This document shows positions 1-64,000 of a stretch of DNA of 64,000 nucleotides, in pieces. The notes under the pieces were generated by a model. It was given only the letters and a program-made list of their open reading frames with translations, did no database searches and had not been told where the DNA came from. Position numbers and translations under genes: made by a program. Numbering within the stretch: position 1 is the stretch's first letter; each line of letters starts with the position of its first letter. Where the stretch lies: positions 124,001 through 188,000 of IMG/VR virus record IMGVR_UViG_3300032242_003291, one strand, 5' to 3'.

Positions 1-367
1 GATTTCTGGTTTTAATATTCCTAAAATGATATTTGAATTTAGTATATTCATCACCTTTTCGTTTATACCCAAATTTTGATATATCAATTCTTTTATCTCC
101 AAAATTTTTAATATTGTGTTTCCCGACACAAGTTCTAGTACAAAAATTAGGTCTATTTAATTTTTCATTTCTTCTTATTTCTGTTAAAGGTTTTTCAAAT
201 TCAATACCGCAGTTTTTACAAACACATTTACCCATTTTGTATTTTTTTGTTTTGATTCCCATATTAATAAATATATGGATATGGGTTAAAAATCGTGGAG
301 ATGATAAAAAATATTAAACTATTTGGTTAATTTAATATTTATCATTATCTTTGTTTAAATTCTTAAT

Positions 368-529
368 ATGAAAAAACTATTATTTTTTTTATTGATTGCT
401 ATGACTTTCAGTAGTTGTATGTATTATCCTTATGGATATTCATATCGTCCTCATTATGGTGGTATATACCGTGGTGGATATCATGGTGGTGGTTCATTCC
501 GTGGATACGGAGGATATAGAAGACATTAG
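368..529 (+). CDS. Small lipoprotein with Gly/Tyr/Arg/His-rich tail (53 aa, below ORF-track cutoff)
   Basis: Hand translation MKKLLFFLLIAMTFSSCMYYPYGYSYRPHYGGIYRGGYHGGGSFRGYGGYRRH; lipobox FSS-C; TATCTTTG promoter box upstream near 348. Confidence 0.7.
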   Translation: MKKLLFFLLIAMTFSSCMYYPYGYSYRPHYGGIYRGGYHGGGSFRGYGGYRRH

Positions 530-569
530 GACACTCAACCTAAACCATTGATTTTAACAATCAATTAAC

Positions 570-577
570 TATTTATA
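570..577 (+). promoter_or_regulatory. TATTTATA motif (putative phage late promoter), representative copy
   Basis: Same motif recurs a short distance upstream of more than 20 genes on the coding strand. Confidence 0.55.
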
Positions 578-635
578 AGAGTATGTAAAATAATTTTTCA
601 TATTTTATATGCAATAAAATTCTAAACAAAAAAAC

Positions 636-1172
636 ATGAAAAAACAATTTAAATTCATTTTAGGAGCTTTGGCATTAATGTTCATTTCGCTTACCTCAAA
701 TGCACAATTTAAAAAAACAGAAAAGTTCTTAGAAGGAACAGTTTCTTATTCAAAAGCTACAGGTGCTGTAAGACAGTACAGTATTAACCCTTCATTCGGT
801 TATTTCTTAACTAATCGTTTTGCAGTAGGTGTTAATGGTGGAATTGGTGAAGATGCTTCAACAAAGAAAACAGTATTAGGTGCTTTCGGAAGATGTTACA
901 TAATGAACATTGGAGATAAATTAAACATTTTCTCTCAATTAAGTGTTTCAAGTAACAAAGCAGAAATTGGTAAAACTAAAACAACAACAACTAACTCAAA
1001 TTTAGGTATTGGTGCAAATTATTTCGTATCTAAGAAAATAGCACTTACTACAACGTTAGCTGGTTTAGTTGATTATAGTGAAGTTCATTCCAAATCTACA
1101 TTCTCAGTAGGATTCAACGGAATTAACAACCCATTAACTACAGCTCAATTTGGTGTTTTATACAAATTTTAA
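636..1172 (+). CDS. Outer-membrane beta-barrel protein, Bacteroidota-type
   Basis: Signal peptide (…SLTSNAQ), alternating amphipathic strands, terminal aromatic motif GVLYKF. Confidence 0.75.
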   Translation: MKKQFKFILGALALMFISLTSNAQFKKTEKFLEGTVSYSKATGAVRQYSINPSFGYFLTNRFAVGVNGGIGEDASTKKTVLGAFGRCYIMNIGDKLNIFSQLSVSSNKAEIGKTKTTTTNSNLGIGANYFVSKKIALTTTLAGLVDYSEVHSKSTFSVGFNGINNPLTTAQFGVLYKF

Positions 1173-1190
1173 TTAAAAAAAATAATACAC

Positions 1191-1222
1191 AAACAACCCT
1201 CACAGAAATGTGGGGGTTTTTT
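1191..1222 (+). terminator. Intrinsic terminator
   Basis: AACCCTCAC…GTGGGGGTT hairpin followed by T-tract. Confidence 0.7.
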
Positions 1223-1251
1223 ATGTAATAAACTTTTACTATATTTGTATC

Positions 1252-1602
1252 ATGAATAGAATTTTAATAGGGTTATTTATTTTTGTAGCCTACACAATAT
1301 CTCAAATTTTTACGTTTTATCAATTACAGGGACACCTGTGGAATAAGTGGATTAAAGAACATCCACTTTTAATGACCATATTTGGACTCCCAATCGGTTA
1401 TGTGGTTATATTAGCCAGTAGACAAATGGTCGAACTGTGGGGAGGACAAACGTGGCCAAACAGGATTATAGGATTTTGTCTTGGGGTCATAGTTTTTAGT
1501 TTTATGTCTTGGTTTATGTTGAAAGAACCAATTACCGTTAAAACATCAGTTTGTCTCTTATTAAGTTTTGTTATTCTTGGGATTCAATTGTTTTGGAAAT
1601 AA
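1252..1602 (+). CDS. Small four-TM membrane protein (SMR/DMT-like topology)
   Basis: Four hydrophobic segments; start moved to ATG 1252 just after TATATTTG promoter box. Confidence 0.6.
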   Translation: MNRILIGLFIFVAYTISQIFTFYQLQGHLWNKWIKEHPLLMTIFGLPIGYVVILASRQMVELWGGQTWPNRIIGFCLGVIVFSFMSWFMLKEPITVKTSVCLLLSFVILGIQLFWK

Positions 1603-1611
1603 AAGGTATTT

Positions 1612-3111
1612 ATGAATATGAAATTCATGGGTATCTTATTAAAGGAGGGTCGTAGAGAAGATTTAAAGAAAAAATATTCAACAAAGTTTAATGAAGAAGA
1701 CTTAGACTTTATTTTGAATATTTCCGATTTGAAAGATTTCAATCACAAGTACACCGATTTTGTATTAAAAAATACAGATGGTGATGGTGAATTGGATACT
1801 AATGAATTAGAACATCTGATAGGTCTCATAAAAGATTTTGACAAGTATCAATCTCAACTCCCTAAAAAAGATATCAATCAATATGTATCCATGAATGAAC
1901 TTGAAAAAGTAATTCTATATATTAGGGGAAAAAACAAAGATAAAGAATTAGAAAAACAAGTAGACAAAATTTATGAAGATGATAAGTTTCTTGTTGTAAA
2001 ACCAAAAACAGAACAAGCATCTTGCAAATATGGTTCAAATACAAAATGGTGTGTTACTCAAAAAGGTGGAGGTCATTTTCAAAGATATACAAGTGGAGAC
2101 CAAGGATTATATTTTATAATCAACAAAACCAATTCTACAAACAAAAATTATTCAAAAGTTGCAATTCATTTTAATGAAGATGGTGATGCAAAATATTGGG
2201 ATTCTCAAGACTCTCCTATGAGTCAAAGAGAAATAGATATACTTAACTACGCCTTTCCTGAAGTGATTGAATCAATCAACAAAGATTACGAAAAACTTAG
2301 AGGAAATGCAACCGATAAAATACTAACGCGAGTTTTTGATACTATTGGTGAAACTTCAGTTGGAAATTCAAATTATTTGAACTCACATTCTGACTTATCA
2401 GTATACATCAGAGGATTCCAAAATAACGATGATTTAGGTTTCGGACATTCAGAGGCTGAAATATCAATATCGTTATGGTCGATGGATGGAAGTAAATCAA
2501 TCGATTTGTATAAAGTTTTTATTACTTATAAATCTAAAGATAAAAAAACATTTACAGCTAGTATAGGATTTGAGGGTAAAGATGAAATTCCTGGTGATGA
2601 TTTTGAAGACCTTGGATTAGAAGAGTGGGGAATTGATGTAACATATAATATTGGTAGAAGTCCAGCAGAAACTGCTGAAGGTGTTAGAAGACACATAGTA
2701 CATAGAGTATTAGACCATATTGTCAACAATCCAAAACTTGTACAAAAAGTTGCTGGAACTTCAAAAGTTTGGAAAGCAAGTTCAGGTGGTTATAAATTCA
2801 GTAAAAATAAAGGATTAATTAAACAATTAATTGATTACTTAGATGCTGGTTATGATAATGGAACTAAATTAGATTTCTTAGAATATGTTGGTAAGCTTAA
2901 GTCTAAAGTTGTGAATGGTAAAAAACTATATTCACACTCAGGTGGTGGTGTGTGGTTACCGTCCGTAAATTGGAGGGGTCAATTTGGAACATTTTTTGCG
3001 GCGGCGAAACAATCAGGAATTATTCAATACAAAAAAGAGGGAAAAAATTTCATAATTAAACCAGGACCAAATTTTGAAGCTTTCAAATCAGGTGAACTTA
3101 AGGCTCTTTAG
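1612..3111 (+). CDS. Hypothetical phage protein (S-x-KYGS-x-T-x-WC family)
   Basis: 499-aa ORF; SCKYGSNTKWCVT motif shared with 35827..36867. Confidence 0.75.
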   Translation: MNMKFMGILLKEGRREDLKKKYSTKFNEEDLDFILNISDLKDFNHKYTDFVLKNTDGDGELDTNELEHLIGLIKDFDKYQSQLPKKDINQYVSMNELEKVILYIRGKNKDKELEKQVDKIYEDDKFLVVKPKTEQASCKYGSNTKWCVTQKGGGHFQRYTSGDQGLYFIINKTNSTNKNYSKVAIHFNEDGDAKYWDSQDSPMSQREIDILNYAFPEVIESINKDYEKLRGNATDKILTRVFDTIGETSVGNSNYLNSHSDLSVYIRGFQNNDDLGFGHSEAEISISLWSMDGSKSIDLYKVFITYKSKDKKTFTASIGFEGKDEIPGDDFEDLGLEEWGIDVTYNIGRSPAETAEGVRRHIVHRVLDHIVNNPKLVQKVAGTSKVWKASSGGYKFSKNKGLIKQLIDYLDAGYDNGTKLDFLEYVGKLKSKVVNGKKLYSHSGGGVWLPSVNWRGQFGTFFAAAKQSGIIQYKKEGKNFIIKPGPNFEAFKSGELKAL

Positions 3112-3343
3112 TCAACTTATTTAAGCACCTGCGAAAGTAAATATGCAAACCAAATAAGAATCCCGCAATACAGTACATAACGAAGTTCGCTCTCCATAAA
3201 CTTCCCGTTAATAATATCAGGGAATATTGTACGGCATCGAATCCAAAAGGATTGAAGAATAGAGCCAGGAACAATGTCATCTCTTTGTAAATCTCCATCC
3301 TCAGTTTCTTTTCTGAAAATTTGTTTTTGAGTCTGTTTATCAC
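3098..3343 (-). CDS. Small membrane protein
   Basis: Two hydrophobic helices; preferred over the overlapping 3117..3353 frame. Confidence 0.5.
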   Translation of the reverse strand: MINRLKNKFSEKKLRMEIYKEMTLFLALFFNPFGFDAVQYSLILLTGSLWRANFVMYCIAGFLFGLHIYFRRCLNKLTKEP

Positions 3344-3428
3344 CGTCGTCCATGTAGGGTTATTTAATCTTTATGCCAATAAAAATTAGCTTTGGTTTGT
3401 TTCAATAAATATCGTATCTTTGTGTTCT

Positions 3429-4046
3429 ATGAAAGTTATATTTTTAGATAATGACGGAGTAATCTGTTTGGTAAATAATTGGGGAGGACGTTCCAAAAAA
3501 TGGGCGAAGTACCGCTCTGCAAATCCTGAATCAAGTAAATTACTCAGCGAAGCCCCTGTTGATGTAAGATTTGATGATTTTGATAACAAAGCAATCAAAA
3601 TCTTAAACGAAATCTTAGAAGAAACAGGTGCCGAAATTGTGGTATCTTCTGATTGGAGATTTCATGCAACCTTAGAAGAATTAGGAGAATATTACACATC
3701 CCAAGGAATCTCAAAAAAACCAATTGGATTTACAAAAAAATTGGGAGAATGTGACCAACCTGAAAACTTTCCTTGGTCTCGCCATTGGGACTTAGAACAG
3801 TCAAGGTCCTTAGAGATACTTCAATACCTTAAAGACCATCCTGAAATCACCAATTGGGTTGCTGTGGATGACTTAAATATGGGAATACCACAAACCCATG
3901 AAACGTGGGGAGAAATGACTATGGATGATTGGGGTTTAACTAATTTTGTACACACACCACTAGGTAGTGAAGGAATTAAACAAACAGGAATAAAAGAAAA
4001 AATATTAAATAAATTAAATGGAGATATCAATAAACGAGATAGTTAA
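3429..4046 (+). CDS. HAD-family phosphatase of the RNA-repair-associated (Swiss-army-knife HAD) type
   Basis: IFLDNDGV motif I, IVVSSDWR motif II, WVAVDD motif IV. Confidence 0.75.
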   Translation: MKVIFLDNDGVICLVNNWGGRSKKWAKYRSANPESSKLLSEAPVDVRFDDFDNKAIKILNEILEETGAEIVVSSDWRFHATLEELGEYYTSQGISKKPIGFTKKLGECDQPENFPWSRHWDLEQSRSLEILQYLKDHPEITNWVAVDDLNMGIPQTHETWGEMTMDDWGLTNFVHTPLGSEGIKQTGIKEKILNKLNGDINKRDS

Positions 4047-4206
4047 GAATAGATATGCAGGAGTTGCTCCTGAAGGATACGTCCTACTTCTTGACAAGAC
4101 AATTCAAGATTTGCAAAATTTTGAAATTTGGAAAGAGTGGAAAAATAATATTCTTGAACTAGATTTAAGAAATAGAATTGAGATGGAAGAAAGTAAAAAA
4201 TCTTAA
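4018..4206 (+). CDS. Hypothetical protein
   Basis: 62-aa ORF coupled to upstream gene. Confidence 0.5.
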   Translation: MEISINEIVKNRYAGVAPEGYVLLLDKTIQDLQNFEIWKEWKNNILELDLRNRIEMEESKKS

Positions 4207-4308
4207 ATTTCAAAACTGGTCAAACTGGTGGTAACCATCTGCAGTGGTGAAAGGAAGTGCACTCCGAGGTATATATCCCACCAGTCCCTGACCTCAATAA
4301 AAACGATT

Positions 4309-4494
4309 ATGAAAAAATTAACAAGAAGCTCATATGGAGCATTAGGTGGTGTTTGTAAAGGTATAAGTGAATTTACAGATATCGATGCAACAATCATCAG
4401 ATTAATGTTTGTTGGATTAATTTTTACTCCATTCCCTAGTGTCATTGCTTATTTAATCTGTTGGGCAATAATTCCAAAAAAATATTATGACTAA
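4309..4494 (+). CDS. pspC: PspC-domain membrane protein
   Basis: MKKLTRS…LGGVCKGISEFTDIDATIIRLMFV…YLICWAIIP matches the PspC pattern; start corrected to ATG 4309. Confidence 0.8.
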   Translation: MKKLTRSSYGALGGVCKGISEFTDIDATIIRLMFVGLIFTPFPSVIAYLICWAIIPKKYYD

Positions 4495-4876
4495 AGTAAC
4501 AAAAAATCCCACCTTATTTGTGGACATAGATGGTACAATTGTTAAGTACCGTAAATTCAGTGAATTAGCAACAGCTATACTAACTCCAATCCAAGACGTA
4601 ATTGATTACGTAAATGACCATTATAATTCAGGTTCTGTGATAATTATTACTACAGCACGTCCTTCGAGTTATGAATTGATGACCAAACAAGAACTTGAAA
4701 CTCTTGGTGTAAAGTATCATCAAATTGTTATGGATTGTGGAAGAGGTACCAGAGTTGTTTTAAACGACATGGACCCTGAAAATCCTATTCAAAGGGCTGT
4801 TGGAATAAACTTTGTAAGAGATGGTGGATTCGAACCGATTGGTGGAATTCCCGACATTAAATCATATGAGTTATAA
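4487..4876 (+). CDS. HAD-superfamily phosphatase (polynucleotide 3'-phosphatase-like)
   Basis: FVDIDGT motif I, IIITTARP motif II, LNDMD motif IV. Confidence 0.7.
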   Translation: MTKVTKNPTLFVDIDGTIVKYRKFSELATAILTPIQDVIDYVNDHYNSGSVIIITTARPSSYELMTKQELETLGVKYHQIVMDCGRGTRVVLNDMDPENPIQRAVGINFVRDGGFEPIGGIPDIKSYEL

Positions 4877-5228
4877 AGTATCCCCAAAAAGACATATAGC
4901 TAAAACAGTTAGTTACAGAATTATTAGCACATTAATTGGATTTTTTGCATTATGGTGGGCAACAGGAGATGTTAAATTTGGAACCGCTTTTGGTTTTATG
5001 GAATTAATATTCAAACCATTTTTATATTATGCACACGAAAGGGCATGGTACAAATGGTTCAAGTTTGGTTTAATTGAAGAAAAAAAACCTAAACTTAAAA
5101 AAGTTCAATCAAATGAGATTGAAACAAAAGTATTAGACCAAGTTCAATCTGAAACATTTAGTGAAGAACCTACTAATTTGAATCAACCAATACAAAAGAA
5201 AGTATTAAGTTATTCTTCCAATAGATAA
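4866..5228 (+). CDS. DUF2061-like membrane protein
   Basis: KRHIAKTVSYRII…YYAHERAW pattern; start at ATG 4866. Confidence 0.65.
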   Translation: MSYKVSPKRHIAKTVSYRIISTLIGFFALWWATGDVKFGTAFGFMELIFKPFLYYAHERAWYKWFKFGLIEEKKPKLKKVQSNEIETKVLDQVQSETFSEEPTNLNQPIQKKVLSYSSNR

Positions 5229-5250
5229 ACCGAGTCATCTCGGTTTTTTT
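5227..5250 (+). terminator. Intrinsic terminator
   Basis: AAACCGAG-TCAT-CTCGGTTT plus T-tract. Confidence 0.75.
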
Positions 5251-5276
5251 ATTTTATATTGTGGTATTTATATGTT

Positions 5277-6587
5277 ATGAGTAAAGACATTAAACATATA
5301 TTCAAATCATTTGATACAATTCTTAATGAGAATAAATCAATGTTGAATGAGGTTGCAGCGTCAAGTACATCTTTATTTGGTGGTGCATCTGTTGTCGTTC
5401 CTGCAGATGGAAGTCATGCAGGTCAATCAGGATGGCAAAGTAACAACGCATGGGACATTAAATCAGACATCGGAACACCAGTATATGCAATTGCCGCAGG
5501 TACTGTTTTAACATTTACTGATTATGGACCAACACCAGTTCATAAAAATGGTAAAACCTTATTTGGTGCTGGATTCACAGTTGATAGTGACAACAATTTA
5601 CCTGACGTATATTATACTCACTTAGGAGATGTAACAGTTAGACCTGGTACTAAAATTGAATGTGGTCAACTTTTGGGATATGTTTTAGACTTTCCAGGTA
5701 GCGATTACGACCACGTACACATAGGTGTTGAAACTGGTCATAACATTAGAGAATTTCTTAATGCTGACGGTTCATTAAAATGCGGTGGAGGAACGATTCT
5801 TGGTCAGTTATCTAATACAAGTTCTGAGACCCCAACAGAAACTCAACCAAACAAAATTAGTACTGACGATTCAGGTGGAGACCCTTTAGTAGGACAGTTA
5901 GTTGCACCTTTATCAAAAATGTTCAAGTCAGGATTAAAAGAAAATAGAATAACTAAAGAAAAATTCTTTATTCAATTTTGTAATGTTTCTGACCCCAAAG
6001 TCAGTAATGGTCAACAAATAAGTGAAGGACAACTCATAGGAAAAACAACAGAGGATGTTGAAGTATCAAAATTAGATAGTTCATATTATAGAATCAATCT
6101 AACTAAAAATGATTATGATTTTGGTAAAAACGTTAAAAATAATCTTGGTATAATAATCATCCCAAAAGATTCAAACGATAAAATTAAAAGCCCTGTATCA
6201 GGAGTTGTTAATAATACAAGATATAACGCATCATGTAATAATCAAATTACAATTGAATGTTATAAGGAGAACGAACCTCAGTATGAACCTGAAAAGAAAA
6301 AATATAAAGGAGAACCTCAATATAGTGACCCTGTAGTTGCGGCACTAGTAGGGGCACCATTCAAACTGTTGAAGAATAAGTACAATAAAGACACTGGTGA
6401 ATTGGAGCAAAAAAGGTGGGGACGACCAGGTGATGGAAGACCTGTTGACCCATGGATTAAAGATGCGGTAACTGCACCATTCAAAAAAATAGGTGATATC
6501 TTTAGAAAAAAACAAAATGAAGAAGAGGAAAAAAGAAAAGTAAAAAAAGTTAATGAAAATATAGATAGAATTAAAAAACTTTTATAA
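5277..6587 (+). CDS. M23 family peptidase-domain protein
   Basis: DIKSDIGTPVYAIAAG, YYTHL and DHVHIGV zinc-site motifs; degenerate second M23-like domain. Confidence 0.75.
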   Translation: MSKDIKHIFKSFDTILNENKSMLNEVAASSTSLFGGASVVVPADGSHAGQSGWQSNNAWDIKSDIGTPVYAIAAGTVLTFTDYGPTPVHKNGKTLFGAGFTVDSDNNLPDVYYTHLGDVTVRPGTKIECGQLLGYVLDFPGSDYDHVHIGVETGHNIREFLNADGSLKCGGGTILGQLSNTSSETPTETQPNKISTDDSGGDPLVGQLVAPLSKMFKSGLKENRITKEKFFIQFCNVSDPKVSNGQQISEGQLIGKTTEDVEVSKLDSSYYRINLTKNDYDFGKNVKNNLGIIIIPKDSNDKIKSPVSGVVNNTRYNASCNNQITIECYKENEPQYEPEKKKYKGEPQYSDPVVAALVGAPFKLLKNKYNKDTGELEQKRWGRPGDGRPVDPWIKDAVTAPFKKIGDIFRKKQNEEEEKRKVKKVNENIDRIKKLL

Positions 6588-6618
6588 TAAAAAACCCACC
6601 GATTGGTGGGTTTATTTT
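6588..6618. terminator. Bidirectional intrinsic terminator
   Basis: AAAAAACCCACC-GATT-GGTGGGTTTATTTTTT between convergent genes. Confidence 0.8.
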
Positions 6619-7242
6619 TTAGATTACTTCAAACAATTCAGTCTGAGATTTTCTTACTTTTTTATAATGTTGAGTTTCGTCAAGCCAATCTCTTTTTCCA
6701 ATCGGACAAACAACAACACTTTCTGTATCAGTCAATCCTAAGATTTCATTATACTTTGTTTTATCAAAACCTTCCATAGGACAAGCATCAATTCCAACAG
6801 TTGACAATGATGTTAATAAGTTACCTAAAGCTAAATAAATTTGTTTTTCAACCCAAGTACCTTTAGTTGCCTCATCCATAGAGTTGACTGCGTATTTCAT
6901 CATACCTTCATACTCAGCTAACATTTCTTTTGGAACTCCTCTTGTTTCAACAATGTTTTGAACAAACGCATCAACATCTCCATCATTAACATTTTTATTT
7001 TTTACAAAAACTAATAATGCGCTTGAATCAGTAATTTGTGTTTGTCCATAAGATGCCTCTTTAAGAGCATTTCTTTTTTCATTATCCATTACAATTAAAA
7101 CTTTATATGGTTGTAAACCAAATGAAGCAGGTGATAATTGGATAATCTCCTTCACTGTAGTTAATTCTTCGTCAGTTAATTGGTATGTAGCGTTAAATTT
7201 TTTGGTCGCATATCTCCAATTTAATTTTTCAATAATATTCAT
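6619..7242 (-). CDS. NAD(P)H nitroreductase (NfsB/NfnB-like)
   Basis: LNWRYATKKF, LSPASFGLQP, IDACPMEGFD motifs. Confidence 0.9.
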   Translation of the reverse strand: MNIIEKLNWRYATKKFNATYQLTDEELTTVKEIIQLSPASFGLQPYKVLIVMDNEKRNALKEASYGQTQITDSSALLVFVKNKNVNDGDVDAFVQNIVETRGVPKEMLAEYEGMMKYAVNSMDEATKGTWVEKQIYLALGNLLTSLSTVGIDACPMEGFDKTKYNEILGLTDTESVVVCPIGKRDWLDETQHYKKVRKSQTELFEVI

Positions 7243-7320
7243 AATTTACTTTTTTATAATGATAATAAAAAACCCCCAAACCGTCAAGTAAGGGGGTTAA
7301 TTTCTTTACAGAGAGTTATA

Positions 7321-7500
7321 TTATTTAACTTCTACTGCTTTTGGAGCTTCAGCTTTTGCTGAGTCTACAGTAACAACTGTAGAATCTTTCTTAGTTGAAT
7401 CTGCAACTACAGCAGTTGAATCAGATTTTACTTCAGTTGATGTTCCGTTTCCGCAAGAGGCTAATGCTACGATTGCGAATAATGCTACGATTTTCTTCAT
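7321..7500 (-). CDS. Small lipoprotein with repeated D-S-T/A motifs (59 aa, below ORF-track cutoff)
   Basis: Hand translation MKKIVALFAIVALASCGNGTSTEVKSDSTAVVADSTKKDSTVVTVDSAKAEAPKAVEVK; lipobox LAS-C. Confidence 0.85.
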   Translation of the reverse strand: MKKIVALFAIVALASCGNGTSTEVKSDSTAVVADSTKKDSTVVTVDSAKAEAPKAVEVK

Positions 7501-7607
7501 GTTTTTTTTCTTTTTTTTGTTAATGTATTAAACGTAATAGATTATAAATATATAAATTTATATCTAATAAGTCAATTTTTATGATATTTTTTTGAAAAAT
7601 TTTTTTG

Positions 7608-7695
7608 CGGAGAGTGCTGGATTTGAACCAGCGGTACCCTTTAGGAGTACGACAGTTTAGCAAACTGTTGGTTTAAGCCACTCACCCAACTCTCC
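7608..7695 (-). tRNA. tRNA-Ser(GCU)
   Basis: Cloverleaf GGAGAGTTGGGTGAGTGG…, anticodon loop TT-GCT-AA, long variable arm, G73. Confidence 0.95.
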
Positions 7696-7765
7696 TTAAA
7701 CTTGTCTCATACAAATAAAAATTCCCCTGAGGATTCAGAGGAATTTTCAACTATTCAATTAATTC

Positions 7766-8230
7766 TTATTTCAAGAATCTTAATTTATATAAGGTTGAAA
7801 AGATTAACTCTTGAACTCCGTCGATTTGATTTTGAATATAAGATTCTTTGACAGCCTTTCTGTTTTTTTCTATATTATCATCCAAATCTTTGAAATAACT
7901 TATTAACTGTTCAGTTGATTTATAATCAACCATTTTAACCGTTTTATATCCTGTAATCAAGTCATGTTTTCCTTGATAACTTTCAACAATACCATCGATT
8001 AACTCAACAATTTCATCATAGTAAGTTCCTAAAGCCATGTGTTCTGCAAACGATGATTGAGATTTTGTTTGCCAATGAAAAATATGGGCCTGACTTCTTG
8101 AATGAAGTAATGTAGCAATCATATCAACAACATCCGCTGTTTCAGTTGTTTCTTCTTCTTTTTTTTCAGCCTCGTTCAAGTGCATCACTTTGAACAACTG
8201 CTCCTTTGTTAATGTTAATTTTTTTTCCAT
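7766..8230 (-). CDS. Ferritin/Dps-like four-helix-bundle protein (phage DUF5856-like)
   Basis: LHSRSQAHIFHWQT, EHMALGTYYDEI…DGIVESYQG, TLYKLRFL; start corrected to 8230. Confidence 0.7.
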   Translation of the reverse strand: MEKKLTLTKEQLFKVMHLNEAEKKEEETTETADVVDMIATLLHSRSQAHIFHWQTKSQSSFAEHMALGTYYDEIVELIDGIVESYQGKHDLITGYKTVKMVDYKSTEQLISYFKDLDDNIEKNRKAVKESYIQNQIDGVQELIFSTLYKLRFLK

Positions 8231-8249
8231 ACATATAAATATATGGACT

Positions 8250-8324
8250 TGGGTGAATAACGGAAATCGTACCCGTGACAACTAAAACCACAATCTAGTG
8301 CTCTACCAACTGAGATATATTCCA
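8250..8324 (-). pseudogene. Degenerate tRNA-His(GUG)
   Basis: Cloverleaf with GTG anticodon, but mismatched pairs 1-72 and 2-71, no G-1, D-stem mismatch, T-loop TACGATT. Confidence 0.7.
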
Positions 8325-8330
8325 ATTTTG

Positions 8331-8402
8331 TGTGACTAGGGAGAATCGAACTCCCACAGAAAGTGCCACAAACTTTCGCCCTACCATTAGGCTATAGCCA
8401 CC
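8331..8402 (-). tRNA. tRNA-His(GUG)
   Basis: G-1 then GTGGCTA/TAGTCAC acceptor, anticodon loop TT-GTG-GC, T-loop TTCGATT; discriminator reads A. Confidence 0.9.
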
Positions 8403-8408
8403 GTGTTG

Positions 8409-8481
8409 AGGTCTTATTAGGATTTGAACCCAAATCTCTTCGTCCGTAGCGAAGCGTACTCATCCATTATACTATAAGACC
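8409..8481 (-). tRNA. tRNA-Arg(ACG)
   Basis: CTTCG-CTACGGA-CGAAG anticodon arm, full cloverleaf. Confidence 0.95.
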
Positions 8482-8485
8482 ATTG

Positions 8486-8556
8486 TTATCCGACCTGGAT
8501 TCGAACCAGAAATGACAGAACCAAAAACTGTAGTGTTACCGTTACACTATCGGACA
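8486..8556 (-). tRNA. tRNA-Gln(UUG)
   Basis: TGTCCGA/TCGGATA acceptor, loop TT-TTG-GT, T-loop TTCGAAT. Confidence 0.93.
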
Positions 8557-8561
8557 ATGTG

Positions 8562-8635
8562 TGGACCCTCACGGGCTCGAACCGTGGACCTAATGATTAT
8601 GAGTCATTTGCTCTAACCTGCTGAGCTAAGGGTCC
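8562..8635 (-). tRNA. tRNA with CAU anticodon, probably Ile2 (lysidine, reads AUA)
   Basis: CT-CAT-AA loop; C4-G69 and C5-G68 pairs typical of TilS substrates; no initiator GGG/CCC stem. Confidence 0.85.
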
Positions 8636-8643
8636 TAAATGGG

Positions 8644-8725
8644 TGGGAGCAACAGGACTCGAACCTGTGAACTCGAAAGAGGGAAGATTTACAGTCTTCT
8701 GCCATTGCCACTAGGCGATGCTCCC
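8644..8725 (-). tRNA. tRNA-Tyr(GUA)
   Basis: CT-GTA-AA loop, long variable arm. Confidence 0.95.
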
Positions 8726-8730
8726 AAAAA

Positions 8731-8858
8731 CAGGAAAGGAGAAGATGGTTCAGTGGACATCTCCTTTTATGATTGGCATTACTTATGGTAGTTTAAACTC
8801 CGACGATGTCTTATTCCAACCACTACCAGGTTTTTACATCATCATTCCCCAATCAACC
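8731..8858 (-). ncRNA. Candidate structured ncRNA between tRNA-Trp and tRNA-Tyr
   Basis: Stems TGATTGG/CCAATCA and TGGTAGT/ACTACCA, crossing GATGATGT/ACATCGTC, 3' hairpin AAAGGAGA/TCTCCTTT. Confidence 0.6.
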
Positions 8859-8863
8859 TTTAG

Positions 8864-8936
8864 CACGCATGTCAGGACTCGAACCTGAAACTCCTAGTTT
8901 TGGAGACTAGTACTCTACCAATTGAGCTACACACGC
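8864..8936 (-). tRNA. tRNA-Trp(CCA)
   Basis: CTAGT-CTCCAAA-ACTAG anticodon arm. Confidence 0.95.
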
Positions 8937-8944
8937 ATTCTTTG

Positions 8945-9016
8945 AGGTCAGTACAGGATTTGAACCTGTGTAAATAGTTTTGCAGACTATCGCCTAAGCC
9001 ACTCGGCCAACTGACC
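8945..9016 (-). tRNA. tRNA-Cys(GCA)
   Basis: ATAGT-CTGCAAA-ACTAT anticodon arm, U73. Confidence 0.95.
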
Positions 9017-9202
9017 ATTTAATGTTTTTTTCTCCTTATATTTTTTACACCTTTTTTTAGGTATTTCAACATAATAGGAACCAAAGACAGAAGTAAAAAC
9101 TCCAACGTAATTCATACCTTTCTCTCTGACATCCTGTAATACCGTACCCTCATAAAGGTGGGGAAAAATATCTATACTGTCTTTTTTTACTACTACTTTC
9201 AT
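8987..9202 (-). CDS. Hypothetical protein (3' end runs into tRNA-Cys)
   Basis: 71-aa ORF with A-rich start context. Confidence 0.5.
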   Translation of the reverse strand: MKVVVKKDSIDIFPHLYEGTVLQDVREKGMNYVGVFTSVFGSYYVEIPKKRCKKYKEKKTLNGQLAEWLRR

Positions 9203-9212
9203 TTTTTTATTT

Positions 9213-9419
9213 TTAATGTGTTCCGTCTACTAATGAAATACCATGTCTCAAACCTGTAATGAAATCTTCAATGTCTTGTTTTTTCTTGAAGTGTTGACCT
9301 ACAACAACTCCAACTTCATTTCCAAAATCACTTATATCACCATAATAACCAATATCTTCTGAACGAGCTACTAATAATTTTCCCGTTTCTTCAACTAAAT
9401 TTTGTATTATTTTTTCCAT
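9213..9419 (-). CDS. Hypothetical protein
   Basis: ORF; start corrected to MEKII. Confidence 0.55.
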   Translation of the reverse strand: MEKIIQNLVEETGKLLVARSEDIGYYGDISDFGNEVGVVVGQHFKKKQDIEDFITGLRHGISLVDGTH

Positions 9420-9426
9420 ATTTTTT

Positions 9427-9660
9427 TCATTTAACCATATCAAAGTTAAGATTATTATCTGACATTAACTCACGAAGTTCATCCCTTATTTCTTGATAAG
9501 CATCATACTTATCCTGTGGTAAATCATCGGACGCATATTTGGTCTTAGCCCTCAAAGATTGGTCCAATTCCCATAATACACTCCAAAATTTAAGACCCTT
9601 TGTTGCCAATTCAAACTCCTGATTATCGTCAGGTAAATTAAATTCAAGTATCGCTCTCAT
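9427..9660 (-). CDS. Hypothetical phage protein (M-x-AILEFNLPDD family)
   Basis: ORF; start corrected to MRAILEF because the longer frame overlaps tRNA-Phe. Confidence 0.7.
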   Translation of the reverse strand: MRAILEFNLPDDNQEFELATKGLKFWSVLWELDQSLRAKTKYASDDLPQDKYDAYQEIRDELRELMSDNNLNFDMVK

Positions 9661-9675
9661 AACACATTTATTTTG

Positions 9676-9748
9676 TGGTGACGGGCGGAATTGAACCGCC
9701 GACACATAGATTTTCAGTCTATTGCTCTACCAACTGAGCTACGTCACC
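9676..9748 (-). tRNA. tRNA-Phe(GAA)
   Basis: ATAGA-CTGAAAA-TCTAT anticodon arm. Confidence 0.95.
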
Positions 9749-9749
9749 A

Positions 9750-9965
9750 TTAATACACTTCAATATCTTTCAAAGGTACATCTTCTCCCTGAGTGTGCCT
9801 ATAAACTGTGTTGAAAAATTCTCCTAACAATCTATAGTCCTCAGGAATCATATGACAAAAATCAAATGCAGGAATTGCATCATGAATTTTACCTTGAACT
9901 ACTTTATCCCTTTTATCATCTGGTTTGTATTCAAACACAACATGACCTCTAAAAACATATTTCAT
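9750..9965 (-). CDS. Hypothetical protein
   Basis: 71-aa ORF between tRNA-Glu and tRNA-Phe. Confidence 0.6.
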   Translation of the reverse strand: MKYVFRGHVVFEYKPDDKRDKVVQGKIHDAIPAFDFCHMIPEDYRLLGEFFNTVYRHTQGEDVPLKDIEVY

Positions 9966-9978
9966 AATCTTTATTTTG

Positions 9979-10050
9979 TACCCCCGACGGGAATCGAACC
10001 CGTCTTTTCAGGATGAAAACCTGATGACCTAACCGATAGTCGACAGGGGC
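9979..10050 (-). tRNA. tRNA-Glu(UUC)
   Basis: TCAGG-TTTTCAT-CCTGA anticodon arm. Confidence 0.95.
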
Positions 10051-10059
10051 ATTGTTTCA

Positions 10060-10067
10060 CAAAGATA
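10060..10067 (-). promoter_or_regulatory. Bacteroidota-type -7 promoter box before tRNA-Glu
   Basis: TATCTTTG on minus strand with TTTG about 19 nt upstream. Confidence 0.7.
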
Positions 10068-10087
10068 CAACCAATATTTCAAATAAC

Positions 10088-10124
10088 AAAAAAACCCCGA
10101 ACTTCATTTCTGTCGTTCAGGGCT
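10088..10124 (-). terminator. Intrinsic terminator of attenuator candidate 1
   Basis: AAGCCCTGAAC…GTTCGGGGTTT stem followed by T-tract. Confidence 0.8.
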
Positions 10125-10152
10125 TCTATATATAACTCTCTTCAGGAATTAA

Positions 10153-10251
10153 CTAATCTTGAGGGTCACCGTCTGAACTACGTAGCATACTCTCATACCA
10201 ACAAGTTTCTTGCTGTGTACTAAATTCTATATGTTGCATTGTAGTTTTCAT
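10153..10251 (-). CDS. Putative leader peptide 1 (32 aa) ahead of the Glu-to-Ser tRNA run
   Basis: MKTTMQHIEFSTQQETCWYESMLRSSDGDPQD; promoter upstream, terminator downstream; codons match downstream tRNAs. Confidence 0.7.
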   Translation of the reverse strand: MKTTMQHIEFSTQQETCWYESMLRSSDGDPQD

Positions 10252-10267
10252 GTTATTATAATTATAT

Positions 10268-10275
10268 CAAAGATA
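10268..10275 (-). promoter_or_regulatory. Bacteroidota-type promoter driving leader 1
   Basis: TTTGACAA…TATCTTTG on minus strand, 16 nt before the leader ATG. Confidence 0.7.
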
Positions 10276-10335
10276 GGGAATATCTTCGAATTGTCAAATA
10301 TTTTTTTATTACAGTATTAAGAATATTTATATTTA

Positions 10336-10764
10336 ATGAAGGATTTACGTGAAATAATTAAAGAAACCTTATTGTTAGAAATTGCTGAGGTAATTGGTAA
10401 AATTCGTTCGAATTATGATGGAGAACCTTATGTGTTTAATATAAAAACAACTCATCATTCTAATCAAAGAGGGAGGGGAAGAAATGACATTGAATTTTAT
10501 GATGAAAGAGAAGTAACAAAAGAAGAATTAATGGAATTTTTGAAATTGCACATTAAAGATATTTTGAACTCAATAAAAAACGATAATATTATTTCAAATA
10601 TACCATTTGTTATGAAAAGTAAAAAATGGTCATTGTCTCTTGCAATCGGACCAAATAATAAAAGAGGTAATGTTTGGGACTTTGTAATTATGACCGTTTT
10701 CAGAGAAGGATATAATCAAAAATTAAAAACAGGAAAATACCAATTTATTTTGGATGTTCAATAG
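10336..10764 (+). CDS. Hypothetical protein
   Basis: 142-aa ORF preceded by TATTTATA. Confidence 0.65.
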   Translation: MKDLREIIKETLLLEIAEVIGKIRSNYDGEPYVFNIKTTHHSNQRGRGRNDIEFYDEREVTKEELMEFLKLHIKDILNSIKNDNIISNIPFVMKSKKWSLSLAIGPNNKRGNVWDFVIMTVFREGYNQKLKTGKYQFILDVQ

Positions 10765-10771
10765 TTAGATG

Positions 10772-10852
10772 TGCCCCAAGAGAGATTCGAACTCTCATGA
10801 CTTACGTCACTGGTTCCTAAGACCAGCGTGTCTACCGTTCCACCATCAGGGC
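10772..10852 (-). tRNA. tRNA-Leu(UAG)
   Basis: CTGGT-CTTAGGA-ACCAG anticodon arm, long variable arm. Confidence 0.95.
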
Positions 10853-10856
10853 ATGT

Positions 10857-10947
10857 ATCACATCAGACAGGCATTCTACTTCCCGCAAGCACGAAATTGT
10901 ATCTTATTTAACCCTACGTTAGCGGTACGGGTACCTGAAGATATGAT
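10857..10947 (-). ncRNA. Candidate rod-like structured RNA between HNH gene and tRNA-Leu
   Basis: Nested stems ATCATATC/GATGTGAT, CAGGTA/TGCCTG, CCCGTA/TGCGGG. Confidence 0.5.
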
Positions 10948-10948
10948 T

Positions 10949-11398
10949 TTATTTTTTTATTTTTTTTCTCCCCCTCCATGTAGGAGTTAATGAATGACAA
11001 TTAGGACAAAGAACTTTTAAGTTAGTAATATCATTATTTTTATTATTACCGTCCATATGGTCAACTTCCATACTAATTGGTTTACCCATCCATTCTGTTA
11101 TACCGCATTCTTCACATTTGTTTCCTCTTTCTTCTTTAACCCATTTTTTGATACTCCATATATGTGCAGTTTCATAATTTCGTTTTTTTCTAAATGTTTC
11201 CCTTGATTTAGTTATTTTTTCTGGATTAGAGTTATGACTATAATCACAATTTAACCACCATTCAGATTTAAGAACACCTTCACTAATTTTTTTCTTTATA
11301 TCTTCCGTTCTTATTCTTGAATTAGCACAAGATTTAGAACAAAATTTACCACTACCAAAAGAACCATCATGTTCTTTTTCGCATTTTAAGCATTTCAT
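10949..11398 (-). CDS. Free-standing HNH endonuclease with N-terminal Cys-rich zinc finger
   Basis: CLKC…FCSKSC N-terminus; CEECG…EVDHMDGNNKNNDITNLKVLCPNCH HNH motif. Confidence 0.9.
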   Translation of the reverse strand: MKCLKCEKEHDGSFGSGKFCSKSCANSRIRTEDIKKKISEGVLKSEWWLNCDYSHNSNPEKITKSRETFRKKRNYETAHIWSIKKWVKEERGNKCEECGITEWMGKPISMEVDHMDGNNKNNDITNLKVLCPNCHSLTPTWRGRKKIKK

Positions 11399-11402
11399 AA
11401 TT

Positions 11403-11439
11403 GAACTATAATTTATTTATTATAAATAGTCAATAGTTC
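11403..11439 (-). promoter_or_regulatory. Hairpin enclosing TATTTATA and covering the HNH translation-initiation region
   Basis: GAACTAT…TATTTATA…ATAGTTC, 3' arm ends 4 nt before ATG. Confidence 0.55.
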
Positions 11440-11455
11440 GATTATAAGTTATTAG

Positions 11456-11527
11456 TAGTCCCACCAAGACTCGAACTTGGAACATTTCATTAGAAGTGAA
11501 AAGTTATATCCCTTTAACTATAGGACC
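11456..11527 (-). tRNA. tRNA-Arg(UCU)
   Basis: TTTCA-CTTCTAA-TGAAA anticodon arm. Confidence 0.95.
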
Positions 11528-11555
11528 AATATATTACAAAGATAAGGAAAAAAAA

Positions 11556-12296
11556 CTATTCGGCAAAACTTTCTTCGTATATTGTATCTGTATCGTTTTC
11601 TTCTGTATTGTAAGTGTGAACTAACTCAATTTCCATATTATTAAAATTAAATATAAATTCACCATCAGAACCTTCATTTATTTCCCACCCACCATAGTAA
11701 TTTTCAAGTTGTCTATAACACCAATCTTCTATGTCTGTTGGTACTCCATCGCTTGTTTCATCAAAACTACTTTCAATATATCCTGAGTCACCAGAACCAT
11801 TATATTTTACTGTCAATATTCCTCCATTAGGTACTTGAATATCTTCAAAAACACCATCTTTCTCCCACTCTTCGAATATTTCCTGACCATCCTCATCCAC
11901 CCAATGATGAGCACTTGAATCACTTTTTGCATAAAATGTCCACCAATGTTTCACAGATATTTCCTGTGTTTTACTGTCTATATCAAATTCAATTCTTTCA
12001 TAATTCAAATCTTGTTCGTTAGGTTCTTTGAATAAATTTTTGTCTTCAATATAATCTCCAATTTTTTTAAGGATTTGTGTTAATCCATTAGGAATTTCAG
12101 CACTGTAGTTGTTTGAAAAATGAGTTTCTTGTTGCCAATTTATATCGGAAAAATTGAAATCAGACCATCCGTCAATATCCAATTCAATACTGCCATCTCT
12201 CATTCCAAGTGATGACAAGTATCTACAGACTCTTCTGAGGTATTGTTTATCCTCAGGGGTTAATATATTAAACGAATTTACATTTCTTTTTTTCAT
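11556..12296 (-). CDS. Acidic protein with C-terminal DUF6878-like domain
   Basis: VKYNGSGDSGYIE…GGWEINEGSDGEF pattern. Confidence 0.6.
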   Translation of the reverse strand: MKKRNVNSFNILTPEDKQYLRRVCRYLSSLGMRDGSIELDIDGWSDFNFSDINWQQETHFSNNYSAEIPNGLTQILKKIGDYIEDKNLFKEPNEQDLNYERIEFDIDSKTQEISVKHWWTFYAKSDSSAHHWVDEDGQEIFEEWEKDGVFEDIQVPNGGILTVKYNGSGDSGYIESSFDETSDGVPTDIEDWCYRQLENYYGGWEINEGSDGEFIFNFNNMEIELVHTYNTEENDTDTIYEESFAE

Positions 12297-12307
12297 ATAA
12301 ATAAATA

Positions 12308-12934
12308 TTACTCAAAATCTTCTTTCCATGAATCCTTATGATAGTTGAATAACTTAAAATCCTTTTCCAATTTTTCATAAACATAATCAGCAATTTCTTG
12401 GTCATAGTATGTTTTCCAACTAGGTCTATCAGATTTGAATTTATTAACTTTAATAAACTTGTTGAAGGATTCAGTTAATATATCCATATTGTCTCTAATT
12501 ATTGATAATGATTTCAAATCAGATTCTAAATGTTCGTATCTAATATAATATTTTGGTGCCATCGGCATTGCTTTTAGTGCATCGTGACATCTTGTATGCC
12601 AATAATTTTTGTTTGGTTTACCCTGAAATGAATCGCTTGTTGGATTATTAATTGGGTCTGAAAAAACAAATTCCAACCATTCTCTGTAATTCAAATCTTT
12701 TGTATGATGAACTTCAAAAAAATGCCAGTGTGAATGTAATGACGTAAGTCTTGAATATGGATTTCTTATGTTTACATATAAATCATAGTCATCTTTTCCT
12801 TTTTCACGTGGCATTGCAATCTCATGTAAATGAGATTCTGAAAAATTTAACAACTTCATCAATTCAAATGTGGCCCTTGATGCAGTTCTTTCAGGTATTA
12901 ACCATATTACTTTGTATTTGTCTGAATAATTCAT
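12308..12934 (-). CDS. Sulfotransferase-family-like protein
   Basis: IPERTASRA, VNIRNPYSRLTS, IRYEHLESDL, YEKLEKDFKLFNY motifs. Confidence 0.65.
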   Translation of the reverse strand: MNYSDKYKVIWLIPERTASRATFELMKLLNFSESHLHEIAMPREKGKDDYDLYVNIRNPYSRLTSLHSHWHFFEVHHTKDLNYREWLEFVFSDPINNPTSDSFQGKPNKNYWHTRCHDALKAMPMAPKYYIRYEHLESDLKSLSIIRDNMDILTESFNKFIKVNKFKSDRPSWKTYYDQEIADYVYEKLEKDFKLFNYHKDSWKEDFE

Positions 12935-13281
12935 TAATCTTCAATTTTTAGTGTTCTTATCATCCATTGAGGTCTTTGGTTTGTTGCAACATTGTTGACC
13001 CATTCTTTTGCAGATGGTATATAATTATTACAATCTTCCTTAACGTGTTGTTCACCAACATATCTAGTATATACTACCTTACCATCAGAATTTTTGAATT
13101 CTGAACCAAATCTTTTTTCCATCTCAAAAATTCCTTCACTATGATGTCTAAACATTCTGTGTAAAGAATCACCAAACCAACCTTTGGTTTCATCCAACCA
13201 TTCGTGTAAATGAATATAGTCTTCAGGTTTTCCACCAAATTTTTTGGCAGATGATTTTGCGTGTACGTTAGGATGTGCCAT
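12934..13281 (-). CDS. DUF6915-like protein
   Basis: MAHPNVHAKSSAKKFGG…HRMFRHHSEG…GEQHVKED pattern. Confidence 0.7.
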   Translation of the reverse strand: MAHPNVHAKSSAKKFGGKPEDYIHLHEWLDETKGWFGDSLHRMFRHHSEGIFEMEKRFGSEFKNSDGKVVYTRYVGEQHVKEDCNNYIPSAKEWVNNVATNQRPQWMIRTLKIED

Positions 13282-13864
13282 TCTTCCAAGAATCTTTATT
13301 GTAGTTTAATAATATAAAATCTTCCTTCAAATAATCATAAACAAATTGGGCTAATTCATCAGTATAAAATGATTGCCAACTTCTTGGGTCAATACTTTTA
13401 TATGAATTATGACGTATGTGGTTATTAAAAATATATTCTAATTCATCATTAAAATTTTCTTTAATGAACCATAAGTTATTTAAGTCTTCCTCTAACGATT
13501 CAAATCTAACAAAATAATTGGGCATTTTATTCTTAAACGCCTTAACTAAAGAAATATACATTTGTGTTGGTAGAACGTATAAATCATCCATTTCAATGGG
13601 TATTTTTTTTCTAACCCATATTTCAAAGGGGACCTTTTTATCAATTATTTTTGTTTCAATCGAAAAGTTATATATAGAAACTAAACGAGAATAGGGATTT
13701 CTAACATTAGCTGTTAGATAGTAATCCATATACTCAGTGTTATCTATGAACTTATGTTGATTGGAATCGGAAAAATTAAAATATTCCACTATTGGTCTAC
13801 AAGAACGAGTTGCCGCTCTCATTGGTAAAAACCAAAATATTTTTAATTTTTTAGAATATGGCAT
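13268..13864 (-). CDS. Sulfotransferase-family-like protein, paralog of 12308..12934
   Basis: LPMRAATRS, NVRNPYSRLVS, VRFESLEEDL motifs. Confidence 0.65.
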   Translation of the reverse strand: MPYSKKLKIFWFLPMRAATRSCRPIVEYFNFSDSNQHKFIDNTEYMDYYLTANVRNPYSRLVSIYNFSIETKIIDKKVPFEIWVRKKIPIEMDDLYVLPTQMYISLVKAFKNKMPNYFVRFESLEEDLNNLWFIKENFNDELEYIFNNHIRHNSYKSIDPRSWQSFYTDELAQFVYDYLKEDFILLNYNKDSWKNGTS

Positions 13865-14097
13865 TATAAAATTTTCTCGTCTTGTTTTTTTCGAGTTTCA
13901 GACTCTTTTACCATTCTAACCCAAGTCAAAATCACATCGATAGGTGCCAACAACCATGACAAAATTACAACCATTAATACGTCCAAACCTGGAGATAAAC
14001 CAATCTGACCATCGTTGTATTCTTTTTTATACTTTACTCCAAGTTGATAAAAACAATAGAGTAAACTGATAATGTAATAACCAATAAAAATATTCAT
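13864..14097 (-). CDS. Small two-TM membrane protein
   Basis: True start MNIFIGYY at 14097; the longer track ORF runs through tRNA genes. Confidence 0.6.
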   Translation of the reverse strand: MNIFIGYYIISLLYCFYQLGVKYKKEYNDGQIGLSPGLDVLMVVILSWLLAPIDVILTWVRMVKESETRKKQDEKIL

Positions 14098-14111
14098 AAT
14101 AAAAATTTTAG

Positions 14112-14184
14112 AGCCTCCTATCGGAATCGAACCAATGACATTATCATTACAAATGATACGCTCTACCTGCTGAGCTAAGGAGGC
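14112..14184 (-). tRNA. tRNA-Thr(UGU)
   Basis: TATCA-TTTGTAA-TGATA anticodon arm. Confidence 0.95.
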
Positions 14185-14189
14185 AAATA

Positions 14190-14294
14190 TTGGAACTTTG
14201 CGGTATTCCAACTGATGGGTCAGTCCCCACACCTCGGTTCGTGAAATGTAAGTTTCCAACCGATGATACTCTTCTGTCTTACACATTAGTATCC
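14190..14294 (-). ncRNA. Candidate pseudoknotted RNA 3' of tRNA-Gly(GCC)
   Basis: GATACT/AGTATC crossed by GTGTAAG/CTTACAT; further stems TCGGTT/AACCGA and TTGGAA/TTCCAA. Confidence 0.6.
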
Positions 14295-14299
14295 AGATG

Positions 14300-14372
14300 A
14301 GCGGAAGACCAGGCTCGAACTGGCCACCCCAACCTTGGCAAGGTTGTGCTCTACCGAATGAGCTACTTCCGC
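14300..14372 (-). tRNA. tRNA-Gly(GCC)
   Basis: CAACC-TTGCCAA-GGTTG anticodon arm. Confidence 0.95.
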
Positions 14373-14378
14373 TTAAGA

Positions 14379-14425
14379 GTGTAGTGGCGGATATCACACC
14401 TGTGGTTACTACACGTTTTATCCAC
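14379..14425 (-). ncRNA. Candidate H-type pseudoknot 3' of tRNA-Gly(UCC)
   Basis: GTGGATA/TATCCGC crossed by GTGTAGT/ACTACAC. Confidence 0.6.
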
Positions 14426-14429
14426 TTTG

Positions 14430-14502
14430 AGCGGGAGACCAGGCTCGAACTGGCCACCTATAGCTTGGAAGGCTATCGCTCTACCGAATGAGCTACTCCC
14501 GC
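14430..14502 (-). tRNA. tRNA-Gly(UCC)
   Basis: TT-TCC-type loop (CTTCCAA) closed by ATAGC/GCTAT; nearly identical body to tRNA-Gly(GCC). Confidence 0.95.
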
Positions 14503-14504
14503 AT

Positions 14505-14612
14505 GTTCCCGTTTTTTCCTCACATTTAGCCCAATCAACAGTGAGACATTGATTGGATTTTGATTATAGAAGCTTACAAGGTTTCCCCATTAAGCCGTTA
14601 CCACGGGCAAAC
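14505..14612 (-). ncRNA. Candidate multi-stem RNA between tRNA-Asp and tRNA-Gly(UCC)
   Basis: Closing CCCGT/ACGGG, GGCTTA/TAAGCT arm with GAAA loop, CCAATCAA/TTGATTGG arm whose loop CTCAC can pair with GTGAG. Confidence 0.55.
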
Positions 14613-14620
14613 TAATTCAG

Positions 14621-14695
14621 CGGACTAGACGGGACTCGAACCCGCGACCCCAAGCGTGACAAGCTCGTATTCTAACCAAGCTGAACTACCAGTCC
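14621..14695 (-). tRNA. tRNA-Asp(GUC)
   Basis: TT-GTC-AC loop, full cloverleaf, G73. Confidence 0.95.
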
Positions 14696-14701
14696 TTTTT
14701 G

Positions 14702-14773
14702 CTCTTTCTGAGAATTACGATATCTCGACCCCATCATTAACAGTGATGTGCTCTGCCTCTGAGCTAAGAAAGA
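14702..14773 (-). tRNA. tRNA-Asn(GUU) with atypical T-loop
   Basis: CATCA-CTGTTAA-TGATG anticodon arm; T-arm GAGAT-ATCGTAA-TTCTC. Confidence 0.85.
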
Positions 14774-14778
14774 ATCTG

Positions 14779-14851
14779 TAGGGAAGACAGGGTTCGAACC
14801 TGCGACCCCTTGGTCCCAAACCAAGTACGCTACCTACTGCGCTACTTCCCT
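14779..14851 (-). tRNA. tRNA-Pro(UGG)
   Basis: CTTGG-TTTGGGA-CCAAG anticodon arm. Confidence 0.95.
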
Positions 14852-14861
14852 ATTGGTTCAA

Positions 14862-14869
14862 CAAAGATA
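14862..14869 (-). promoter_or_regulatory. Bacteroidota-type -7 promoter box before tRNA-Pro
   Basis: TATCTTTG; a TTG 20 nt upstream lies in the terminator loop. Confidence 0.65.
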
Positions 14870-14871
14870 AT

Positions 14872-14905
14872 AAAAAAACCCTGAACTTTCAAGATTCAGG
14901 GTTTT
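14872..14905 (-). terminator. Intrinsic terminator of attenuator candidate 2
   Basis: AAAACCCTGAAT…GTTCAGGGTTTT stem plus T-tract. Confidence 0.85.
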
Positions 14906-14926
14906 AATATTTGGCTTTATTTGTTA

Positions 14927-15022
14927 TTACCATCCACTAGCTTCTGAACTTAAGCATAAGATACCCGTGCCACCGTTAGTCGGCGTGAATCCCAAATCTG
15001 TATCTAAATTCAAATGTCTCAT
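14927..15022 (-). CDS. Putative leader peptide 2 (31 aa) ahead of the Pro-to-Thr tRNA run
   Basis: MRHLNLDTDLGFTPTNGGTGILCLSSEASGW; TATTTATA upstream, terminator downstream; codons match downstream tRNAs. Confidence 0.7.
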   Translation of the reverse strand: MRHLNLDTDLGFTPTNGGTGILCLSSEASGW

Positions 15023-15035
15023 AGTGTAATAATAT

Positions 15036-15043
15036 TATAAATA
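15036..15043 (-). promoter_or_regulatory. TATTTATA motif (putative late promoter) driving leader 2
   Basis: Motif 13 nt before the leader ATG. Confidence 0.55.
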
Positions 15044-15056
15044 TATCCAAAATCAA

Positions 15057-15728
15057 TTAGTTATTCCCTTTTATAAAAATGTTTCCAGGTTTACTCATAT
15101 CGAACCTCATTACAGGACTCACAAAAGTAGTGTAAAGACGATATCTCCCTTTTGGTAAATAATTACCTGTGTAGTCAAAGTAATAGTTATAAATGGTACT
15201 ATTCAAAGTAACTATGGATGTTTTTAAACCTGTTCCGCCAATTTTGATTAATGATTGTTTGTATGTGTCATTGTTCATCGCATTAACAGGGATAAAGATG
15301 GTAACCCACACACTATTATCATTAATCGTTAAATTATTAATAGTTAATGAATCTATATTATGTGATATAACATTAACAGATTTGACTGAGGGTAGTTGTC
15401 CATTATACCAATATTTCAAATTAATATAATTCAAAACATCATTTTTATTTGCATCTGTAATTCCTGTTCCTAAATTGAATCCTAAAAATGGAAATCTTGT
15501 TGAATGTGTTACTGAATCTTTAAGATATTTCACAATTAAGTCTTGTTTTGATTTTGGTTCAATAAAAATGTAAGCAAGATTATTTGATTCTGATGTTATT
15601 GTGGATTTTGTAACCACATCATTCACTTGAATTGTATTGGTTTGATGGGATACGAAAATATCCTGTTTTGAACAAGAAACCACTGACACGGTTATTACCG
15701 CTGCTAAGATGAATTGTTTTAGTTTCAT
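15057..15728 (-). CDS. Lipoprotein of unknown function
   Basis: Signal peptide with lipobox VVS-C. Confidence 0.7.
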   Translation of the reverse strand: MKLKQFILAAVITVSVVSCSKQDIFVSHQTNTIQVNDVVTKSTITSESNNLAYIFIEPKSKQDLIVKYLKDSVTHSTRFPFLGFNLGTGITDANKNDVLNYINLKYWYNGQLPSVKSVNVISHNIDSLTINNLTINDNSVWVTIFIPVNAMNNDTYKQSLIKIGGTGLKTSIVTLNSTIYNYYFDYTGNYLPKGRYRLYTTFVSPVMRFDMSKPGNIFIKGNN

Positions 15729-15732
15729 GGTG

Positions 15733-16008
15733 TTATATGTATTTCTGAATGATTGTTTTTAATACTTCTTCATCTTCAATTGAGATAGAGTAATATACAT
15801 TTGTTAATTTTTGTAAGTTATCTGCAAAGTCGGATTGCATTCTACCAAGACCGTCGGACTTATTTTTTTGGTTTGAATTTAATACTGATGTCGGCAAATG
15901 ACCACTATCAACTAACTCTTCTATTAATTCTTTGATGTCACCTGGTCCACAAGCACTTACATATTCATAAGGTTGGATGTCCATGTCATCGGGTGTAAAA
16001 TCTGGCAT
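15733..16008 (-). CDS. Hypothetical protein
   Basis: 91-aa ORF after a TATCTTTG promoter box. Confidence 0.65.
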   Translation of the reverse strand: MPDFTPDDMDIQPYEYVSACGPGDIKELIEELVDSGHLPTSVLNSNQKNKSDGLGRMQSDFADNLQKLTNVYYSISIEDEEVLKTIIQKYI

Positions 16009-16079
16009 AATTTTTAATTTTGAAACACAAAGATAACATTTAATTTGATTCTACAAAAATTTTGTTGATATTTATTATT

Positions 16080-16190
16080 ATGATAGACAGAAATAAACAG
16101 TGTCTTTTGGGAACAATGACAACGTATGAGAACGTAGATGTATTGAGAAAAAATAATTCTCGAACCAATAAACTATTGCTAAATCTGTAG
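16080..16190 (+). CDS. Short ORF (36 aa) between TATTTAT motif and terminator; possible leader peptide
   Basis: MIDRNKQCLLGTMTTYENVDVLRKNNSRTNKLLLNL. Confidence 0.4.
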   Translation: MIDRNKQCLLGTMTTYENVDVLRKNNSRTNKLLLNL

Positions 16191-16197
16191 TATATCT

Positions 16198-16228
16198 AAA
16201 GGGGTCGATAAATTTGACCCCTTTTTTG
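16198..16228 (+). terminator. Intrinsic terminator
   Basis: AAAGGGGTC…GACCCCTTT plus T-tract. Confidence 0.8.
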
Positions 16229-16270
16229 TTTTATAATCAAAAATAAACTATCTTTGTTAAAATTAAAATT

Positions 16271-16759
16271 ATGAGTGGAGTATTGGTGTTGAATTATGAC
16301 TATACCCCTCTAAATGTAACAACAATTAGGAGGGGATTTGTTCTTGTGGATAAGGGTAGGGCCGAAATTATAAAATCGGACGAAAATCCTATTGTCACAG
16401 GTTACAAAACATACGTACGCCCTGTTATAATCAGATTGTTGAATTATATTAGACATAAATCAAGATTGTTGAGGGCAAATAGAACAAGAATCTACAAACG
16501 CGACCAATACCAATGTGTATATTGCGGTTCAAATAAGGATTTAACCTTAGACCACGTTATGCCCAAATCAAGGGGTGGTGGAAATGATTGGACAAACCTT
16601 GTAACATCTTGTTTCAAATGTAATCTTAAAAAGGGAAATAAGACTCCTGAAGAAGCTAAGATGTATATGAGACATAAACCACATGTCCCAACCATCATGG
16701 GGGATGATGGCAAATTATTAAACGTTTGGAATGATTATCAAAAATCCTTTTTTTCATAA
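16271..16759 (+). CDS. HNH endonuclease (McrA-like family)
   Basis: VLVLNYDYTPL N-terminus; RDQYQCVYCG…LTLDHVMPKSRGG…WTNLVTSCFKCN. Confidence 0.9.
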   Translation: MSGVLVLNYDYTPLNVTTIRRGFVLVDKGRAEIIKSDENPIVTGYKTYVRPVIIRLLNYIRHKSRLLRANRTRIYKRDQYQCVYCGSNKDLTLDHVMPKSRGGGNDWTNLVTSCFKCNLKKGNKTPEEAKMYMRHKPHVPTIMGDDGKLLNVWNDYQKSFFS

Positions 16760-16783
16760 AAATTTTTATTAAATTTAACTAAC

Positions 16784-17056
16784 ATGTCAAACGAAACTAA
16801 ATTAAGAGCGGGATTAGTATTTTCAATTTTAACATCATTATGGTTAACATTGATGTGGAATAATAGTATCATTACCGTCAAAGAACAAAAAAACAAAATT
16901 GATACTCTAACAAACTTATCAGATAGTTTACATGACGAATTATTTAACACAAATGTTGAGGTGGGTCGTTATGAATTAACATTTGACCATTTAAATGAAA
17001 AATATCCCAAAATATCCACAGAGATGGAAAATTGGAAGAATCACGAAACTGAATAA
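16784..17056 (+). CDS. Hypothetical protein with N-terminal TM anchor and coiled coil
   Basis: 90-aa ORF. Confidence 0.65.
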   Translation: MSNETKLRAGLVFSILTSLWLTLMWNNSIITVKEQKNKIDTLTNLSDSLHDELFNTNVEVGRYELTFDHLNEKYPKISTEMENWKNHETE

Positions 17057-17064
17057 TTATTAAT

Positions 17065-17346
17065 ATGCAAGAAAATTACACAAATCCAGAGCAAGTAGGT
17101 GAAGGTGGAAATCCACAAGACCTTGTAAACGCAACATTAATCTTCGCAAGAGCTTTAGGTCTCATCTTCAAAGACGGAGAAGGAATCGTTGTAGACGTTA
17201 AAGGAGACATCAAACTTGATGATGACACAAAAAAAGTTATTGTATTCAAGGGTGAAAACCAAGTTCACATTTATAAATGTGATGAGGATATTCCAGAAGG
17301 AAACGCTGTGAATATGGGACCTGAACCTGAAGAAACACAGGAATAA
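17065..17346 (+). CDS. Hypothetical protein
   Basis: 93-aa acidic ORF in operon. Confidence 0.65.
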   Translation: MQENYTNPEQVGEGGNPQDLVNATLIFARALGLIFKDGEGIVVDVKGDIKLDDDTKKVIVFKGENQVHIYKCDEDIPEGNAVNMGPEPEETQE

Positions 17347-17366
17347 TTTTTTTAAAAATTTTTTAC

Positions 17367-19040
17367 ATGAGGGCATTAGGATTTTCTGTTGGCCATGATA
17401 AGGGCGCAGTTATAATTGAAGATGGCAAGGTTCTTGTTGGTATTACACAAGAAAGATTGACAAGAATAAAGCATGACGGAGCATATCAAGGGGGGAAAAT
17501 TCCTACCGAATCAATAAATTATTGCCTAAATTATTTGGGAATAACTTACAAGGATATCGATGTATTTGTATACAGTACAACAGAAATGATTGATGATGTA
17601 GATGACCAAATTAGAAAATTTTTTAAGTCCGATTTATCAGGTAAAACAACTTTTATACCTCACCATTTAGCACACGCATATTCATCTTTTTTCAGTTCGG
17701 GATTTGATGATGCTGCGGTTATTGTTGCAGACGCATCAGGAAGTATTCTTAACCTTTCAAACAAATTACCTAATTGGTATAAGGACGTTAAAAATGATGG
17801 TATAGATACAGAAGAAGATTGGACTGAAGGAATCTCAATATATAATTTCAAGAAAAATGAATATAATGAAGTTTATAAAAAATGGATAAAATATCCTGTA
17901 CCCTTAGAAACCGAGGATGGTGTGTCCCTTGGGACAATTTATTCTGAGGGTTCTTTACAATTAGTTTATGAATCAAATTTGCATACATGGCCTGCTGGTA
18001 AATTAATGGGATTAGCTTCTTATGCAAATCCTGAAATTGTTGAAGAAGCTCCTCCATTTGTAATTGAAAAAGACGATGATATTTTTATTCCAAATAAAAG
18101 AATTTATCCAAGAGTAGATTGGAGTTGCGATTTTTATTCAAGAGCATGTGTTGCAGGAATATATCAAAGAGAACAAGAAAGGGCAAGTTTAATTTTAGCA
18201 AACATGGCAAAAAAATTAACTAAATCAAATAATGTTTGTGTTGCTGGTGGTTCATTCTTGAATTGCAATTCCAACGAAAAAATATTGAATTCAGGTTTAT
18301 TTGAAGGGTGTTATTTTATTCCACCGTCAGACGACAGTGGAATTCCATTAGGATGTGCATGGTACGGTTATCAAAAATTAATTGATGTTGAACAAACAGA
18401 AATGTTGAGTCCTTATTTAGGTAAAACATATTCGGAGAAAGAAATTATTACAACAATTAATGAAAATCCATATTTGATTTTCGATAGGTATGATGATTTT
18501 AGTTTATTGAGTGAGGATGTATCTTATTGGTTATCTCAAAATAGAGTTATTGGTTGGTTTCAAGATGGTTCAGAAATTGGTCCGAGAGCCTTAGGAAATC
18601 GTTCTATATTAGCATCTCCAATCCATTCATGGATGACTGGACATATTAATTCAGATATTAAAAAAAGGGAATGGTATCGACCATTTGCGCCAGCTGTTTT
18701 ATTTGAACATCAATCAGAAATTTTTGAATCAGACGTATATTCACCTTACATGTTGGTTACTACATCAGTTAAAAAAGAATGGAAAAGCAAAATACCTGCG
18801 GTTACACACATAGATAATTCAGCAAGACATCAATCCGTGACTGAAACAAACAATCCAAAATTTTATTCTTTAATTAAAAATTTTTATAATAAGACTGGAG
18901 TTCCTGTTCTATTGAATACAAGCTTCAATGGTCCGAAAGAACCAATTGTTGAAACTCCTCAGGATGCCATAAATACATTTATGGAAACTGGCTTGGATTT
19001 TTTAGTTATCGGTAATATTTTAATTAAAAAGAAACCATAA
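17367..19040 (+). CDS. Carbamoyltransferase (NodU/CmcH/TobZ family)
   Basis: GHDKGA, QERLTRIKH, HHLAHAYS, EIGPRALGNRSILA, KKREWYRPFAP, VLLNTSFN motifs. Confidence 0.92.
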   Translation: MRALGFSVGHDKGAVIIEDGKVLVGITQERLTRIKHDGAYQGGKIPTESINYCLNYLGITYKDIDVFVYSTTEMIDDVDDQIRKFFKSDLSGKTTFIPHHLAHAYSSFFSSGFDDAAVIVADASGSILNLSNKLPNWYKDVKNDGIDTEEDWTEGISIYNFKKNEYNEVYKKWIKYPVPLETEDGVSLGTIYSEGSLQLVYESNLHTWPAGKLMGLASYANPEIVEEAPPFVIEKDDDIFIPNKRIYPRVDWSCDFYSRACVAGIYQREQERASLILANMAKKLTKSNNVCVAGGSFLNCNSNEKILNSGLFEGCYFIPPSDDSGIPLGCAWYGYQKLIDVEQTEMLSPYLGKTYSEKEIITTINENPYLIFDRYDDFSLLSEDVSYWLSQNRVIGWFQDGSEIGPRALGNRSILASPIHSWMTGHINSDIKKREWYRPFAPAVLFEHQSEIFESDVYSPYMLVTTSVKKEWKSKIPAVTHIDNSARHQSVTETNNPKFYSLIKNFYNKTGVPVLLNTSFNGPKEPIVETPQDAINTFMETGLDFLVIGNILIKKKP

Positions 19041-19090
19041 TATTTTGTTGGTTTTATCAAAAGTCCTTATCTTTGTCAAAATATTAGATT

Positions 19091-19771
19091 ATGACAATAG
19101 GACAAGATTTCCAAAATTACTATGTTAAACACTTAGGTAAAAATTCTTTAGATTTACACAATTTTACAAATCAGATTGAGTCATCCATGACTCCCTACAT
19201 TTTAGAAGAAAGAGAAATGAGGGTTACACAGATGGACATTTTTTCAAGATTAATGCGTGACCGTTTATTGTGGGTTGCAGGTCCTGTAGACGATAGAATG
19301 TCAACAGTGGTCCAAGCTCAATTAATGTTCCTAGACTCCTCAGATAAGTCTGATATTACCATGCACATTGATTCTCCTGGTGGTAGTGTTAAATCAGGTT
19401 TATCTATGGTTGACGTAATGAACTTCATTTCTTGTGACATCAGAACCGTTAACACAGGTATGGCAGCCTCTATGGGCTCAGTTTTACTTGGTGCTGGCAC
19501 TAAAGGTAAACGTAGTTCTCTTAGATTTTCCAAAACAATGTTACACCAAACCTCAGGTGGTGCTGGTGGTAACATTCAGGACGCTCGTATCAATATGATT
19601 GAGTGGGAAAAAACAAATAAAATCTTATTTGAACTTTTAGGTGAATTCTGTAGTAAAACTGCAGAACAAGTTATGAATGATGCTCAAAGAGATTTATGGT
19701 TAAGTGCTGAAGAAGCTTTGGATTATGGAATCATTGATGAAATTGTTAAAACAAAAAAGAAGGGTAAATAA
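19091..19771 (+). CDS. clpP: ATP-dependent Clp protease proteolytic subunit
   Basis: DIFSRLMRDR, IDSPGGSV, GMAASMGSVLL (catalytic Ser), MLHQ, RDLWLSAEEALDYGIID. Confidence 0.95.
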   Translation: MTIGQDFQNYYVKHLGKNSLDLHNFTNQIESSMTPYILEEREMRVTQMDIFSRLMRDRLLWVAGPVDDRMSTVVQAQLMFLDSSDKSDITMHIDSPGGSVKSGLSMVDVMNFISCDIRTVNTGMAASMGSVLLGAGTKGKRSSLRFSKTMLHQTSGGAGGNIQDARINMIEWEKTNKILFELLGEFCSKTAEQVMNDAQRDLWLSAEEALDYGIIDEIVKTKKKGK

Positions 19772-19785
19772 CCCTTCTTTTTTTA
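19758..19785. terminator. Intrinsic terminator after clpP
   Basis: AAGAAGGGT-AAATA-ACCCTTCTT plus T-tract. Confidence 0.7.
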
Positions 19786-19825
19786 GACTTTAGAACACCC
19801 CCTTTTGTTTTTTTTGCCCTTTTTA

Positions 19826-20506
19826 TTAACTAGCTGGTACCGCTGCTGGTGCATTGGCCCCGCTTGGTTTTAATTTTGATACAACTTCACTTGCATTACT
19901 TGTGAACTTACTAAATAAGTTACAAATTGTTTCTTCTAATTGTCCTTCTAAATGTTGAACAAAATCAGCATTTCTTATTGTTGCATTTAATGTGTTTCTA
20001 AGAAAACTATATCCAGCACCTGACATTCCATGAGATTGTAATAGTGACATTTCAACACCCTCAGTTAATGCTTCTGCAACTAATCTAGTTAACGTTTTAC
20101 AATCACCTCTTAAAACTTTGGCTAAATCACCTAAGTTACTTGTAAAAAATGAAATCAAAACATTTTTGAAATATCCGTCCTCAAAACCTAAAGCACTTAA
20201 AATAGAATTTACTAAAGGTTCTCCAATCATTTGAGATAATCCTGAAAATGAATTACCAAAAATAGAACTCAACATATCCCATAAACCTTCATTCAATATT
20301 TTTTGGTCATCCATGATTAACATTTCTCTTAGGATTCCATCTGCAATTTTTCTTTGTTTTCTTCTTGGTAAAGAATTGAAATTTCTGATATTATCCTCGG
20401 ATTCGACAATCATCATGATTCTACTTTTAACTAAACTTTGTTCAATCAAAAGTCTTTCTTTCTTTTCTTTAGCTTCAACTAAAGCTTGTCTTATTTCTTT
20501 TTTCAT
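19826..20506 (-). CDS. Hypothetical, probably virion-associated protein
   Basis: ORF in TATTTAT-led cluster; start corrected to MKKEIRQ. Confidence 0.65.
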   Translation of the reverse strand: MKKEIRQALVEAKEKKERLLIEQSLVKSRIMMIVESEDNIRNFNSLPRRKQRKIADGILREMLIMDDQKILNEGLWDMLSSIFGNSFSGLSQMIGEPLVNSILSALGFEDGYFKNVLISFFTSNLGDLAKVLRGDCKTLTRLVAEALTEGVEMSLLQSHGMSGAGYSFLRNTLNATIRNADFVQHLEGQLEETICNLFSKFTSNASEVVSKLKPSGANAPAAVPAS

Positions 20507-20516
20507 TATTTTTTTA

Positions 20517-21599
20517 TTACTTAAGTTTCCATTTAGCATCATCTCCGTATGGTGAAGGTCCACCAGCACCACCTCTTAATACGTCAATATATCCGTCAAG
20601 ACTTCCACTACCTTCTCCTTTTTTAAGACTTCCTATGAATCCCCATTTTTTATAGTATCTATCTGCACAAGCTTGAACTAATCTCTTAGCTTCATCAAAT
20701 TCTCTATCCGATACTGTTATTGAGTTTCTTCCGTTGTATAAGTTATAGAAACTTAATACATTTTGTCTACAAACTTCGATATTTGGAGTTTGGTCTTTAA
20801 TGATATTATTCAAAATATCAGTTTTTACATTAGCCAAATTTCTTTGTGTTGTATAAACAGTTAAACCTGGTTTAGGAAAAACTTTTTCACTTCCAGGTGC
20901 AATTGTTGATATGAATAATCCAGATGCTGCTTCACGAGGGGTTAAGTTTATTTTATATAAAACTTCATTTTGTTGTCCTGTTTTAACATCAACACCTTTT
21001 ACCCAGTTGTTAATCCAAGCTTCTTGTTCTGGTGTATAATTATCTGTTTTACCTTCTTGAGTTTTTAATCTATATAAATTATATTTTGGATGTTTTTCAT
21101 ATAACTGAGCTAATTCGTCATTAGTTACATTAATATCTTTTCTTTCTTTCCAATTACCTGATTTTTTCTCTAATTCAATGTCGCCAGCATTAGGGTCTGG
21201 TCCTTTTTCAAATAAAGCATCACATTTCCAAGGTTTGTTTTGTGCTACTAATGTTTTAACACCATTTTGATTTCTAACTACGTCAAACGTCATATCATCT
21301 TTCACATAAATTACATCTCCTACTGTAAAATATTTGTTGTTTGAATCATAATCAGCCACTTTAACTAAAACTGTTGGTTTACCTGGTGCACTTTGTAATT
21401 TACCCCCTACAGCAATTCTACATCCTTTTTCTCTTGCCGCTTTTAATAAGTCTACTCCTTTTAATTGGGGAGTTTGTGGAGCATCTTGCTCGTCAATTCT
21501 TTTTTTGGATAATTTAGAATTGAGAGATTCTTTAATTACATTATGTAATTCTAAAATTTGTTCTTTTTCAGATTCACTGATGTTAAAATTTGTTTTCAT
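20517..21599 (-). CDS. Hypothetical, probably virion-associated protein
   Basis: 360-aa ORF with N-terminal ISESEKEQILELH motif. Confidence 0.7.
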   Translation of the reverse strand: MKTNFNISESEKEQILELHNVIKESLNSKLSKKRIDEQDAPQTPQLKGVDLLKAAREKGCRIAVGGKLQSAPGKPTVLVKVADYDSNNKYFTVGDVIYVKDDMTFDVVRNQNGVKTLVAQNKPWKCDALFEKGPDPNAGDIELEKKSGNWKERKDINVTNDELAQLYEKHPKYNLYRLKTQEGKTDNYTPEQEAWINNWVKGVDVKTGQQNEVLYKINLTPREAASGLFISTIAPGSEKVFPKPGLTVYTTQRNLANVKTDILNNIIKDQTPNIEVCRQNVLSFYNLYNGRNSITVSDREFDEAKRLVQACADRYYKKWGFIGSLKKGEGSGSLDGYIDVLRGGAGGPSPYGDDAKWKLK

Positions 21600-21607
21600 A
21601 TCTTATA

Positions 21608-22576
21608 TTATTGTTCTGGTACTTCTTTTGTAGTTGAAGTTGTATTATTAGTTGCATTTGTGGTATTTGTATTGGTTTGATTTACATTTGGTGTTGCATC
21701 TTCCGTTTCTGATGATGAATAATCTTCGTATCCTGTTTTATTTTGATTACAAATTTTATCTACGTCCGCGTCCGTAAATGTTGTAAAACCTTTTTCAGTT
21801 AATGCTGCCTTTGTTTTAGGTCCAAATTTTCCGTCAGTAGATAGTTTTAAACAACCTTGTACTTTTGCTATAACATCAGACTTACATCCATACTGATAAG
21901 TTCCCGTGCATGGTTTATATGATGTTCCACCACCTGTTCCACCACCGTCAGTTTTTTTCTTATCGTCATTTGTTTTTTCAGAAGCAGCTTTACTTGCTCT
22001 GATTGCTGGTCGTAATGGTAAAAAAACGTAATCTCTCCATTCCGAATCACCATCCAAATCTCCATCTAAATCACTAACTAAATCACCATAAGTTTCTTTA
22101 TAGTTATCAACTAATCCACATAAATCTGGAACTGTGGGTATTTGTGAAAAAACACTTTTAATAGCATCTTCATCTGTACCCAGTCCATCCACCGCGGTAT
22201 ATATTGCATCGGATAATTTATCAAATGTGGCATCGTCTAAAGTTTTTTTACCAAGTTCATTTGTGTTTGTTGAACATGCTTTAACTAGTGCTTTGAAATT
22301 ATCTTCTCTTATACTGCTAGATGACATTCCAACAACTAATCCATAAATTCCACCTAAAACTGCTCCAGGTATTGCACCTACACCACCACCAAAAACGGCA
22401 CCAGCTCCAGCACCTACAGATGCTCCGCCAGCAATATCTTTCCAAATATTTGATTGTTCTGATAAATTAACTCCTGCAGATTCAACGTTTTCAGTTAATG
22501 TTTTTTTTGTATCATATCCCATCATTAATTTTGCTTTTTGTAAAGCTTCTTCGGGACTGTATTTAGGATGTACCAT
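21608..22576 (-). CDS. Protein with glycine zipper, annexin-like repeat and peptidoglycan-binding domain
   Basis: GAGAGAVFGGGVGAIPGAVLGG; AVDGLGTDEDAIKSVF; KVQGCLKLSTDGKFGPKTKAAL. Confidence 0.7.
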   Translation of the reverse strand: MVHPKYSPEEALQKAKLMMGYDTKKTLTENVESAGVNLSEQSNIWKDIAGGASVGAGAGAVFGGGVGAIPGAVLGGIYGLVVGMSSSSIREDNFKALVKACSTNTNELGKKTLDDATFDKLSDAIYTAVDGLGTDEDAIKSVFSQIPTVPDLCGLVDNYKETYGDLVSDLDGDLDGDSEWRDYVFLPLRPAIRASKAASEKTNDDKKKTDGGGTGGGTSYKPCTGTYQYGCKSDVIAKVQGCLKLSTDGKFGPKTKAALTEKGFTTFTDADVDKICNQNKTGYEDYSSSETEDATPNVNQTNTNTTNATNNTTSTTKEVPEQ

Positions 22577-22604
22577 ATTATTTTATTTTATAAATATATT
22601 GTTT

Positions 22605-22877
22605 TTACCAAATTTGATTTGCTAATCCTCGATTAAGACCTGTTGACCATTTTTCACCTGCCTTACCAAGCATATTTGCTTTCCCTCTTTTTATTCCGTA
22701 GTTATCTGCCCATTTTGGTACTGATGAAGATGAACTACCACCTGAAGATGATGATGGGGATGATGGAGCCGCTGCGGGAGCCGCAGCTGCTTCCTGCTCT
22801 CCTATTTCACTTTTATCACTTTCATTTTTAGTGTATTTCTCAAAAAAGTTGATTAAAAAATCTATATCTAAATTCAT
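22605..22877 (-). CDS. Hypothetical protein with Ala/Ser-rich linker
   Basis: Start at MNLDIDF, directly after TATTTATA. Confidence 0.6.
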   Translation of the reverse strand: MNLDIDFLINFFEKYTKNESDKSEIGEQEAAAAPAAAPSSPSSSSGGSSSSSVPKWADNYGIKRGKANMLGKAGEKWSTGLNRGLANQIW

Positions 22878-22899
22878 ATGATATAAATATTTTAATATC

Positions 22900-23199
22900 T
22901 TAATAAAACTCAGCCTTAGGTAAAACGTCAGAATTAATTGTGTAGTATTCATTTAAAAACGTAATCAACTCATCTTCATCCAATTCAACCTTTTCTTCTT
23001 CAATTAAATCATCTTCGAATTCTTCATCGAAAAAATCAAAAGATTCTGTTATTAAATCGAACCCATAAGTTTCAACTATAGTATAATCAATATTATCAGT
23101 CCTTAAAACCTCATCATTATCATCTATAGTCCTGAATGATACCTCCAAAATATTTGTATCTGAATTTAAAAAATACGATACGATTTCTTTTATTTCCAT
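22900..23199 (-). CDS. Acidic hypothetical protein
   Basis: 99-aa ORF. Confidence 0.65.
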   Translation of the reverse strand: MEIKEIVSYFLNSDTNILEVSFRTIDDNDEVLRTDNIDYTIVETYGFDLITESFDFFDEEFEDDLIEEEKVELDEDELITFLNEYYTINSDVLPKAEFY

Positions 23200-23295
23200 A
23201 ATAAAACAATTTATAAAGAAATATTACAAAAAGAAGCAAAAGTCATATTTTTTTATTCTTATTTATTATTATACTTAAATTATAAAACTTAACAT

Positions 23296-23877
23296 ATGAG
23301 ATTTAACTCTTTAACGATTGACGACTTTTACGCCAACCCAATGGAAGTTAGAGAATTTGCATTACAACAAGAATTTAAAGTAAGAGGAAATTATCCTGGA
23401 CAAAGAACAGTATCTTTTTTGAATGATTCCATCAAACAAAAAATGAGAGATATACTTTATCCATTTGCTGGTGAGGTTACTTGGTGGGGTGGAGACTATA
23501 CAGGGTCATTCCAATATACAACAGCCTCAGACAGGTCTTGGATACACGCGGACTCAACAACTGATTGGGCGGCAGTTTGTTATTTAACTCCGAATGCACC
23601 CGTAAGTGCTGGAACAGGCATTTTTAGACATAAAAAAACTGGATGGATGAATTACGATTATAAAAGAGAAAACGAACCAGGTTATAATGAATCAGCACCT
23701 CCAGGAAATGAAATGCAAGATTATACTAAATGGGAAATGGTTGATAGAGTTGGTAATATTTTTAATCGTCTAATCATGTACAGAGCAGATAACTATCACG
23801 TATCTTTAGACTATTTTGGTAAGGATATGTACGATGGAAGATTATTCCAAGTATTTTTCTTTAACACAGAACGTTAA
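23296..23877 (+). CDS. 2OG-Fe(II) oxygenase-like protein (phage DUF6445-like)
   Basis: TIDDFYANP, GNYPGQR, WIHADS, GTGIFRHK, NRLIMY…YH…GRLFQVFF. Confidence 0.7.
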   Translation: MRFNSLTIDDFYANPMEVREFALQQEFKVRGNYPGQRTVSFLNDSIKQKMRDILYPFAGEVTWWGGDYTGSFQYTTASDRSWIHADSTTDWAAVCYLTPNAPVSAGTGIFRHKKTGWMNYDYKRENEPGYNESAPPGNEMQDYTKWEMVDRVGNIFNRLIMYRADNYHVSLDYFGKDMYDGRLFQVFFFNTER

Positions 23878-24275
23878 GAATTGGCATCTAATATAAATTG
23901 GGGATTTAAATCTCCAATTATTTCCAAAATACCTTCAATACAATAACAACGAGAGAAAGTACTCGATACAACTCTTTTTCTATTAAATCCAATAATTAAA
24001 GGGTAAAACACATTATTTTTGTAAACATTTTTTGTAAAAATGTTACCAAGATTCATAACAAAGTCGAATGAATCTTCTATGTCACTTTCAAAGTAAGGGA
24101 TTGGGATAAATTCCAAAATACTTTTCAATGGATTTGGATTTCGATAATCTTCTGGTTCAAATAAAGGTTTAATGTGTGTTGATGACATATTCCGAACAAC
24201 AAAATTCCAAAGAAAATATTCATTCTCTTTGGAAATTCTATAAAAATCATCGACTTTAATTTTTTCTCTAACCAT
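23874..24275 (-). CDS. Hypothetical protein
   Basis: 133-aa ORF coupled to the oxygenase gene. Confidence 0.55.
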   Translation of the reverse strand: MVREKIKVDDFYRISKENEYFLWNFVVRNMSSTHIKPLFEPEDYRNPNPLKSILEFIPIPYFESDIEDSFDFVMNLGNIFTKNVYKNNVFYPLIIGFNRKRVVSSTFSRCYCIEGILEIIGDLNPQFILDANS

Positions 24276-24865
24276 TATCTAAGATTTGCACCACATAGCC
24301 ACGTAACTAAAGAAGTTCTTGTTCCTGATGTTAATGGAGTAACTCTATGTAAAACAAATGAAGGGAAGAAACAAATTAATCCATACTCTTTTGGGATTGA
24401 TATAATTGACCCTCCAATATTTAATTCCAAATCACCACCAACATAATCTTTTGGGTCTGATAATTGCAATACTACTGATAATTTTCTATTTGAGATTCCA
24501 GGACCTAAATCAGCATGCCAATCATAATGACCGCCATCCCCATAATAGTTAGTAAACTGTAAAGAATCATGGTAACCCCATATGTCAAAATTCCACATTT
24601 CTTTATTTGCTTGTCTAGCATAATCGGCAATTTTATCATATAACCAATTAGTTTTTTCTTCTTCTGTAATCCAAGAAATCTCACTTTTACGATAATCGCT
24701 TACTTGTGAGTCACTTCCGCCACCTACTTCAGCAAGTTTTTTAGGATAAGAGTTTCCCAATATTTTTATATCTTCTAACTCTTGTGTTGTAAACGCATTA
24801 GTAAAATAATAATAATTAAAGTGATTTACGTTGTTTCTTTCGTGTTCTAAGAAATGTTTTGACAT
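24275..24865 (-). CDS. 2OG-Fe(II) oxygenase (PKHD/prolyl-hydroxylase-like)
   Basis: YDWHAD, RKLSVVLQLSDPKDYVGGDL, FPSFVLHRVTP, RTSLVTW; start corrected to MSKHF. Confidence 0.9.
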   Translation of the reverse strand: MSKHFLEHERNNVNHFNYYYFTNAFTTQELEDIKILGNSYPKKLAEVGGGSDSQVSDYRKSEISWITEEEKTNWLYDKIADYARQANKEMWNFDIWGYHDSLQFTNYYGDGGHYDWHADLGPGISNRKLSVVLQLSDPKDYVGGDLELNIGGSIISIPKEYGLICFFPSFVLHRVTPLTSGTRTSLVTWLCGANLR

Positions 24866-24921
24866 TGTTGTTAATTTAGTTATATTAATAATAAACAAAT
24901 AAAAAAATTATTTCAATATTA

Positions 24922-25974
24922 ATGGGGAAAAAAATAAATGTTTTTGATACTATATTATTTGATGGAGATATCAAATTTTTAAAATTAAGAATTATAGAAT
25001 TTTTTGATGTTGTCGATTACTTTATTGTGTTACCGAACACAGAATACGCTAAACAAATTTTGGATATTGAATGGGAATTTGTTTCCTCACATAAGGATAA
25101 AATAGTTGTAATTAACAATTATATAAACAAATTAGATTTACAAGAATTAATAAAAGAAACAGTAAAAAAATTATATTTAAGTTTTGATGATTTAATCTTT
25201 CTATCCAAGGAAAATGAAATTCCAAACTATAAAAATTTAGTTACAGTAATTGATGAGATAAAATATAATTCTACCATATTAAATCACACAACATTTTATT
25301 GGAATATAGATTATATTCATAATGAATTGTCTCAAGGCTCTTATGTTTTCAATTTTACAAGTATTTTGACTATTTCAGATTTAATCTCAAACTTGTCGTA
25401 CAAAAAAAATTCAAATTCGGAAAAAATTATAAACGGATGGAAATTTGAAAATTTTCATAATCCTGAGGAAAATGAATCTTTTTTTCGTGAAAATTTATTA
25501 CCTTTGATGGATTATAATCCTGCAACTACTTATCAATTATCAAGAAGAGATTTTGAAATACCCGAAAATTTTAATATATTAGGGTACAATAAAATTGGGA
25601 GAGACCATATGAAAAAACACCTATTTTTAGTTGAGTCGCAAAAAAATGTCAACTTAAATGACATTAAAAAGTTATATGACTCTGTCTCAATTGTTACGTT
25701 TTCGGATAATGTGAACGAAATTATTGCTGAAAATATTGGTGATGAAGTTTATAAAAGTGTCCTTTATCTACCTGATAGAAAATTATATGGTGATTTGGGA
25801 TTGAAAGAATTTCAGGATGATTATAAGAAGAATGAAATAAAAAAAATTATATATACCGTATTTCCCTTAGACCAAGATTTAATTAGAATTATTTACAAGG
25901 ATTTCAATGACATCGAAAAAACTTGGGAACAATTGAAGGATGAAAATATCTCAAAAATAATAAACCCCTCATAA
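24922..25974 (+). CDS. Glycosyltransferase family 17-like protein (divergent)
   Basis: FDTILF…LKLRIIEFFDVVDYFIV, DLIFLSKENEIP, NGWKF resemble GT17. Confidence 0.45.
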   Translation: MGKKINVFDTILFDGDIKFLKLRIIEFFDVVDYFIVLPNTEYAKQILDIEWEFVSSHKDKIVVINNYINKLDLQELIKETVKKLYLSFDDLIFLSKENEIPNYKNLVTVIDEIKYNSTILNHTTFYWNIDYIHNELSQGSYVFNFTSILTISDLISNLSYKKNSNSEKIINGWKFENFHNPEENESFFRENLLPLMDYNPATTYQLSRRDFEIPENFNILGYNKIGRDHMKKHLFLVESQKNVNLNDIKKLYDSVSIVTFSDNVNEIIAENIGDEVYKSVLYLPDRKLYGDLGLKEFQDDYKKNEIKKIIYTVFPLDQDLIRIIYKDFNDIEKTWEQLKDENISKIINPS

Positions 25975-25987
25975 GAGGGGTTTTTTT
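25961..25987. terminator. Bidirectional intrinsic terminator
   Basis: AAACCCCTC-ATAA-GAGGGGTTT plus T-tract between convergent genes. Confidence 0.8.
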
Positions 25988-25988
25988 A

Positions 25989-27266
25989 TTAAATTACTTT
26001 CATTCTATTCATCATTTCCATGATTTTGTTTTTCTGATTGACTACCGATTCTTTAATATCTTCATCAAGGTGTGAAAACTCATCATCTCCTGTGTGAGCG
26101 GTGATTTCTTCCCATGATTTGTCTCTTGGGTCAAATTCATCAAAATCAACCTCTAACTCGTCTTCGTCAAAATCATCGTCATCAGTAAAATCTTCTGGTG
26201 AAAAAGCACTAAACTTTTCACCTGGTTTCATACCTCTTGGTTCTCCGTCAGAACCAATAACATAAGCAGCACCTTCATTATATTGACTATGTTGGTAAGG
26301 TCCCGCTTTACCAGGTCCTTCGCTATCGAAATCGTAAGCTGGGTCCATATCACCATAAATTCCTTGAGCCCCTGAAACGTCTTGTTCATCCACTTCATCT
26401 GCAAAGGCTGATTCCATTTTATCCCAACATTCATCACATTCTTCATCCATTTCCTCATAAACAGGGTAACCCGAAATAGGCCCATCACTTTGAAAATTAT
26501 AAGCGTCTTCCACGTTGCTGATATCAAAGTCAGGAGCATTTCCACCCTGTTCATCCATTTCCCCTGTATTCAAATCTTCAAATCCATCATCTTCATTATC
26601 TGAATCTTCAAAGTCATCTTCATTATCGTAATAATTTACATAATCCTCTGATTGTTCTCTCACGTGAAATGCATTCGTTTTATTAGATGCACCTTTAACG
26701 TAATCAAATTCTGCACTTGGGTTTAAATCTTGTTCATCATAGATGTCGTCTAAATGACCTGTTTCTTCATTCATATCACTTTTCCAACCACACTCAGAAC
26801 ATTCTCCTTCATACATTTCACCACCACATTCACAAACATTATGAGATTCGTCGTACTGATGTCTTTTGAATTTACCACTTCTTCTGTGTGATTTTGGACT
26901 GTGTGGGTCGTCAATTCTTGAATATTGTGGGTCACCATCTTCTTCGTGTTCTTCCATAGCACCAACCTCTCCTTTCCAACCACACTCAGTACATTCACCC
27001 TCCATCATCATTGAACCACATTCGTCACAAACTTCTTTAGTTTCTTTAGACTCATTGATTCCAAAGTTAGTATATTTTTTAACCTCACCCTTATTATTTA
27101 CAACCATACCACCTTTGTCTTTTGCAAAATCCTGAACATACAAAGGTTGTTCGTTATTAACTGTTGATTGCATGGTTCTATAACCATTATATAGACTTCT
27201 ATGTTGACTTAAAATGTTTTCTTTCTCATTTGGTGTCACATTTGAAGCTGAAAAATATGCGTTCAT
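25989..27266 (-). CDS. Very acidic protein with tandem Cys4 zinc-ribbon-like repeats
   Basis: CDECG…ECTECGWK and CECGG…ECSECGWK; Asp/Glu-rich. Confidence 0.7.
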   Translation of the reverse strand: MNAYFSASNVTPNEKENILSQHRSLYNGYRTMQSTVNNEQPLYVQDFAKDKGGMVVNNKGEVKKYTNFGINESKETKEVCDECGSMMMEGECTECGWKGEVGAMEEHEEDGDPQYSRIDDPHSPKSHRRSGKFKRHQYDESHNVCECGGEMYEGECSECGWKSDMNEETGHLDDIYDEQDLNPSAEFDYVKGASNKTNAFHVREQSEDYVNYYDNEDDFEDSDNEDDGFEDLNTGEMDEQGGNAPDFDISNVEDAYNFQSDGPISGYPVYEEMDEECDECWDKMESAFADEVDEQDVSGAQGIYGDMDPAYDFDSEGPGKAGPYQHSQYNEGAAYVIGSDGEPRGMKPGEKFSAFSPEDFTDDDDFDEDELEVDFDEFDPRDKSWEEITAHTGDDEFSHLDEDIKESVVNQKNKIMEMMNRMKVI

Positions 27267-27346
27267 AATATTATTTTTCTATAAATACCTAAAAAAGTTT
27301 TAATTTACATTTGACTCACAATAAAATCTATTTTACCTTTGTAATA

Positions 27347-27429
27347 GACAAGTGAGACTCAACATTCATTTTGATAGTATCTTGGTAATTTACTTTCGCC
27401 TTTAATTTTGAGTCCCTTGTCTTTTTTTT
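27347..27429 (+). ncRNA. Candidate small RNA
   Basis: Follows TACCTTTG promoter box; ends pair (GACAAG/CTTGTC, GACTCAA/TTGAGTC); T8 tract. Confidence 0.5.
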
Positions 27430-27464
27430 GCCAATTTCTCAAATTTACCTATCTTTGTAATGTT

Positions 27465-28124
27465 ATGATAAGAATAGACGAAAATATGCTAACAAATGTG
27501 TGGATAACTTCCGACACTCACTTTTCCCACAAAAATATATGTAGGGGAACTACCGCATGGAGAACTCAAGAAGGTGAAATACCTATCTCACAGACTCGTG
27601 ATTTTTCTACGTTAGAAAAGATGAATGCGACAATAGTTAACAACATCAATCAAAGTGTCGGACAAGATGATATATTAATTCACCTTGGTGACTGGTCGTT
27701 TGGTGGATTTGACCAAATACGCGAATTTTGGGATAGACTTATATGTAAAAACATACACTTGGTTTTAGGTAATCACGACCACCACATAGAAAATAACAGA
27801 GATGGGTCTCAAGGGTTATTCAAATCCGTATCTCACTACAATACACTTGAATTAGGTCAATTTAAATTTCGTTTGATGCACTATCCCATAAGTTCTTGGG
27901 ATGGTCTTAATAAGGGTGTAATGCACTTGCACGGTCACTGCCACCTTCCAACACACATGAGGTTCGGTAAGGGTCAGAGAATGGATGTGGGTATGGATGG
28001 TCACCCTGAATTTAGACCTTATAACGTATATCGTGAAGTAGTACCTTTGTTAAGACACAGAGAGAAACTTTCCGAAATGCCAAATGACCACCACGTAGAA
28101 AGATTATTAAATTCTGATAAGTGA
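27465..28124 (+). CDS. Calcineurin-like metallophosphoesterase
   Basis: TSDTHFSH, HLGDWSF, LGNHD, MHYP, HLHGHCH; start corrected to MIRID. Confidence 0.9.
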   Translation: MIRIDENMLTNVWITSDTHFSHKNICRGTTAWRTQEGEIPISQTRDFSTLEKMNATIVNNINQSVGQDDILIHLGDWSFGGFDQIREFWDRLICKNIHLVLGNHDHHIENNRDGSQGLFKSVSHYNTLELGQFKFRLMHYPISSWDGLNKGVMHLHGHCHLPTHMRFGKGQRMDVGMDGHPEFRPYNVYREVVPLLRHREKLSEMPNDHHVERLLNSDK

Positions 28125-28441
28125 TGACAACGGTAGAATTATTTTATAAACCTCCAAAAGATGAATGCTTCGAGGAACTACGAACAATTTGTATTCGCTT
28201 TTGGAGGTCTTTTGATGAGGTCGAGTATGTGGAAGAAAAGATTAATAGAATAAAGGATTTAACAAACGAAAGTTGTAATTTTGTGATGATGATTCAAATG
28301 ATTCATCCTGTAAGTAGAGAGTTAATTGCAAAATTACTATCTTTGGAGACCCGAAATGAAATTAGTATGAGATTACATGGGTGGGGAACAGAAAACGAAT
28401 TTGATTTTTTCAACATTTGGAATATAGATAACAATTTATGA
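28121..28441 (+). CDS. Hypothetical protein
   Basis: 106-aa ORF in operon. Confidence 0.6.
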   Translation: MMTTVELFYKPPKDECFEELRTICIRFWRSFDEVEYVEEKINRIKDLTNESCNFVMMIQMIHPVSRELIAKLLSLETRNEISMRLHGWGTENEFDFFNIWNIDNNL

Positions 28442-28851
28442 GTGGAGTATTATTTTTAGTTAGAGGACTACCTGGTTCAGGTAAGACATCATTCGCCACA
28501 GCGATTTGGAATGAATATGCTGTTTGTGAAGCCGATAAGTTTTTTTATGATAAAGAAGGGAACTATAACTTTGATGGGTCAAAGTTAAAAGAAGCTCACG
28601 AATGGTGTAAAAAAGAAGTGGAAACCAGAATGATTGACCACCAAAACAATGGACAATATTATCCCGAGATAGCAGTTTCAAATACTTTTACTCAAGAATG
28701 GGAAATGGAAGATTATTTCAAATTAGCTGAAAAATATGGATACAAAGTTGTATCTTTGATTATTGAAAATAGACACGGAAATAAAAGTGTTCATGGAGTA
28801 CCTGACGCTAAAATCCAAATTATGAAAGAAAGATTTGAAATTCAATTATAG
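28438..28851 (+). CDS. P-loop polynucleotide-kinase-like protein
   Basis: VRGLPGSGKTS Walker A, EADKFF, VSNTFTQEWE, HGVPD. Confidence 0.85.
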   Translation: MSGVLFLVRGLPGSGKTSFATAIWNEYAVCEADKFFYDKEGNYNFDGSKLKEAHEWCKKEVETRMIDHQNNGQYYPEIAVSNTFTQEWEMEDYFKLAEKYGYKVVSLIIENRHGNKSVHGVPDAKIQIMKERFEIQL

Positions 28852-28852
28852 T

Positions 28853-29086
28853 ATGATAAACCCATTTTGTTACATTGGTGCTCATAATTGGGAGTACCGT
28901 AAAGAGAAACATAAAGTAGAAAACCATCCTTTGGGTAGAGAATACGTCCGAGTTGTGGTTAGAGAATGTAAGTGGTGCGGACATAGAGAACACCACAGTT
29001 TACCGAGAGTAGGTAGAAAATTTACTCTGTGGAGAGACTTTGACAATTTTGGAAAAGACGACACAATAAAATTTGAACAATTATAA
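28853..29086 (+). CDS. Small Cys/His zinc-binding hypothetical protein
   Basis: C-x-IGAHNW…RECKWCGH. Confidence 0.6.
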   Translation: MINPFCYIGAHNWEYRKEKHKVENHPLGREYVRVVVRECKWCGHREHHSLPRVGRKFTLWRDFDNFGKDDTIKFEQL

Positions 29087-29096
29087 AAACAAACAC

Positions 29097-29318
29097 ATGC
29101 AAACATTAGTATTCAACACAACAACTAAAACCGCAAAACTTTACGTAGATAAGGCCGAGGATTCCGAAATTCTTTATACCTTCAATGACGTACCAACAGT
29201 AAAATTTGAAACCGATTTTTATCAAGTGATGCAAATAGACGGAACTTCAGTAGAAGATAAAAGAGTTCCTGTTGCTCGTTTTCCAATTGCAAACACAAAC
29301 ATGTTAATTAAAAAGTGA
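29097..29318 (+). CDS. Hypothetical protein
   Basis: Start at MQTLVF. Confidence 0.6.
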   Translation: MQTLVFNTTTKTAKLYVDKAEDSEILYTFNDVPTVKFETDFYQVMQIDGTSVEDKRVPVARFPIANTNMLIKK

Positions 29319-30397
29319 TAGTAGAATTAGACATATTAAACAAATACATTAGTGAGGGGTTGGTGGTCAAAAATGACCATCCAACTCTTCCTATTTCTAT
29401 CTACAATTATTCTCGTACTTGTCAGTATGAAAATAAGTGGGATGAAATCACTAAAATGTGTCGTGGTCTCATATTAGACCAAGAAGGGAACGTTATTGCC
29501 AAAGGTTTTAACAAATTCTTCAATATGGAAGAACATCAACCAGAAGAAATCCCAAATGATACATTTGAAGTATTTGAAAAATTAGACGGTTCTTTAGGAA
29601 TATTATTTTGGTACCAAGGAGAATGGATATTATCAACTAAAGGGTCATTTACTTCTAGCCAAGCCGTTAGAGCAAAAGAAATCCTAAAAAAATATAATTT
29701 CCAACCAATACCAAAAGGATATACTACTTTGGTTGAAATCATATATCCTGAAAACAGAATTGTTTGTGATTATGTAGGAGAAGAATCTTTGGTTGTTTTA
29801 TCGATGATAAACAATAGCTCAGGAAAAGAATTGGATTACACTTCTTTGTTGTACATCAGCGATGAGACTCGAATGCCAGTCGTTAAAAAATATGACGCTG
29901 TCGAGGATTATAAGACCCTCAAATCATTAATATCTAAAGACCGTGAAGGTTATGTTGTTCGTTTTAGAAATGGTTTTAGAATGAAGATAAAAGGGGAAGA
30001 ATATGTTCGTCTTCATAGAATCTTGACAGGATTTTCAAATGTGGACATATGGGAATATCTAAAAGACGGAAGAAATATTGATGAATTATTGGACAGAGTT
30101 CCTGACGAATTTGATAAATGGGTCAAAACCACAATCAAAGACCTTAGATATGCAAAAATGAGTATTCAAGAAAATGCTGGTAAGTTATACGATAGTTTTA
30201 TAGAAAACTTAACTGGACCGCCACATTATGGTGAATTACCACCAAAAAAAGAAATTGCTGAATGGGTGATGACTCATGAAGAATTTTTAAGACCTATTTT
30301 ATTCAGAATGTTTGATAATAAGGATTCTTCTGAATATATTTGGAAACTAATTAAACCAAAGTATTCAAAGCCGTTTTGGCAAAAGGAGATTGAATGA
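29315..30397 (+). CDS. RNA ligase 1 family (T4 Rnl1-like)
   Basis: IYNYS, CRGLILD, FNKFFN, EKLDGSLG motif I, EIIYP, REGYVVRF…MKIKGEEY. Confidence 0.9.
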   Translation: MIVELDILNKYISEGLVVKNDHPTLPISIYNYSRTCQYENKWDEITKMCRGLILDQEGNVIAKGFNKFFNMEEHQPEEIPNDTFEVFEKLDGSLGILFWYQGEWILSTKGSFTSSQAVRAKEILKKYNFQPIPKGYTTLVEIIYPENRIVCDYVGEESLVVLSMINNSSGKELDYTSLLYISDETRMPVVKKYDAVEDYKTLKSLISKDREGYVVRFRNGFRMKIKGEEYVRLHRILTGFSNVDIWEYLKDGRNIDELLDRVPDEFDKWVKTTIKDLRYAKMSIQENAGKLYDSFIENLTGPPHYGELPPKKEIAEWVMTHEEFLRPILFRMFDNKDSSEYIWKLIKPKYSKPFWQKEIE

Positions 30398-30642
30398 TGA
30401 AAGATAAATTTGATGAAATATTTTACAACACAATACCGCATTCATCTTTCTTATCGAAACATGCCATTGACAGTTGTATGCATCAAGCATATATGTTAGG
30501 AAAACATGAAGACGAGGAACGATATGTCAAACTTAGAAAAGCTTTTTTGGAGCTTTTGGAAAATTGGGGTGATTATGGTAATTACAATTCAGGAAGAAAT
30601 CAAATGGAAGAAGACTGGAAAAAACAAGGAGGATTAATATGA
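30394..30642 (+). CDS. Hypothetical protein
   Basis: 82-aa ORF in operon. Confidence 0.55.
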   Translation: MMKDKFDEIFYNTIPHSSFLSKHAIDSCMHQAYMLGKHEDEERYVKLRKAFLELLENWGDYGNYNSGRNQMEEDWKKQGGLI

Positions 30643-30827
30643 AAAAATGGTTTATAGCACAAAATGGTTTTTATCGTATTCACGGTAAGATTTGGATTAT
30701 TCCATGTATTAGTATTTGGTACGATAAAGAGTATTTTTTAGAAACAGGTGTTACATCACCCGCAATTGGTTTACATTTCGCATGGCTACATTATACCTAT
30801 GGTTTAACAATACAAAAAGGATATTAA
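30639..30827 (+). CDS. Hypothetical protein
   Basis: 62-aa ORF in operon. Confidence 0.55.
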   Translation: MKKWFIAQNGFYRIHGKIWIIPCISIWYDKEYFLETGVTSPAIGLHFAWLHYTYGLTIQKGY

Positions 30828-30828
30828 T

Positions 30829-31890
30829 ATGAATAATTTAGACGCAAGATATCAAGCACTAATCGAAGACATTTTACATTGTGGTGTTGAGAAAAAAGAT
30901 AGAACAGGTACTGGTACTATATCGGTATTTGGTAGACAAATTCGTCACAAAATGAGTGAAGGATTTCCATTACTTACAACTAAGAAAATGGCTTGGAAAA
31001 GTATTGTGACTGAATTATTATGGTTCCTTCGTGGGAATACCAATATCAAATACCTTGTTGATAATGGTTGTCACATATGGGATGGTGATGCTTATAAGAA
31101 TTACAAAACCAAAACTGAATTATTGGTTGGACATGGATTTCACGGAACATTATTAGCACAAGAAGAGTTTATCAACAAAGTTAAAACCGATAATGAGTTT
31201 GCTGAACGATGGGGTGATTTAGGGCCAATCTATGGTAAGCAATGGAGAAAATGGAAATATCAAGAGAATGAATGGTATGATGGTCACACACATTATCCTG
31301 AAATATCCACATCAATTGACCAAATTTCAAATTTAGTACAACAATTAAAAACAAATCCAGATAGCAGACGTTTAATGGTTAGTGCTTGGAATGTGGCTGA
31401 ATTAGGTCAAACGATTTTACCACCTTGCCATTATGGGTTTCAAATTTATACAAGAGAGTTAAGTTGGGAAGAACGAACTGAATTATTAGATACAACAAAC
31501 GGACCTTGGAATGGTATTGGTGAAATCACAATACAAATGGATAAACAAAATATTCCTGTGCGAGCAATATCTTTAATGTGGAATCAGCGTTCAGTAGATA
31601 CGTTCTTAGGATTACCATTCAATTTGGCATCATATGGTTTGTTATTAGAAATCCTTGCAAAGGAAGTTGATATGATTCCCGATGAATTGATTTGTAATTT
31701 AGGTGATGTACATTTATATTCAAATCATATTGAACAAGCAAAAGAACAAGTTGAAAGAACGTCATTTGAGTTACCTACATTAGAAATATTGAATACCGAA
31801 GTAGATGATATTGCTCACTATGAAATAGAAGACTTTGTAATTAAAAATTATCAATCACACCCTCCAATAAAGGCACCTTTAAGTAACTAA
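30829..31890 (+). CDS. thyA: Thymidylate synthase
   Basis: DRTGTGT, FPLLTTKK, ELLWFLRG, DSRRLMVSAWN, LPPCH, QRSVD…GLPFNLASY, GDVHLYSNH. Confidence 0.97.
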   Translation: MNNLDARYQALIEDILHCGVEKKDRTGTGTISVFGRQIRHKMSEGFPLLTTKKMAWKSIVTELLWFLRGNTNIKYLVDNGCHIWDGDAYKNYKTKTELLVGHGFHGTLLAQEEFINKVKTDNEFAERWGDLGPIYGKQWRKWKYQENEWYDGHTHYPEISTSIDQISNLVQQLKTNPDSRRLMVSAWNVAELGQTILPPCHYGFQIYTRELSWEERTELLDTTNGPWNGIGEITIQMDKQNIPVRAISLMWNQRSVDTFLGLPFNLASYGLLLEILAKEVDMIPDELICNLGDVHLYSNHIEQAKEQVERTSFELPTLEILNTEVDDIAHYEIEDFVIKNYQSHPPIKAPLSN

Positions 31891-31891
31891 A

Positions 31892-32074
31892 ATGGATATA
31901 GAAGAAAAAAAATTGTCCGATTTTCTTAGGTCTGAACAATTCAAAGAATCTTTTAGAAAAAGAGTTGAAGAAGAGACGTGGGGTAAAGGTAGACCAATGG
32001 TTTATCTTGACGATGATGGTTGGATTGTAAAACATTGGAAAGATGGTACAATTGAAAAAATTAAAAGGGCTTAA
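31892..32074 (+). CDS. Hypothetical protein
   Basis: 60-aa ORF after thyA. Confidence 0.6.
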   Translation: MDIEEKKLSDFLRSEQFKESFRKRVEEETWGKGRPMVYLDDDGWIVKHWKDGTIEKIKRA

Positions 32075-32676
32075 GCAAACACAATATAAAATTGATTTAT
32101 TTTCATTGCAAATTTATCCATCAAACTATTAACTCTACTCATATCTTCAAAATCAAGGTCTTTTGATTCCATGTACTTCATAAGTCCTTGAATCATTTTG
32201 AATTTAGATTCGTCTGCCATTTCTAAAACTTCTTGAAATGCTTCATTATCTTCTTCATCTTCACCATAATATCTATCTATCCATTCTTTTCCCGAATATA
32301 AAAACGGTGCAGCCTGAAACATATTTATAACGCTAGACTCTCTAAGTTTTAATAAATATTTTTTGAAAAATTTGTAATCAAAATTCTCAAATACATCAGG
32401 ATTTTTTTGGAAATAATCATACTCTTTTGAACCAGTTTGTTCTTTAATATTTTCTTTTGGTGCAAGTTTCCAAGCATCTGTTGAAGATATAAGTGCAAGT
32501 CCGCTCCCGTTATCCCATTTAACGTTAATTAGAACGTCATCAGCGGATTCGAATGGGTCTCTACCTATTCTTGTAACAGTTCCATGAGTACCTGGAGGAA
32601 CTCCTGTTTCACCTTCCATATGGAAGCAGATTATTCTATCACCTACGTTAACTTTTGGATTTAATGGACCTTTCAT
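32071..32676 (-). CDS. DUF4314-like domain fused to a DUF5049-like helical domain
   Basis: VPPGTHGTV…VKWDNGSGLALI and LRESSVINMF patterns; start corrected. Confidence 0.55.
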   Translation of the reverse strand: MKGPLNPKVNVGDRIICFHMEGETGVPPGTHGTVTRIGRDPFESADDVLINVKWDNGSGLALISSTDAWKLAPKENIKEQTGSKEYDYFQKNPDVFENFDYKFFKKYLLKLRESSVINMFQAAPFLYSGKEWIDRYYGEDEEDNEAFQEVLEMADESKFKMIQGLMKYMESKDLDFEDMSRVNSLMDKFAMKINQFYIVFA

Positions 32677-32710
32677 ACTAATAAATATATTGAGTATATT
32701 TATAATCAAT

Positions 32711-33334
32711 ATGGAATTTCTAATTAGCGAATCACAGCTTAGAGTAATCTTAATGGAACAGGATGAGTCAAAACTAAGTGACTACATGAAACAGTTACGT
32801 TCATTTACTGTTGATATAGTAAATAAGGTAATTAAGAACTACGGAATTAATGTAAAAATGTTATTGACGTGGGGTACATCAGTTGGTGGTATGATGATGC
32901 CATTGGATGTTTATCTCAGAAGTGGAAAATTTGATTTGAATGACCAACAAAGAGCTCTTGTTTTGGCTGGAGTTGCATTTGCAATATTCTTTGAAAACAA
33001 AAGAGGCTTTGTTTCAATTTTGAAAAAAATTAAAGAGGAAGGTTTACAAGAAACCTTTCGAACTGCATTTGATAAAGCACAAAATTTAAAAATATCGTTT
33101 GAAAAATTTTTAGACTCCGTAAGAGTCACATCAAGTTCTATTTTAGATACCGTAGCATATAGTTTTTTAATTCCAATAATAACTGACATATATTCAATGG
33201 CACATAATACGTCAAGTATAAAAGAAGCTGCACAAATGATTGCAACTCGATTAGTTGCATCTGGTGTAGTAATTGTTAGTAAAGAAATTTTGGAAAATGT
33301 TCTCAAAAAAATTGTTAAAAGGCTTCGAGATTAA
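32711..33334 (+). CDS. Hypothetical protein with N-terminal ISESQL motif
   Basis: Start MEFLISESQL after TATTTAT-like motif. Confidence 0.65.
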   Translation: MEFLISESQLRVILMEQDESKLSDYMKQLRSFTVDIVNKVIKNYGINVKMLLTWGTSVGGMMMPLDVYLRSGKFDLNDQQRALVLAGVAFAIFFENKRGFVSILKKIKEEGLQETFRTAFDKAQNLKISFEKFLDSVRVTSSSILDTVAYSFLIPIITDIYSMAHNTSSIKEAAQMIATRLVASGVVIVSKEILENVLKKIVKRLRD

Positions 33335-34061
33335 ACATTTCAGGTTCTAAGTCATACTCGCCACCATAACTGTGATTCACTTCCATACCATCAAACTTAC
33401 CTATATAATATATTACTTTATAGTATAAATCATCAATACTTGTAATATCCATTTCATCACCCATAACTTCATAGATTACGTTATTAATTGAATCATTAAA
33501 ATAATCATTATCGACCATAAAATTGAATATGGTTCCTGAGGTATCTCCCGCTAATTTCATATTAGGTTTTACATATTCTCCGTCCAATGAAAAATTTGAT
33601 ATATCAACAATGAATTGAAAATCAATGTAGATATCTTCTTGTACGTAAAACTTTTCCGAAGGTCTCCAAAAAATATTAAACTTTAATTGACCAAGATTGG
33701 TTTTTAATTCTATACTATCATATTTTTTTCTAATTGTAGAGATAACTTTTTTTTGTTTTTCTTTGCTAACAAAAACTTGCGCAACAGGTTCTTTACCATC
33801 AACTAATATTTTTTCTGAATATGAAAAAGAAGTGCCTATGTATTTCCAAATATTATTTAGTATTTCAAAAATATGTCCGCTGAACACAGCAGTTGAGTAC
33901 GATTGACCTTTTTTAGGTAAAACAACATTCACAATAATATTATAAGACCACCCTTCTTTATCTGATTCGATAGAGATAAAATGATATTCAAAACCATCCT
34001 TTTCAAATGAATGGTTCATCAATACTTTTTTAACAATTTTTAATCCTGCTCTAACATCCAT
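33315..34061 (-). CDS. Hypothetical protein
   Basis: 248-aa ORF. Confidence 0.7.
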   Translation of the reverse strand: MDVRAGLKIVKKVLMNHSFEKDGFEYHFISIESDKEGWSYNIIVNVVLPKKGQSYSTAVFSGHIFEILNNIWKYIGTSFSYSEKILVDGKEPVAQVFVSKEKQKKVISTIRKKYDSIELKTNLGQLKFNIFWRPSEKFYVQEDIYIDFQFIVDISNFSLDGEYVKPNMKLAGDTSGTIFNFMVDNDYFNDSINNVIYEVMGDEMDITSIDDLYYKVIYYIGKFDGMEVNHSYGGEYDLEPEMFNLEAF

Positions 34062-35050
34062 TATTTTTGAATAATTTGTTGTATAACCTTTTCGGCATCT
34101 TTAGGGTTCATCTTATGTTTGTGTTTGTTGTTTGCAAACCAATTTCTAACTAAGGTTTCAAAATCAACTTTTTCACCTTTGGCTCTTCTTTTGAATCCAG
34201 CTCTTTGAGCATCCAATTCATGTGGTTGTGTGTAGTATTTAACAGGGTTTTTTGGTTCTTTTTTTGGAAACTCATAACCTTGTTCATTTTGTTTCATGTG
34301 TTCTAATTCATGACGTATAACCTCATTTAACTCTCCTGTTAATTCTTGCAATATTGAATACTTTGCATCAGGATTTGAAATGATTGTAATATATAATAAG
34401 TCATCGTCACGATAATAATCGGCATCAACATCAATACCTTCAATATTTTTGTCTCCCTGTAAATCTAAGAAAATAGAAAAATCTGTAAGTCCTTTGAAAC
34501 TATATTCCATTTCATCAGGACGTAAATCTTCTGGTAAACCAAATTCACCCTGTCTTTGATATTTGAATAATGATATGATGTCTTTAACTATTTGACGAGT
34601 AATTCCATCATATTTTCCTTCAACTAGTAATCCTTCATTTAATTTCATAGGTTCTACTTCATTTACTACTTTAGTAAGTATTCCGTCAGGTAGTGAAAAA
34701 TATTTTAATAAATTTGATACTTTTTGTTTTAAAACCCAAGCCAAGTTATAATATCCCATGTCGTCATATGTTTTTATTTCAGTTTCACGACCAAAATGGG
34801 CTCTTAATATTGAATTAAACTTATCCGATTCTTTGTTAGTTGGTAAAATATATGCGGTAAACTGAACAAATGGTTTGGATGTTCCCATGTCAAGATAATG
34901 TTTCACACCAGTTAACTTTATTTTAATATTTGTTGGTGTTGCAAACTTACCATCACCATCAATGTCAAGATAATTTAATTCAAACACATGGTCTTTCAAA
35001 TATTTGTTGGCGGAAACAATTCCCTGTCTTATTTCATCAAGTTCGTTCAT
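34061..35050 (-). CDS. Putative zincin-like metallopeptidase-domain protein
   Basis: HELEH motif followed by YYTQPHELDA. Confidence 0.55.
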   Translation of the reverse strand: MNELDEIRQGIVSANKYLKDHVFELNYLDIDGDGKFATPTNIKIKLTGVKHYLDMGTSKPFVQFTAYILPTNKESDKFNSILRAHFGRETEIKTYDDMGYYNLAWVLKQKVSNLLKYFSLPDGILTKVVNEVEPMKLNEGLLVEGKYDGITRQIVKDIISLFKYQRQGEFGLPEDLRPDEMEYSFKGLTDFSIFLDLQGDKNIEGIDVDADYYRDDDLLYITIISNPDAKYSILQELTGELNEVIRHELEHMKQNEQGYEFPKKEPKNPVKYYTQPHELDAQRAGFKRRAKGEKVDFETLVRNWFANNKHKHKMNPKDAEKVIQQIIQK

Positions 35051-35152
35051 TAATTATAAATACCACTTGTCTTGTATAATTATTATTTGTATATTTGTCA
35101 TATAATATAAAAGGTTCTAATCTTTTTTGATACGAACGCCTATTTATATAAT

Positions 35153-35656
35153 ATGTCGTTAAAAGAAGAAATACTAAAACTTAAAGAAAAAGGATATTCT
35201 TATCAACAGATTCAAAAATCTCTGGGATGTAGTAAATCAACAATATCGTATCATTTAGGTGATAATCAAAAAGAAAGGGCTTACAATAGGGTTAAAAAAC
35301 AGAGAAAATTAAATCCTTGGTTGCATAAGACGGAAAAGTTCTTACAAGAATATGAGGGTAAGAAAATAACTTATAATCGAAGAGGTGATTTTGATAGGAA
35401 AAAATTAAAAGAATATTTATCGTCAGTAGATAAATGTTATTTGACGGGCAGACCAATTGATATTAATAATTTTAATACATATGAGTTTGACCATATAACT
35501 CCAAGATTGTTAGGTGGTAAAAGTTCTTTTGATAATTTAGGGATTGCTCGTCCCGAAGCAAATAGAGCAAAAAACGATTTAACCGTTGATGAATTTATTG
35601 AACTTTGTAAAGATGTTTTAGTAAATTTTGGTTATATTGTTAATAAAAAAATATAG
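35153..35656 (+). CDS. HNH endonuclease with N-terminal helix-turn-helix
   Basis: GYSYQQIQKSLGCSKSTISYHL; CYLTG…EFDHITPRLLGG…NLGIARPEANRAK. Confidence 0.85.
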   Translation: MSLKEEILKLKEKGYSYQQIQKSLGCSKSTISYHLGDNQKERAYNRVKKQRKLNPWLHKTEKFLQEYEGKKITYNRRGDFDRKKLKEYLSSVDKCYLTGRPIDINNFNTYEFDHITPRLLGGKSSFDNLGIARPEANRAKNDLTVDEFIELCKDVLVNFGYIVNKKI

Positions 35657-35739
35657 AGAGTTGGCCGAGTGGTTGATGGCACCGCTCTTGAAAAGCGGCA
35701 AGTGTAACAGCTTCTGGGGTTCGAATCCCTAACTCTCTG
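35655..35739 (+). tRNA. tRNA-Ser(UGA)
   Basis: CCGCT-CTTGAAA-AGCGG anticodon arm, long variable arm; first bases overlap the HNH stop codon. Confidence 0.95.
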
Positions 35740-35826
35740 CAAAAATCATAAACATTCAGTACAAATACTGAGTGTTTTTTTTTGACACAAACTTTTATTT
35801 TACTTATATTTTGTAAAAAGAATATT

Positions 35827-36867
35827 ATGTCCCGTTTAGATGAATTGAAGAAACAATATCCCGAATTAAATGTCTCAGTTTTTGATATGATGACAAGATT
35901 AGATACTTCGAAAACTTACAAGTATCTTCCATTGATGTGTAAAATATTTGGTCAAAAATTTAATCCAAAAAAATTCTGGTCTAATAAAGAAGATTATTCA
36001 TCAGGTATGTTGGAAATACAAGCTATGATGATGAATAAAGGAATTTCAACTGATGGTTTGATTGATGGTCAGATGTATTATATGGCAAATTACGTTGCAG
36101 AACATTTTAGTACTGACACCTATAATACCTTAAAAGAATTTATGGATTATATGGATAAAGGTCAAATTGAAAATAAAGATGTATCAGCATATAAGGATAT
36201 CGATGACGTAAGAGGTGCCGTAACATTAGCATCAATGAAAGAATTAACCAAAGACCTTGAGGGTCAAGTTGTGAAAGAATTTGAAGATGAAAAATGGGTT
36301 GCTGTAAGACCATTAACTTTCTCAGCATCCGCAAAATACGGTTCATCAACAAGATGGTGCACAACTTACCAAAGAGAAAAACAATATTTTGAAAAATATT
36401 GGAGGAGAGGCATTTTGGTTTATTTCATTAACAAACAAACAGGATACAAATTTGCTGGTTATAAAGGAATAGATGGAGACAATGATTTTAGTTTTTGGAA
36501 TGCTGAAGATTCAAGAATTGATTATCTTGACGTTGATGCTGACGATTACTTATTCCCAATTGTTAGAAAAATTTTCAAATCAGAACAAACAAATAAAAAT
36601 TTATGTTCTGATGAAATTCAAGAACAAGTTCATGAAGAATGTTTACACTCATATGATAAAATGAGAATTGATAGATTATATGAACCAGATGAAACAGTCC
36701 CAATTGATGAACAAGCAATCCAACAACCAGCTGAACCTGAACCAGCATCCTTTGCAGAACTGTTACGTGAAATATCTACGCATATGGAACAAGTTCAAGT
36801 TGAAACACAAGTTAGAGAATTAAGACCTGATGTAGTATATGATAATGTTCCAACTATGAGAGCTTAA
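35827..36867 (+). CDS. Hypothetical phage protein (S-x-KYGS-x-T-x-WC family)
   Basis: SAKYGSSTRWCTT, LVYFINK motifs shared with 1612..3111; start corrected. Confidence 0.75.
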   Translation: MSRLDELKKQYPELNVSVFDMMTRLDTSKTYKYLPLMCKIFGQKFNPKKFWSNKEDYSSGMLEIQAMMMNKGISTDGLIDGQMYYMANYVAEHFSTDTYNTLKEFMDYMDKGQIENKDVSAYKDIDDVRGAVTLASMKELTKDLEGQVVKEFEDEKWVAVRPLTFSASAKYGSSTRWCTTYQREKQYFEKYWRRGILVYFINKQTGYKFAGYKGIDGDNDFSFWNAEDSRIDYLDVDADDYLFPIVRKIFKSEQTNKNLCSDEIQEQVHEECLHSYDKMRIDRLYEPDETVPIDEQAIQQPAEPEPASFAELLREISTHMEQVQVETQVRELRPDVVYDNVPTMRA

Positions 36868-36871
36868 AATA

Positions 36872-36898
36872 TAGACCCACCCTCACGGTGGGTTTTTT
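36872..36898 (+). terminator. Intrinsic terminator
   Basis: GACCCACC-CTCAC-GGTGGGTT plus T-tract. Confidence 0.75.
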
Positions 36899-36926
36899 AT
36901 TACAAATAACAAAGTATTTATATTGA

Positions 36927-37697
36927 ATGGATAATAGACTACAGGAAATATTTGAAAGATACAACGTTACTGAAAAGAATAACTCTACAGGTAACTTGAA
37001 AAAACTTGAGAAGACAATATCTGAACTGCAAAAGTTGGATAAGGTATTACTATTAACATGCTCTAACAGATATAATTGGGACCCGAATGATATGGATATA
37101 CCAAAATCTACAATTCTTGCTATGGTCATCAATGAATATCTAAATGAAAAATCGGTTTTAATTGATGTTCCTGAATTACACATTACTCCTTGTGAAGGAA
37201 ACGTATCAAGAAAAGATGGGAACTCTTGTGGATTAATGAAAGCCAAATTAAAAGACAAAGATAAAAATCCAACAGGATATCATAGATGTTGGGCAAGTTT
37301 GAACGACAAGGATGATGAACTTTGGAAAATATCCAAAGAGTTATTTGAATCAAATGCGGTTATCTTTTTTACTTCTGTAAGGTGGGGTCAAGCCAGTATG
37401 TTCTATCAAAAATTAATTGAAAGATTGACTTGGATTGAAAATAGACACGAAACTTTGGGTGAATCCAACATTATTGAAAATATCCAAAGTGGATTTATTT
37501 GTACAGGTCAAAACTGGAAGGGTATGGATGTTGTAGATACTCAGAAAAGAGTACATACTTTTTATGGTTTCAAACCTAATGATTCATTTTATTGGAACTG
37601 GCAGTTTACAAACAAGATTACAGATGAGTCTCAAAAATCATATCAGGAAGCATTTCCTACGTTTGTGAAAAAATTTGACTTAAATAATTTATATTAG
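36927..37697 (+). CDS. Flavodoxin-fold NAD(P)H-dependent FMN reductase / iron-sulfur flavoprotein-like
   Basis: VLLLTCSNR, HITPCEGNVS…C, ESNAVIFFTSVRWG. Confidence 0.7.
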   Translation: MDNRLQEIFERYNVTEKNNSTGNLKKLEKTISELQKLDKVLLLTCSNRYNWDPNDMDIPKSTILAMVINEYLNEKSVLIDVPELHITPCEGNVSRKDGNSCGLMKAKLKDKDKNPTGYHRCWASLNDKDDELWKISKELFESNAVIFFTSVRWGQASMFYQKLIERLTWIENRHETLGESNIIENIQSGFICTGQNWKGMDVVDTQKRVHTFYGFKPNDSFYWNWQFTNKITDESQKSYQEAFPTFVKKFDLNNLY

Positions 37698-37991
37698 GTC
37701 GAGTTTTTCTTTATCTTTGAATGAAGGTCTTTTGTTCCAATGAACTTTTATTTTATTATTGATAGAAAAAATTTTGAAGAAGTCAGCAATATCTGACTCA
37801 GTTTGTTTTAATGTACTCTTCAAAGTATCATGTGGCTCAATATTAATAAAAACATGATATATTGGAGGTTGGTAACTTCCTTTCAAAACATCCATTACTT
37901 CCATACGAATAGGCATATCTGAACTAACTTTTGGTAACAAGACTGAGTTCAAATAATTACTTAAATATTCTTTAATTCTATTCAGGTTCAT
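37689..37991 (-). CDS. Hypothetical protein
   Basis: IKEYLSNYL motif; paralogous to adjacent gene. Confidence 0.6.
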   Translation of the reverse strand: MNLNRIKEYLSNYLNSVLLPKVSSDMPIRMEVMDVLKGSYQPPIYHVFINIEPHDTLKSTLKQTESDIADFFKIFSINNKIKVHWNKRPSFKDKEKLDLI

Positions 37992-38292
37992 AAATTGGTT
38001 GTGTTCTTTTATTCCAAGCGATTGTATATAATTTTTTAAGACCAATCATATTCAAAAATCTACCTATGTCAGTATTAATATGTGGTATAATACTTCCGTG
38101 TGACCAATCGGGGTCCATATCTAAAAAAACAACCATTTCACTTGGGGAAAATTCTTTACGTTTGATATCATAAACTTTTACTGTAATTGGTTCATCTTCA
38201 TCACCAACCAATTCTTGATTAATTTTTGGTGTTATAACATCATCGAGATATACTTGTAGATATTTTTTTATTTTTTCTAATTCCATTACCAA
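37978..38292 (-). CDS. Hypothetical protein
   Basis: IKKYLQVYL motif; paralogous to adjacent gene. Confidence 0.6.
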   Translation of the reverse strand: MVMELEKIKKYLQVYLDDVITPKINQELVGDEDEPITVKVYDIKRKEFSPSEMVVFLDMDPDWSHGSIIPHINTDIGRFLNMIGLKKLYTIAWNKRTQPIYEPE

Positions 38293-38831
38293 GAATTTGA
38301 AGATGACAATCCCATCTGTTTAGAATATCTAGCAACATGACATGACCAATATCCTGCAGTTGTCCTATCCGTTTTTTGAGAGCAATTTCGGCTTTCATTA
38401 ATCATTGTGTTAGAGTTTCCAAAAGTAACTTTTTTAACCCCACCTGTTTTGCTCTTAGTATAAACCGCAAATTTATTAGAACGTCTTGGACTTTTGGATT
38501 CAGTTAAAACATCTTCTTTAGTTTCATAGATGTAAGGTGCATCCAAATAAACATATTCTTTACCCACCTTAATTTTAATACCTAAATCGGATTCAATCAT
38601 TAATCTATCTTCTTCATTTAGGTCAATTTTACCTTCATTAAATAATTCTCTCACTTCATTAACCAAATCAAAATATCCCTCAGAGTAGACTCTGAATGCA
38701 TTATTTTTTAAAGATAATCCATTATCAATGTGGTATTTTAATACGTCAGAAACGTTCACATTTTCCTTCAAAATAAGGGACCTATCAATATGTTTCTGTA
38801 AAGATTCTTTAATTAAATCACGTAAACCCAT
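38286..38831 (-). CDS. Hypothetical phage protein
   Basis: 181-aa ORF after TATTTAT; C-terminal KKVTFG…AGYWSC. Confidence 0.7.
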   Translation of the reverse strand: MGLRDLIKESLQKHIDRSLILKENVNVSDVLKYHIDNGLSLKNNAFRVYSEGYFDLVNEVRELFNEGKIDLNEEDRLMIESDLGIKIKVGKEYVYLDAPYIYETKEDVLTESKSPRRSNKFAVYTKSKTGGVKKVTFGNSNTMINESRNCSQKTDRTTAGYWSCHVARYSKQMGLSSSNSW

Positions 38832-38854
38832 AAGACTATTTTATAATAAATACT

Positions 38855-39478
38855 CTAATCTTTTTTAAGTTTAATCTTCCAATAAACCCCCCCTCCAATA
38901 TAAGGTCTGAATTCGCCAGAAGTACCATCTATAGTCCTATTCGTCGCACCAAGATTAATTTGATATAGGTGGTCTTGTTTAGTTTTGAGTATCAATCCCA
39001 AGCCGACTGAGTTAACCCAATCCTCTTTGCTTACAGCTCCGTTGATACCGAAGAAAACTTGGTTTCTAATTGGAGGTGGGGGTGGCGGTGTTTCTCTTAC
39101 AATCTTTGGTTTGATAGTTGCTGAGAACTTTCTATCTACAATTTTGTTTTGATTTACCGTTTCATTCAAATAAACAAAACCTTGATTATTGGATAATTTT
39201 AGTGTGTCTTTTGTTGTAGTGAAAACCATGTAATCTTTAAGGATTGCTGCGGTATCAACACTTTGTATTGTCGTTACGTAGATTGTTGTATCTTTTATGA
39301 TTGTTTCACCAGGTAAATAAACTGGTACCTCCATTGGAATTGTATCGTGTAGTAATTCAGGTTTAGACGGTACTTCTTGAAAGACAATTTCCTTCTTTGG
39401 TTTTTTTATGTATAGGAATACACATAATCCTAATAGGATTAAAATAATAAAATGTCTTACGTCTAAAATCTTTTTCAT
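38855..39478 (-). CDS. Membrane-anchored exported protein
   Basis: N-terminal TM, D-T-I/T/A motifs, beta-rich C-terminus ending YWKIKL. Confidence 0.7.
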   Translation of the reverse strand: MKKILDVRHFIILILLGLCVFLYIKKPKKEIVFQEVPSKPELLHDTIPMEVPVYLPGETIIKDTTIYVTTIQSVDTAAILKDYMVFTTTKDTLKLSNNQGFVYLNETVNQNKIVDRKFSATIKPKIVRETPPPPPPIRNQVFFGINGAVSKEDWVNSVGLGLILKTKQDHLYQINLGATNRTIDGTSGEFRPYIGGGVYWKIKLKKD

Positions 39479-39479
39479 A

Positions 39480-40922
39480 TTATAATATTACTCTTGAACC
39501 AATCAGGAAGTTATGCAAGATTGGTGAACCTTTCTGAGTTGAACTCGAAAGTTTATAGTTGAAACTAAATCCAAATCTTTTACTTATTTTATAGTCAAAT
39601 GAACTACCAAGTAGGAATGAAAAATTTCTATTTACTAAAGTCTGTCCTGTTTTTGGGTTCCATGCTATCGGAGAATTCATAAGAAATACTTGTGGAGATA
39701 TTGTTAGTTTATTACTGTATTGATAAGGCTTAGTCCAAAACGCAACTGCGGATGTACTCATATTGTAGTCAAAGTTTTTAGAAGAATTTACTAAGAACAA
39801 ATTAATCACACTAAGGTTGTAACCAAATGTTCCGTATTTTGGGTGCGGTTTGATATATGTATATCCCATTAAATTCATATAGTTACCACTTAGGTATGCA
39901 AATGCTGTTGAATAAGAATGTATCGCATTTAATTTACCACCTTCGAAATCCATTTTTGTATATCCACCACCAACAACGAATTGTTGTAGGTTACTATAAA
40001 TCATTGAAGTTAAACTCCAACTTTCATTACCAATTGCTGATGACTTACTAATACCCATAGTAATTGCAGCGGAATATTTTCCATCTGCACCTTGACCTGT
40101 TGTTAAATCAGATGCCAACAACATTGGATTTGGATTTACTTGTTTTTTCTTCTCTTCTTTCTTTTTGTCATCCTTTTTTTCTTCTTTTTTCTCTTCCTTT
40201 TTTTCTTCTTTTTTCTCTTCCTTTTTTTCTTCAGATTTTTTTTCTTCTTTCTTTTCCTCGGTTTTAGATTCTTCCTTTTTTTCTTCAGATTTACTTTCAG
40301 ATTTAGATTCTGATTTAGATTCTGATTTAGATTCTGATTTGTTTTCAGATGAACTATTTTCAGATTTACTCTCAGTTTTTGTTTCGGTTTTACTTTCGGA
40401 TGACGATGACGAAGATGACGATGATGATGACGATGATGATGACGAAGAACTACTACTAGAACTTGTAGAAGAATTATTTCCTGATGGTGGAGGAGGTGGT
40501 GTTGAACTTGCTGATGAACTTGCAGCACTTGACGCTGAACTACTTGCCGCACTTGAAGCAGACGAACTTGCGGCACTTGACGCTGAACTTGCAGCTGCGG
40601 CTGCGGCTGAACTCGCAGCATTAGAAGCGGCGTTTGACGCTGCTTGAGTTACCACGGCAGTTACAACAGTATTTACAACACAAGGAGTTGTTAAAACACT
40701 ATTAACCCAAGTTTGAAACGTTCCGTTATTGATGTCGGCTAAAGTAACAACTCTTGATTTACCTCGTATTACAGCCACCGTACTATTCATACCAAATGGA
40801 ATAGTTACGACATAAACCTTATTATCACAAGGGTCAATATAAGTTTGAGTAATAGTTTGCCCCTCCACTTTTTTAATGGAAAATAACATTATTATTAACA
40901 GGAGGGGAAACCATTTCTTCAT
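39480..40922 (-). CDS. Exported protein with long low-complexity stalk and C-terminal beta-barrel-like domain
   Basis: Signal peptide; Ala/Ser, poly-Pro, poly-Ser and KEEK tracts; amphipathic strands at C-terminus. Confidence 0.75.
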   Translation of the reverse strand: MKKWFPLLLIIMLFSIKKVEGQTITQTYIDPCDNKVYVVTIPFGMNSTVAVIRGKSRVVTLADINNGTFQTWVNSVLTTPCVVNTVVTAVVTQAASNAASNAASSAAAAAASSASSAASSSASSAASSSASSAASSSASSTPPPPPSGNNSSTSSSSSSSSSSSSSSSSSSSSSSESKTETKTESKSENSSSENKSESKSESKSESKSESKSEEKKEESKTEEKKEEKKSEEKKEEKKEEKKEEKKEEKKDDKKKEEKKKQVNPNPMLLASDLTTGQGADGKYSAAITMGISKSSAIGNESWSLTSMIYSNLQQFVVGGGYTKMDFEGGKLNAIHSYSTAFAYLSGNYMNLMGYTYIKPHPKYGTFGYNLSVINLFLVNSSKNFDYNMSTSAVAFWTKPYQYSNKLTISPQVFLMNSPIAWNPKTGQTLVNRNFSFLLGSSFDYKISKRFGFSFNYKLSSSTQKGSPILHNFLIGSRVIL

Positions 40923-41647
40923 TATTTAGCGAATATTCCTTTTTTCACCATTTTACCTAAGATATTTGCACATGCAATATCCAAAGATTTTTTAGTTGCA
41001 ATACTGATTGTGGATTGATTAAATTTAACAGGGTCTACAGTTGCATCAGACAAGAAAGTTAATTCTCTTGTTGTTTTTGCCTCACCTAATCCAGATGCTG
41101 CAATGATTGTACCATTTTCAGCATCTGTGAATCTAACTTGTAAACCAATACGAGTTACCATTAAATTTTTAACACCATCTTTTAGGTTCACAGTTTCATC
41201 TTCTGAAACAGAATAGTCATAACATTCTATTTCAACAAAGTAGTGAGCTAATTTAATCTTACCTCTACCATCTAATTTGTTTTCAGATATTCCAGCTTGT
41301 GATGCTTGGAATTGTTTTACCATTCTGTTCTTAATTTCTGTTTTGTCTTCAGTAAATTCAAAACGATTCAAGTTATCAAGATATTCAAGTACAATATTTG
41401 TAACACCTAAACCTACTCTTTTTTCTTTCAATTCAGGATACATTTCATACATCTCATCATTGATTCCACATTTCAAAAGTTGGATATTTTTCTTTGGTCC
41501 ATTATAATCCAAGAATTGTGATATATCACTTTTAGTTTCAAACGACGCTTTGTAATCTTCTGTTTTAGTTTTACCAATTGTTTGTGCCGATACAATTGTT
41601 GTTGTCCCTAAAAATAATAGTGACAACAAACTTAATTTTTTTATCAT
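40922..41647 (-). CDS. CsgG-like (curli secretion channel family) protein
   Basis: Signal peptide; GLGVTNIVLEYLDNLNRFEF, IGLQVRFTDAENGTII pattern. Confidence 0.65.
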   Translation of the reverse strand: MIKKLSLLSLLFLGTTTIVSAQTIGKTKTEDYKASFETKSDISQFLDYNGPKKNIQLLKCGINDEMYEMYPELKEKRVGLGVTNIVLEYLDNLNRFEFTEDKTEIKNRMVKQFQASQAGISENKLDGRGKIKLAHYFVEIECYDYSVSEDETVNLKDGVKNLMVTRIGLQVRFTDAENGTIIAASGLGEAKTTRELTFLSDATVDPVKFNQSTISIATKKSLDIACANILGKMVKKGIFAK

Positions 41648-41650
41648 AGA

Positions 41651-42019
41651 TTAAATTTTGTTGAAGTCAGTAATCGCCAATAGACTACCATTATTATCAT
41701 ACACCGCAATTCTATAAGCCGAACTTGGTAAAGCTGACGTATAAAGTTTTAGTATATTGTCACCAGATTGTAGGTCTGATGTAGATTTTGAAACAACTCT
41801 GTTTGTAATGTCCGTAATTTTAACGGTTACAGTTTGTGCCGCTTGAGTTTTTACATTCATTGAAACTTCAGTCGTTACAAATGACGTTTGTAATTTAATA
41901 CCCACCGAACTTGTAATTGCTAAGTTGGGGTCAATTTGAGCTGGGTTTGACGCAATAGGTACATTCTTAGTACAACCTACGAGTACAAATAAACCAATTA
42001 AAAAAGATAGTTTTTTCAT
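41651..42019 (-). CDS. Lipoprotein with T9SS-CTD/FlgD-like Ig domain
   Basis: Lipobox LVG-C; VKITDITNRVV…GDNILKLYTSALPSSAYRI. Confidence 0.6.
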   Translation of the reverse strand: MKKLSFLIGLFVLVGCTKNVPIASNPAQIDPNLAITSSVGIKLQTSFVTTEVSMNVKTQAAQTVTVKITDITNRVVSKSTSDLQSGDNILKLYTSALPSSAYRIAVYDNNGSLLAITDFNKI

Positions 42020-42020
42020 T

Positions 42021-42380
42021 TTATTTGATTGTTATTTTAGTTTTATTTATTTGATTATTATTGTTATCCATTAACACCACATCCAAATAAGTTTGAGTCA
42101 ATGTTTTTGTATATATGTTTAAGGTGTTTACACCTACTTTACCAGTGAATTTTTCCCTGCTCACAACTTGATTTTGAATTGTATCAACCATGGTTAATGT
42201 ATATAATCCACTCATCTGAAGGGTAAAATTAATTGTATCACCATTTGATACAGTATTCATCGAGTTATCAAAAAAACTTGATTTGTTAGGCTTAAATTCT
42301 ACAGGTGCATTTAATACTTTTTTACAAGAAATCATAAAAATAGCACAACACAATATTATAATTTTGATACGATTCATCAT
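42021..42380 (-). CDS. Lipoprotein with Ig-like domain, paralogous to 41651..42019
   Basis: Lipobox MIS-C; TLTMVDTIQNQVV…GVNTLNIYTKTL. Confidence 0.6.
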   Translation of the reverse strand: MMNRIKIIILCCAIFMISCKKVLNAPVEFKPNKSSFFDNSMNTVSNGDTINFTLQMSGLYTLTMVDTIQNQVVSREKFTGKVGVNTLNIYTKTLTQTYLDVVLMDNNNNQINKTKITIK

Positions 42381-44272
42381 ATTAATTTAATTTTAAGTTG
42401 TGTTCCATTTTGATTAACAGCGTCAGTAGCATTTACCGATATCAAACCAAATACATTATTTAGTTTTGTTAGTGTTTTGAAACTTATTTTATATGATGTT
42501 TTATTATCCAAAGTTGTGGTACCATCAGTAATCAAAGAACCGACATTTATATACGTTCCTTTATCAGTTCCAAAATTTGATGGATTACCATTTGTTGTGA
42601 ACTTAACCGTTGAAAATTTCAACAAACTATTATCATAGTTTATCATAAATTGTGTACCAACGACCTGTTGTAATGATGGATTCAATGTTATTGTTACAAC
42701 AACAGAATCACCAATTAATTCTGATACAATTGTCGATTGTATTTCATTACTAACACCCATCGTTTTAACCGACATTGTTGTTAGATTATTAGATTTTGGT
42801 GTTGTTGAATGTGATAGATTTACATCTCCCTTCCAAGCCACCGATAAATTTAATGAATCAGTCGATTTACCTGTGTTTATGTCGAATGAATATGTTGAAC
42901 TCAATGGATTAATAAATGTATTCCAATTGGATTTCCCAATACTATCATATCTTGTTTGAGGGATTAATCTCACCGTCTTATTTAGATTGAATGTGTCCAC
43001 TAAAGTCTTCGTACCTGTCAAATTTTGTAATAAAGCGAAACAATCTGCCTCATTAAAAATACCATCATTATTTATATCTGCATTTTGATATTGAATTCCG
43101 TATGTAAATGATGAACCGTTTTGATTTCCAAATAATCCTTGATTTGAATATTCTTGAAACGCCATATACACATCAGAAACTGTTACAATACTATTATAAA
43201 GAGTTGTTAAGTTGTTTGTTGTTGTAAGTGTAATTGATTGTGTTTTGTACACCATATTAGAACTGAATGATACATTACAAGAGAATGCATAATTATTATA
43301 TCCTGCATTTCTTATACTAGAATTGTATAAAGAAGTACCATCCAAAACTTTTGCTAATGTTGATGGAACAGTATATTGAGCCCATGTACCGTCACTTGTT
43401 CTAAACGTCACAGGACCACTATATACATCCAATATTGAGACACTATTAACTGAGGATGGTGTTGTATTCCCGAATTGTCTCATATCAATATAGAGTGTTG
43501 TAACCCCATTGAAAAAATTAACATAACTCCACTCTACTTGTCCTGAAGTAATTTTACCGTTATAACCGTTAGATATTTTTGTACTATCTAAACTTGTTGT
43601 TATATCAATCAAACCTGCAGTACTTAATGGCGAACTAATTGAAAATGTTGTTGGTGTTATACTAGTATTAAAATTAAAATTTGCTACCGCTTTTTTAGTT
43701 GGTGTAGATGGTGATATTGAATAACACTCGTCTGATTGAAGGCTGTATGTGGATTGTGAAGGTCTTTTCCAAATTACATATAGTCCCCAACCTCCTCCTA
43801 CTTGTTGAAATCTTGCCTTCAAAGCGTAAGCACGACCAGCAACTAAATTAATAGTTCCATAACGATAACCACCAAATCCATGTACTCCATAAAATGATGT
43901 TATAACAACACCATCTAATAAAAAATCAACAGCATCATCACCATCTATTGCAAATGTATATGTACCTGTTTCTTTTGGAACAAACCATCCAGTTGTTTGG
44001 ATTCCAAAATAATTCGCACCATTTGGAACACCTGTGAAAAATGTTTGACTATAATACAATGCATTTGATGCTGTTGTTGTTCCAGATTTATAAATGATAG
44101 TACCCGTTGATGTGTTAAATAGATTTACAAAATCAGCATCATTATTTGGATATGTATTTCTAAAACTACTTGCGTTAGTATTATAGATGGTATAATTCAA
44201 ATAACCCACTCCCGACTGGGAGTAGGTTATTGAAAATATTATTAAAAATAAAAACGTTAATAGTTTTTTCAT
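42377..44272 (-). CDS. Exported PA14 + dockerin-like + cohesin-like protein
   Basis: Signal peptide; GWFVPKETGTYTFAIDGDD (PA14); ADINNDGIFNEAD (EF-hand/dockerin); GTQFMINYDNSLLKF (cohesin). Confidence 0.75.
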   Translation of the reverse strand: MKKLLTFLFLIIFSITYSQSGVGYLNYTIYNTNASSFRNTYPNNDADFVNLFNTSTGTIIYKSGTTTASNALYYSQTFFTGVPNGANYFGIQTTGWFVPKETGTYTFAIDGDDAVDFLLDGVVITSFYGVHGFGGYRYGTINLVAGRAYALKARFQQVGGGWGLYVIWKRPSQSTYSLQSDECYSISPSTPTKKAVANFNFNTSITPTTFSISSPLSTAGLIDITTSLDSTKISNGYNGKITSGQVEWSYVNFFNGVTTLYIDMRQFGNTTPSSVNSVSILDVYSGPVTFRTSDGTWAQYTVPSTLAKVLDGTSLYNSSIRNAGYNNYAFSCNVSFSSNMVYKTQSITLTTTNNLTTLYNSIVTVSDVYMAFQEYSNQGLFGNQNGSSFTYGIQYQNADINNDGIFNEADCFALLQNLTGTKTLVDTFNLNKTVRLIPQTRYDSIGKSNWNTFINPLSSTYSFDINTGKSTDSLNLSVAWKGDVNLSHSTTPKSNNLTTMSVKTMGVSNEIQSTIVSELIGDSVVVTITLNPSLQQVVGTQFMINYDNSLLKFSTVKFTTNGNPSNFGTDKGTYINVGSLITDGTTTLDNKTSYKISFKTLTKLNNVFGLISVNATDAVNQNGTQLKIKLI

Positions 44273-45903
44273 TATTCTACAGTCAAATTAACTTTATTAC
44301 CATTACCGTCAATCGCGTCAGATAAGACAGTATAAAATAAACCAGTTGTGTTAGTTAATTTTGTTTTAGGTGTGAAAATTAATGTGTACGGTGTACCTGT
44401 TTTAATTCTTGCTGTTTTTGTTTGGTCTAATGAACCAAATGTGATTCGGTTCTCGTTATTCGTTGAGAAATTAGTAATACTTGGTCCTGCGTCAAACGTT
44501 ACGTTATCTAACGTTAATAAAGTGTTATCGTATTGTAATATAACTTGTAGTCCCGCTAAATTATCTTTTGTTAATGTACCTGTTAATATAACTTTTCCTT
44601 GACCATTAATTGTTGAGGCCAAACTTAAAGTTGCGTTCTGAGATGATGGTGGTTGTGTGTTTCCAAAAGTTGCAATTCTGTCTGTACTACCAACCGATAA
44701 ACCAGTAACTGAATTTGCAACTAACGCAGGATTTGTTGAATTTGAATAATCCAAATCACCTGAATATGCATATGCAAAATCATCAGTTTGAGATGCAGAT
44801 GTTATTGTAATTGTATGGTCTGTTAAAATACCTGTATACCAAGAAGTTAATTTACCTGAAAGGAAACCTATTTGACTTGTAGTTGATGATGGTACTCTTG
44901 TTTTAGAAGTAACATCAATTCCCATAACGTTTGCAAACAAATAATATGCATCGTTATTGTCAAAAACGGTATCAGCAATTGTTACGTGACCTATTGCCTT
45001 TTCTAATGTTGGATACTGAAAATAGTTTGTTGTACCATTCAATCCCACTGAAGAAACTTGTAAAAACGCTTTGTAAGCATCAGACACAGTAATAATATTA
45101 TTCAAATAACTTTTACCTGTTGTTGGAAAAATGTAAACACCAAATTTATCTCCTATTTTTGGAGTTGTGAATGTTGCAATACCTTGTGCATTAAAATTTG
45201 CGGTTGCAATCGGTGCTACACTCCAATTTGTTGTGCCATCAATATTAAGTGGTTGTAATTGTGCTTTCAAATTTACAATACTTGTATCTGTTGATGGATA
45301 TGTAATTCTAACACTGTAAGCGGCAATACCACCTGTTACCGTACCCAAAGATAAAGTACTTTGAGTTGTTGTAACATCTGTAATATTAACACCTGAATTA
45401 TCAACGCCATATGCCATATCTAATTTATGAATATTTGTATAATCTGATTTAGATAATACAACATACTTTTGTGTTGCAATTACACCATCTACCGCAGCAT
45501 CAGTTCTTTGAACTGTTAACTGTGCAACATTCCAATCAGCATTTGATTGATAACTCCAAGGTGTTGCACCATACTGCTTATAAAGATTTTTAACGTCATA
45601 ATTTGCGTTTGCGTTAAAAATATAATTGTTCCAACTTGTAAAATAAGTTTGAACAGAATTACCTTGAGTAAATGTTGTACTGTTATTAATAAATGACAAC
45701 GCCTTATTATTGTATTGGTATCTCAACCAAAAATAACGAGGTAATGTCGTTCCTTTTGAAACGGTATATTTTACTGTAAGTGTATCACCAACCTTATATG
45801 GTCCTGTTTGTACTATGGATTGGTCCACAATTAACTGAGCATTAGATTGTAAACAAACAAAGGAGAATACTAATACTCCTAAAAATTTTGTTATTTTTTT
45901 CAT
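44272..45903 (-). CDS. Exported cohesin-like / dockerin-like protein
   Basis: Start corrected to MKKITKF; LRYQYNNKALSF and AGLQVILQYDNTLLTL cohesin-like ends; ITVSDAYKAF…DNNDAYYLF dockerin-like segment. Confidence 0.7.
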   Translation of the reverse strand: MKKITKFLGVLVFSFVCLQSNAQLIVDQSIVQTGPYKVGDTLTVKYTVSKGTTLPRYFWLRYQYNNKALSFINNSTTFTQGNSVQTYFTSWNNYIFNANANYDVKNLYKQYGATPWSYQSNADWNVAQLTVQRTDAAVDGVIATQKYVVLSKSDYTNIHKLDMAYGVDNSGVNITDVTTTQSTLSLGTVTGGIAAYSVRITYPSTDTSIVNLKAQLQPLNIDGTTNWSVAPIATANFNAQGIATFTTPKIGDKFGVYIFPTTGKSYLNNIITVSDAYKAFLQVSSVGLNGTTNYFQYPTLEKAIGHVTIADTVFDNNDAYYLFANVMGIDVTSKTRVPSSTTSQIGFLSGKLTSWYTGILTDHTITITSASQTDDFAYAYSGDLDYSNSTNPALVANSVTGLSVGSTDRIATFGNTQPPSSQNATLSLASTINGQGKVILTGTLTKDNLAGLQVILQYDNTLLTLDNVTFDAGPSITNFSTNNENRITFGSLDQTKTARIKTGTPYTLIFTPKTKLTNTTGLFYTVLSDAIDGNGNKVNLTVE

Positions 45904-46029
45904 TTTTTTTCTTATTTTAAGAATGGTGTTAAAATCATGCTGAACCCAAAGAAAAGAATCATTAATCCAAATGACACAATTCCGCATGTCAACACAAATT
46001 TTACAATTTCTTGAGTCTTTGTCATAAAA

Positions 46030-46260
46030 TTATTTTTTAGGTGTTTCATACCAAATGTTATCAGGACTATCTTTGAACGTTCCGTCAAATTTCCATTCTA
46101 TTTTATTTATGATGTCTTGTCCTCTTTGCTCTTGTCCAGTTGCTTGCAAATACACACAAAACAATTCAAAACATAATGCCGATACTACCCATAAACAGCA
46201 TAGTTTTACGAAGCTTAACATTATTTGGTCGCTTAGTTTGTCTAAATTTATTGTTTTCAT
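46030..46260 (-). CDS. Small membrane protein
   Basis: Single TM segment, in operon. Confidence 0.55.
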   Translation of the reverse strand: MKTINLDKLSDQIMLSFVKLCCLWVVSALCFELFCVYLQATGQEQRGQDIINKIEWKFDGTFKDSPDNIWYETPKK

Positions 46261-46273
46261 AGTTTTAGTTTTT

Positions 46274-46843
46274 TTATCCTACATTTTCTCTTAATAGTCC
46301 ACATACTAAACATTCTTCATGTCCGTCGTGGTCTGAATCGCCCCAAACGTGGTGACAATTTCTATGGTCAAAATATTCGTCGATAATTCCGTCTCCATCA
46401 TTATCAATACCATCAGCAATACCATCACCATCTTCATCAATTTCTACACCAACTTTTTGTGTAACAGTTTCTGTAGTAGTAACAATTGGTAACGATACTT
46501 GTGGTTGTACTGTAGGTGCAGGAGCATTAACAGGTTCTCCACCTAAGGTACTAGATAATGAAACTCCGTCCTCTTCGTCCATTTTTTGAACCAACATTTT
46601 ATCCTTGTCTTGGTCACTAAACCAGTAATCAATAATTTTACCGTAACTTCCGATGAAAGCTCCTAATAGTAACAATAACAATTCTTTCCATTCTCCAGCC
46701 ATTGGTGATTTAGCTAAAATTGCGGCAAATATTGCAAGAATAGTCCCGAAGAATGTAAATAATACAATGGCCGTAATAAACCATCTTCTTTTCATAACCG
46801 AAAAGAGTAAATCTTTGAATCCCGTGCTTGGTTGGTTTTCCAT
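46274..46843 (-). CDS. Two-TM protein with Ca-binding DxDxDG repeats and Cys/His tail
   Basis: DEDGDGIADGIDNDGDGIIDE; CHHVWGDSDHDGHEECLVC. Confidence 0.7.
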   Translation of the reverse strand: MENQPSTGFKDLLFSVMKRRWFITAIVLFTFFGTILAIFAAILAKSPMAGEWKELLLLLLGAFIGSYGKIIDYWFSDQDKDKMLVQKMDEEDGVSLSSTLGGEPVNAPAPTVQPQVSLPIVTTTETVTQKVGVEIDEDGDGIADGIDNDGDGIIDEYFDHRNCHHVWGDSDHDGHEECLVCGLLRENVG

Positions 46844-46860
46844 AGTTTAATCTTTTGTTT

Positions 46861-47187
46861 TTACCATTGAGCTGGTTTTTCCTTAAACTCATCACCATCT
46901 TTCTTTTTGGGAGTAGGTGATGGTTGTGCTGGTTTTACAGCTTCTTTTTCTTTTATAACAACAGTTTTACTTCCACCAGCAGCTTGCTGCTGTTGAGAGT
47001 TGTTGATAACAATACTCGGTTGAGCTTGTTGTACAGGTTTTTCCTCTTCTTTATGGCCACCACCTAATAATGTTGCTAACCATACACCACCGCCTGCAAC
47101 CGCAGTAGTTAGAGTTCCGATAATTGTTTTTTTTAGACCTGACCATGTTCCGTCATTATGGTCTTTTACTTCTGTTTCTTCTGACAT
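46861..47187 (-). CDS. Single-TM protein with Gln/Pro-rich tail
   Basis: 108-aa ORF in operon. Confidence 0.65.
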   Translation of the reverse strand: MSEETEVKDHNDGTWSGLKKTIIGTLTTAVAGGGVWLATLLGGGHKEEEKPVQQAQPSIVINNSQQQQAAGGSKTVVIKEKEAVKPAQPSPTPKKKDGDEFKEKPAQW

Positions 47188-47209
47188 TTTTTTGTTTTTT
47201 TATTTTTTT

Positions 47210-47701
47210 TTATTTTGTATCAAATAATTTATCCACCAATTTTTCACATGCCTTTTTGATTGCATTACTTAACGATTGTTGGTTAAATTGACCACCATTG
47301 TCTACGGCAAGAGTCGACATAGAAATTTCTGAAGATTCTTCTTCGACAATGACTTCTTTTATTTTTTTATTATCAATTTTTAGAATTCCCTTGAGTCTAA
47401 TAACGACAGACTCTTCGTTTTTGTGGAAAACGGAAATGTTGGACTTTGTTTTAAGAACATCCAAATATACAATCTCAACTGAAACCTTTGTTTTAGATTC
47501 AGGATTTAAGTCATAATCTTTTTCTTGTAAAAATTCTTCTAAAATGTTACGAATACCAAACTCAAGGTTTCTATTTCCTGCAAGATTACCTATTTGAATC
47601 TTGTTGGAAACAGACTCCACGTAAATGTCTTTAGTTGTAATAAAGTTCGTCGGTATTACACATAATATGAGCAATAAAACGACTAGGATGAGCTTGTTCA
47701 T
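47210..47701 (-). CDS. Exported protein with LptE/CsgG-like alpha-beta fold
   Basis: Signal/TM; FGIRNILEEFLQ…LSNAIKKACEKLV; start corrected to MNKLIL. Confidence 0.5.
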   Translation of the reverse strand: MNKLILVVLLLILCVIPTNFITTKDIYVESVSNKIQIGNLAGNRNLEFGIRNILEEFLQEKDYDLNPESKTKVSVEIVYLDVLKTKSNISVFHKNEESVVIRLKGILKIDNKKIKEVIVEEESSEISMSTLAVDNGGQFNQQSLSNAIKKACEKLVDKLFDTK

Positions 47702-47785
47702 TCTATTAGTATCTTGGTATATATAAATACTACTCACTTGGAATATCACAACAAAACAGAACTATTTATTGTAAAATAAATTACT

Positions 47786-48655
47786 ATGTTATTAAAAAAT
47801 GGGTCTCAAGGAGAAGACGTAAAACAACTCCAAATCAAATTGGGTGTTGACCCAGTAGGTAAATTTGGTCCCAAAACTGAAGCAGCAGTAAAAGCTTGGC
47901 AATCCGAACATGGTTTAACCGCAGATGGAATTGTTGGTCCCAAAACTTGGGCTGTAATTATGGGTATTAATGACCAAGTAACAGAACAAGTAAGTGCACC
48001 AGTAAGTGCCCCTATTGTAATCACAGAACCAGCACCAATTAAAAGTATTGGTGGATTAAAATTAGAAAATCTAAAGGGTCATATTCCTGACTCTGTAATC
48101 GCACAAATCCCTGACACCGCATCAAAATTTGAACTTAATACTCCGTTGAGATTAGCACACTTTTTAGCACAATGTGGTCATGAATCAGGTGGATTCAAGT
48201 TAGTTCAAGAAAATCTTAACTATGGTGCTAAAGGTTTATTAGGTTTATTTGGGAAGTATTTCAAAGATGCTGGTAAAGCTGCTTTATATGAAAGAAAACC
48301 TGAAAAAATTGCAAATTTAATTTATGGTGGTCGTATGGGTAATGGCTCCGAACCAACAGGAGAAGGATGGAAATATCACGGACGTGGATTTATCCAATTA
48401 ACAGGAAAAGATAACTATTCAGCTTTTTCTAAATCAATAGGAGAAGATTGTGTGTCAAATCCTGATTTGGTGGCAACAAAATATCCGTTAGCGTCAGCTG
48501 CGTGGTTTTTCAATAAAAATGGATTACATAAAATAGCTGATGGAGGTTCAAGTGAAGCGGTTGTAACACAAATTACTAAAAGAGTTAATGGAGGAACAAT
48601 TGGATTACCTGACAGGATTAAACATTTCAAAGAATTTTACAATTTATTGGCTTAA
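47786..48655 (+). CDS. Endolysin: peptidoglycan-binding domain plus GH19 catalytic domain
   Basis: LKNGSQGEDVKQLQIKL…DGIVGPKT; LRLAHFLAQCGHESGGF…ENLNY…YHGRGFIQLTGKDNY. Confidence 0.92.
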   Translation: MLLKNGSQGEDVKQLQIKLGVDPVGKFGPKTEAAVKAWQSEHGLTADGIVGPKTWAVIMGINDQVTEQVSAPVSAPIVITEPAPIKSIGGLKLENLKGHIPDSVIAQIPDTASKFELNTPLRLAHFLAQCGHESGGFKLVQENLNYGAKGLLGLFGKYFKDAGKAALYERKPEKIANLIYGGRMGNGSEPTGEGWKYHGRGFIQLTGKDNYSAFSKSIGEDCVSNPDLVATKYPLASAAWFFNKNGLHKIADGGSSEAVVTQITKRVNGGTIGLPDRIKHFKEFYNLLA

Positions 48656-48693
48656 ATCCATATAAATTCAGTATCTTCGAAAAAAATATTTTT

Positions 48694-48927
48694 ATGTTAA
48701 TACAAATGAAAATTAAAGACGTAGTAAAAGATTTTGAGTGGGTAATTCGTGTGTTGGAATCTGCAGAAACTAAAACTCAAATGGAATGTGTTATGAATTG
48801 TTTTAATTTGTGGGAAACGAAATATAATACAGGTAGTTTTTCAGGAACAGAATCAAATGTTATTAAACGATTAAAAGGAAATTTTTGGGCATTATTCAAA
48901 AATAAATCACTCAAATTAATTAAATAA
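48694..48927 (+). CDS. Hypothetical protein
   Basis: 77-aa ORF. Confidence 0.55.
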   Translation: MLIQMKIKDVVKDFEWVIRVLESAETKTQMECVMNCFNLWETKYNTGSFSGTESNVIKRLKGNFWALFKNKSLKLIK

Positions 48928-49025
48928 TTAGTGTTCCTAATATCAGGATTTGTATATTTTTTTATTTTTAACTATATTTATATGGTACATCGCTCGAAAG
49001 AGTGTTCTCATATATCCCTTTCCAA

Positions 49026-49064
49026 AAGACCCGCGAAATTTATTTTGTCGGGTCTTATTTTTTT
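49026..49064 (+). terminator. Intrinsic terminator
   Basis: AAGACCCG…CGGGTCTT plus T-tract. Confidence 0.7.
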
Positions 49065-49166
49065 ATTATATTTGCAATATGTTGAGTAAAATTATAGGTA
49101 TTCTATTGATTATTATAGGTCTTGGAATCACATATTATATTTTCAAAAGACCAACAGAATAACATT

Positions 49167-49769
49167 ATGGAAGTAAAATTTGCGGATAGTTTTTGGAAAA
49201 GTCTAAAAACTTTATCAAGACACCAAACTTGGTGGTATAAAACCTATGAATTTTTTCGTAGAGATTTACCATATTTTTTAGAGAATATTTGGTTCTTTAG
49301 AAAAGAATTATATGCATTTCGTTCTTGGGATTATTCGTTCAATCTTGATTTATTTCGTCGTTCTTTAGAAAAGACCGTAGATACAATTGAAAATTACGGT
49401 CATGAGGTTGATGATTCGAGAATGAAAAAAGTTGAAAAAATGAAACGAGCAATTCAACTAATTAAGAATATCCGTAGTGATGAATATATTAGTCAGGCAG
49501 AATCAGAATTAGGAAAAATAAAAAATTCTGACTGGTTATGGACTGATAGGGAAGACACTGAAGAAGAGAGTATACACAATAGAAAAGTATTCAACAGAGC
49601 TAGAGAAATTCAAGATAATGAGTGGAAAGAATTATGGTCAATAATTCACGGACAAGATGTAAATGAATATCGTAAATTATACGATGCTCAGACTGAAGAA
49701 GAAAAAGGAGAACGAGAACTTTGGAACGAATGGTTTGATGGTTCGGGAATGAAATCATGGTGGGATTAA
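49167..49769 (+). CDS. Hypothetical helical protein
   Basis: Start corrected to MEVKFADSF. Confidence 0.7.
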   Translation: MEVKFADSFWKSLKTLSRHQTWWYKTYEFFRRDLPYFLENIWFFRKELYAFRSWDYSFNLDLFRRSLEKTVDTIENYGHEVDDSRMKKVEKMKRAIQLIKNIRSDEYISQAESELGKIKNSDWLWTDREDTEEESIHNRKVFNRAREIQDNEWKELWSIIHGQDVNEYRKLYDAQTEEEKGERELWNEWFDGSGMKSWWD

Positions 49770-49782
49770 AAAAAATTATTAT

Positions 49783-49935
49783 ATGTGGAAAGTTTATCTA
49801 TTAATGGCAACAGTTGTCGGAATAATATCGTACTTTTGGGTTCGAGGAATTGATTATATGAAAAAAAATCATCCTGATTATAAAGGTGATGATTTTTTGA
49901 ATTGGGATGACGAAGACACAGATTGGTTAAGTTAA
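49783..49935 (+). CDS. Small membrane protein (50 aa, below ORF-track cutoff)
   Basis: MWKVYLLMATVVGIISYFWVRGIDYMKKNHPDYKGDDFLNWDDEDTDWLS fills an intergenic gap. Confidence 0.6.
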   Translation: MWKVYLLMATVVGIISYFWVRGIDYMKKNHPDYKGDDFLNWDDEDTDWLS

Positions 49936-49946
49936 AAAACTATTTT

Positions 49947-50627
49947 ATGAAAATTACTTTTATCAGTGACACGCACAACAAACACAACCACCTAACAAGT
50001 AAGGGGATGGGCAATATATTGGGTAGTGGTGACGTTCTTGTACACGCTGGTGATTGTACCAGTATGGGTAAAAGTCATGAAATCACTAACTTCTTGAATT
50101 GGTTTGGTATGACCGATTTCAAACACAAAATCTTTATTGCGGGAAACCATGATTTCGGTTTTGAGATGCACACTGACATTGCAGAAGAGTTCAAAGAAAG
50201 AGGTATCATTTATCTTTTTGATAGTGAAGTTGTAATTGACGGTGTAAAGTTTTATGGTAGTCCTTGGCAACCTGAATTTTATGACTGGGCATTCAATTTA
50301 CCAAGAGGAGAAAAACTTGCTGAGAAGTGGGCTAAAATTCCTGGTAACACTGACATCTTAATTACTCACGGTCCAGCACACGGAATGTTAGATTGGACTC
50401 TAAGTGGACAAAGAGTTGGTTGTGAAGATTTATTTCACAGAATTATGGAAGTTCAACCAAAAATTCATGTTTGTGGTCATATCCATTGTGCGTACGGACA
50501 AAAAAATTTCAATGATGTTGAATTTTTAAACGCATCTGTATTAAATGAAAGATACGAACACGAAAACAAACCAATCAAATTGGAGTTCGATGTAAACGAC
50601 AAGAAAATTGTTGAATATTACGATTAA
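49947..50627 (+). CDS. Calcineurin-like metallophosphoesterase (MPPED-like)
   Basis: ISDTH, VHAGD, IAGNHD, YGSPWQP, ILITHGP, HVCGHIH. Confidence 0.9.
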   Translation: MKITFISDTHNKHNHLTSKGMGNILGSGDVLVHAGDCTSMGKSHEITNFLNWFGMTDFKHKIFIAGNHDFGFEMHTDIAEEFKERGIIYLFDSEVVIDGVKFYGSPWQPEFYDWAFNLPRGEKLAEKWAKIPGNTDILITHGPAHGMLDWTLSGQRVGCEDLFHRIMEVQPKIHVCGHIHCAYGQKNFNDVEFLNASVLNERYEHENKPIKLEFDVNDKKIVEYYD

Positions 50628-50637
50628 ATCAAAAATT

Positions 50638-50946
50638 ATGAAAAAGACTTGGGATAAAGACGTTCTTATTTGTGAATGTCATTCAGACGAACATCAAATG
50701 TTGTTGTTCTATAATGAAGAAGAATATACTAATGGTCAAAAATATAATATGTGTTATGCACACGTACACTTAACAACATATAAATCCTTTTGGAAACGAT
50801 TGATACACGGAGTAAAATATATCTTTGGATACAAGTCACAATATGGGGCATGGGACGAATTTATGTTCAACCCCCAAGACGCCGATAAGCTCCAAGAGCT
50901 TGTGGATTATCTTAAAAAACAAAAAAATGAAGAAACTGTATCTTGA
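50638..50946 (+). CDS. Hypothetical protein
   Basis: ICECHSDEH motif; start corrected. Confidence 0.65.
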   Translation: MKKTWDKDVLICECHSDEHQMLLFYNEEEYTNGQKYNMCYAHVHLTTYKSFWKRLIHGVKYIFGYKSQYGAWDEFMFNPQDADKLQELVDYLKKQKNEETVS

Positions 50947-51268
50947 CGATATCAGAATCCCAAAAACCGAAGGGTGGGACATCGTTAGAACTTACGAAGA
51001 ATTCGTAGATTGGATTAAAAAAAATGGATTACCAAATGAAGTGTCTTTCGACCATGATTTAGCTGAAATCCATTATGACCCATCAACTTGGACTGAAAAT
51101 TTCAAGTATTACGAAAAAACTGGATATGATGCTGCAAAATGGATGTGTGGTTATTGTGTGGAAAATGGTTTACCTTTACCTGAATTTAACTGTCACTCAG
51201 CAAATCCTGTAGGAAGAGAAAATATATTGGCAATCTTAAACAGTCATAAAGAAAGACTTAATTATTAG
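50927..51268 (+). CDS. Cyclic-phosphate-processing receiver-like domain protein
   Basis: LYLDDIR, VSFDHDL, TGYDAAKW, HSANPVG; start corrected to MKKLYLD. Confidence 0.8.
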   Translation: MKKLYLDDIRIPKTEGWDIVRTYEEFVDWIKKNGLPNEVSFDHDLAEIHYDPSTWTENFKYYEKTGYDAAKWMCGYCVENGLPLPEFNCHSANPVGRENILAILNSHKERLNY

Positions 51269-51307
51269 AAGGTGAGAGAAATCTCACCTTTTTTAATATT
51301 TATTGAC

Positions 51308-51958
51308 ATGCCAACAGCTCAAAGTCAATTTTCAAGACTACCGAAAAAACAGTTAGTATTTATTGCTGAGAAATTAGTTGATGAAGATTTCCCTATTGGA
51401 AATCCTTACGATGATGATTTTGATAAGGCGACCGTAATACTTGAAACAGTTTCAAAATATTTTAGTATTGAGGTTGTTAGTGAAGATGTTGAATTCTTTG
51501 CAAAATTCTTAGAAATTAATGATGATTTAATTGCAGATTTGTTTGCTAACAATAAGGAACAAATGAGAAATAAAGAACTAATAGAACAATTAGTGATTCC
51601 TTTTGCAAAAACTTATAATTTGCTTTATGATGTGTGGGGTACTTGTAATTATACAGATTATAAACAACAAGAATTTGATTCTTATGACAAGAATTGGGTT
51701 AAAGAATCTGCACACCAACAAATGACTGATGGTGATTGGAACACGTGGGATGGTCAAGATAGAAGAGAAAGCGAGTATGATAATTATGAAGAAAGTAATT
51801 GGGAATTTAATAGTGTATATGAGGTTGAAGATAAACCTGTTCAAGAAACTTTACTTAGTAAACTTGTTCTTGAAAACACCTCAGATTTAATTAATTCCTT
51901 AGATAGAACAACTTTAATGAAGTTAAGAAACTTAATCAATCAGAAACTTTCTTCTTAG
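51308..51958 (+). CDS. Acidic hypothetical protein
   Basis: Start MPTAQ after TATTTAT. Confidence 0.7.
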   Translation: MPTAQSQFSRLPKKQLVFIAEKLVDEDFPIGNPYDDDFDKATVILETVSKYFSIEVVSEDVEFFAKFLEINDDLIADLFANNKEQMRNKELIEQLVIPFAKTYNLLYDVWGTCNYTDYKQQEFDSYDKNWVKESAHQQMTDGDWNTWDGQDRRESEYDNYEESNWEFNSVYEVEDKPVQETLLSKLVLENTSDLINSLDRTTLMKLRNLINQKLSS

Positions 51959-52175
51959 ATTCCTTTCTTGCATCCTTAGCTAACTCACCCAAACTTTTCT
52001 TTTTACCCTTATTCCACGGATTGAAATGTTTCTTCCATTTATATTCCACTTCTACGGGTCCTTTTGTCGTTATTTTTGAGTTATATTTCCAAATTGATAT
52101 ACACTCATCATCTTCATAAACAACCTCCCATTTGGTCGGTTTTACGACTTGTGTTTGATTTACTATTACTGACAT
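51936..52175 (-). CDS. Hypothetical protein
   Basis: 79-aa ORF. Confidence 0.55.
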   Translation of the reverse strand: MSVIVNQTQVVKPTKWEVVYEDDECISIWKYNSKITTKGPVEVEYKWKKHFNPWNKGKKKSLGELAKDARKESKKKVSD

Positions 52176-52193
52176 GATGTAAATATATAAAAA

Positions 52194-53444
52194 TTATTGA
52201 AGTAATCCTTTACAAAACTCAGAATTTTTTTTTCTTCTACAAGAATTGTATTGTAATAATTTTTGGAATGATTTTTCAGTACCGTTTTTAACTGTAAAGA
52301 AACCATAACCTCCTTCAATTTCTTCATTTTTTGTTGGGGCAACGGAAATACCACCGATACCGTAACCTAAGAGCATACTATTTTTGGCACTATCTGTGTT
52401 AGATTTAACTTGTATTGGAACCCAATATTTTTCTTGATTAAACCAAGGTTGATACATATTAACCAACATATCAATACTAAATACTTGGTCAACTCTATTA
52501 CCAGGTGATGAAAAGTCTACAATATCATTATCAGTAATTGCACCTCCTGAAAAAAGTTTCAACAAACCTTTTATGTTGGCTTCAACTCTATCTCCTTTTT
52601 CACTACTTTTGAGTAATCTATTTTTAATATTCAAGAAATCCTTATTATATTCTCTCAAAATTTCATAATCAGCCTGACTTAACGTTGGAATTTTAACATT
52701 AAATTCTTTTTCAATTATTTTTAGATTTTCAACTTTTTTAGAATCTAATAAATCACCAATAGGAACTTGTTTAAAAAATGAATTAACCTTTTCTTCTGAG
52801 GTAACACCTTTTAATTTATTATGATAGTCTGCTTCACCAATGAGTCTAAACCAATTGGAGTAATGAGTATCCAATTTATTCATAACACTCCATTCACCAT
52901 TTTTTTCAATAAATCCTGGATAACTTTCTGGGTCGTTATTTAAACGATTTAGAATGTCTTCAATTTCTGAATCAATTGTAGTTTCCACACCATTTGGAAA
53001 AGTAATTTTTTTTGTTAAAGAATCTGATGATAAATTATTTTTTAGTTTTTCTAAATCTTTTACATTTCTTTTAACCCATTCAGGACTTGGAGTACCAATT
53101 TTTGTGTTTAAATCTTCTCTACTTTTAAATAAATGTTTTTTTCCTGATTTAATCAAACTAATATAAGTTTCAATCCCTTTTTTAATAATTGTTTTACCCA
53201 AAGGAGTTCTTGAATCCAAATTATGTAATAAAGTTTTTTTCAACTTTTCATTTTTAAAAAAATCTTTTCCTGCATCCTTTTGTTTCTGTGTGAGCTGTTT
53301 GTTGAAAACAATTTTTCCTTTTAAATCATTAATAAAATTATTAGTCCCTTCATATCCTTCCAATGATTTATTTAGTTCCTCATCTGAAATGTCCAAGCTT
53401 TCAATTAAAGGGCCTCTTAGGTGTTTTAAAATCAAATCTCTCAT
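52194..53444 (-). CDS. Hypothetical protein with possible C-terminal PD-(D/E)xK nuclease-like motif
   Basis: RVDQVFSIDMLV…PIQVKS; start corrected to MRDLIL. Confidence 0.55.
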   Translation of the reverse strand: MRDLILKHLRGPLIESLDISDEELNKSLEGYEGTNNFINDLKGKIVFNKQLTQKQKDAGKDFFKNEKLKKTLLHNLDSRTPLGKTIIKKGIETYISLIKSGKKHLFKSREDLNTKIGTPSPEWVKRNVKDLEKLKNNLSSDSLTKKITFPNGVETTIDSEIEDILNRLNNDPESYPGFIEKNGEWSVMNKLDTHYSNWFRLIGEADYHNKLKGVTSEEKVNSFFKQVPIGDLLDSKKVENLKIIEKEFNVKIPTLSQADYEILREYNKDFLNIKNRLLKSSEKGDRVEANIKGLLKLFSGGAITDNDIVDFSSPGNRVDQVFSIDMLVNMYQPWFNQEKYWVPIQVKSNTDSAKNSMLLGYGIGGISVAPTKNEEIEGGYGFFTVKNGTEKSFQKLLQYNSCRRKKNSEFCKGLLQ

Positions 53445-53467
53445 ACCTTTATAAATACCCACCATAA

Positions 53468-53495
53468 ATAAAAATCCCCACCTTGTGAGTGGGGA
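53468..53495 (-). terminator. Intrinsic terminator, identical copy at 54396-54423
   Basis: AAAAATCCCCACCTTGTGAGTGGGGACT occurs twice. Confidence 0.75.
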
Positions 53496-53513
53496 CTTAA
53501 ATTATATTATTTT

Positions 53514-53912
53514 TTAGTCATAATCAAAGTCATACAATCCTTGACCTATATGTTCATAACAACCATCTTGAGTTTCCTCTAAATTATTTGGAGTCCCCGT
53601 AACATTTACAAACATTAATTTAGGATATTCACATAAATTAATATCACTAAAGTCAGCATATTCACAATCAAGGAATGAAAGATACTTAATATTTTCAGTT
53701 AGATTAGAAAGTACCCTTTTAATTTGTCTAGAACTTTTACGTTTTAACCCAATATGTGTATCAGAATGTTCATGTTCCAAGTCACCAAATTGATTTCTGG
53801 CTGTGGTATTAAATTCAAAATCATTATCATTATATTGTTCTTTAACTACTTTTTTAACTAATCTTACTAAATCAGACTCAGTTAATCTTATTATTTTTTT
53901 TTTGGTTGTCAT
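53514..53912 (-). CDS. Hypothetical protein with IRLTESDL N-terminal motif
   Basis: KKIIRLTESDLVRLVKKVVKEQ. Confidence 0.7.
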   Translation of the reverse strand: MTTKKKIIRLTESDLVRLVKKVVKEQYNDNDFEFNTTARNQFGDLEHEHSDTHIGLKRKSSRQIKRVLSNLTENIKYLSFLDCEYADFSDINLCEYPKLMFVNVTGTPNNLEETQDGCYEHIGQGLYDFDYD

Positions 53913-53938
53913 AAATCTAATGTTAAATATAAATTGAA

Positions 53939-54361
53939 TTATTTCCTAACTCTGATGCCTTTTGGCTTTTTAGCATAGACATCGTACATTTTCTTTGTTT
54001 GCATACACCATTTTGTATCGCAATTATTGATAAATTTCATGAAACTATCATAATCATTAGGACCAAAAGTTTTTTCTTCAGAATAGTTTGTTGGTTCTTT
54101 TACTCTTATATCACTTGAGTCATACCAATCTTCACCTGCTGATGCAAATGGACCATTTTTAGGTTCTCTTGTTGGAGCTTTTGGTGGAAATTTTTCCATG
54201 TAGGCATCGAATTTATCCAAATCAATTTTTCCGTCAGTTCCCTTTAATTTTTCAAGTTCATGAGGATTGTCCCATTGCTCATCAATTGATTGTTCTTTAA
54301 CTACTCTTTTAACCAATCTTACTAAGTCAGATTCAGTTAATCTTACTATTTTCTTTGACAT
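53939..54361 (-). CDS. Hypothetical protein with VRLTESDL N-terminal motif
   Basis: MSKKIVRLTESDLVRLVKRVVKEQ; start corrected. Confidence 0.7.
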   Translation of the reverse strand: MSKKIVRLTESDLVRLVKRVVKEQSIDEQWDNPHELEKLKGTDGKIDLDKFDAYMEKFPPKAPTREPKNGPFASAGEDWYDSSDIRVKEPTNYSEEKTFGPNDYDSFMKFINNCDTKWCMQTKKMYDVYAKKPKGIRVRK

Positions 54362-54431
54362 CTTATTATTTTTATTATAAATATCCACCATAATCAAAAA
54401 TCCCCACCTTGTGAGTGGGGACTAGTTCCTT

Positions 54432-54719
54432 TTATCCTTCGGACTCTGTTTCGGCAGGTTCTGCTGTTTCAGTTGGTGCTGATTTAGGATTTTTTCCAAA
54501 GATTTTGTCGATAGAAGATAAACCCAAACAACCAAATGCCAACATTGCAACAGCATCTACTAATTCTTTTGATGGAGCTACCTCCATTTTAGTGAAACTA
54601 TTTTGATACATTGTTACACAAAGTGCAACTGTACATAATAGTCCACACAGACGTTTCATAGAAATTGTGCCGTGTTCATCCGAGAATAAACTCTTGATAG
54701 CGCTTAGAAATTTGTTCAT
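54432..54719 (-). CDS. Two-TM protein, possible holin
   Basis: Two hydrophobic helices, charged C-terminus, TATTTATA upstream. Confidence 0.45.
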   Translation of the reverse strand: MNKFLSAIKSLFSDEHGTISMKRLCGLLCTVALCVTMYQNSFTKMEVAPSKELVDAVAMLAFGCLGLSSIDKIFGKNPKSAPTETAEPAETESEG

Positions 54720-54750
54720 AATTAGGTAATTTACTAACTATAAATATCCG

Positions 54751-55752
54751 TTAAGGTATAATAGTCATGACTAACGTACTTGCATTTCCTCCTGAACCCC
54801 AACTCCAAGTGTATGTTCCACCACTTAATCCCAAACCTGAAATTGTGTTATTTGCGTAGGTTGCACTTCCACTAATAGTTGTGTTCGAAGTATATCCTGA
54901 AGGAACATATAATGTTCTTCCACTACCACCTGGAAGAATTCCGAATGTAGAACCAGAAGTTGACGTTACTGGAGTTCCTCCCGTACCAAAGCTTGTAGGA
55001 TAAGTAATTGTTCCTTGATATTGGTCTATAGTTACATTTGGTCCAATAGCCCAAATTGCTTGGTTTGCTTGGAATCCAGCCCCTATATTAAGGTTTGCAA
55101 CGAACGACAATGCTCCTAAATTAAATTTACCCGAACCATTCCATACAACGTTAGGTCCTTGTTGTGAAACTGTCACTGTAAAGTCACCAGTTGCACCTGA
55201 TGTAGGAGTTGGTGTAGGTGTTGCAGAAATTGGTGTTCCTGTTGGCGTTTGAGTATGTGTAACACTTGGAGTTGGTGTATTAGTTTGTGTAACACTTGGT
55301 GTCGGTGTTGGTACAACAGGACTAGCCGTTGGTGTTGACGTAACCGATAATGTAGCTGTTGGCGTTGGTGTTATTGAATTAAAAGATGTCCAATATCCAT
55401 TCGCAGCTAACCATGCCGAAGCATCTGATGTATTTGTAAATGGAGGAAATCCAATTCTTGGAGGAATTGAGTTACATAAATCTAAAAAAGATTGGTCTGT
55501 AAGTGCTGAACTTCTCCAAAATCCTAAATAAGCTGGTGTTGATGGTTCACCATTATGACCACCTGTTGGGTCAGTATGAGCTATGACGTAACCATTAGTT
55601 TCATCTGGTCCACCCCACCACTGAACACCTCCGTAGTTATCACTGTATTGTGTTGCAATATCACTAATTGCAATATCTCCGACTTGAGATGTTCCTGAAA
55701 TAGGTGCTCCTGTATTATATGCGAATATTTTTTGAATTGGTACTATAGCCAT
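54751..55752 (-). CDS. Fibre/decoration-like protein: shared N-domain, Pro/Thr linker, beta-rich C-domain
   Basis: N-domain AYNTG…GVQWWGGPD…LGFWRS; TPTPT repeats. Confidence 0.7.
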   Translation of the reverse strand: MAIVPIQKIFAYNTGAPISGTSQVGDIAISDIATQYSDNYGGVQWWGGPDETNGYVIAHTDPTGGHNGEPSTPAYLGFWRSSALTDQSFLDLCNSIPPRIGFPPFTNTSDASAWLAANGYWTSFNSITPTPTATLSVTSTPTASPVVPTPTPSVTQTNTPTPSVTHTQTPTGTPISATPTPTPTSGATGDFTVTVSQQGPNVVWNGSGKFNLGALSFVANLNIGAGFQANQAIWAIGPNVTIDQYQGTITYPTSFGTGGTPVTSTSGSTFGILPGGSGRTLYVPSGYTSNTTISGSATYANNTISGLGLSGGTYTWSWGSGGNASTLVMTIIP

Positions 55753-55817
55753 GGTATTTTACTTATTAAACAATAAATATATAAAAAAAGGAGATTTTTT
55801 AGGTCTCCTTTTTAATT

Positions 55818-56540
55818 TTATACTAATCTTTCTATTGTAATCATGTTGTTATTGTAACTCACACCGATTATCACTGATATTCTCCATGAAATACCACTGC
55901 CTGTGTCCATGATTAACCATTGGTCAGTGTAACCAGCACGACTAAAATTATTACTTGGTGCGAGGTAAGTTGGTGTTGTTGTGACTGACACTGGTGTTGC
56001 CCCATCAATAAATCCCGTACCAACTCCTCCAGCAGTATAAACGCCACTTCCATAAACACTATATGAACCCGTTACAGTTGATACTTGTAAACTACGATTA
56101 CCTGATGTTGGTATTCTGGCTTTGAGATTTCCTAACGTTACATCTACACCAGCATTTACTAAACCACTAGCCTTTGTTAAAAGCTCCGCACCAACTCCTG
56201 TAGGTGCTTTACTCAAATCAATATAAACACCTCTTGCATTCCCACCTTGTTCAAAAAATCTTAACCTATTTTGATATGCATCAATTGTTGTTCCACCACT
56301 TAATGTACTATTGGGTGGTTTTGCAAGATTTATTTCTCCACCCTCATCTCCTGTTGCATTTGTGGAAATTAAGTATCTACCCCTAATATCGTTAGTAGTA
56401 GTTATTCCTGATAATGACCCAAGTAATGAGTCTATTGAAACTTTGTAAGTTTGTGTTAACCCTGCATTATCAATAACGACATAAACACCTGTGGTGTCTC
56501 CTGTAAATGTTGCTAATGCACTTATTTTTGTATTTGCCAT
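55818..56540 (-). CDS. Fibre-like protein, MANTKISAL family
   Basis: N-terminus shared with 56542..57036; Gly/Thr-rich. Confidence 0.65.
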   Translation of the reverse strand: MANTKISALATFTGDTTGVYVVIDNAGLTQTYKVSIDSLLGSLSGITTTNDIRGRYLISTNATGDEGGEINLAKPPNSTLSGGTTIDAYQNRLRFFEQGGNARGVYIDLSKAPTGVGAELLTKASGLVNAGVDVTLGNLKARIPTSGNRSLQVSTVTGSYSVYGSGVYTAGGVGTGFIDGATPVSVTTTPTYLAPSNNFSRAGYTDQWLIMDTGSGISWRISVIIGVSYNNNMITIERLV

Positions 56541-56541
56541 T

Positions 56542-57036
56542 TTAACTTATTTTAGTATATCCGTAATAAACTTCCTGAGATGCACCACTGTTATTTGTTA
56601 TTCCGAATGTAAAGGTATTTGTATTCGAAACTGCTGGTGACGAATTACTAATAGTTCCCGCAGTTCCAATTATTTGACTTGGTATTGATGTTAATACCAA
56701 AGCGTTTCCCGCAGCATAATACCAACCATATTGTACACCTATTACAGGTACGTTTAAGTTTGATAGTGTTACTGTTGCATTCCAATTAACAATACCGTTT
56801 GGAATGTTTCCATTCACCCACATAACATATGATTGACCTCCAGTGACTGTAAAACTAACTGTATTTGCACCTGTGGTCAAAGTCCAACTTCCTGTTACAG
56901 TTGTAACCGCTGCACCTAATAAGGTCTCTTTAGTAACTTTATAAGTTTGGGTCAGTCCACTATTATCCATTACAAGATAAGCACCTGTGGTGTTTCCTGT
57001 GTATAGTGGTAATGCACTTATTTTTGTATTTGCCAT
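56542..57036 (-). CDS. Fibre-like protein, MANTKISAL family
   Basis: N-terminal ~40 aa paralogous to 55818..56540. Confidence 0.65.
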   Translation of the reverse strand: MANTKISALPLYTGNTTGAYLVMDNSGLTQTYKVTKETLLGAAVTTVTGSWTLTTGANTVSFTVTGGQSYVMWVNGNIPNGIVNWNATVTLSNLNVPVIGVQYGWYYAAGNALVLTSIPSQIIGTAGTISNSSPAVSNTNTFTFGITNNSGASQEVYYGYTKIS

Positions 57037-57047
57037 TTTATTCTATT

Positions 57048-59213
57048 TTATATTACATCTATTTCAATATTATCGTTATTTTCCGCTGTGGCTATTGAAC
57101 TATCTTCAAATAACAAGAAGTATGGTGGTGGTGTAACAGACGGTGTTGGAGTGTTTGTAGTTGTTACTGTAGGAGTTACTGTTTTGGTTGGAGTTACTGA
57201 TGGAGTATTTGTAGTTGTTGGAGTAGGTGTTATTTCCACAAATCTTGGTGCCAAGTAATTGTATTGTTGTGTTATTTCAGCAAGGCTTAATTGTCTATTG
57301 TAGAAAAACATGTTGGCAACATGTCCCCAAGGTTGAGCAACAACATCATTATTACCCCATCCCCAATGTCTAGTTCCACCTGCACCTTCATTGATTGTAC
57401 TTCCCACTTGTGTACCATTTAGGTAGAATGTTTGAGATGTATTTGTTCCAACTACTGCTAACTGAACCCAAACACTTGCGGAAGATGAAATATCATATGT
57501 TGAACTTACAAATCCTGTCGCCCAATATCCTAATGTACTTGTTCCATTAGGGATAGTAATTGGTGTGATTTTAGGAGGGCCGCTCGTGTAAAGTAATGTT
57601 CTAAATCCAGCGGTGCTTGGCATCAATCTTGCCCAAGTAATATATGTGTATCCTGAATTCGGTAATGTAGGTCCTGTTGCGTTGTAATTAACTCTATTAG
57701 TTCCTGTTGTACAATCAAAACATTTTATACCATTTAGAACGGTGTAAGTAGCACCTATTAATGTATGATTATATCCACTTGTTATATCGTATACTGTTGT
57801 TCCTGTACCAGGGTAACTTGAACTATTGTATGCGTCAAGTTGAATAACCAATCCTGAAGTTACAATATTTGCAGTAGGTGTTACAGTTGGTGTTTGGCTT
57901 GCAGTAATACTTGGCGTTGGAGTAGGACTTGGAGTTCCTGCAGCAAATACAATTGAATTACCTACTAATTTTGTTAATGGTGAAGTCGCATCACTTATCC
58001 CACCAGGAAATGCATTTATACTTACAAGTGTTGAACTACCAACTTGTCTTGCCGCTACTAAAGGGGCTGAGTTGGAGCTGTACGATGCATAGAGTGTTGA
58101 CCCAGCAACTAACGTTGGAGAAGCGTTTGTTAAAGTAAATCCAACTGTAGTTCCAATACCATTTGTTATTGTGGATGGAGTATTCACGGTGAAATTACCA
58201 CCATCATTAGATTGAGAATTAGTAACGTTAAATGCAGTTGTACCTGTGAAGTTATATCCTGATGGATACAAATTCCATAAGAATACTCCTGAAACTAAAT
58301 TACCACCTCCATTAACATAACTTGTAAGTGCGGTTGCCAAAGTTGCAGTTCCTGTCTGACCACCATTAGTCCATAATAATACAACATCATAGTTGGCTTT
58401 GGTGATATTACCACTACCTGTATATGTTGTACCAATTGTTACCGCTGAATAAGTGATAGGATGTCCTGTCGTACTTAAATAAGTTGATAAATAACCTCCA
58501 ATAGCAGGAGCTCCACCATCACCTAAGACTAAGACCTTAATTGGTACAAGATTCGTTGGTGTCACAGTTGGAGTATTTGTTGGTGTTGAAGTTTGGCTAG
58601 CAGTTACACTCGGGCTCGGTGTCACAGTTTGAGTAATTGTAGGTGTCTGAGTAATTGTAGGTGTTTGAGTTAACGTTGGCGTTTGTGTTGTAGTCGGTGT
58701 TGGTGTCTGAGTAATTGTAGGTGTTTGAGTTAACGTTGGCGTTTGTGTTGTAGTCGGTGTCACAGTTGGCGTAGATGTGACTTGTGGTGTTGCAGTTTGA
58801 GTAACTGTTGGAGTTGGTGTTGGTAAATTAAAACTTGTGTAATAACCATTACTTTGCAACCAATTTTCCGCATCTGCAGTTGTTGCAAATGGAGGTTGCC
58901 CGTTCTTAGCTCCAATATAATTTGCTAAATCTAAAAAAGATTGGTCGGTGTGATATTTTGACCTCCAAAACCCAACAGAACCTGTTCCTACAACCCCTGG
59001 AGGAACTGGTTGACCTGAAGGTCTTGCATTTCCAACTACATAACCTAAATAATCAGTTTCTAACGGTCCACCCCACCATTTCAATCCAGCATAATCAGAA
59101 CTATAATCTGTATTAATATCACCAACAGCAACATCACCATATTCTGTTGTTCCTGAAATTGGTGATAAACTTGGATTATATGCGAAGGGTCTTGTAGTTC
59201 CTGTTACTGACAT
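57048..59213 (-). CDS. Fibre/decoration-like protein with Pro/Thr linkers and LamG-like domain
   Basis: Shared N-domain; TPTxT repeats; GLVIQLDA…YPGTGTT…WVQLAVV…FYLNG…FYNRQLSLAEITQQY. Confidence 0.75.
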   Translation of the reverse strand: MSVTGTTRPFAYNPSLSPISGTTEYGDVAVGDINTDYSSDYAGLKWWGGPLETDYLGYVVGNARPSGQPVPPGVVGTGSVGFWRSKYHTDQSFLDLANYIGAKNGQPPFATTADAENWLQSNGYYTSFNLPTPTPTVTQTATPQVTSTPTVTPTTTQTPTLTQTPTITQTPTPTTTQTPTLTQTPTITQTPTITQTVTPSPSVTASQTSTPTNTPTVTPTNLVPIKVLVLGDGGAPAIGGYLSTYLSTTGHPITYSAVTIGTTYTGSGNITKANYDVVLLWTNGGQTGTATLATALTSYVNGGGNLVSGVFLWNLYPSGYNFTGTTAFNVTNSQSNDGGNFTVNTPSTITNGIGTTVGFTLTNASPTLVAGSTLYASYSSNSAPLVAARQVGSSTLVSINAFPGGISDATSPLTKLVGNSIVFAAGTPSPTPTPSITASQTPTVTPTANIVTSGLVIQLDAYNSSSYPGTGTTVYDITSGYNHTLIGATYTVLNGIKCFDCTTGTNRVNYNATGPTLPNSGYTYITWARLMPSTAGFRTLLYTSGPPKITPITIPNGTSTLGYWATGFVSSTYDISSSASVWVQLAVVGTNTSQTFYLNGTQVGSTINEGAGGTRHWGWGNNDVVAQPWGHVANMFFYNRQLSLAEITQQYNYLAPRFVEITPTPTTTNTPSVTPTKTVTPTVTTTNTPTPSVTPPPYFLLFEDSSIATAENNDNIEIDVI
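58642..58760. repeat. Tandem 60-nt direct repeat encoding a 20-aa Pro/Thr linker unit
   Basis: ggtgtctgagtaattgtaggtgtttgagttaacgttggcgtttgtgttgtagtcggtgt at 58642 and 58702. Confidence 0.9.
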
Positions 59214-59308
59214 GACAATAGATTGAATTTTATTTTAATAACAATAAATACTTTACAAATAAAAAAACCCTCCGATAATGGAGGGCTTAATTTTTTTTCT
59301 TTGGTGGA

Positions 59309-59476
59309 TTACAATGCCGCTTGTTCTGCTGCAAGTGCTGCGTCAGCCGCAACTTGTGCGTCTTGAATCGCTAACAACTGTAAGTCAGCCGCAACTTGTG
59401 CGTCTTGAATTGCTAATAATTGTAAATTAGCTGCAACTTCTGCGTCTTGTATCGCCAATAATTCCTCGTCTGTCAT
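59309..59476 (-). CDS. 55-aa protein made of 14-aa tandem repeats (below ORF-track cutoff)
   Basis: MTDEELLAIQDAEVAANLQLLAIQDAQVAADLQLLAIQDAQVAADAALAAEQAAL; TATTTAT upstream, terminator downstream. Confidence 0.75.
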   Translation of the reverse strand: MTDEELLAIQDAEVAANLQLLAIQDAQVAADLQLLAIQDAQVAADAALAAEQAAL

Positions 59477-59500
59477 AGTAATAGATTTGATAATAAATAT

Positions 59501-60172
59501 CTAAATTAAATCAAATAGAATAATTTCTGATTCTATGTTTGGATTAATTTTTATTTCTGATTCTTCAATAAAACTAAGTCCATCACCTTCAATAAGGGAT
59601 AAATCATTTATTGTTGTTTCACCAGAAATAACATATAAATAATATTTGCGAGAATTATTAATCTCAAATGTGAAATCTTCTGTGAATATTCCTGATAATA
59701 ATTTGGCATCTTGTTTGATTGGTAATTTTTCTGTAACATCACAAAACTTATTAAGTTTGTCTTCTCTTGTAAATTGATACCATTCGTGAATTGGTTCTGT
59801 ATCAAAAACGTTTGGTTCAATCCATAACTGTAAATAACGATTTGGTTTGTCAGATGCATTTCCTTCGGTATGTTTTATACTTGTACCTGTACTCATTCTT
59901 TGAACTGCTCCAGCTGGAATATCTAAAATGTTTCCGTGACTATCTGTGTGTCTACAAACTCCTTCAACAACATAACCGAATATTTCCATATTCTTATGTT
60001 CATGAATTGGAACATGACCTCCTGGTTGAACTCTATCATCATTAATTGTTTGAAGATGACCAAAGTTCATATAGTTTGGGTCAAAATAACCAGGAAAACT
60101 AAATGTTCTATATGAATTAATCCAATCTGCTCTCGGATTTCCTCGAGTATGTGCAGGTCTGTAGATTACCAT
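59501..60172 (-). CDS. Pirin family protein (YhhW-like)
   Basis: RTFSF…MNFGHLQTINDD…HEHKNMEI…HTDSHGN…VQRMSTGTSIKHTE…LQLWIEP. Confidence 0.92.
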   Translation of the reverse strand: MVIYRPAHTRGNPRADWINSYRTFSFPGYFDPNYMNFGHLQTINDDRVQPGGHVPIHEHKNMEIFGYVVEGVCRHTDSHGNILDIPAGAVQRMSTGTSIKHTEGNASDKPNRYLQLWIEPNVFDTEPIHEWYQFTREDKLNKFCDVTEKLPIKQDAKLLSGIFTEDFTFEINNSRKYYLYVISGETTINDLSLIEGDGLSFIEESEIKINPNIESEIILFDLI

Positions 60173-60183
60173 GTTATCTTAAA

Positions 60184-61404
60184 TTAACACCAATCTACTT
60201 TATTAATTAATGGTGTGATAAATGTAAATTTAGCTGGAAAATTGAATGTTCCAGGTAAGTTTAATCCGTTATTGTTATTTTGTTGTGTGAAAGAACTATC
60301 AATCCCATCAACCGATGTTACAAAGAATTGACTTCCGTTAAAAGCAATTTTCGCCAATCCACTTGGATAGGTACTACCCGCACCCCACTGTACCAAAGCA
60401 ATATAACCATTGTAATTTTCAGGTGCACCAACAGCATTAAATGCATTATTTATTTCTGTTGTGTCATTCAATTGTCCATAAACACCGTGATACAAGTTGT
60501 TAATTTGATTTGTCACGGTAAATCCTGTAGTACCATTAGGTGAACCATATTGTGCTTGACCCGCACTGTTGAGATAATTCAACATTGACGAATTTATTGT
60601 AAATGAATAACCTGAAGGATATATTTCTTGGTAAATGTTTGTCACATCCGAAACATTGAAATCACCTGATGCAAAAGATGTTACACATAAAGAACCTGGA
60701 ACAGCATTTCCATATACATAATCCGAAGTAACTTCTCCACCATTAGAATCAAATGCATCATTTGTAAATGAATATGTCACACTATTACTTCCTTGTGTTA
60801 ACGTTAAATTTCCATAATTTCCAAGTAATTGACTAAAATTGCTTGCGTTATTTGAACCTGCTAAATTGTTATTATTAATATAAAGTTGAGTCATAGTCAC
60901 TCCGCTATTAGTAAACTGCCCAACATCATTTGGATTTGGGTCTCCTTGACCAGCAGCATGATTTGGGAATGTTATTTGACCGTTAAATCCTGCATCATTG
61001 TAAATGTCGGCAAAACGCCAGTAACCATACGTATTCCAAAAACCATTTAGGGTTAACCAACTGCTAGCATCGGTTGCTGCCGAAAATGTTTGAGGGTTAT
61101 TATACAATATTGACACTTCTTGAGCCAATCCAATAAATTCATTATCATCAGTAGTATTTGTTTGGAAAAATCCAACTGATGCGGTTACTCCAGATAAATC
61201 GGTTGGTTGAGTATTCCCTGATACAGGAACTCCAATTATATATCCGTTATTTTGGTCAGGGCTCATCCAAAAAGGAACTCCCCCTGGGTTTAGACTATAT
61301 TCTTGGTAGCTTCTTCCTACCGCTAAATTTCCTATTTGAGCTGTTCCCGTAATCGGTGAACCTGTATTATACGCTAAAGGTGCTGATACTATTGGTTGAG
61401 ACAT
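60184..61404 (-). CDS. Fibre/decoration-like protein with shared N-domain and distinct C-region
   Basis: AYNTGSPITGTAQIGNLAV…WMSPD…VGFFQT N-domain; Asn/Gly/Thr-rich. Confidence 0.7.
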   Translation of the reverse strand: MSQPIVSAPLAYNTGSPITGTAQIGNLAVGRSYQEYSLNPGGVPFWMSPDQNNGYIIGVPVSGNTQPTDLSGVTASVGFFQTNTTDDNEFIGLAQEVSILYNNPQTFSAATDASSWLTLNGFWNTYGYWRFADIYNDAGFNGQITFPNHAAGQGDPNPNDVGQFTNSGVTMTQLYINNNNLAGSNNASNFSQLLGNYGNLTLTQGSNSVTYSFTNDAFDSNGGEVTSDYVYGNAVPGSLCVTSFASGDFNVSDVTNIYQEIYPSGYSFTINSSMLNYLNSAGQAQYGSPNGTTGFTVTNQINNLYHGVYGQLNDTTEINNAFNAVGAPENYNGYIALVQWGAGSTYPSGLAKIAFNGSQFFVTSVDGIDSSFTQQNNNNGLNLPGTFNFPAKFTFITPLINKVDWC

Positions 61405-61437
61405 TTTTCTTTTTTCTTATAAATAGTTAGATAGCAC

Positions 61438-61466
61438 AAAAAAAAAGGAGACACCGTCGTGTCTCC
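61438..61466 (-). terminator. Intrinsic terminator
   Basis: GGAGACAC-GACG-GTGTCTCC plus T-tract. Confidence 0.85.
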
Positions 61467-61584
61467 CCGAGTGTCCCCGTCAGGACAAAGTTGTGAGATT
61501 TTTGAGATGGCTGGGTAAATCATCAACACCCATGAAGTCGGACAAACTTCTGTTTTAGTTCTAATCCAAAACATCCAAAATGAC

Positions 61585-61737
61585 CTAGTGTTTTTGTCTA
61601 ATTAAGGTCAGACAAAGGAAACTATCCATTAAGACCTCCCGTGTTTCATTCAACTTTTTTCTAATTTGTAGCGCGGAGAAGAAAAGTGTTAGGGCGAGTA
61701 TGGGGAACCACCACTGAAAAAACATTCCGCTGTCCAT
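61585..61737 (-). CDS. Possible 50-aa hydrophobic peptide on a structured transcript
   Basis: MDSGMFFQWWFPILALTLFFSALQIRKKLNETREVLMDSFLCLTLIRQKH directly after TATCTTTG; atypical G/C-ending codons. Confidence 0.3.
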   Translation of the reverse strand: MDSGMFFQWWFPILALTLFFSALQIRKKLNETREVLMDSFLCLTLIRQKH

Positions 61738-61828
61738 TTCTTTTCAAAGATAAGATAAGTCTTTCAACTTGTCAAATTCTTTTGGCGAAAATTCCGAAAT
61801 AAAACGTCTTTATTCCGAAGGACTTTCG

Positions 61829-61920
61829 TGGTTGGGAGTGGAATCGAACCACTGGCACACCGCTTTCACACAGCTGCTCTACCTATGTTAAGTCACCTTA
61901 ACAACTGAGCTACCTCAACC
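61829..61920 (-). ncRNA. tRNA-like RNA (Phe-like GAA) with extra D-loop hairpin and 6-nt anticodon loop
   Basis: GGTTGAG/CCCAACC acceptor, GCTC/GAGC D-stem, TGTTAAG-GTGA-CTTAACA insert, AGTGG-TTCGATT-CCACT T-arm. Confidence 0.75.
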
Positions 61921-62064
61921 ATAATATTTCTAAGAACTATTATCGAGATTTCAAACCATTTGGTGTAGTAAACTTGTTACTCTCACTTCAGGTACATTTT
62001 TATTGTCCTCCCGATTTCTATACAAAGATAAGAACTTTTTTACAAACCGTCAAATCTTTTTTTC

Positions 62065-62112
62065 TGAGTTTGGATACCGAGTATCTTTCATCACCTATAA
62101 GTTCCAAACTCA
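62065..62112 (-). ncRNA. Candidate short hairpin RNA after a host-type promoter
   Basis: Perfect 10-bp TGAGTTTGGA/TCCAAACTCA stem; TATCTTTG box at 62116-62123. Confidence 0.4.
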
Positions 62113-62134
62113 TTACAAAGATATAAAAAACTTT

Positions 62135-62389
62135 TTAATTAAACAACATCCATCCCAACTTATTTTGTTCTTGATATTGAGAATAAGTACATTTACGTAA
62201 AGACTTATAATCAGGTCTTAATTTTACATGTTCAGGATATTTCTTTTCAGATTCAATCCTTTCTTTCATGATACGTTTATATGCTTCTTTCTTACTCGAA
62301 GCCCATACATCGTTAAAACCACCACCAATCCAATTGAATAAATAAAGATATTCTCCTGTTGGACTTCTGAAAAGTTTTTCTTTTGTCAT
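62135..62389 (-). CDS. Hypothetical protein
   Basis: 84-aa ORF after TATCTTTG box at 62411-62418. Confidence 0.7.
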   Translation of the reverse strand: MTKEKLFRSPTGEYLYLFNWIGGGFNDVWASSKKEAYKRIMKERIESEKKYPEHVKLRPDYKSLRKCTYSQYQEQNKLGWMLFN

Positions 62390-62588
62390 ATTGTTTCTCT
62401 ATTTGTTTCACAAAGATAAGAACTATTTCTGAATCCACCAAACTTTTTTTTAAGTACAGGGTGGGAATTTTTCCAGTCTCCCACCCCGTGGCTTTTGAGT
62501 ATTTTAGAATCAGAATACAAATATAGAAAGTATTTTTTACATCACCAAATTTTTTTTGAAAGATAGTATTTATTAAAAAATCTAATAC

Positions 62589-62717
62589 ATGGCAAAAGCA
62601 AAATCGTCAGGAGAATCAAGAAAGGTAACTTTCGGTAAAAGAAAAACAGGAGCAGCTAAAAAGACTTACAACAAACATTCTCCAAGACCAAAAGCTTACA
62701 AAGGTCAAGGAAGATAA
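62589..62717 (+). CDS. 42-aa very basic peptide ending YKGQGR (below ORF-track cutoff)
   Basis: MAKAKSSGESRKVTFGKRKTGAAKKTYNKHSPRPKAYKGQGR; TATTTAT upstream. Confidence 0.75.
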   Translation: MAKAKSSGESRKVTFGKRKTGAAKKTYNKHSPRPKAYKGQGR

Positions 62718-62753
62718 TCTTCAAAACACAAATTAATTTGCTATATTTTTATC

Positions 62754-63041
62754 ATGTTAGATAAGAAAAGGAGAATCTTTCGCCTGATTGAAAATTATAT
62801 CAACGATTATCAGGGTAACGCTGTACAAACTTTGTATGGTAAAGGAGCTCATATCAAAATTCATAACATAAATTTTTCAGTAACTCAAAAATCAATTTTG
62901 ATGAAGGCCGTTATTATCTTAGGTGAATTAATCAACGAAGAAGTAATGGATAGGACTCTTGCTGATATACTAATTAACGACGCAATGACCTATTTTTATC
63001 CCGAATGTTCCGTAAAAACTTATATTAGATTTGATGTATAA
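62754..63041 (+). CDS. Hypothetical protein
   Basis: 95-aa ORF. Confidence 0.6.
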   Translation: MLDKKRRIFRLIENYINDYQGNAVQTLYGKGAHIKIHNINFSVTQKSILMKAVIILGELINEEVMDRTLADILINDAMTYFYPECSVKTYIRFDV

Positions 63042-63079
63042 TTTTTGGTGAATTCACACAAAAATAATATCTTTGTATT

Positions 63080-63556
63080 ATGAAAAGAATATTATACATT
63101 TTAATACCGTTACTATTTTTATCTTTTACAAAACCATTTTATATCCGTTATAAAGTTTTGTTCACATTAGAAAATTTCACAATATCGGGTAAAAAAGTGG
63201 AAAATATTAAACCAATTTTATATGAAGTTTTAGATAACACTACAGATGATTTATCGTTTAGTTTACATAGTAAAATTTCAGACATCAAAAGTAGTAAGAA
63301 AGCAAATTGTATTGGTTATACCAAATATTATAATTCTAAATTAATCGAGAAGTTGAAAGAAAAAGGGATTGGAAATATCACAATTTCACATGCTAGAGTT
63401 AAAATATTATTGTTTGGTGTTAATATTCACGTATTTAATTCAAACTCTTGGAAAGACCACGACGTATCTGTTGTAAAAAATAACACGACAGGAGATGTCT
63501 ATTATGTAGACCCAAGTCTGTCTGAGGTATTTGGAGATATAATTGTTAAACAGTGA
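63080..63556 (+). CDS. Exported protein, possible transglutaminase-like (Cys-His-Asp) fold
   Basis: Signal peptide; NCIGY…DHD…YYVDPS. Confidence 0.45.
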   Translation: MKRILYILIPLLFLSFTKPFYIRYKVLFTLENFTISGKKVENIKPILYEVLDNTTDDLSFSLHSKISDIKSSKKANCIGYTKYYNSKLIEKLKEKGIGNITISHARVKILLFGVNIHVFNSNSWKDHDVSVVKNNTTGDVYYVDPSLSEVFGDIIVKQ

Positions 63557-64000
63557 TATTGACAGGATAACCAGGGTATCCATCTCCTTCTTTGAAGGCA
63601 ACTGCATTTCTCACAACACTATATAAAGTTCCTTTACCAGTAAAATAACCCGATAATGCATCTGTGAAATTTTGCATAATTTTTTCTTTTGGTAATCCAA
63701 CACTGTTAAAATCATAGTTGTCTCTTACAGTTACAGATGTTTTGTCTGGGGACACTTTGATTGCTGGTGGGTCAACTTCCCCTAACGTATACATAAACTC
63801 ACCCGCTAAACCAGGGTCGAATAGACTTCCTTGACCCGATGATTTCAAATTTTGGCTTTCTTTTTCAGAACCAGTGGCTGTCATTGCTGTTGGTAAATTT
63901 CCAGCACCTATTGACTTCCAAAGAGGATAAGTTAATCCTTTTTTAGCATTTGCTATTGCAACGCTTTTAAGAAATTCTTGTTCTTTTCTTGTTAAATCGG
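63546..64000 (-). CDS. Hypothetical protein, 5' end outside window
   Basis: Frame of track ORF 63546..63884 stays open to the window edge. Confidence 0.65.
   Translation of the reverse strand, partial: DLTRKEQEFLKSVAIANAKKGLTYPLWKSIGAGNLPTAMTATGSEKESQNLKSSGQGSLFDPGLAGEFMYTLGEVDPPAIKVSPDKTSVTVRDNYDFNSVGLPKEKIMQNFTDALSGYFTGKGTLYSVVRNAVAFKEGDGYPGYPVNITV

What the first reader, a model, noticed from the sequence alone, without database searches (positions are those of the whole stretch)
61829..61920. Isolated tRNA-like RNA with an extra hairpin in the D-loop and a shortened anticodon loop
Seen: acceptor, D- and T-arms are near-canonical, but a perfect 7-bp hairpin (TGTTAAG-GTGA-CTTAACA) is inserted between the D-loop AG and GG, and the anticodon arm is GCTGT-GTGAAA-GCGGT (6-nt loop, three G-U pairs). 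A normal tRNA-Phe exists at 9676. A perfectly paired insert argues against simple decay. Inference: a repurposed tRNA mimic (decoy for anticodon nucleases or uncharged-tRNA sensors, or a protein ligand).
Basis: partly seen in the sequence, partly recalled or inferred. Interest (0 to 1): 0.6.

Follow-up and report, generated by a model that had tools for sequence, protein, structure and literature searches.

The report
Phage tRNA-Phe look-alike with extra hairpin
A large uncultured phage carries a conserved RNA gene derived from tRNA-Phe, with an extra hairpin in the D-loop and a wrong-sized anticodon loop; it belongs to an apparently undescribed family that probably acts as a tRNA mimic rather than an ordinary decoder.

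Summary
A 92-nt tRNA-like RNA lies on the minus strand at 61920..61829. It has a 7-bp hairpin inserted after D-loop position 16 and a 6-nt loop GUGAAA. One correction: the acceptor stem is 7 bp plus a one-base bulge, not a mismatch. ARAGORN does not call it, and the Rfam tRNA model scores it below threshold.

It is not a decayed tRNA. Pattern scans found at least 13 close and 19 more distant sequence variants, all in viral or metagenome contigs and none in 185,579 genomes. All five helices are kept through compensatory changes. The hairpin sequence is replaced completely between clades while its pairing is kept. GAA, A73 and U20, the marks PheRS reads on tRNA-Phe, are invariant or nearly so. 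The loop, however, is 6 or 8 nt. U33 is C in most of the distant clade, and stem mismatches are tolerated.

The gene has its own Bacteroidota-type promoter and a terminator-like hairpin. In the distant clade it is flanked by Y-RNA-like tRNA mimics and lies near GOLLD RNA, SmpB and tmRNA. The window also encodes an RNA-repair gene set.

Best reading: a tRNA-Phe mimic that is processed like a tRNA and recognised by PheRS or a nuclease, but does not decode normally. The function is untested. It is a new variant of a known kind.

The parts
61829..61920 (-). tRNA-Phe-derived RNA gene, 92 nt. G1 is at 61920 and discriminator A73 at 61829. CCA is not encoded.
   Evidence: Sequence. The family covariance model R1 scores it 113 bits; the next best hit in the window is the canonical tRNA-Phe at 57 bits. 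Homologues appear.
61886..61903 (-). Hairpin of 7 bp with a GUGA loop, inserted in the D-loop between U16 and position 17.
   Evidence: All 7 pairs show compensatory changes in the family. In the MAFFT-only alignment of close kin, 3 of 7 do.
61915..61915 (-). Single bulged base (A) in the 5' strand of the acceptor stem, after base pair 5.
   Evidence: In the family alignments this base is A, U or C in the close clade and absent in the distant clade.
61859..61874 (-). Anticodon-arm equivalent: a 5-bp stem with three G.U pairs and the 6-nt loop GUGAAA. The invariant GAA is at 61865-61867.
   Evidence: GAA is present in 35 of 35 relatives, and the loop is 6 or 8 nt.
61837..61853 (-). Canonical T-arm (AGUGG-UUCGAUU-CCACU), preceded by the tRNA-Phe-type variable loop GUGCC at 61854-61858.
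62023..62054 (-). Promoter-like site of the Bacteroidota type (TTTG-N20-TATCTTTG), about 100 nt upstream of G1.
   Evidence: 21 such sites in the window against 5.6 expected from shuffles. The site is conserved in relatives, and in some of them it lies about 10 nt from G1.
61921..62016 (-). 5' leader (block E2) between the promoter and the RNA. Its closing stem AUCGGGA/UCUCGAU covaries in relatives.
   Evidence: (present in WIN, L097, L026 and L120, partly in L053) and the fold.
61786..61828 (-). Terminator-like hairpin of about 18 bp that starts directly after A73.
   Evidence: Fold: -13.8 kcal/mol, z = -2.13. Its position is conserved and its sequence changes while staying paired in relatives.
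62065..62123 (-). Block E1: a conserved hairpin RNA behind a second TAnnTTTG box (62116-62123). In several relatives it lies only about 15 nt upstream of the tRNA-like RNA.
   Evidence: its core motif is found in 18 loci, all from the close clade; fold.
62135..62389 (-). Conserved 84-aa protein of unknown function (here called c0), encoded just upstream on the same strand.
   Evidence: Found upstream in 14 loci of both clades. It has 151 homologous clusters, all unnamed, and lies inside tRNA clusters in more distant phages. No Pfam, PHROG or PDB-fold match.
9676..9748 (-). Canonical tRNA-Phe(GAA) of the same phage, listed for comparison.
   Evidence: 76.8 bits; aligned with the tRNA-like RNA.
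27408..30397 (+). RNA-repair gene set: Metallophos phosphoesterase (27408-28124), P-loop kinase AAA_33 (28438-28851) and a T4 Rnl1-type RNA ligase (29315-30397). This is context only, not part of the RNA gene.
   Evidence: Pfam matches. A HAD_SAK_2 RNA-repair domain is also encoded at 3420-4046.

Best explanation
This is a stand-alone, expressed RNA gene derived from tRNA-Phe, and a member of a conserved phage family. It works as a tRNA-Phe mimic, not as a routine elongator tRNA.

Shown:
- The cloverleaf, the D-loop hairpin and the odd anticodon arm are kept by selection.
- The tRNA elbow (G18 G19 and the T-loop) and a free acceptor end with A73 are kept.
- The universal phenylalanine identity nucleotides G34 A35 A36 A73, plus U20, are kept.
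- The gene has its own promoter-like site and terminator-like hairpin.

Inferred:
- RNase P and 3' trimming with CCA addition cut it out like a tRNA.
- Proteins that read the tRNA-Phe anticodon and elbow still recognise it. PheRS is one such protein, so the RNA is probably charged. A host nuclease directed at tRNA-Phe would be another.
- The 6- or 8-nt loop, the weak stem, the acceptor bulge and the bulky hairpin at the corner of the L shape keep it out of efficient normal decoding.

My preferred specific role is in the phage-host conflict over tRNA. The RNA would act as a decoy or competitor that soaks up a factor directed at tRNA-Phe, which spares the phage's normal tRNA-Phe.
For: - Family and covariation. 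A MAFFT alignment of 12 close kin gives 96.7% paired cells, against about 44% when partners are slid, and 7 pairs with double changes. A model-fitted alignment of 35 sequences gives 21 of 28 pairs with double changes, including all 7 hairpin pairs. A gap-free alignment of 12 distant kin gives 95.4% paired against about 48%.
- Hairpin loops. The loops are stable tetraloops of varying sequence (GUGA, GUAA, GCGA, UUCG, UUUA), so shape rather than sequence is selected.
- Identity marks. GAA is in 35/35, A73 in 34/35 and GGUA (U20) in 35/35. These are the conserved Phe identity set (PMC9976931).
- Closest window tRNA is tRNA-Phe: 57 bits against 37 or less for the others.
- Signs against ordinary decoding. 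The loop is 6 nt in the close clade and 8 nt in the distant clade. Position 33 is C in most of the distant clade. 27:43 is unpaired in 9/12 close kin and 51:63 in 6/12 distant kin. A normal tRNA-Phe exists at 9676-9748.
- Transcription unit: promoter and terminator-like hairpin, both conserved in kin.
- Context. In the distant clade, YrlA-like tRNA mimics abut it, and GOLLD, SmpB and tmRNA lie nearby. The window encodes an Rnl1-type ligase, a kinase and a phosphoesterase. In T4, the comparable healing and sealing enzymes repair nuclease-cut tRNA (my own knowledge).
- Distribution. Found only in viral or metagenome contigs, none in the genome collection.
Against: - There is no expression, processing or charging data.
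- Strict conservation of GAA with a purine or C after it is also what a decoding tRNA would show.
- Relatives with the same kind of hairpin keep a canonical 7-nt Phe loop (L117, L090, L211), so the hairpin is compatible with normal tRNAs.
- An 8-nt loop with the extra base 5' of the anticodon still binds the ribosomal A site in tRNA-SufJ (PMC4238358).
- No nuclease directed at tRNA-Phe is known to me, and none was identified here.
- The RNA-repair genes are 30 kb away and may be unrelated.
- The 35-sequence alignment was fitted to the model, which favours the modelled structure.
Confidence: 0.45

Rival explanations
1. It is still a working tRNA-Phe. Its reshaped anticodon loop and D-loop hairpin make it resistant to a host tRNA-cleaving defence, so it replaces host tRNA-Phe during infection. 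It would be an extreme form of the known anticodon-loop escape mutations in phage tRNAs.
For: - GAA, A73, U20, the elbow and the acceptor end are all conserved.
- Kin with the hairpin plus a canonical loop exist, as do hairpin-bearing Val and Lys tRNAs (L117, L090, L211, L093, L038).
- Phage tRNAs are known to escape anticodon nucleases through loop mutations (PMC10264068; PMC11464382).
- The window encodes RNA-repair enzymes.
Against: - Loop size differs between clades (6 against 8 nt), whereas decoding geometry is normally fixed.
- C33 in most of the distant clade removes the U-turn uridine.
- The acceptor bulge and T-stem mismatches would weaken EF-Tu binding (inference).
- The phage already has a canonical tRNA-Phe with a normal loop.
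Confidence: 0.22
2. It is a recoding tRNA. It is charged with Phe and shifts the reading frame at particular UUY sites in phage genes, +1 for the 8-nt loops and possibly -1 or doublet reading for the 6-nt loops.
For: In the distant clade the extra base lies 5' of the anticodon, as in the +1 frameshift suppressor tRNA-SufJ (C31.5 insertion; PMC4238358). The GAA anticodon is invariant.
Against: - The window's own RNA has a 6-nt loop, not 8 nt.
- The two clades would shift in opposite directions although the phages are syntenic.
- No frameshift-dependent gene was identified, though the search for one was not systematic.
- A general Phe frameshifter would damage all proteins.
Confidence: 0.08
3. 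It is mainly a processing signal. The tRNA-shaped module recruits RNase P and RNase Z to cut neighbouring small RNAs (E1/E2 here, Y-RNA-like RNAs in kin) out of a common transcript.
For: In several kin the upstream RNA ends only 8-15 nt from G1, and in L018, L137 and L054 a second Y-RNA-like element starts about 8 nt after the 3' end.
Against: This does not explain the invariant GAA, A73 and U20, nor the conserved hairpin. In the window and in several kin the RNA has its own promoter directly upstream.
Confidence: 0.1
4. The hairpin is an intervening sequence. It is cut out and the halves are rejoined, for instance by the phage ligase, which yields a tRNA with a normal D-loop.
For: Removing the hairpin would leave a normal 9-nt D-loop, AGU-UAGGUA. 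The phage has an Rnl1-type ligase and a kinase/phosphatase set. Archaeal MAG hits in the same scan have D-loop inserts that are probably introns (L192, L210).
Against: - There is no bulge-helix-bulge motif or conserved junction sequence, and no known bacterial enzyme for such splicing.
- The hairpins end in stable tetraloops, typical of permanent structural elements.
- The abnormal anticodon loop would remain after removal.
Confidence: 0.04
5. It is a decaying tRNA-Phe duplicate with no function.
For: ARAGORN does not call it and Rfam scores it below threshold. A deviant tRNA-His-like copy also exists at 8255-8322.
Against: More than 30 sequence variants keep every helix through compensatory changes and keep GAA and A73. 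The promoter and terminator-like hairpin are conserved too.
Confidence: 0.02

Closest known systems
Phage-encoded tRNAs that escape tRNA-targeting defences (anticodon-loop variants; T5 tRNA-Lys against PARIS)
   Same: It is phage-encoded, derived from a normal isoacceptor, and altered in the anticodon loop. The phage also carries RNA-repair enzymes (PMC10264068, PMC11464382).
   Different: The known cases are point substitutions in a 7-nt loop of otherwise canonical tRNAs. Here the loop length itself is changed (6 or 8 nt), a structured hairpin is added to the D-loop, and the acceptor stem has a bulge. I found no D-loop insert or loop-size change in PMC10264068.
Bacterial and phage Y RNAs (YrlA; D. 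radiodurans Yrn1), tRNA mimics bound by Ro60/Rsr
   Same: They are tRNA-derived non-decoding RNAs with true D- and T-arms. [quoted passage not shown] Typhimurium YrlA). Yrn1 is modelled with a 5-bp 'anticodon' stem and a 6-nt loop (PMC4201824). YrlA-like elements directly flank the distant-clade members.
   Different: This RNA has the normal tRNA order, a free 7-bp acceptor end with A73, and no long Ro-binding stem. There is no YrlA model hit at the locus and no Ro60/TROVE gene among the window ORFs scanned. The conserved GAA is in the anticodon position.
+1 frameshift suppressor tRNAs with 8-nt anticodon loops (tRNA-SufJ)
   Same: The distant clade has an 8-nt loop with the extra base 5' of the anticodon, as in SufJ (PMC4238358).
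   Different: The window's RNA and its close kin have a 6-nt loop. Most of the distant clade lacks U33. These are natural, conserved genes, not laboratory suppressor mutants.
Archaeal tRNAs with non-canonical introns in the D-loop
   Same: An insert interrupts the D-loop of a tRNA gene. Archaeal examples appeared in the same scan (L192, L210).
   Different: There is no bulge-helix-bulge motif. The host context is bacterial, with Bacteroidota-type promoters. The insert is a plain tetraloop hairpin.
tRNAs next to or inside GOLLD RNA loci of phages
   Same: Distant-clade members lie 0.6-1.0 kb upstream of a GOLLD RNA on the same strand. GOLLD is known to sit near tRNA islands (bioRxiv 10.1101/2024.12.08.627333).
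   Different: GOLLD has its own promoter-like site there. No GOLLD is present in this 64-kb window. The reported GOLLD-linked tRNAs are not described as having these features.

Membership tests
Canonical elongator tRNA (tRNA-Phe) | Cloverleaf with 7-bp acceptor, 4-bp D-stem, 5-bp anticodon stem, 5-bp T-stem, G18 G19 and a T-loop | tested here: met
   All stems are present and covary. GGUA and UUCGAUU are conserved. One exception: a single-base bulge in the acceptor 5' strand.
Canonical elongator tRNA (tRNA-Phe) | 7-nt anticodon loop with U33 and a purine at 37 | tested here: not met
   The loop is GUGAAA (6 nt) in the window. The family has 6 or 8 nt, and most of the distant clade has C at position 33.
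Canonical elongator tRNA (tRNA-Phe) | D-loop of about 7-11 nt | tested here: not met
   The D-loop is 27 nt because of the 18-nt hairpin.
Canonical elongator tRNA (tRNA-Phe) | Recognised by standard tRNA detectors (Rfam RF00005 gathering score; ARAGORN) | tested here: not met
   20.8 bits against a threshold of 29, and only a partial alignment. ARAGORN makes no call. Distant kin reach 38-50 bits in Rfam, but ARAGORN mislabels them as Pro or Thr.
Canonical elongator tRNA (tRNA-Phe) | Phenylalanine identity set G34 A35 A36 A73 (plus U20 and U59 in E. coli) | tested here: met
   GAA 35/35, A73 34/35, U20 35/35. U59 is present in the close clade only. The identity set is taken from PMC9976931.
Canonical elongator tRNA (tRNA-Phe) | Aminoacylation, EF-Tu binding and ribosomal decoding | not testable with these tools
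   Needs biochemistry.
Y RNA / YrlA | Match to the YrlA covariance model | tested here: not met
   No YrlA hit in 61600-62150 even at E up to 10. The neighbours of the distant kin do hit at 31-42 bits, below the threshold of 69.
Y RNA / YrlA | Long terminal stem holding the Ro60 site, with the tRNA-like module in T - acceptor-like hairpin - D order | tested here: not met
   The order is the normal tRNA order, with an open 7-bp acceptor end.
Y RNA / YrlA | GNCGAAN0-1G motif (proposed Rsr contact) | tested here: inconclusive
   The loop reads ..CGAAAG in most distant kin and ..UGAAAG in the window. This is a partial resemblance only, and the motif is in a different place in the RNA.
Y RNA / YrlA | Encoded within about 4 kb of a Ro60/TROVE gene on the same strand | tested here: not met
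   No TROVE match among the neighbouring ORFs or the other window ORFs scanned. Not every small ORF was scanned.
+1 frameshift suppressor tRNA (SufJ type) | 8-nt anticodon loop with an insertion 5' of the anticodon | tested here: not met
   The window RNA has 6 nt. The feature is met only by the distant clade.
Intron-containing tRNA (archaeal type) | Bulge-helix-bulge motif at the insert boundaries | tested here: not met
   The insert is a simple perfect hairpin without flanking 3-nt bulges.
tRNA pseudogene | No selection on structure; unique or decaying copy | tested here: not met
   Conserved with compensatory changes in more than 30 variants.
Phage attachment-site tRNA fragment | Partial tRNA copy matching a host tRNA gene | tested here: not met
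   The RNA is full-length and has its own promoter. No copy was found in the genome collection. The 112 trivial pattern hits, by contrast, are partial repeats next to normal tRNAs.

The most novel reading that the evidence does not exclude
These RNAs would form a previously unrecognised class of phage tRNA mimics. They would be chargeable with Phe, or at least bound by PheRS, but barred from normal decoding. In kin they would be made together with Y-RNA-like mimics, GOLLD and tmRNA/SmpB. Their job would be to manipulate host tRNA-directed immunity or RNA surveillance, or to donate Phe outside the ribosome. The D-loop hairpin would be a general 'phage mark' that also occurs on decoding tRNAs of other specificities.
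Probability: 0.35. Interest if true: 0.85.

Novelty: new variant of a known kind. Interest (0 to 1): 0.7.

Why it matters
Phage tRNAs have recently been recognised as weapons against tRNA-cleaving immunity. So far only point changes in otherwise normal tRNAs have been described in the papers I found.

This family shows a much deeper remodelling that evolution has kept: a structural hairpin added at the corner of the L shape, a changed anticodon-loop size and an acceptor bulge, all with the phenylalanine identity marks preserved. It gives a concrete, testable object for three questions:
- which parts of a tRNA are needed for which partner (PheRS, EF-Tu, ribosome, nucleases, RNase P);
- whether phages make dedicated tRNA decoys;
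- what the non-coding RNA islands of large phages (Y-RNA-like RNAs, GOLLD, tmRNA) do together.

It also exposes an annotation gap. Standard tRNA finders either miss these genes or mislabel them as tRNA-Pro or tRNA-Thr.

Tried and rejected
- Cultured phages. No DNA match for the locus or for the neighbouring 4.4 kb, and no protein match for the 84-aa neighbour, in the INPHARED phage collection.
- Rfam. Apart from the weak tRNA hit, only chance-level matches at the locus (CRISPR-DR54, a Tetrahymena snoRNA, SpR10).
- Neighbouring proteins. Pfam and PHROGs gave only a pirin-like protein and unknowns.
- The 84-aa protein. The structure model was confident (pLDDT 90.5), but Foldseek against the PDB gave nothing at E <= 0.001. 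The VIA-align searches were not run.
- Literature. Eight full-text searches found no description of a D-loop hairpin or a 6/8-nt-loop tRNA-Phe in phages. Subscription journals are not covered.
- Pseudogene, attP fragment and archaeal-type intron readings: rejected for the reasons given in the membership table.
- ARAGORN's alternative reading of distant kin, which puts the anticodon in the GG region of the D-loop (tRNA-Pro or tRNA-Thr). Rejected because it ignores the covarying helices.
- A GNRA-tetraloop reading of the loop (U/C-GAAA-G). It fits most members but fails for GAAC-loop members (L016, L057), so it is kept only as a remark.
- Most pattern hits were irrelevant: 112 of 168 unique sequences are normal tRNAs preceded by a short repeat of their own 5' part.
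- A systematic search for frameshift-dependent genes was not done.

Full report
**What is there.** The window is part of IMGVR_UViG_3300032242_003291, a 317,259-bp viral contig. GC content is about 32%. Read on the minus strand, bases 61920 to 61829 give a 92-nt cloverleaf:
- acceptor 5' strand GGUUG-A-GG;
- U8 A9;
- D-stem GCUC/GAGC;
- a D-loop made of AGU, a perfect 7-bp hairpin with a GUGA loop (61903..61886), then UAGGUA;
- A26;
- an anticodon arm with stem GCUGU/GCGGU (three G.U pairs) and the 6-nt loop GUGAAA;
- variable loop GUGCC;
- T-arm AGUGG-UUCGAUU-CCACU;
- acceptor 3' strand CCCAACC and A73, with no encoded CCA.

One correction applies: the acceptor helix is 7 bp with a single bulged base, not a helix with a mismatch. 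ARAGORN finds 19 tRNAs in the window but not this one. The Rfam tRNA model gives only a partial alignment at 20.8 bits, below its threshold of 29. The minimum-free-energy fold recovers the acceptor, hairpin and T-arm, with z = -2.24.

**It belongs to a family.** I scanned for a D-arm with an oversized loop followed by a T-loop.
- Of 168 unique sequences, 112 are trivial: normal tRNAs preceded by a short repeat of their own 5' part.
- The other 56 have a true D-loop insert.
- Among these, 13 variants form a close clade that includes the window. It has acceptor GGUUG-N-GG/CCCAACC, hairpins of 6-8 bp and a 6-nt loop N-U-GAA-A/C.
- About 19 variants form a more distant clade. It has acceptor GGUAUUR, hairpin GGGAGA-UUUA-UCUUCC or similar, and an 8-nt loop that is mostly AACGAAAG.
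- A few outliers exist (L004, L076, L050).
- All of these come from viral or metagenome contigs, several of them 100-320 kb. None of the genome-collection hits belongs to either clade.

**Selection on structure.**
- In a plain MAFFT alignment of 12 close kin, 96.7% of cells are standard pairs, against 40-49% when partners are slid. Seven pairs show changes on both sides, three of them in the hairpin.
- A gap-free MAFFT alignment of 12 distant kin gives 95.4% against 43-50%.
- A covariance model built from the close clade was used to align 35 sequences of both clades and the outliers. There, 21 of 28 pairs have compensatory changes, including all seven hairpin pairs. This last alignment is fitted to the model and so leans towards it. 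The unfitted alignments agree.
- The hairpin keeps no sequence between clades. It ends in stable tetraloops of several kinds, so its shape and position (after U16, two or three bases before G18) are what is conserved.

**What is invariant, and what is not.** GAA in the anticodon position is present in 35 of 35 sequences, A73 in 34 of 35 and GGUA (U20) in 35 of 35. The variable loop is GUGCC or GUGUC, as in tRNA-Phe. G34 A35 A36 A73 is the universally conserved phenylalanine identity set, with U20 and U59 added in E. coli (PMC9976931). With the family model, the window's next best hit is its canonical tRNA-Phe at 57 bits, against 37 or less for other tRNAs.

By contrast, several features that ribosomal decoding normally fixes are not kept:
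- the loop is 6 nt in one clade and 8 nt in the other;
- position 33 is C in most of the distant clade;
- pair 27:43 is unpaired in 9 of 12 close kin;
- T-stem pair 51:63 is unpaired in 6 of 12 distant kin;
- the close clade has the acceptor bulge.

Three relatives combine a D-loop hairpin with a canonical CUGAAAA or CUGAACA loop (L117, L090, L211). Hairpin-bearing tRNAs with Val (CAC) and Lys (UUU) anticodons also exist (L093, L038). The hairpin alone therefore does not exclude decoding.

**Transcription unit and surroundings.**
- The pattern TTTG-N17-22-TAnnTTTG matches what I recall of Bacteroidota promoters. It occurs 21 times in the window against 5.6 expected.
- One copy (62054..62023, minus strand) lies about 100 nt upstream of G1. 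In some kin the box lies only about 10 nt from G1.
- A hairpin of about 18 bp starts right after A73. Its position is conserved while its sequence changes.
- The flanks hold further conserved non-coding blocks (E1, E2, E3). An 84-aa protein gene lies upstream in 14 loci of both clades.
- That protein has 151 unnamed homologous clusters and lies inside tRNA clusters in more distant phages. Its confident model has no PDB match by Foldseek.
- In the distant clade the RNA sits in a dense RNA island. A YrlA-like element (31-42 bits, below threshold; T-arm, capped acceptor-like hairpin and D-arm in permuted order) abuts its 5' end in three of the four loci scanned (L018, L054, L105) and lies 144 nt upstream in L022. 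A second similar element sometimes follows its 3' end. A GOLLD RNA (288-305 bits) follows 0.6-1.0 kb downstream behind its own promoter-like site. SmpB and a tmRNA are within about 3 kb.
- None of these is present in the 64-kb window.
- The window does encode a phosphoesterase, a P-loop kinase and a T4 Rnl1-type RNA ligase (27408-30397), and a HAD domain of 'Swiss Army Knife' RNA-repair proteins (3420-4046). In T4 the comparable enzymes repair tRNA cut by an anticodon nuclease (my own knowledge).

**Interpretation.** What is shown is a conserved, independently transcribed RNA gene derived from tRNA-Phe. It keeps what RNase P, the CCA enzyme and PheRS need, and it relaxes what EF-Tu and the ribosome need.

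I infer that it is a tRNA-Phe mimic. The most likely role is a decoy or competitor for a factor that reads the tRNA-Phe anticodon and elbow, within the known conflict between phage tRNAs and tRNA-cleaving defences (PMC10264068, PMC11464382, PMC13056530). I give this reading a confidence of 0.45.

The rivals, with their confidences, are:
- a still-decoding, cleavage-resistant tRNA-Phe (0.22);
- an RNase P/Z processing signal for the flanking small RNAs (0.10);
- a frameshifting tRNA, since the 8-nt loops resemble tRNA-SufJ (PMC4238358) (0.08);
- a spliced insert (0.04);
- a pseudogene (0.02).

**Comparison with known families.** It is not a canonical tRNA, because the loop size, the D-loop size and the detector scores all fail. 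It is not a YrlA-type Y RNA, because it has no model hit, no terminal Ro-binding stem and no nearby Ro60 gene. It does share with Y RNAs the principle of a tRNA-derived mimic. Yrn1 of D. radiodurans is also modelled with a 6-nt 'anticodon' loop (PMC4201824). It is not an archaeal-type intron-containing tRNA, because it has no bulge-helix-bulge motif. Eight full-text searches found no description of such RNAs.

I rate it a new variant of a known kind (phage tRNA or tRNA mimic), real and conserved, with its function open.

Noticed in passing
window 62065-62123 (-), 61921-62016 (-), about 61600-61745 (-): Three conserved non-coding blocks (E1, E2, E3) flank the tRNA-like RNA. E1 and E3 each sit behind a Bacteroidota-type promoter box of their own; E2 is the leader behind the promoter of the tRNA-like RNA. 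E1 is a hairpin whose outer stem covaries, and its core motif occurs only in loci of the close clade. The closing stem of E2 covaries. E3 overlaps a 50-aa ORF (61585-61737), but indels in kin argue that it is non-coding. None matches Rfam.
   Followed up: partly
window 8255-8322 (-): A second, deviant tRNA-His-like gene (anticodon GUG, T-loop UACGAUU, poor acceptor pairing) lies next to the canonical tRNA-His. Rfam scores it 36.6 bits and ARAGORN does not call it. The phage therefore carries deviant extra copies of at least two tRNAs (His and Phe).
   Followed up: partly
window 27408-30397 (+) and 3420-4046 (+): An RNA-repair gene set: Metallophos phosphoesterase, AAA_33 P-loop kinase, T4 Rnl1-type RNA ligase and a separate HAD_SAK_2 protein. 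It suggests the phage meets RNA-cleaving, probably tRNA-cleaving, host defences.
   Followed up: partly
L018:6011-6106(-), L054:7536-7637(-), L105:2048-2158(-), L022:5623-5737(+): YrlA (Y-RNA-like) matches below threshold lie next to the distant-clade tRNA-Phe-like RNAs. The parts appear in the order variable loop plus T-arm, capped acceptor-like hairpin, D-arm, all enclosed by a terminal stem. In L018, L137 and L054 a second similar element follows the 3' end. No Ro60 gene was seen in these loci.
   Followed up: partly
L018:4880-5286(-), L054:6062-6469(-), L022:7008-7433(+); tmRNA at L022:9465-9859(-), L054:3597-3993(+), L018:3405-3816(+); SmpB at L018:4366-4803(-): The distant-clade phages carry a GOLLD RNA (288-305 bits) with its own promoter-like site, an SmpB gene and a tmRNA, all within about 3 kb of the tRNA-Phe-like RNA. 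Together these form a dense island of translation-related RNAs.
   Followed up: partly
L007:6442-6520, 6525-6606, 6670-6768 (416-kb viral contig); L050:552-636, 719-809: Arrays of tRNA-shaped RNAs in which the anticodon arm is replaced by a long hairpin capped with a UUCG or UCGG tetraloop, or carries an insert. They cannot decode, so they look like further kinds of phage tRNA mimics.
   Followed up: no
L093, L038, L117, L090, L211, L074, L108, L046, L063 (coordinates): D-loop hairpin inserts at the same site (after position 16) occur in tRNA-like genes of other specificities, such as Val CAC and Lys UUU, and in Phe genes with a normal 7-nt loop. L211 is in a Pyrinomonadaceae MAG contig. Several others have 6-nt loops with other 'anticodons' (L007, L046, L063).
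   Followed up: partly
L230-L234 (for example L230:4001-4252): Homologues of the 84-aa protein (window 62135-62389) lie inside tRNA gene clusters in more distant phages. This small protein therefore keeps company with tRNA or tRNA-like genes across lineages. Its fold has no PDB match by Foldseek.
   Followed up: partly
L018:5918-6009, L022:5881-5972, L105:1967-2058, L054:7446-7538, L097:7284-7376: ARAGORN labels distant-clade members as tRNA-Pro(UGG) or tRNA-Thr(GGU), and one close-clade member as tRNA-??? with a 2-base anticodon. It does so by misreading the D-loop region. Public annotations of such phages are likely to be wrong in the same way.
   Followed up: yes
Genome-contig hits such as L155, L158, L169, L172 and L178 (Marinobacter spp.): Many bacterial tRNA genes, notably tRNA-Phe of Marinobacter, are preceded by a short repeat of their own 5' part (UAGCUCAAC and following bases). 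This accounts for 112 of the 168 unique pattern hits. They may be remnants of integration sites or tandem-array junctions.
   Followed up: no
window, 21 sites (for example 62411-62442, 62518-62549, 63044-63075): The pattern TTTG-N17-22-TAnnTTTG is about fourfold enriched over shuffles. This points to a Bacteroidota host for this otherwise unassignable phage.
   Followed up: partly
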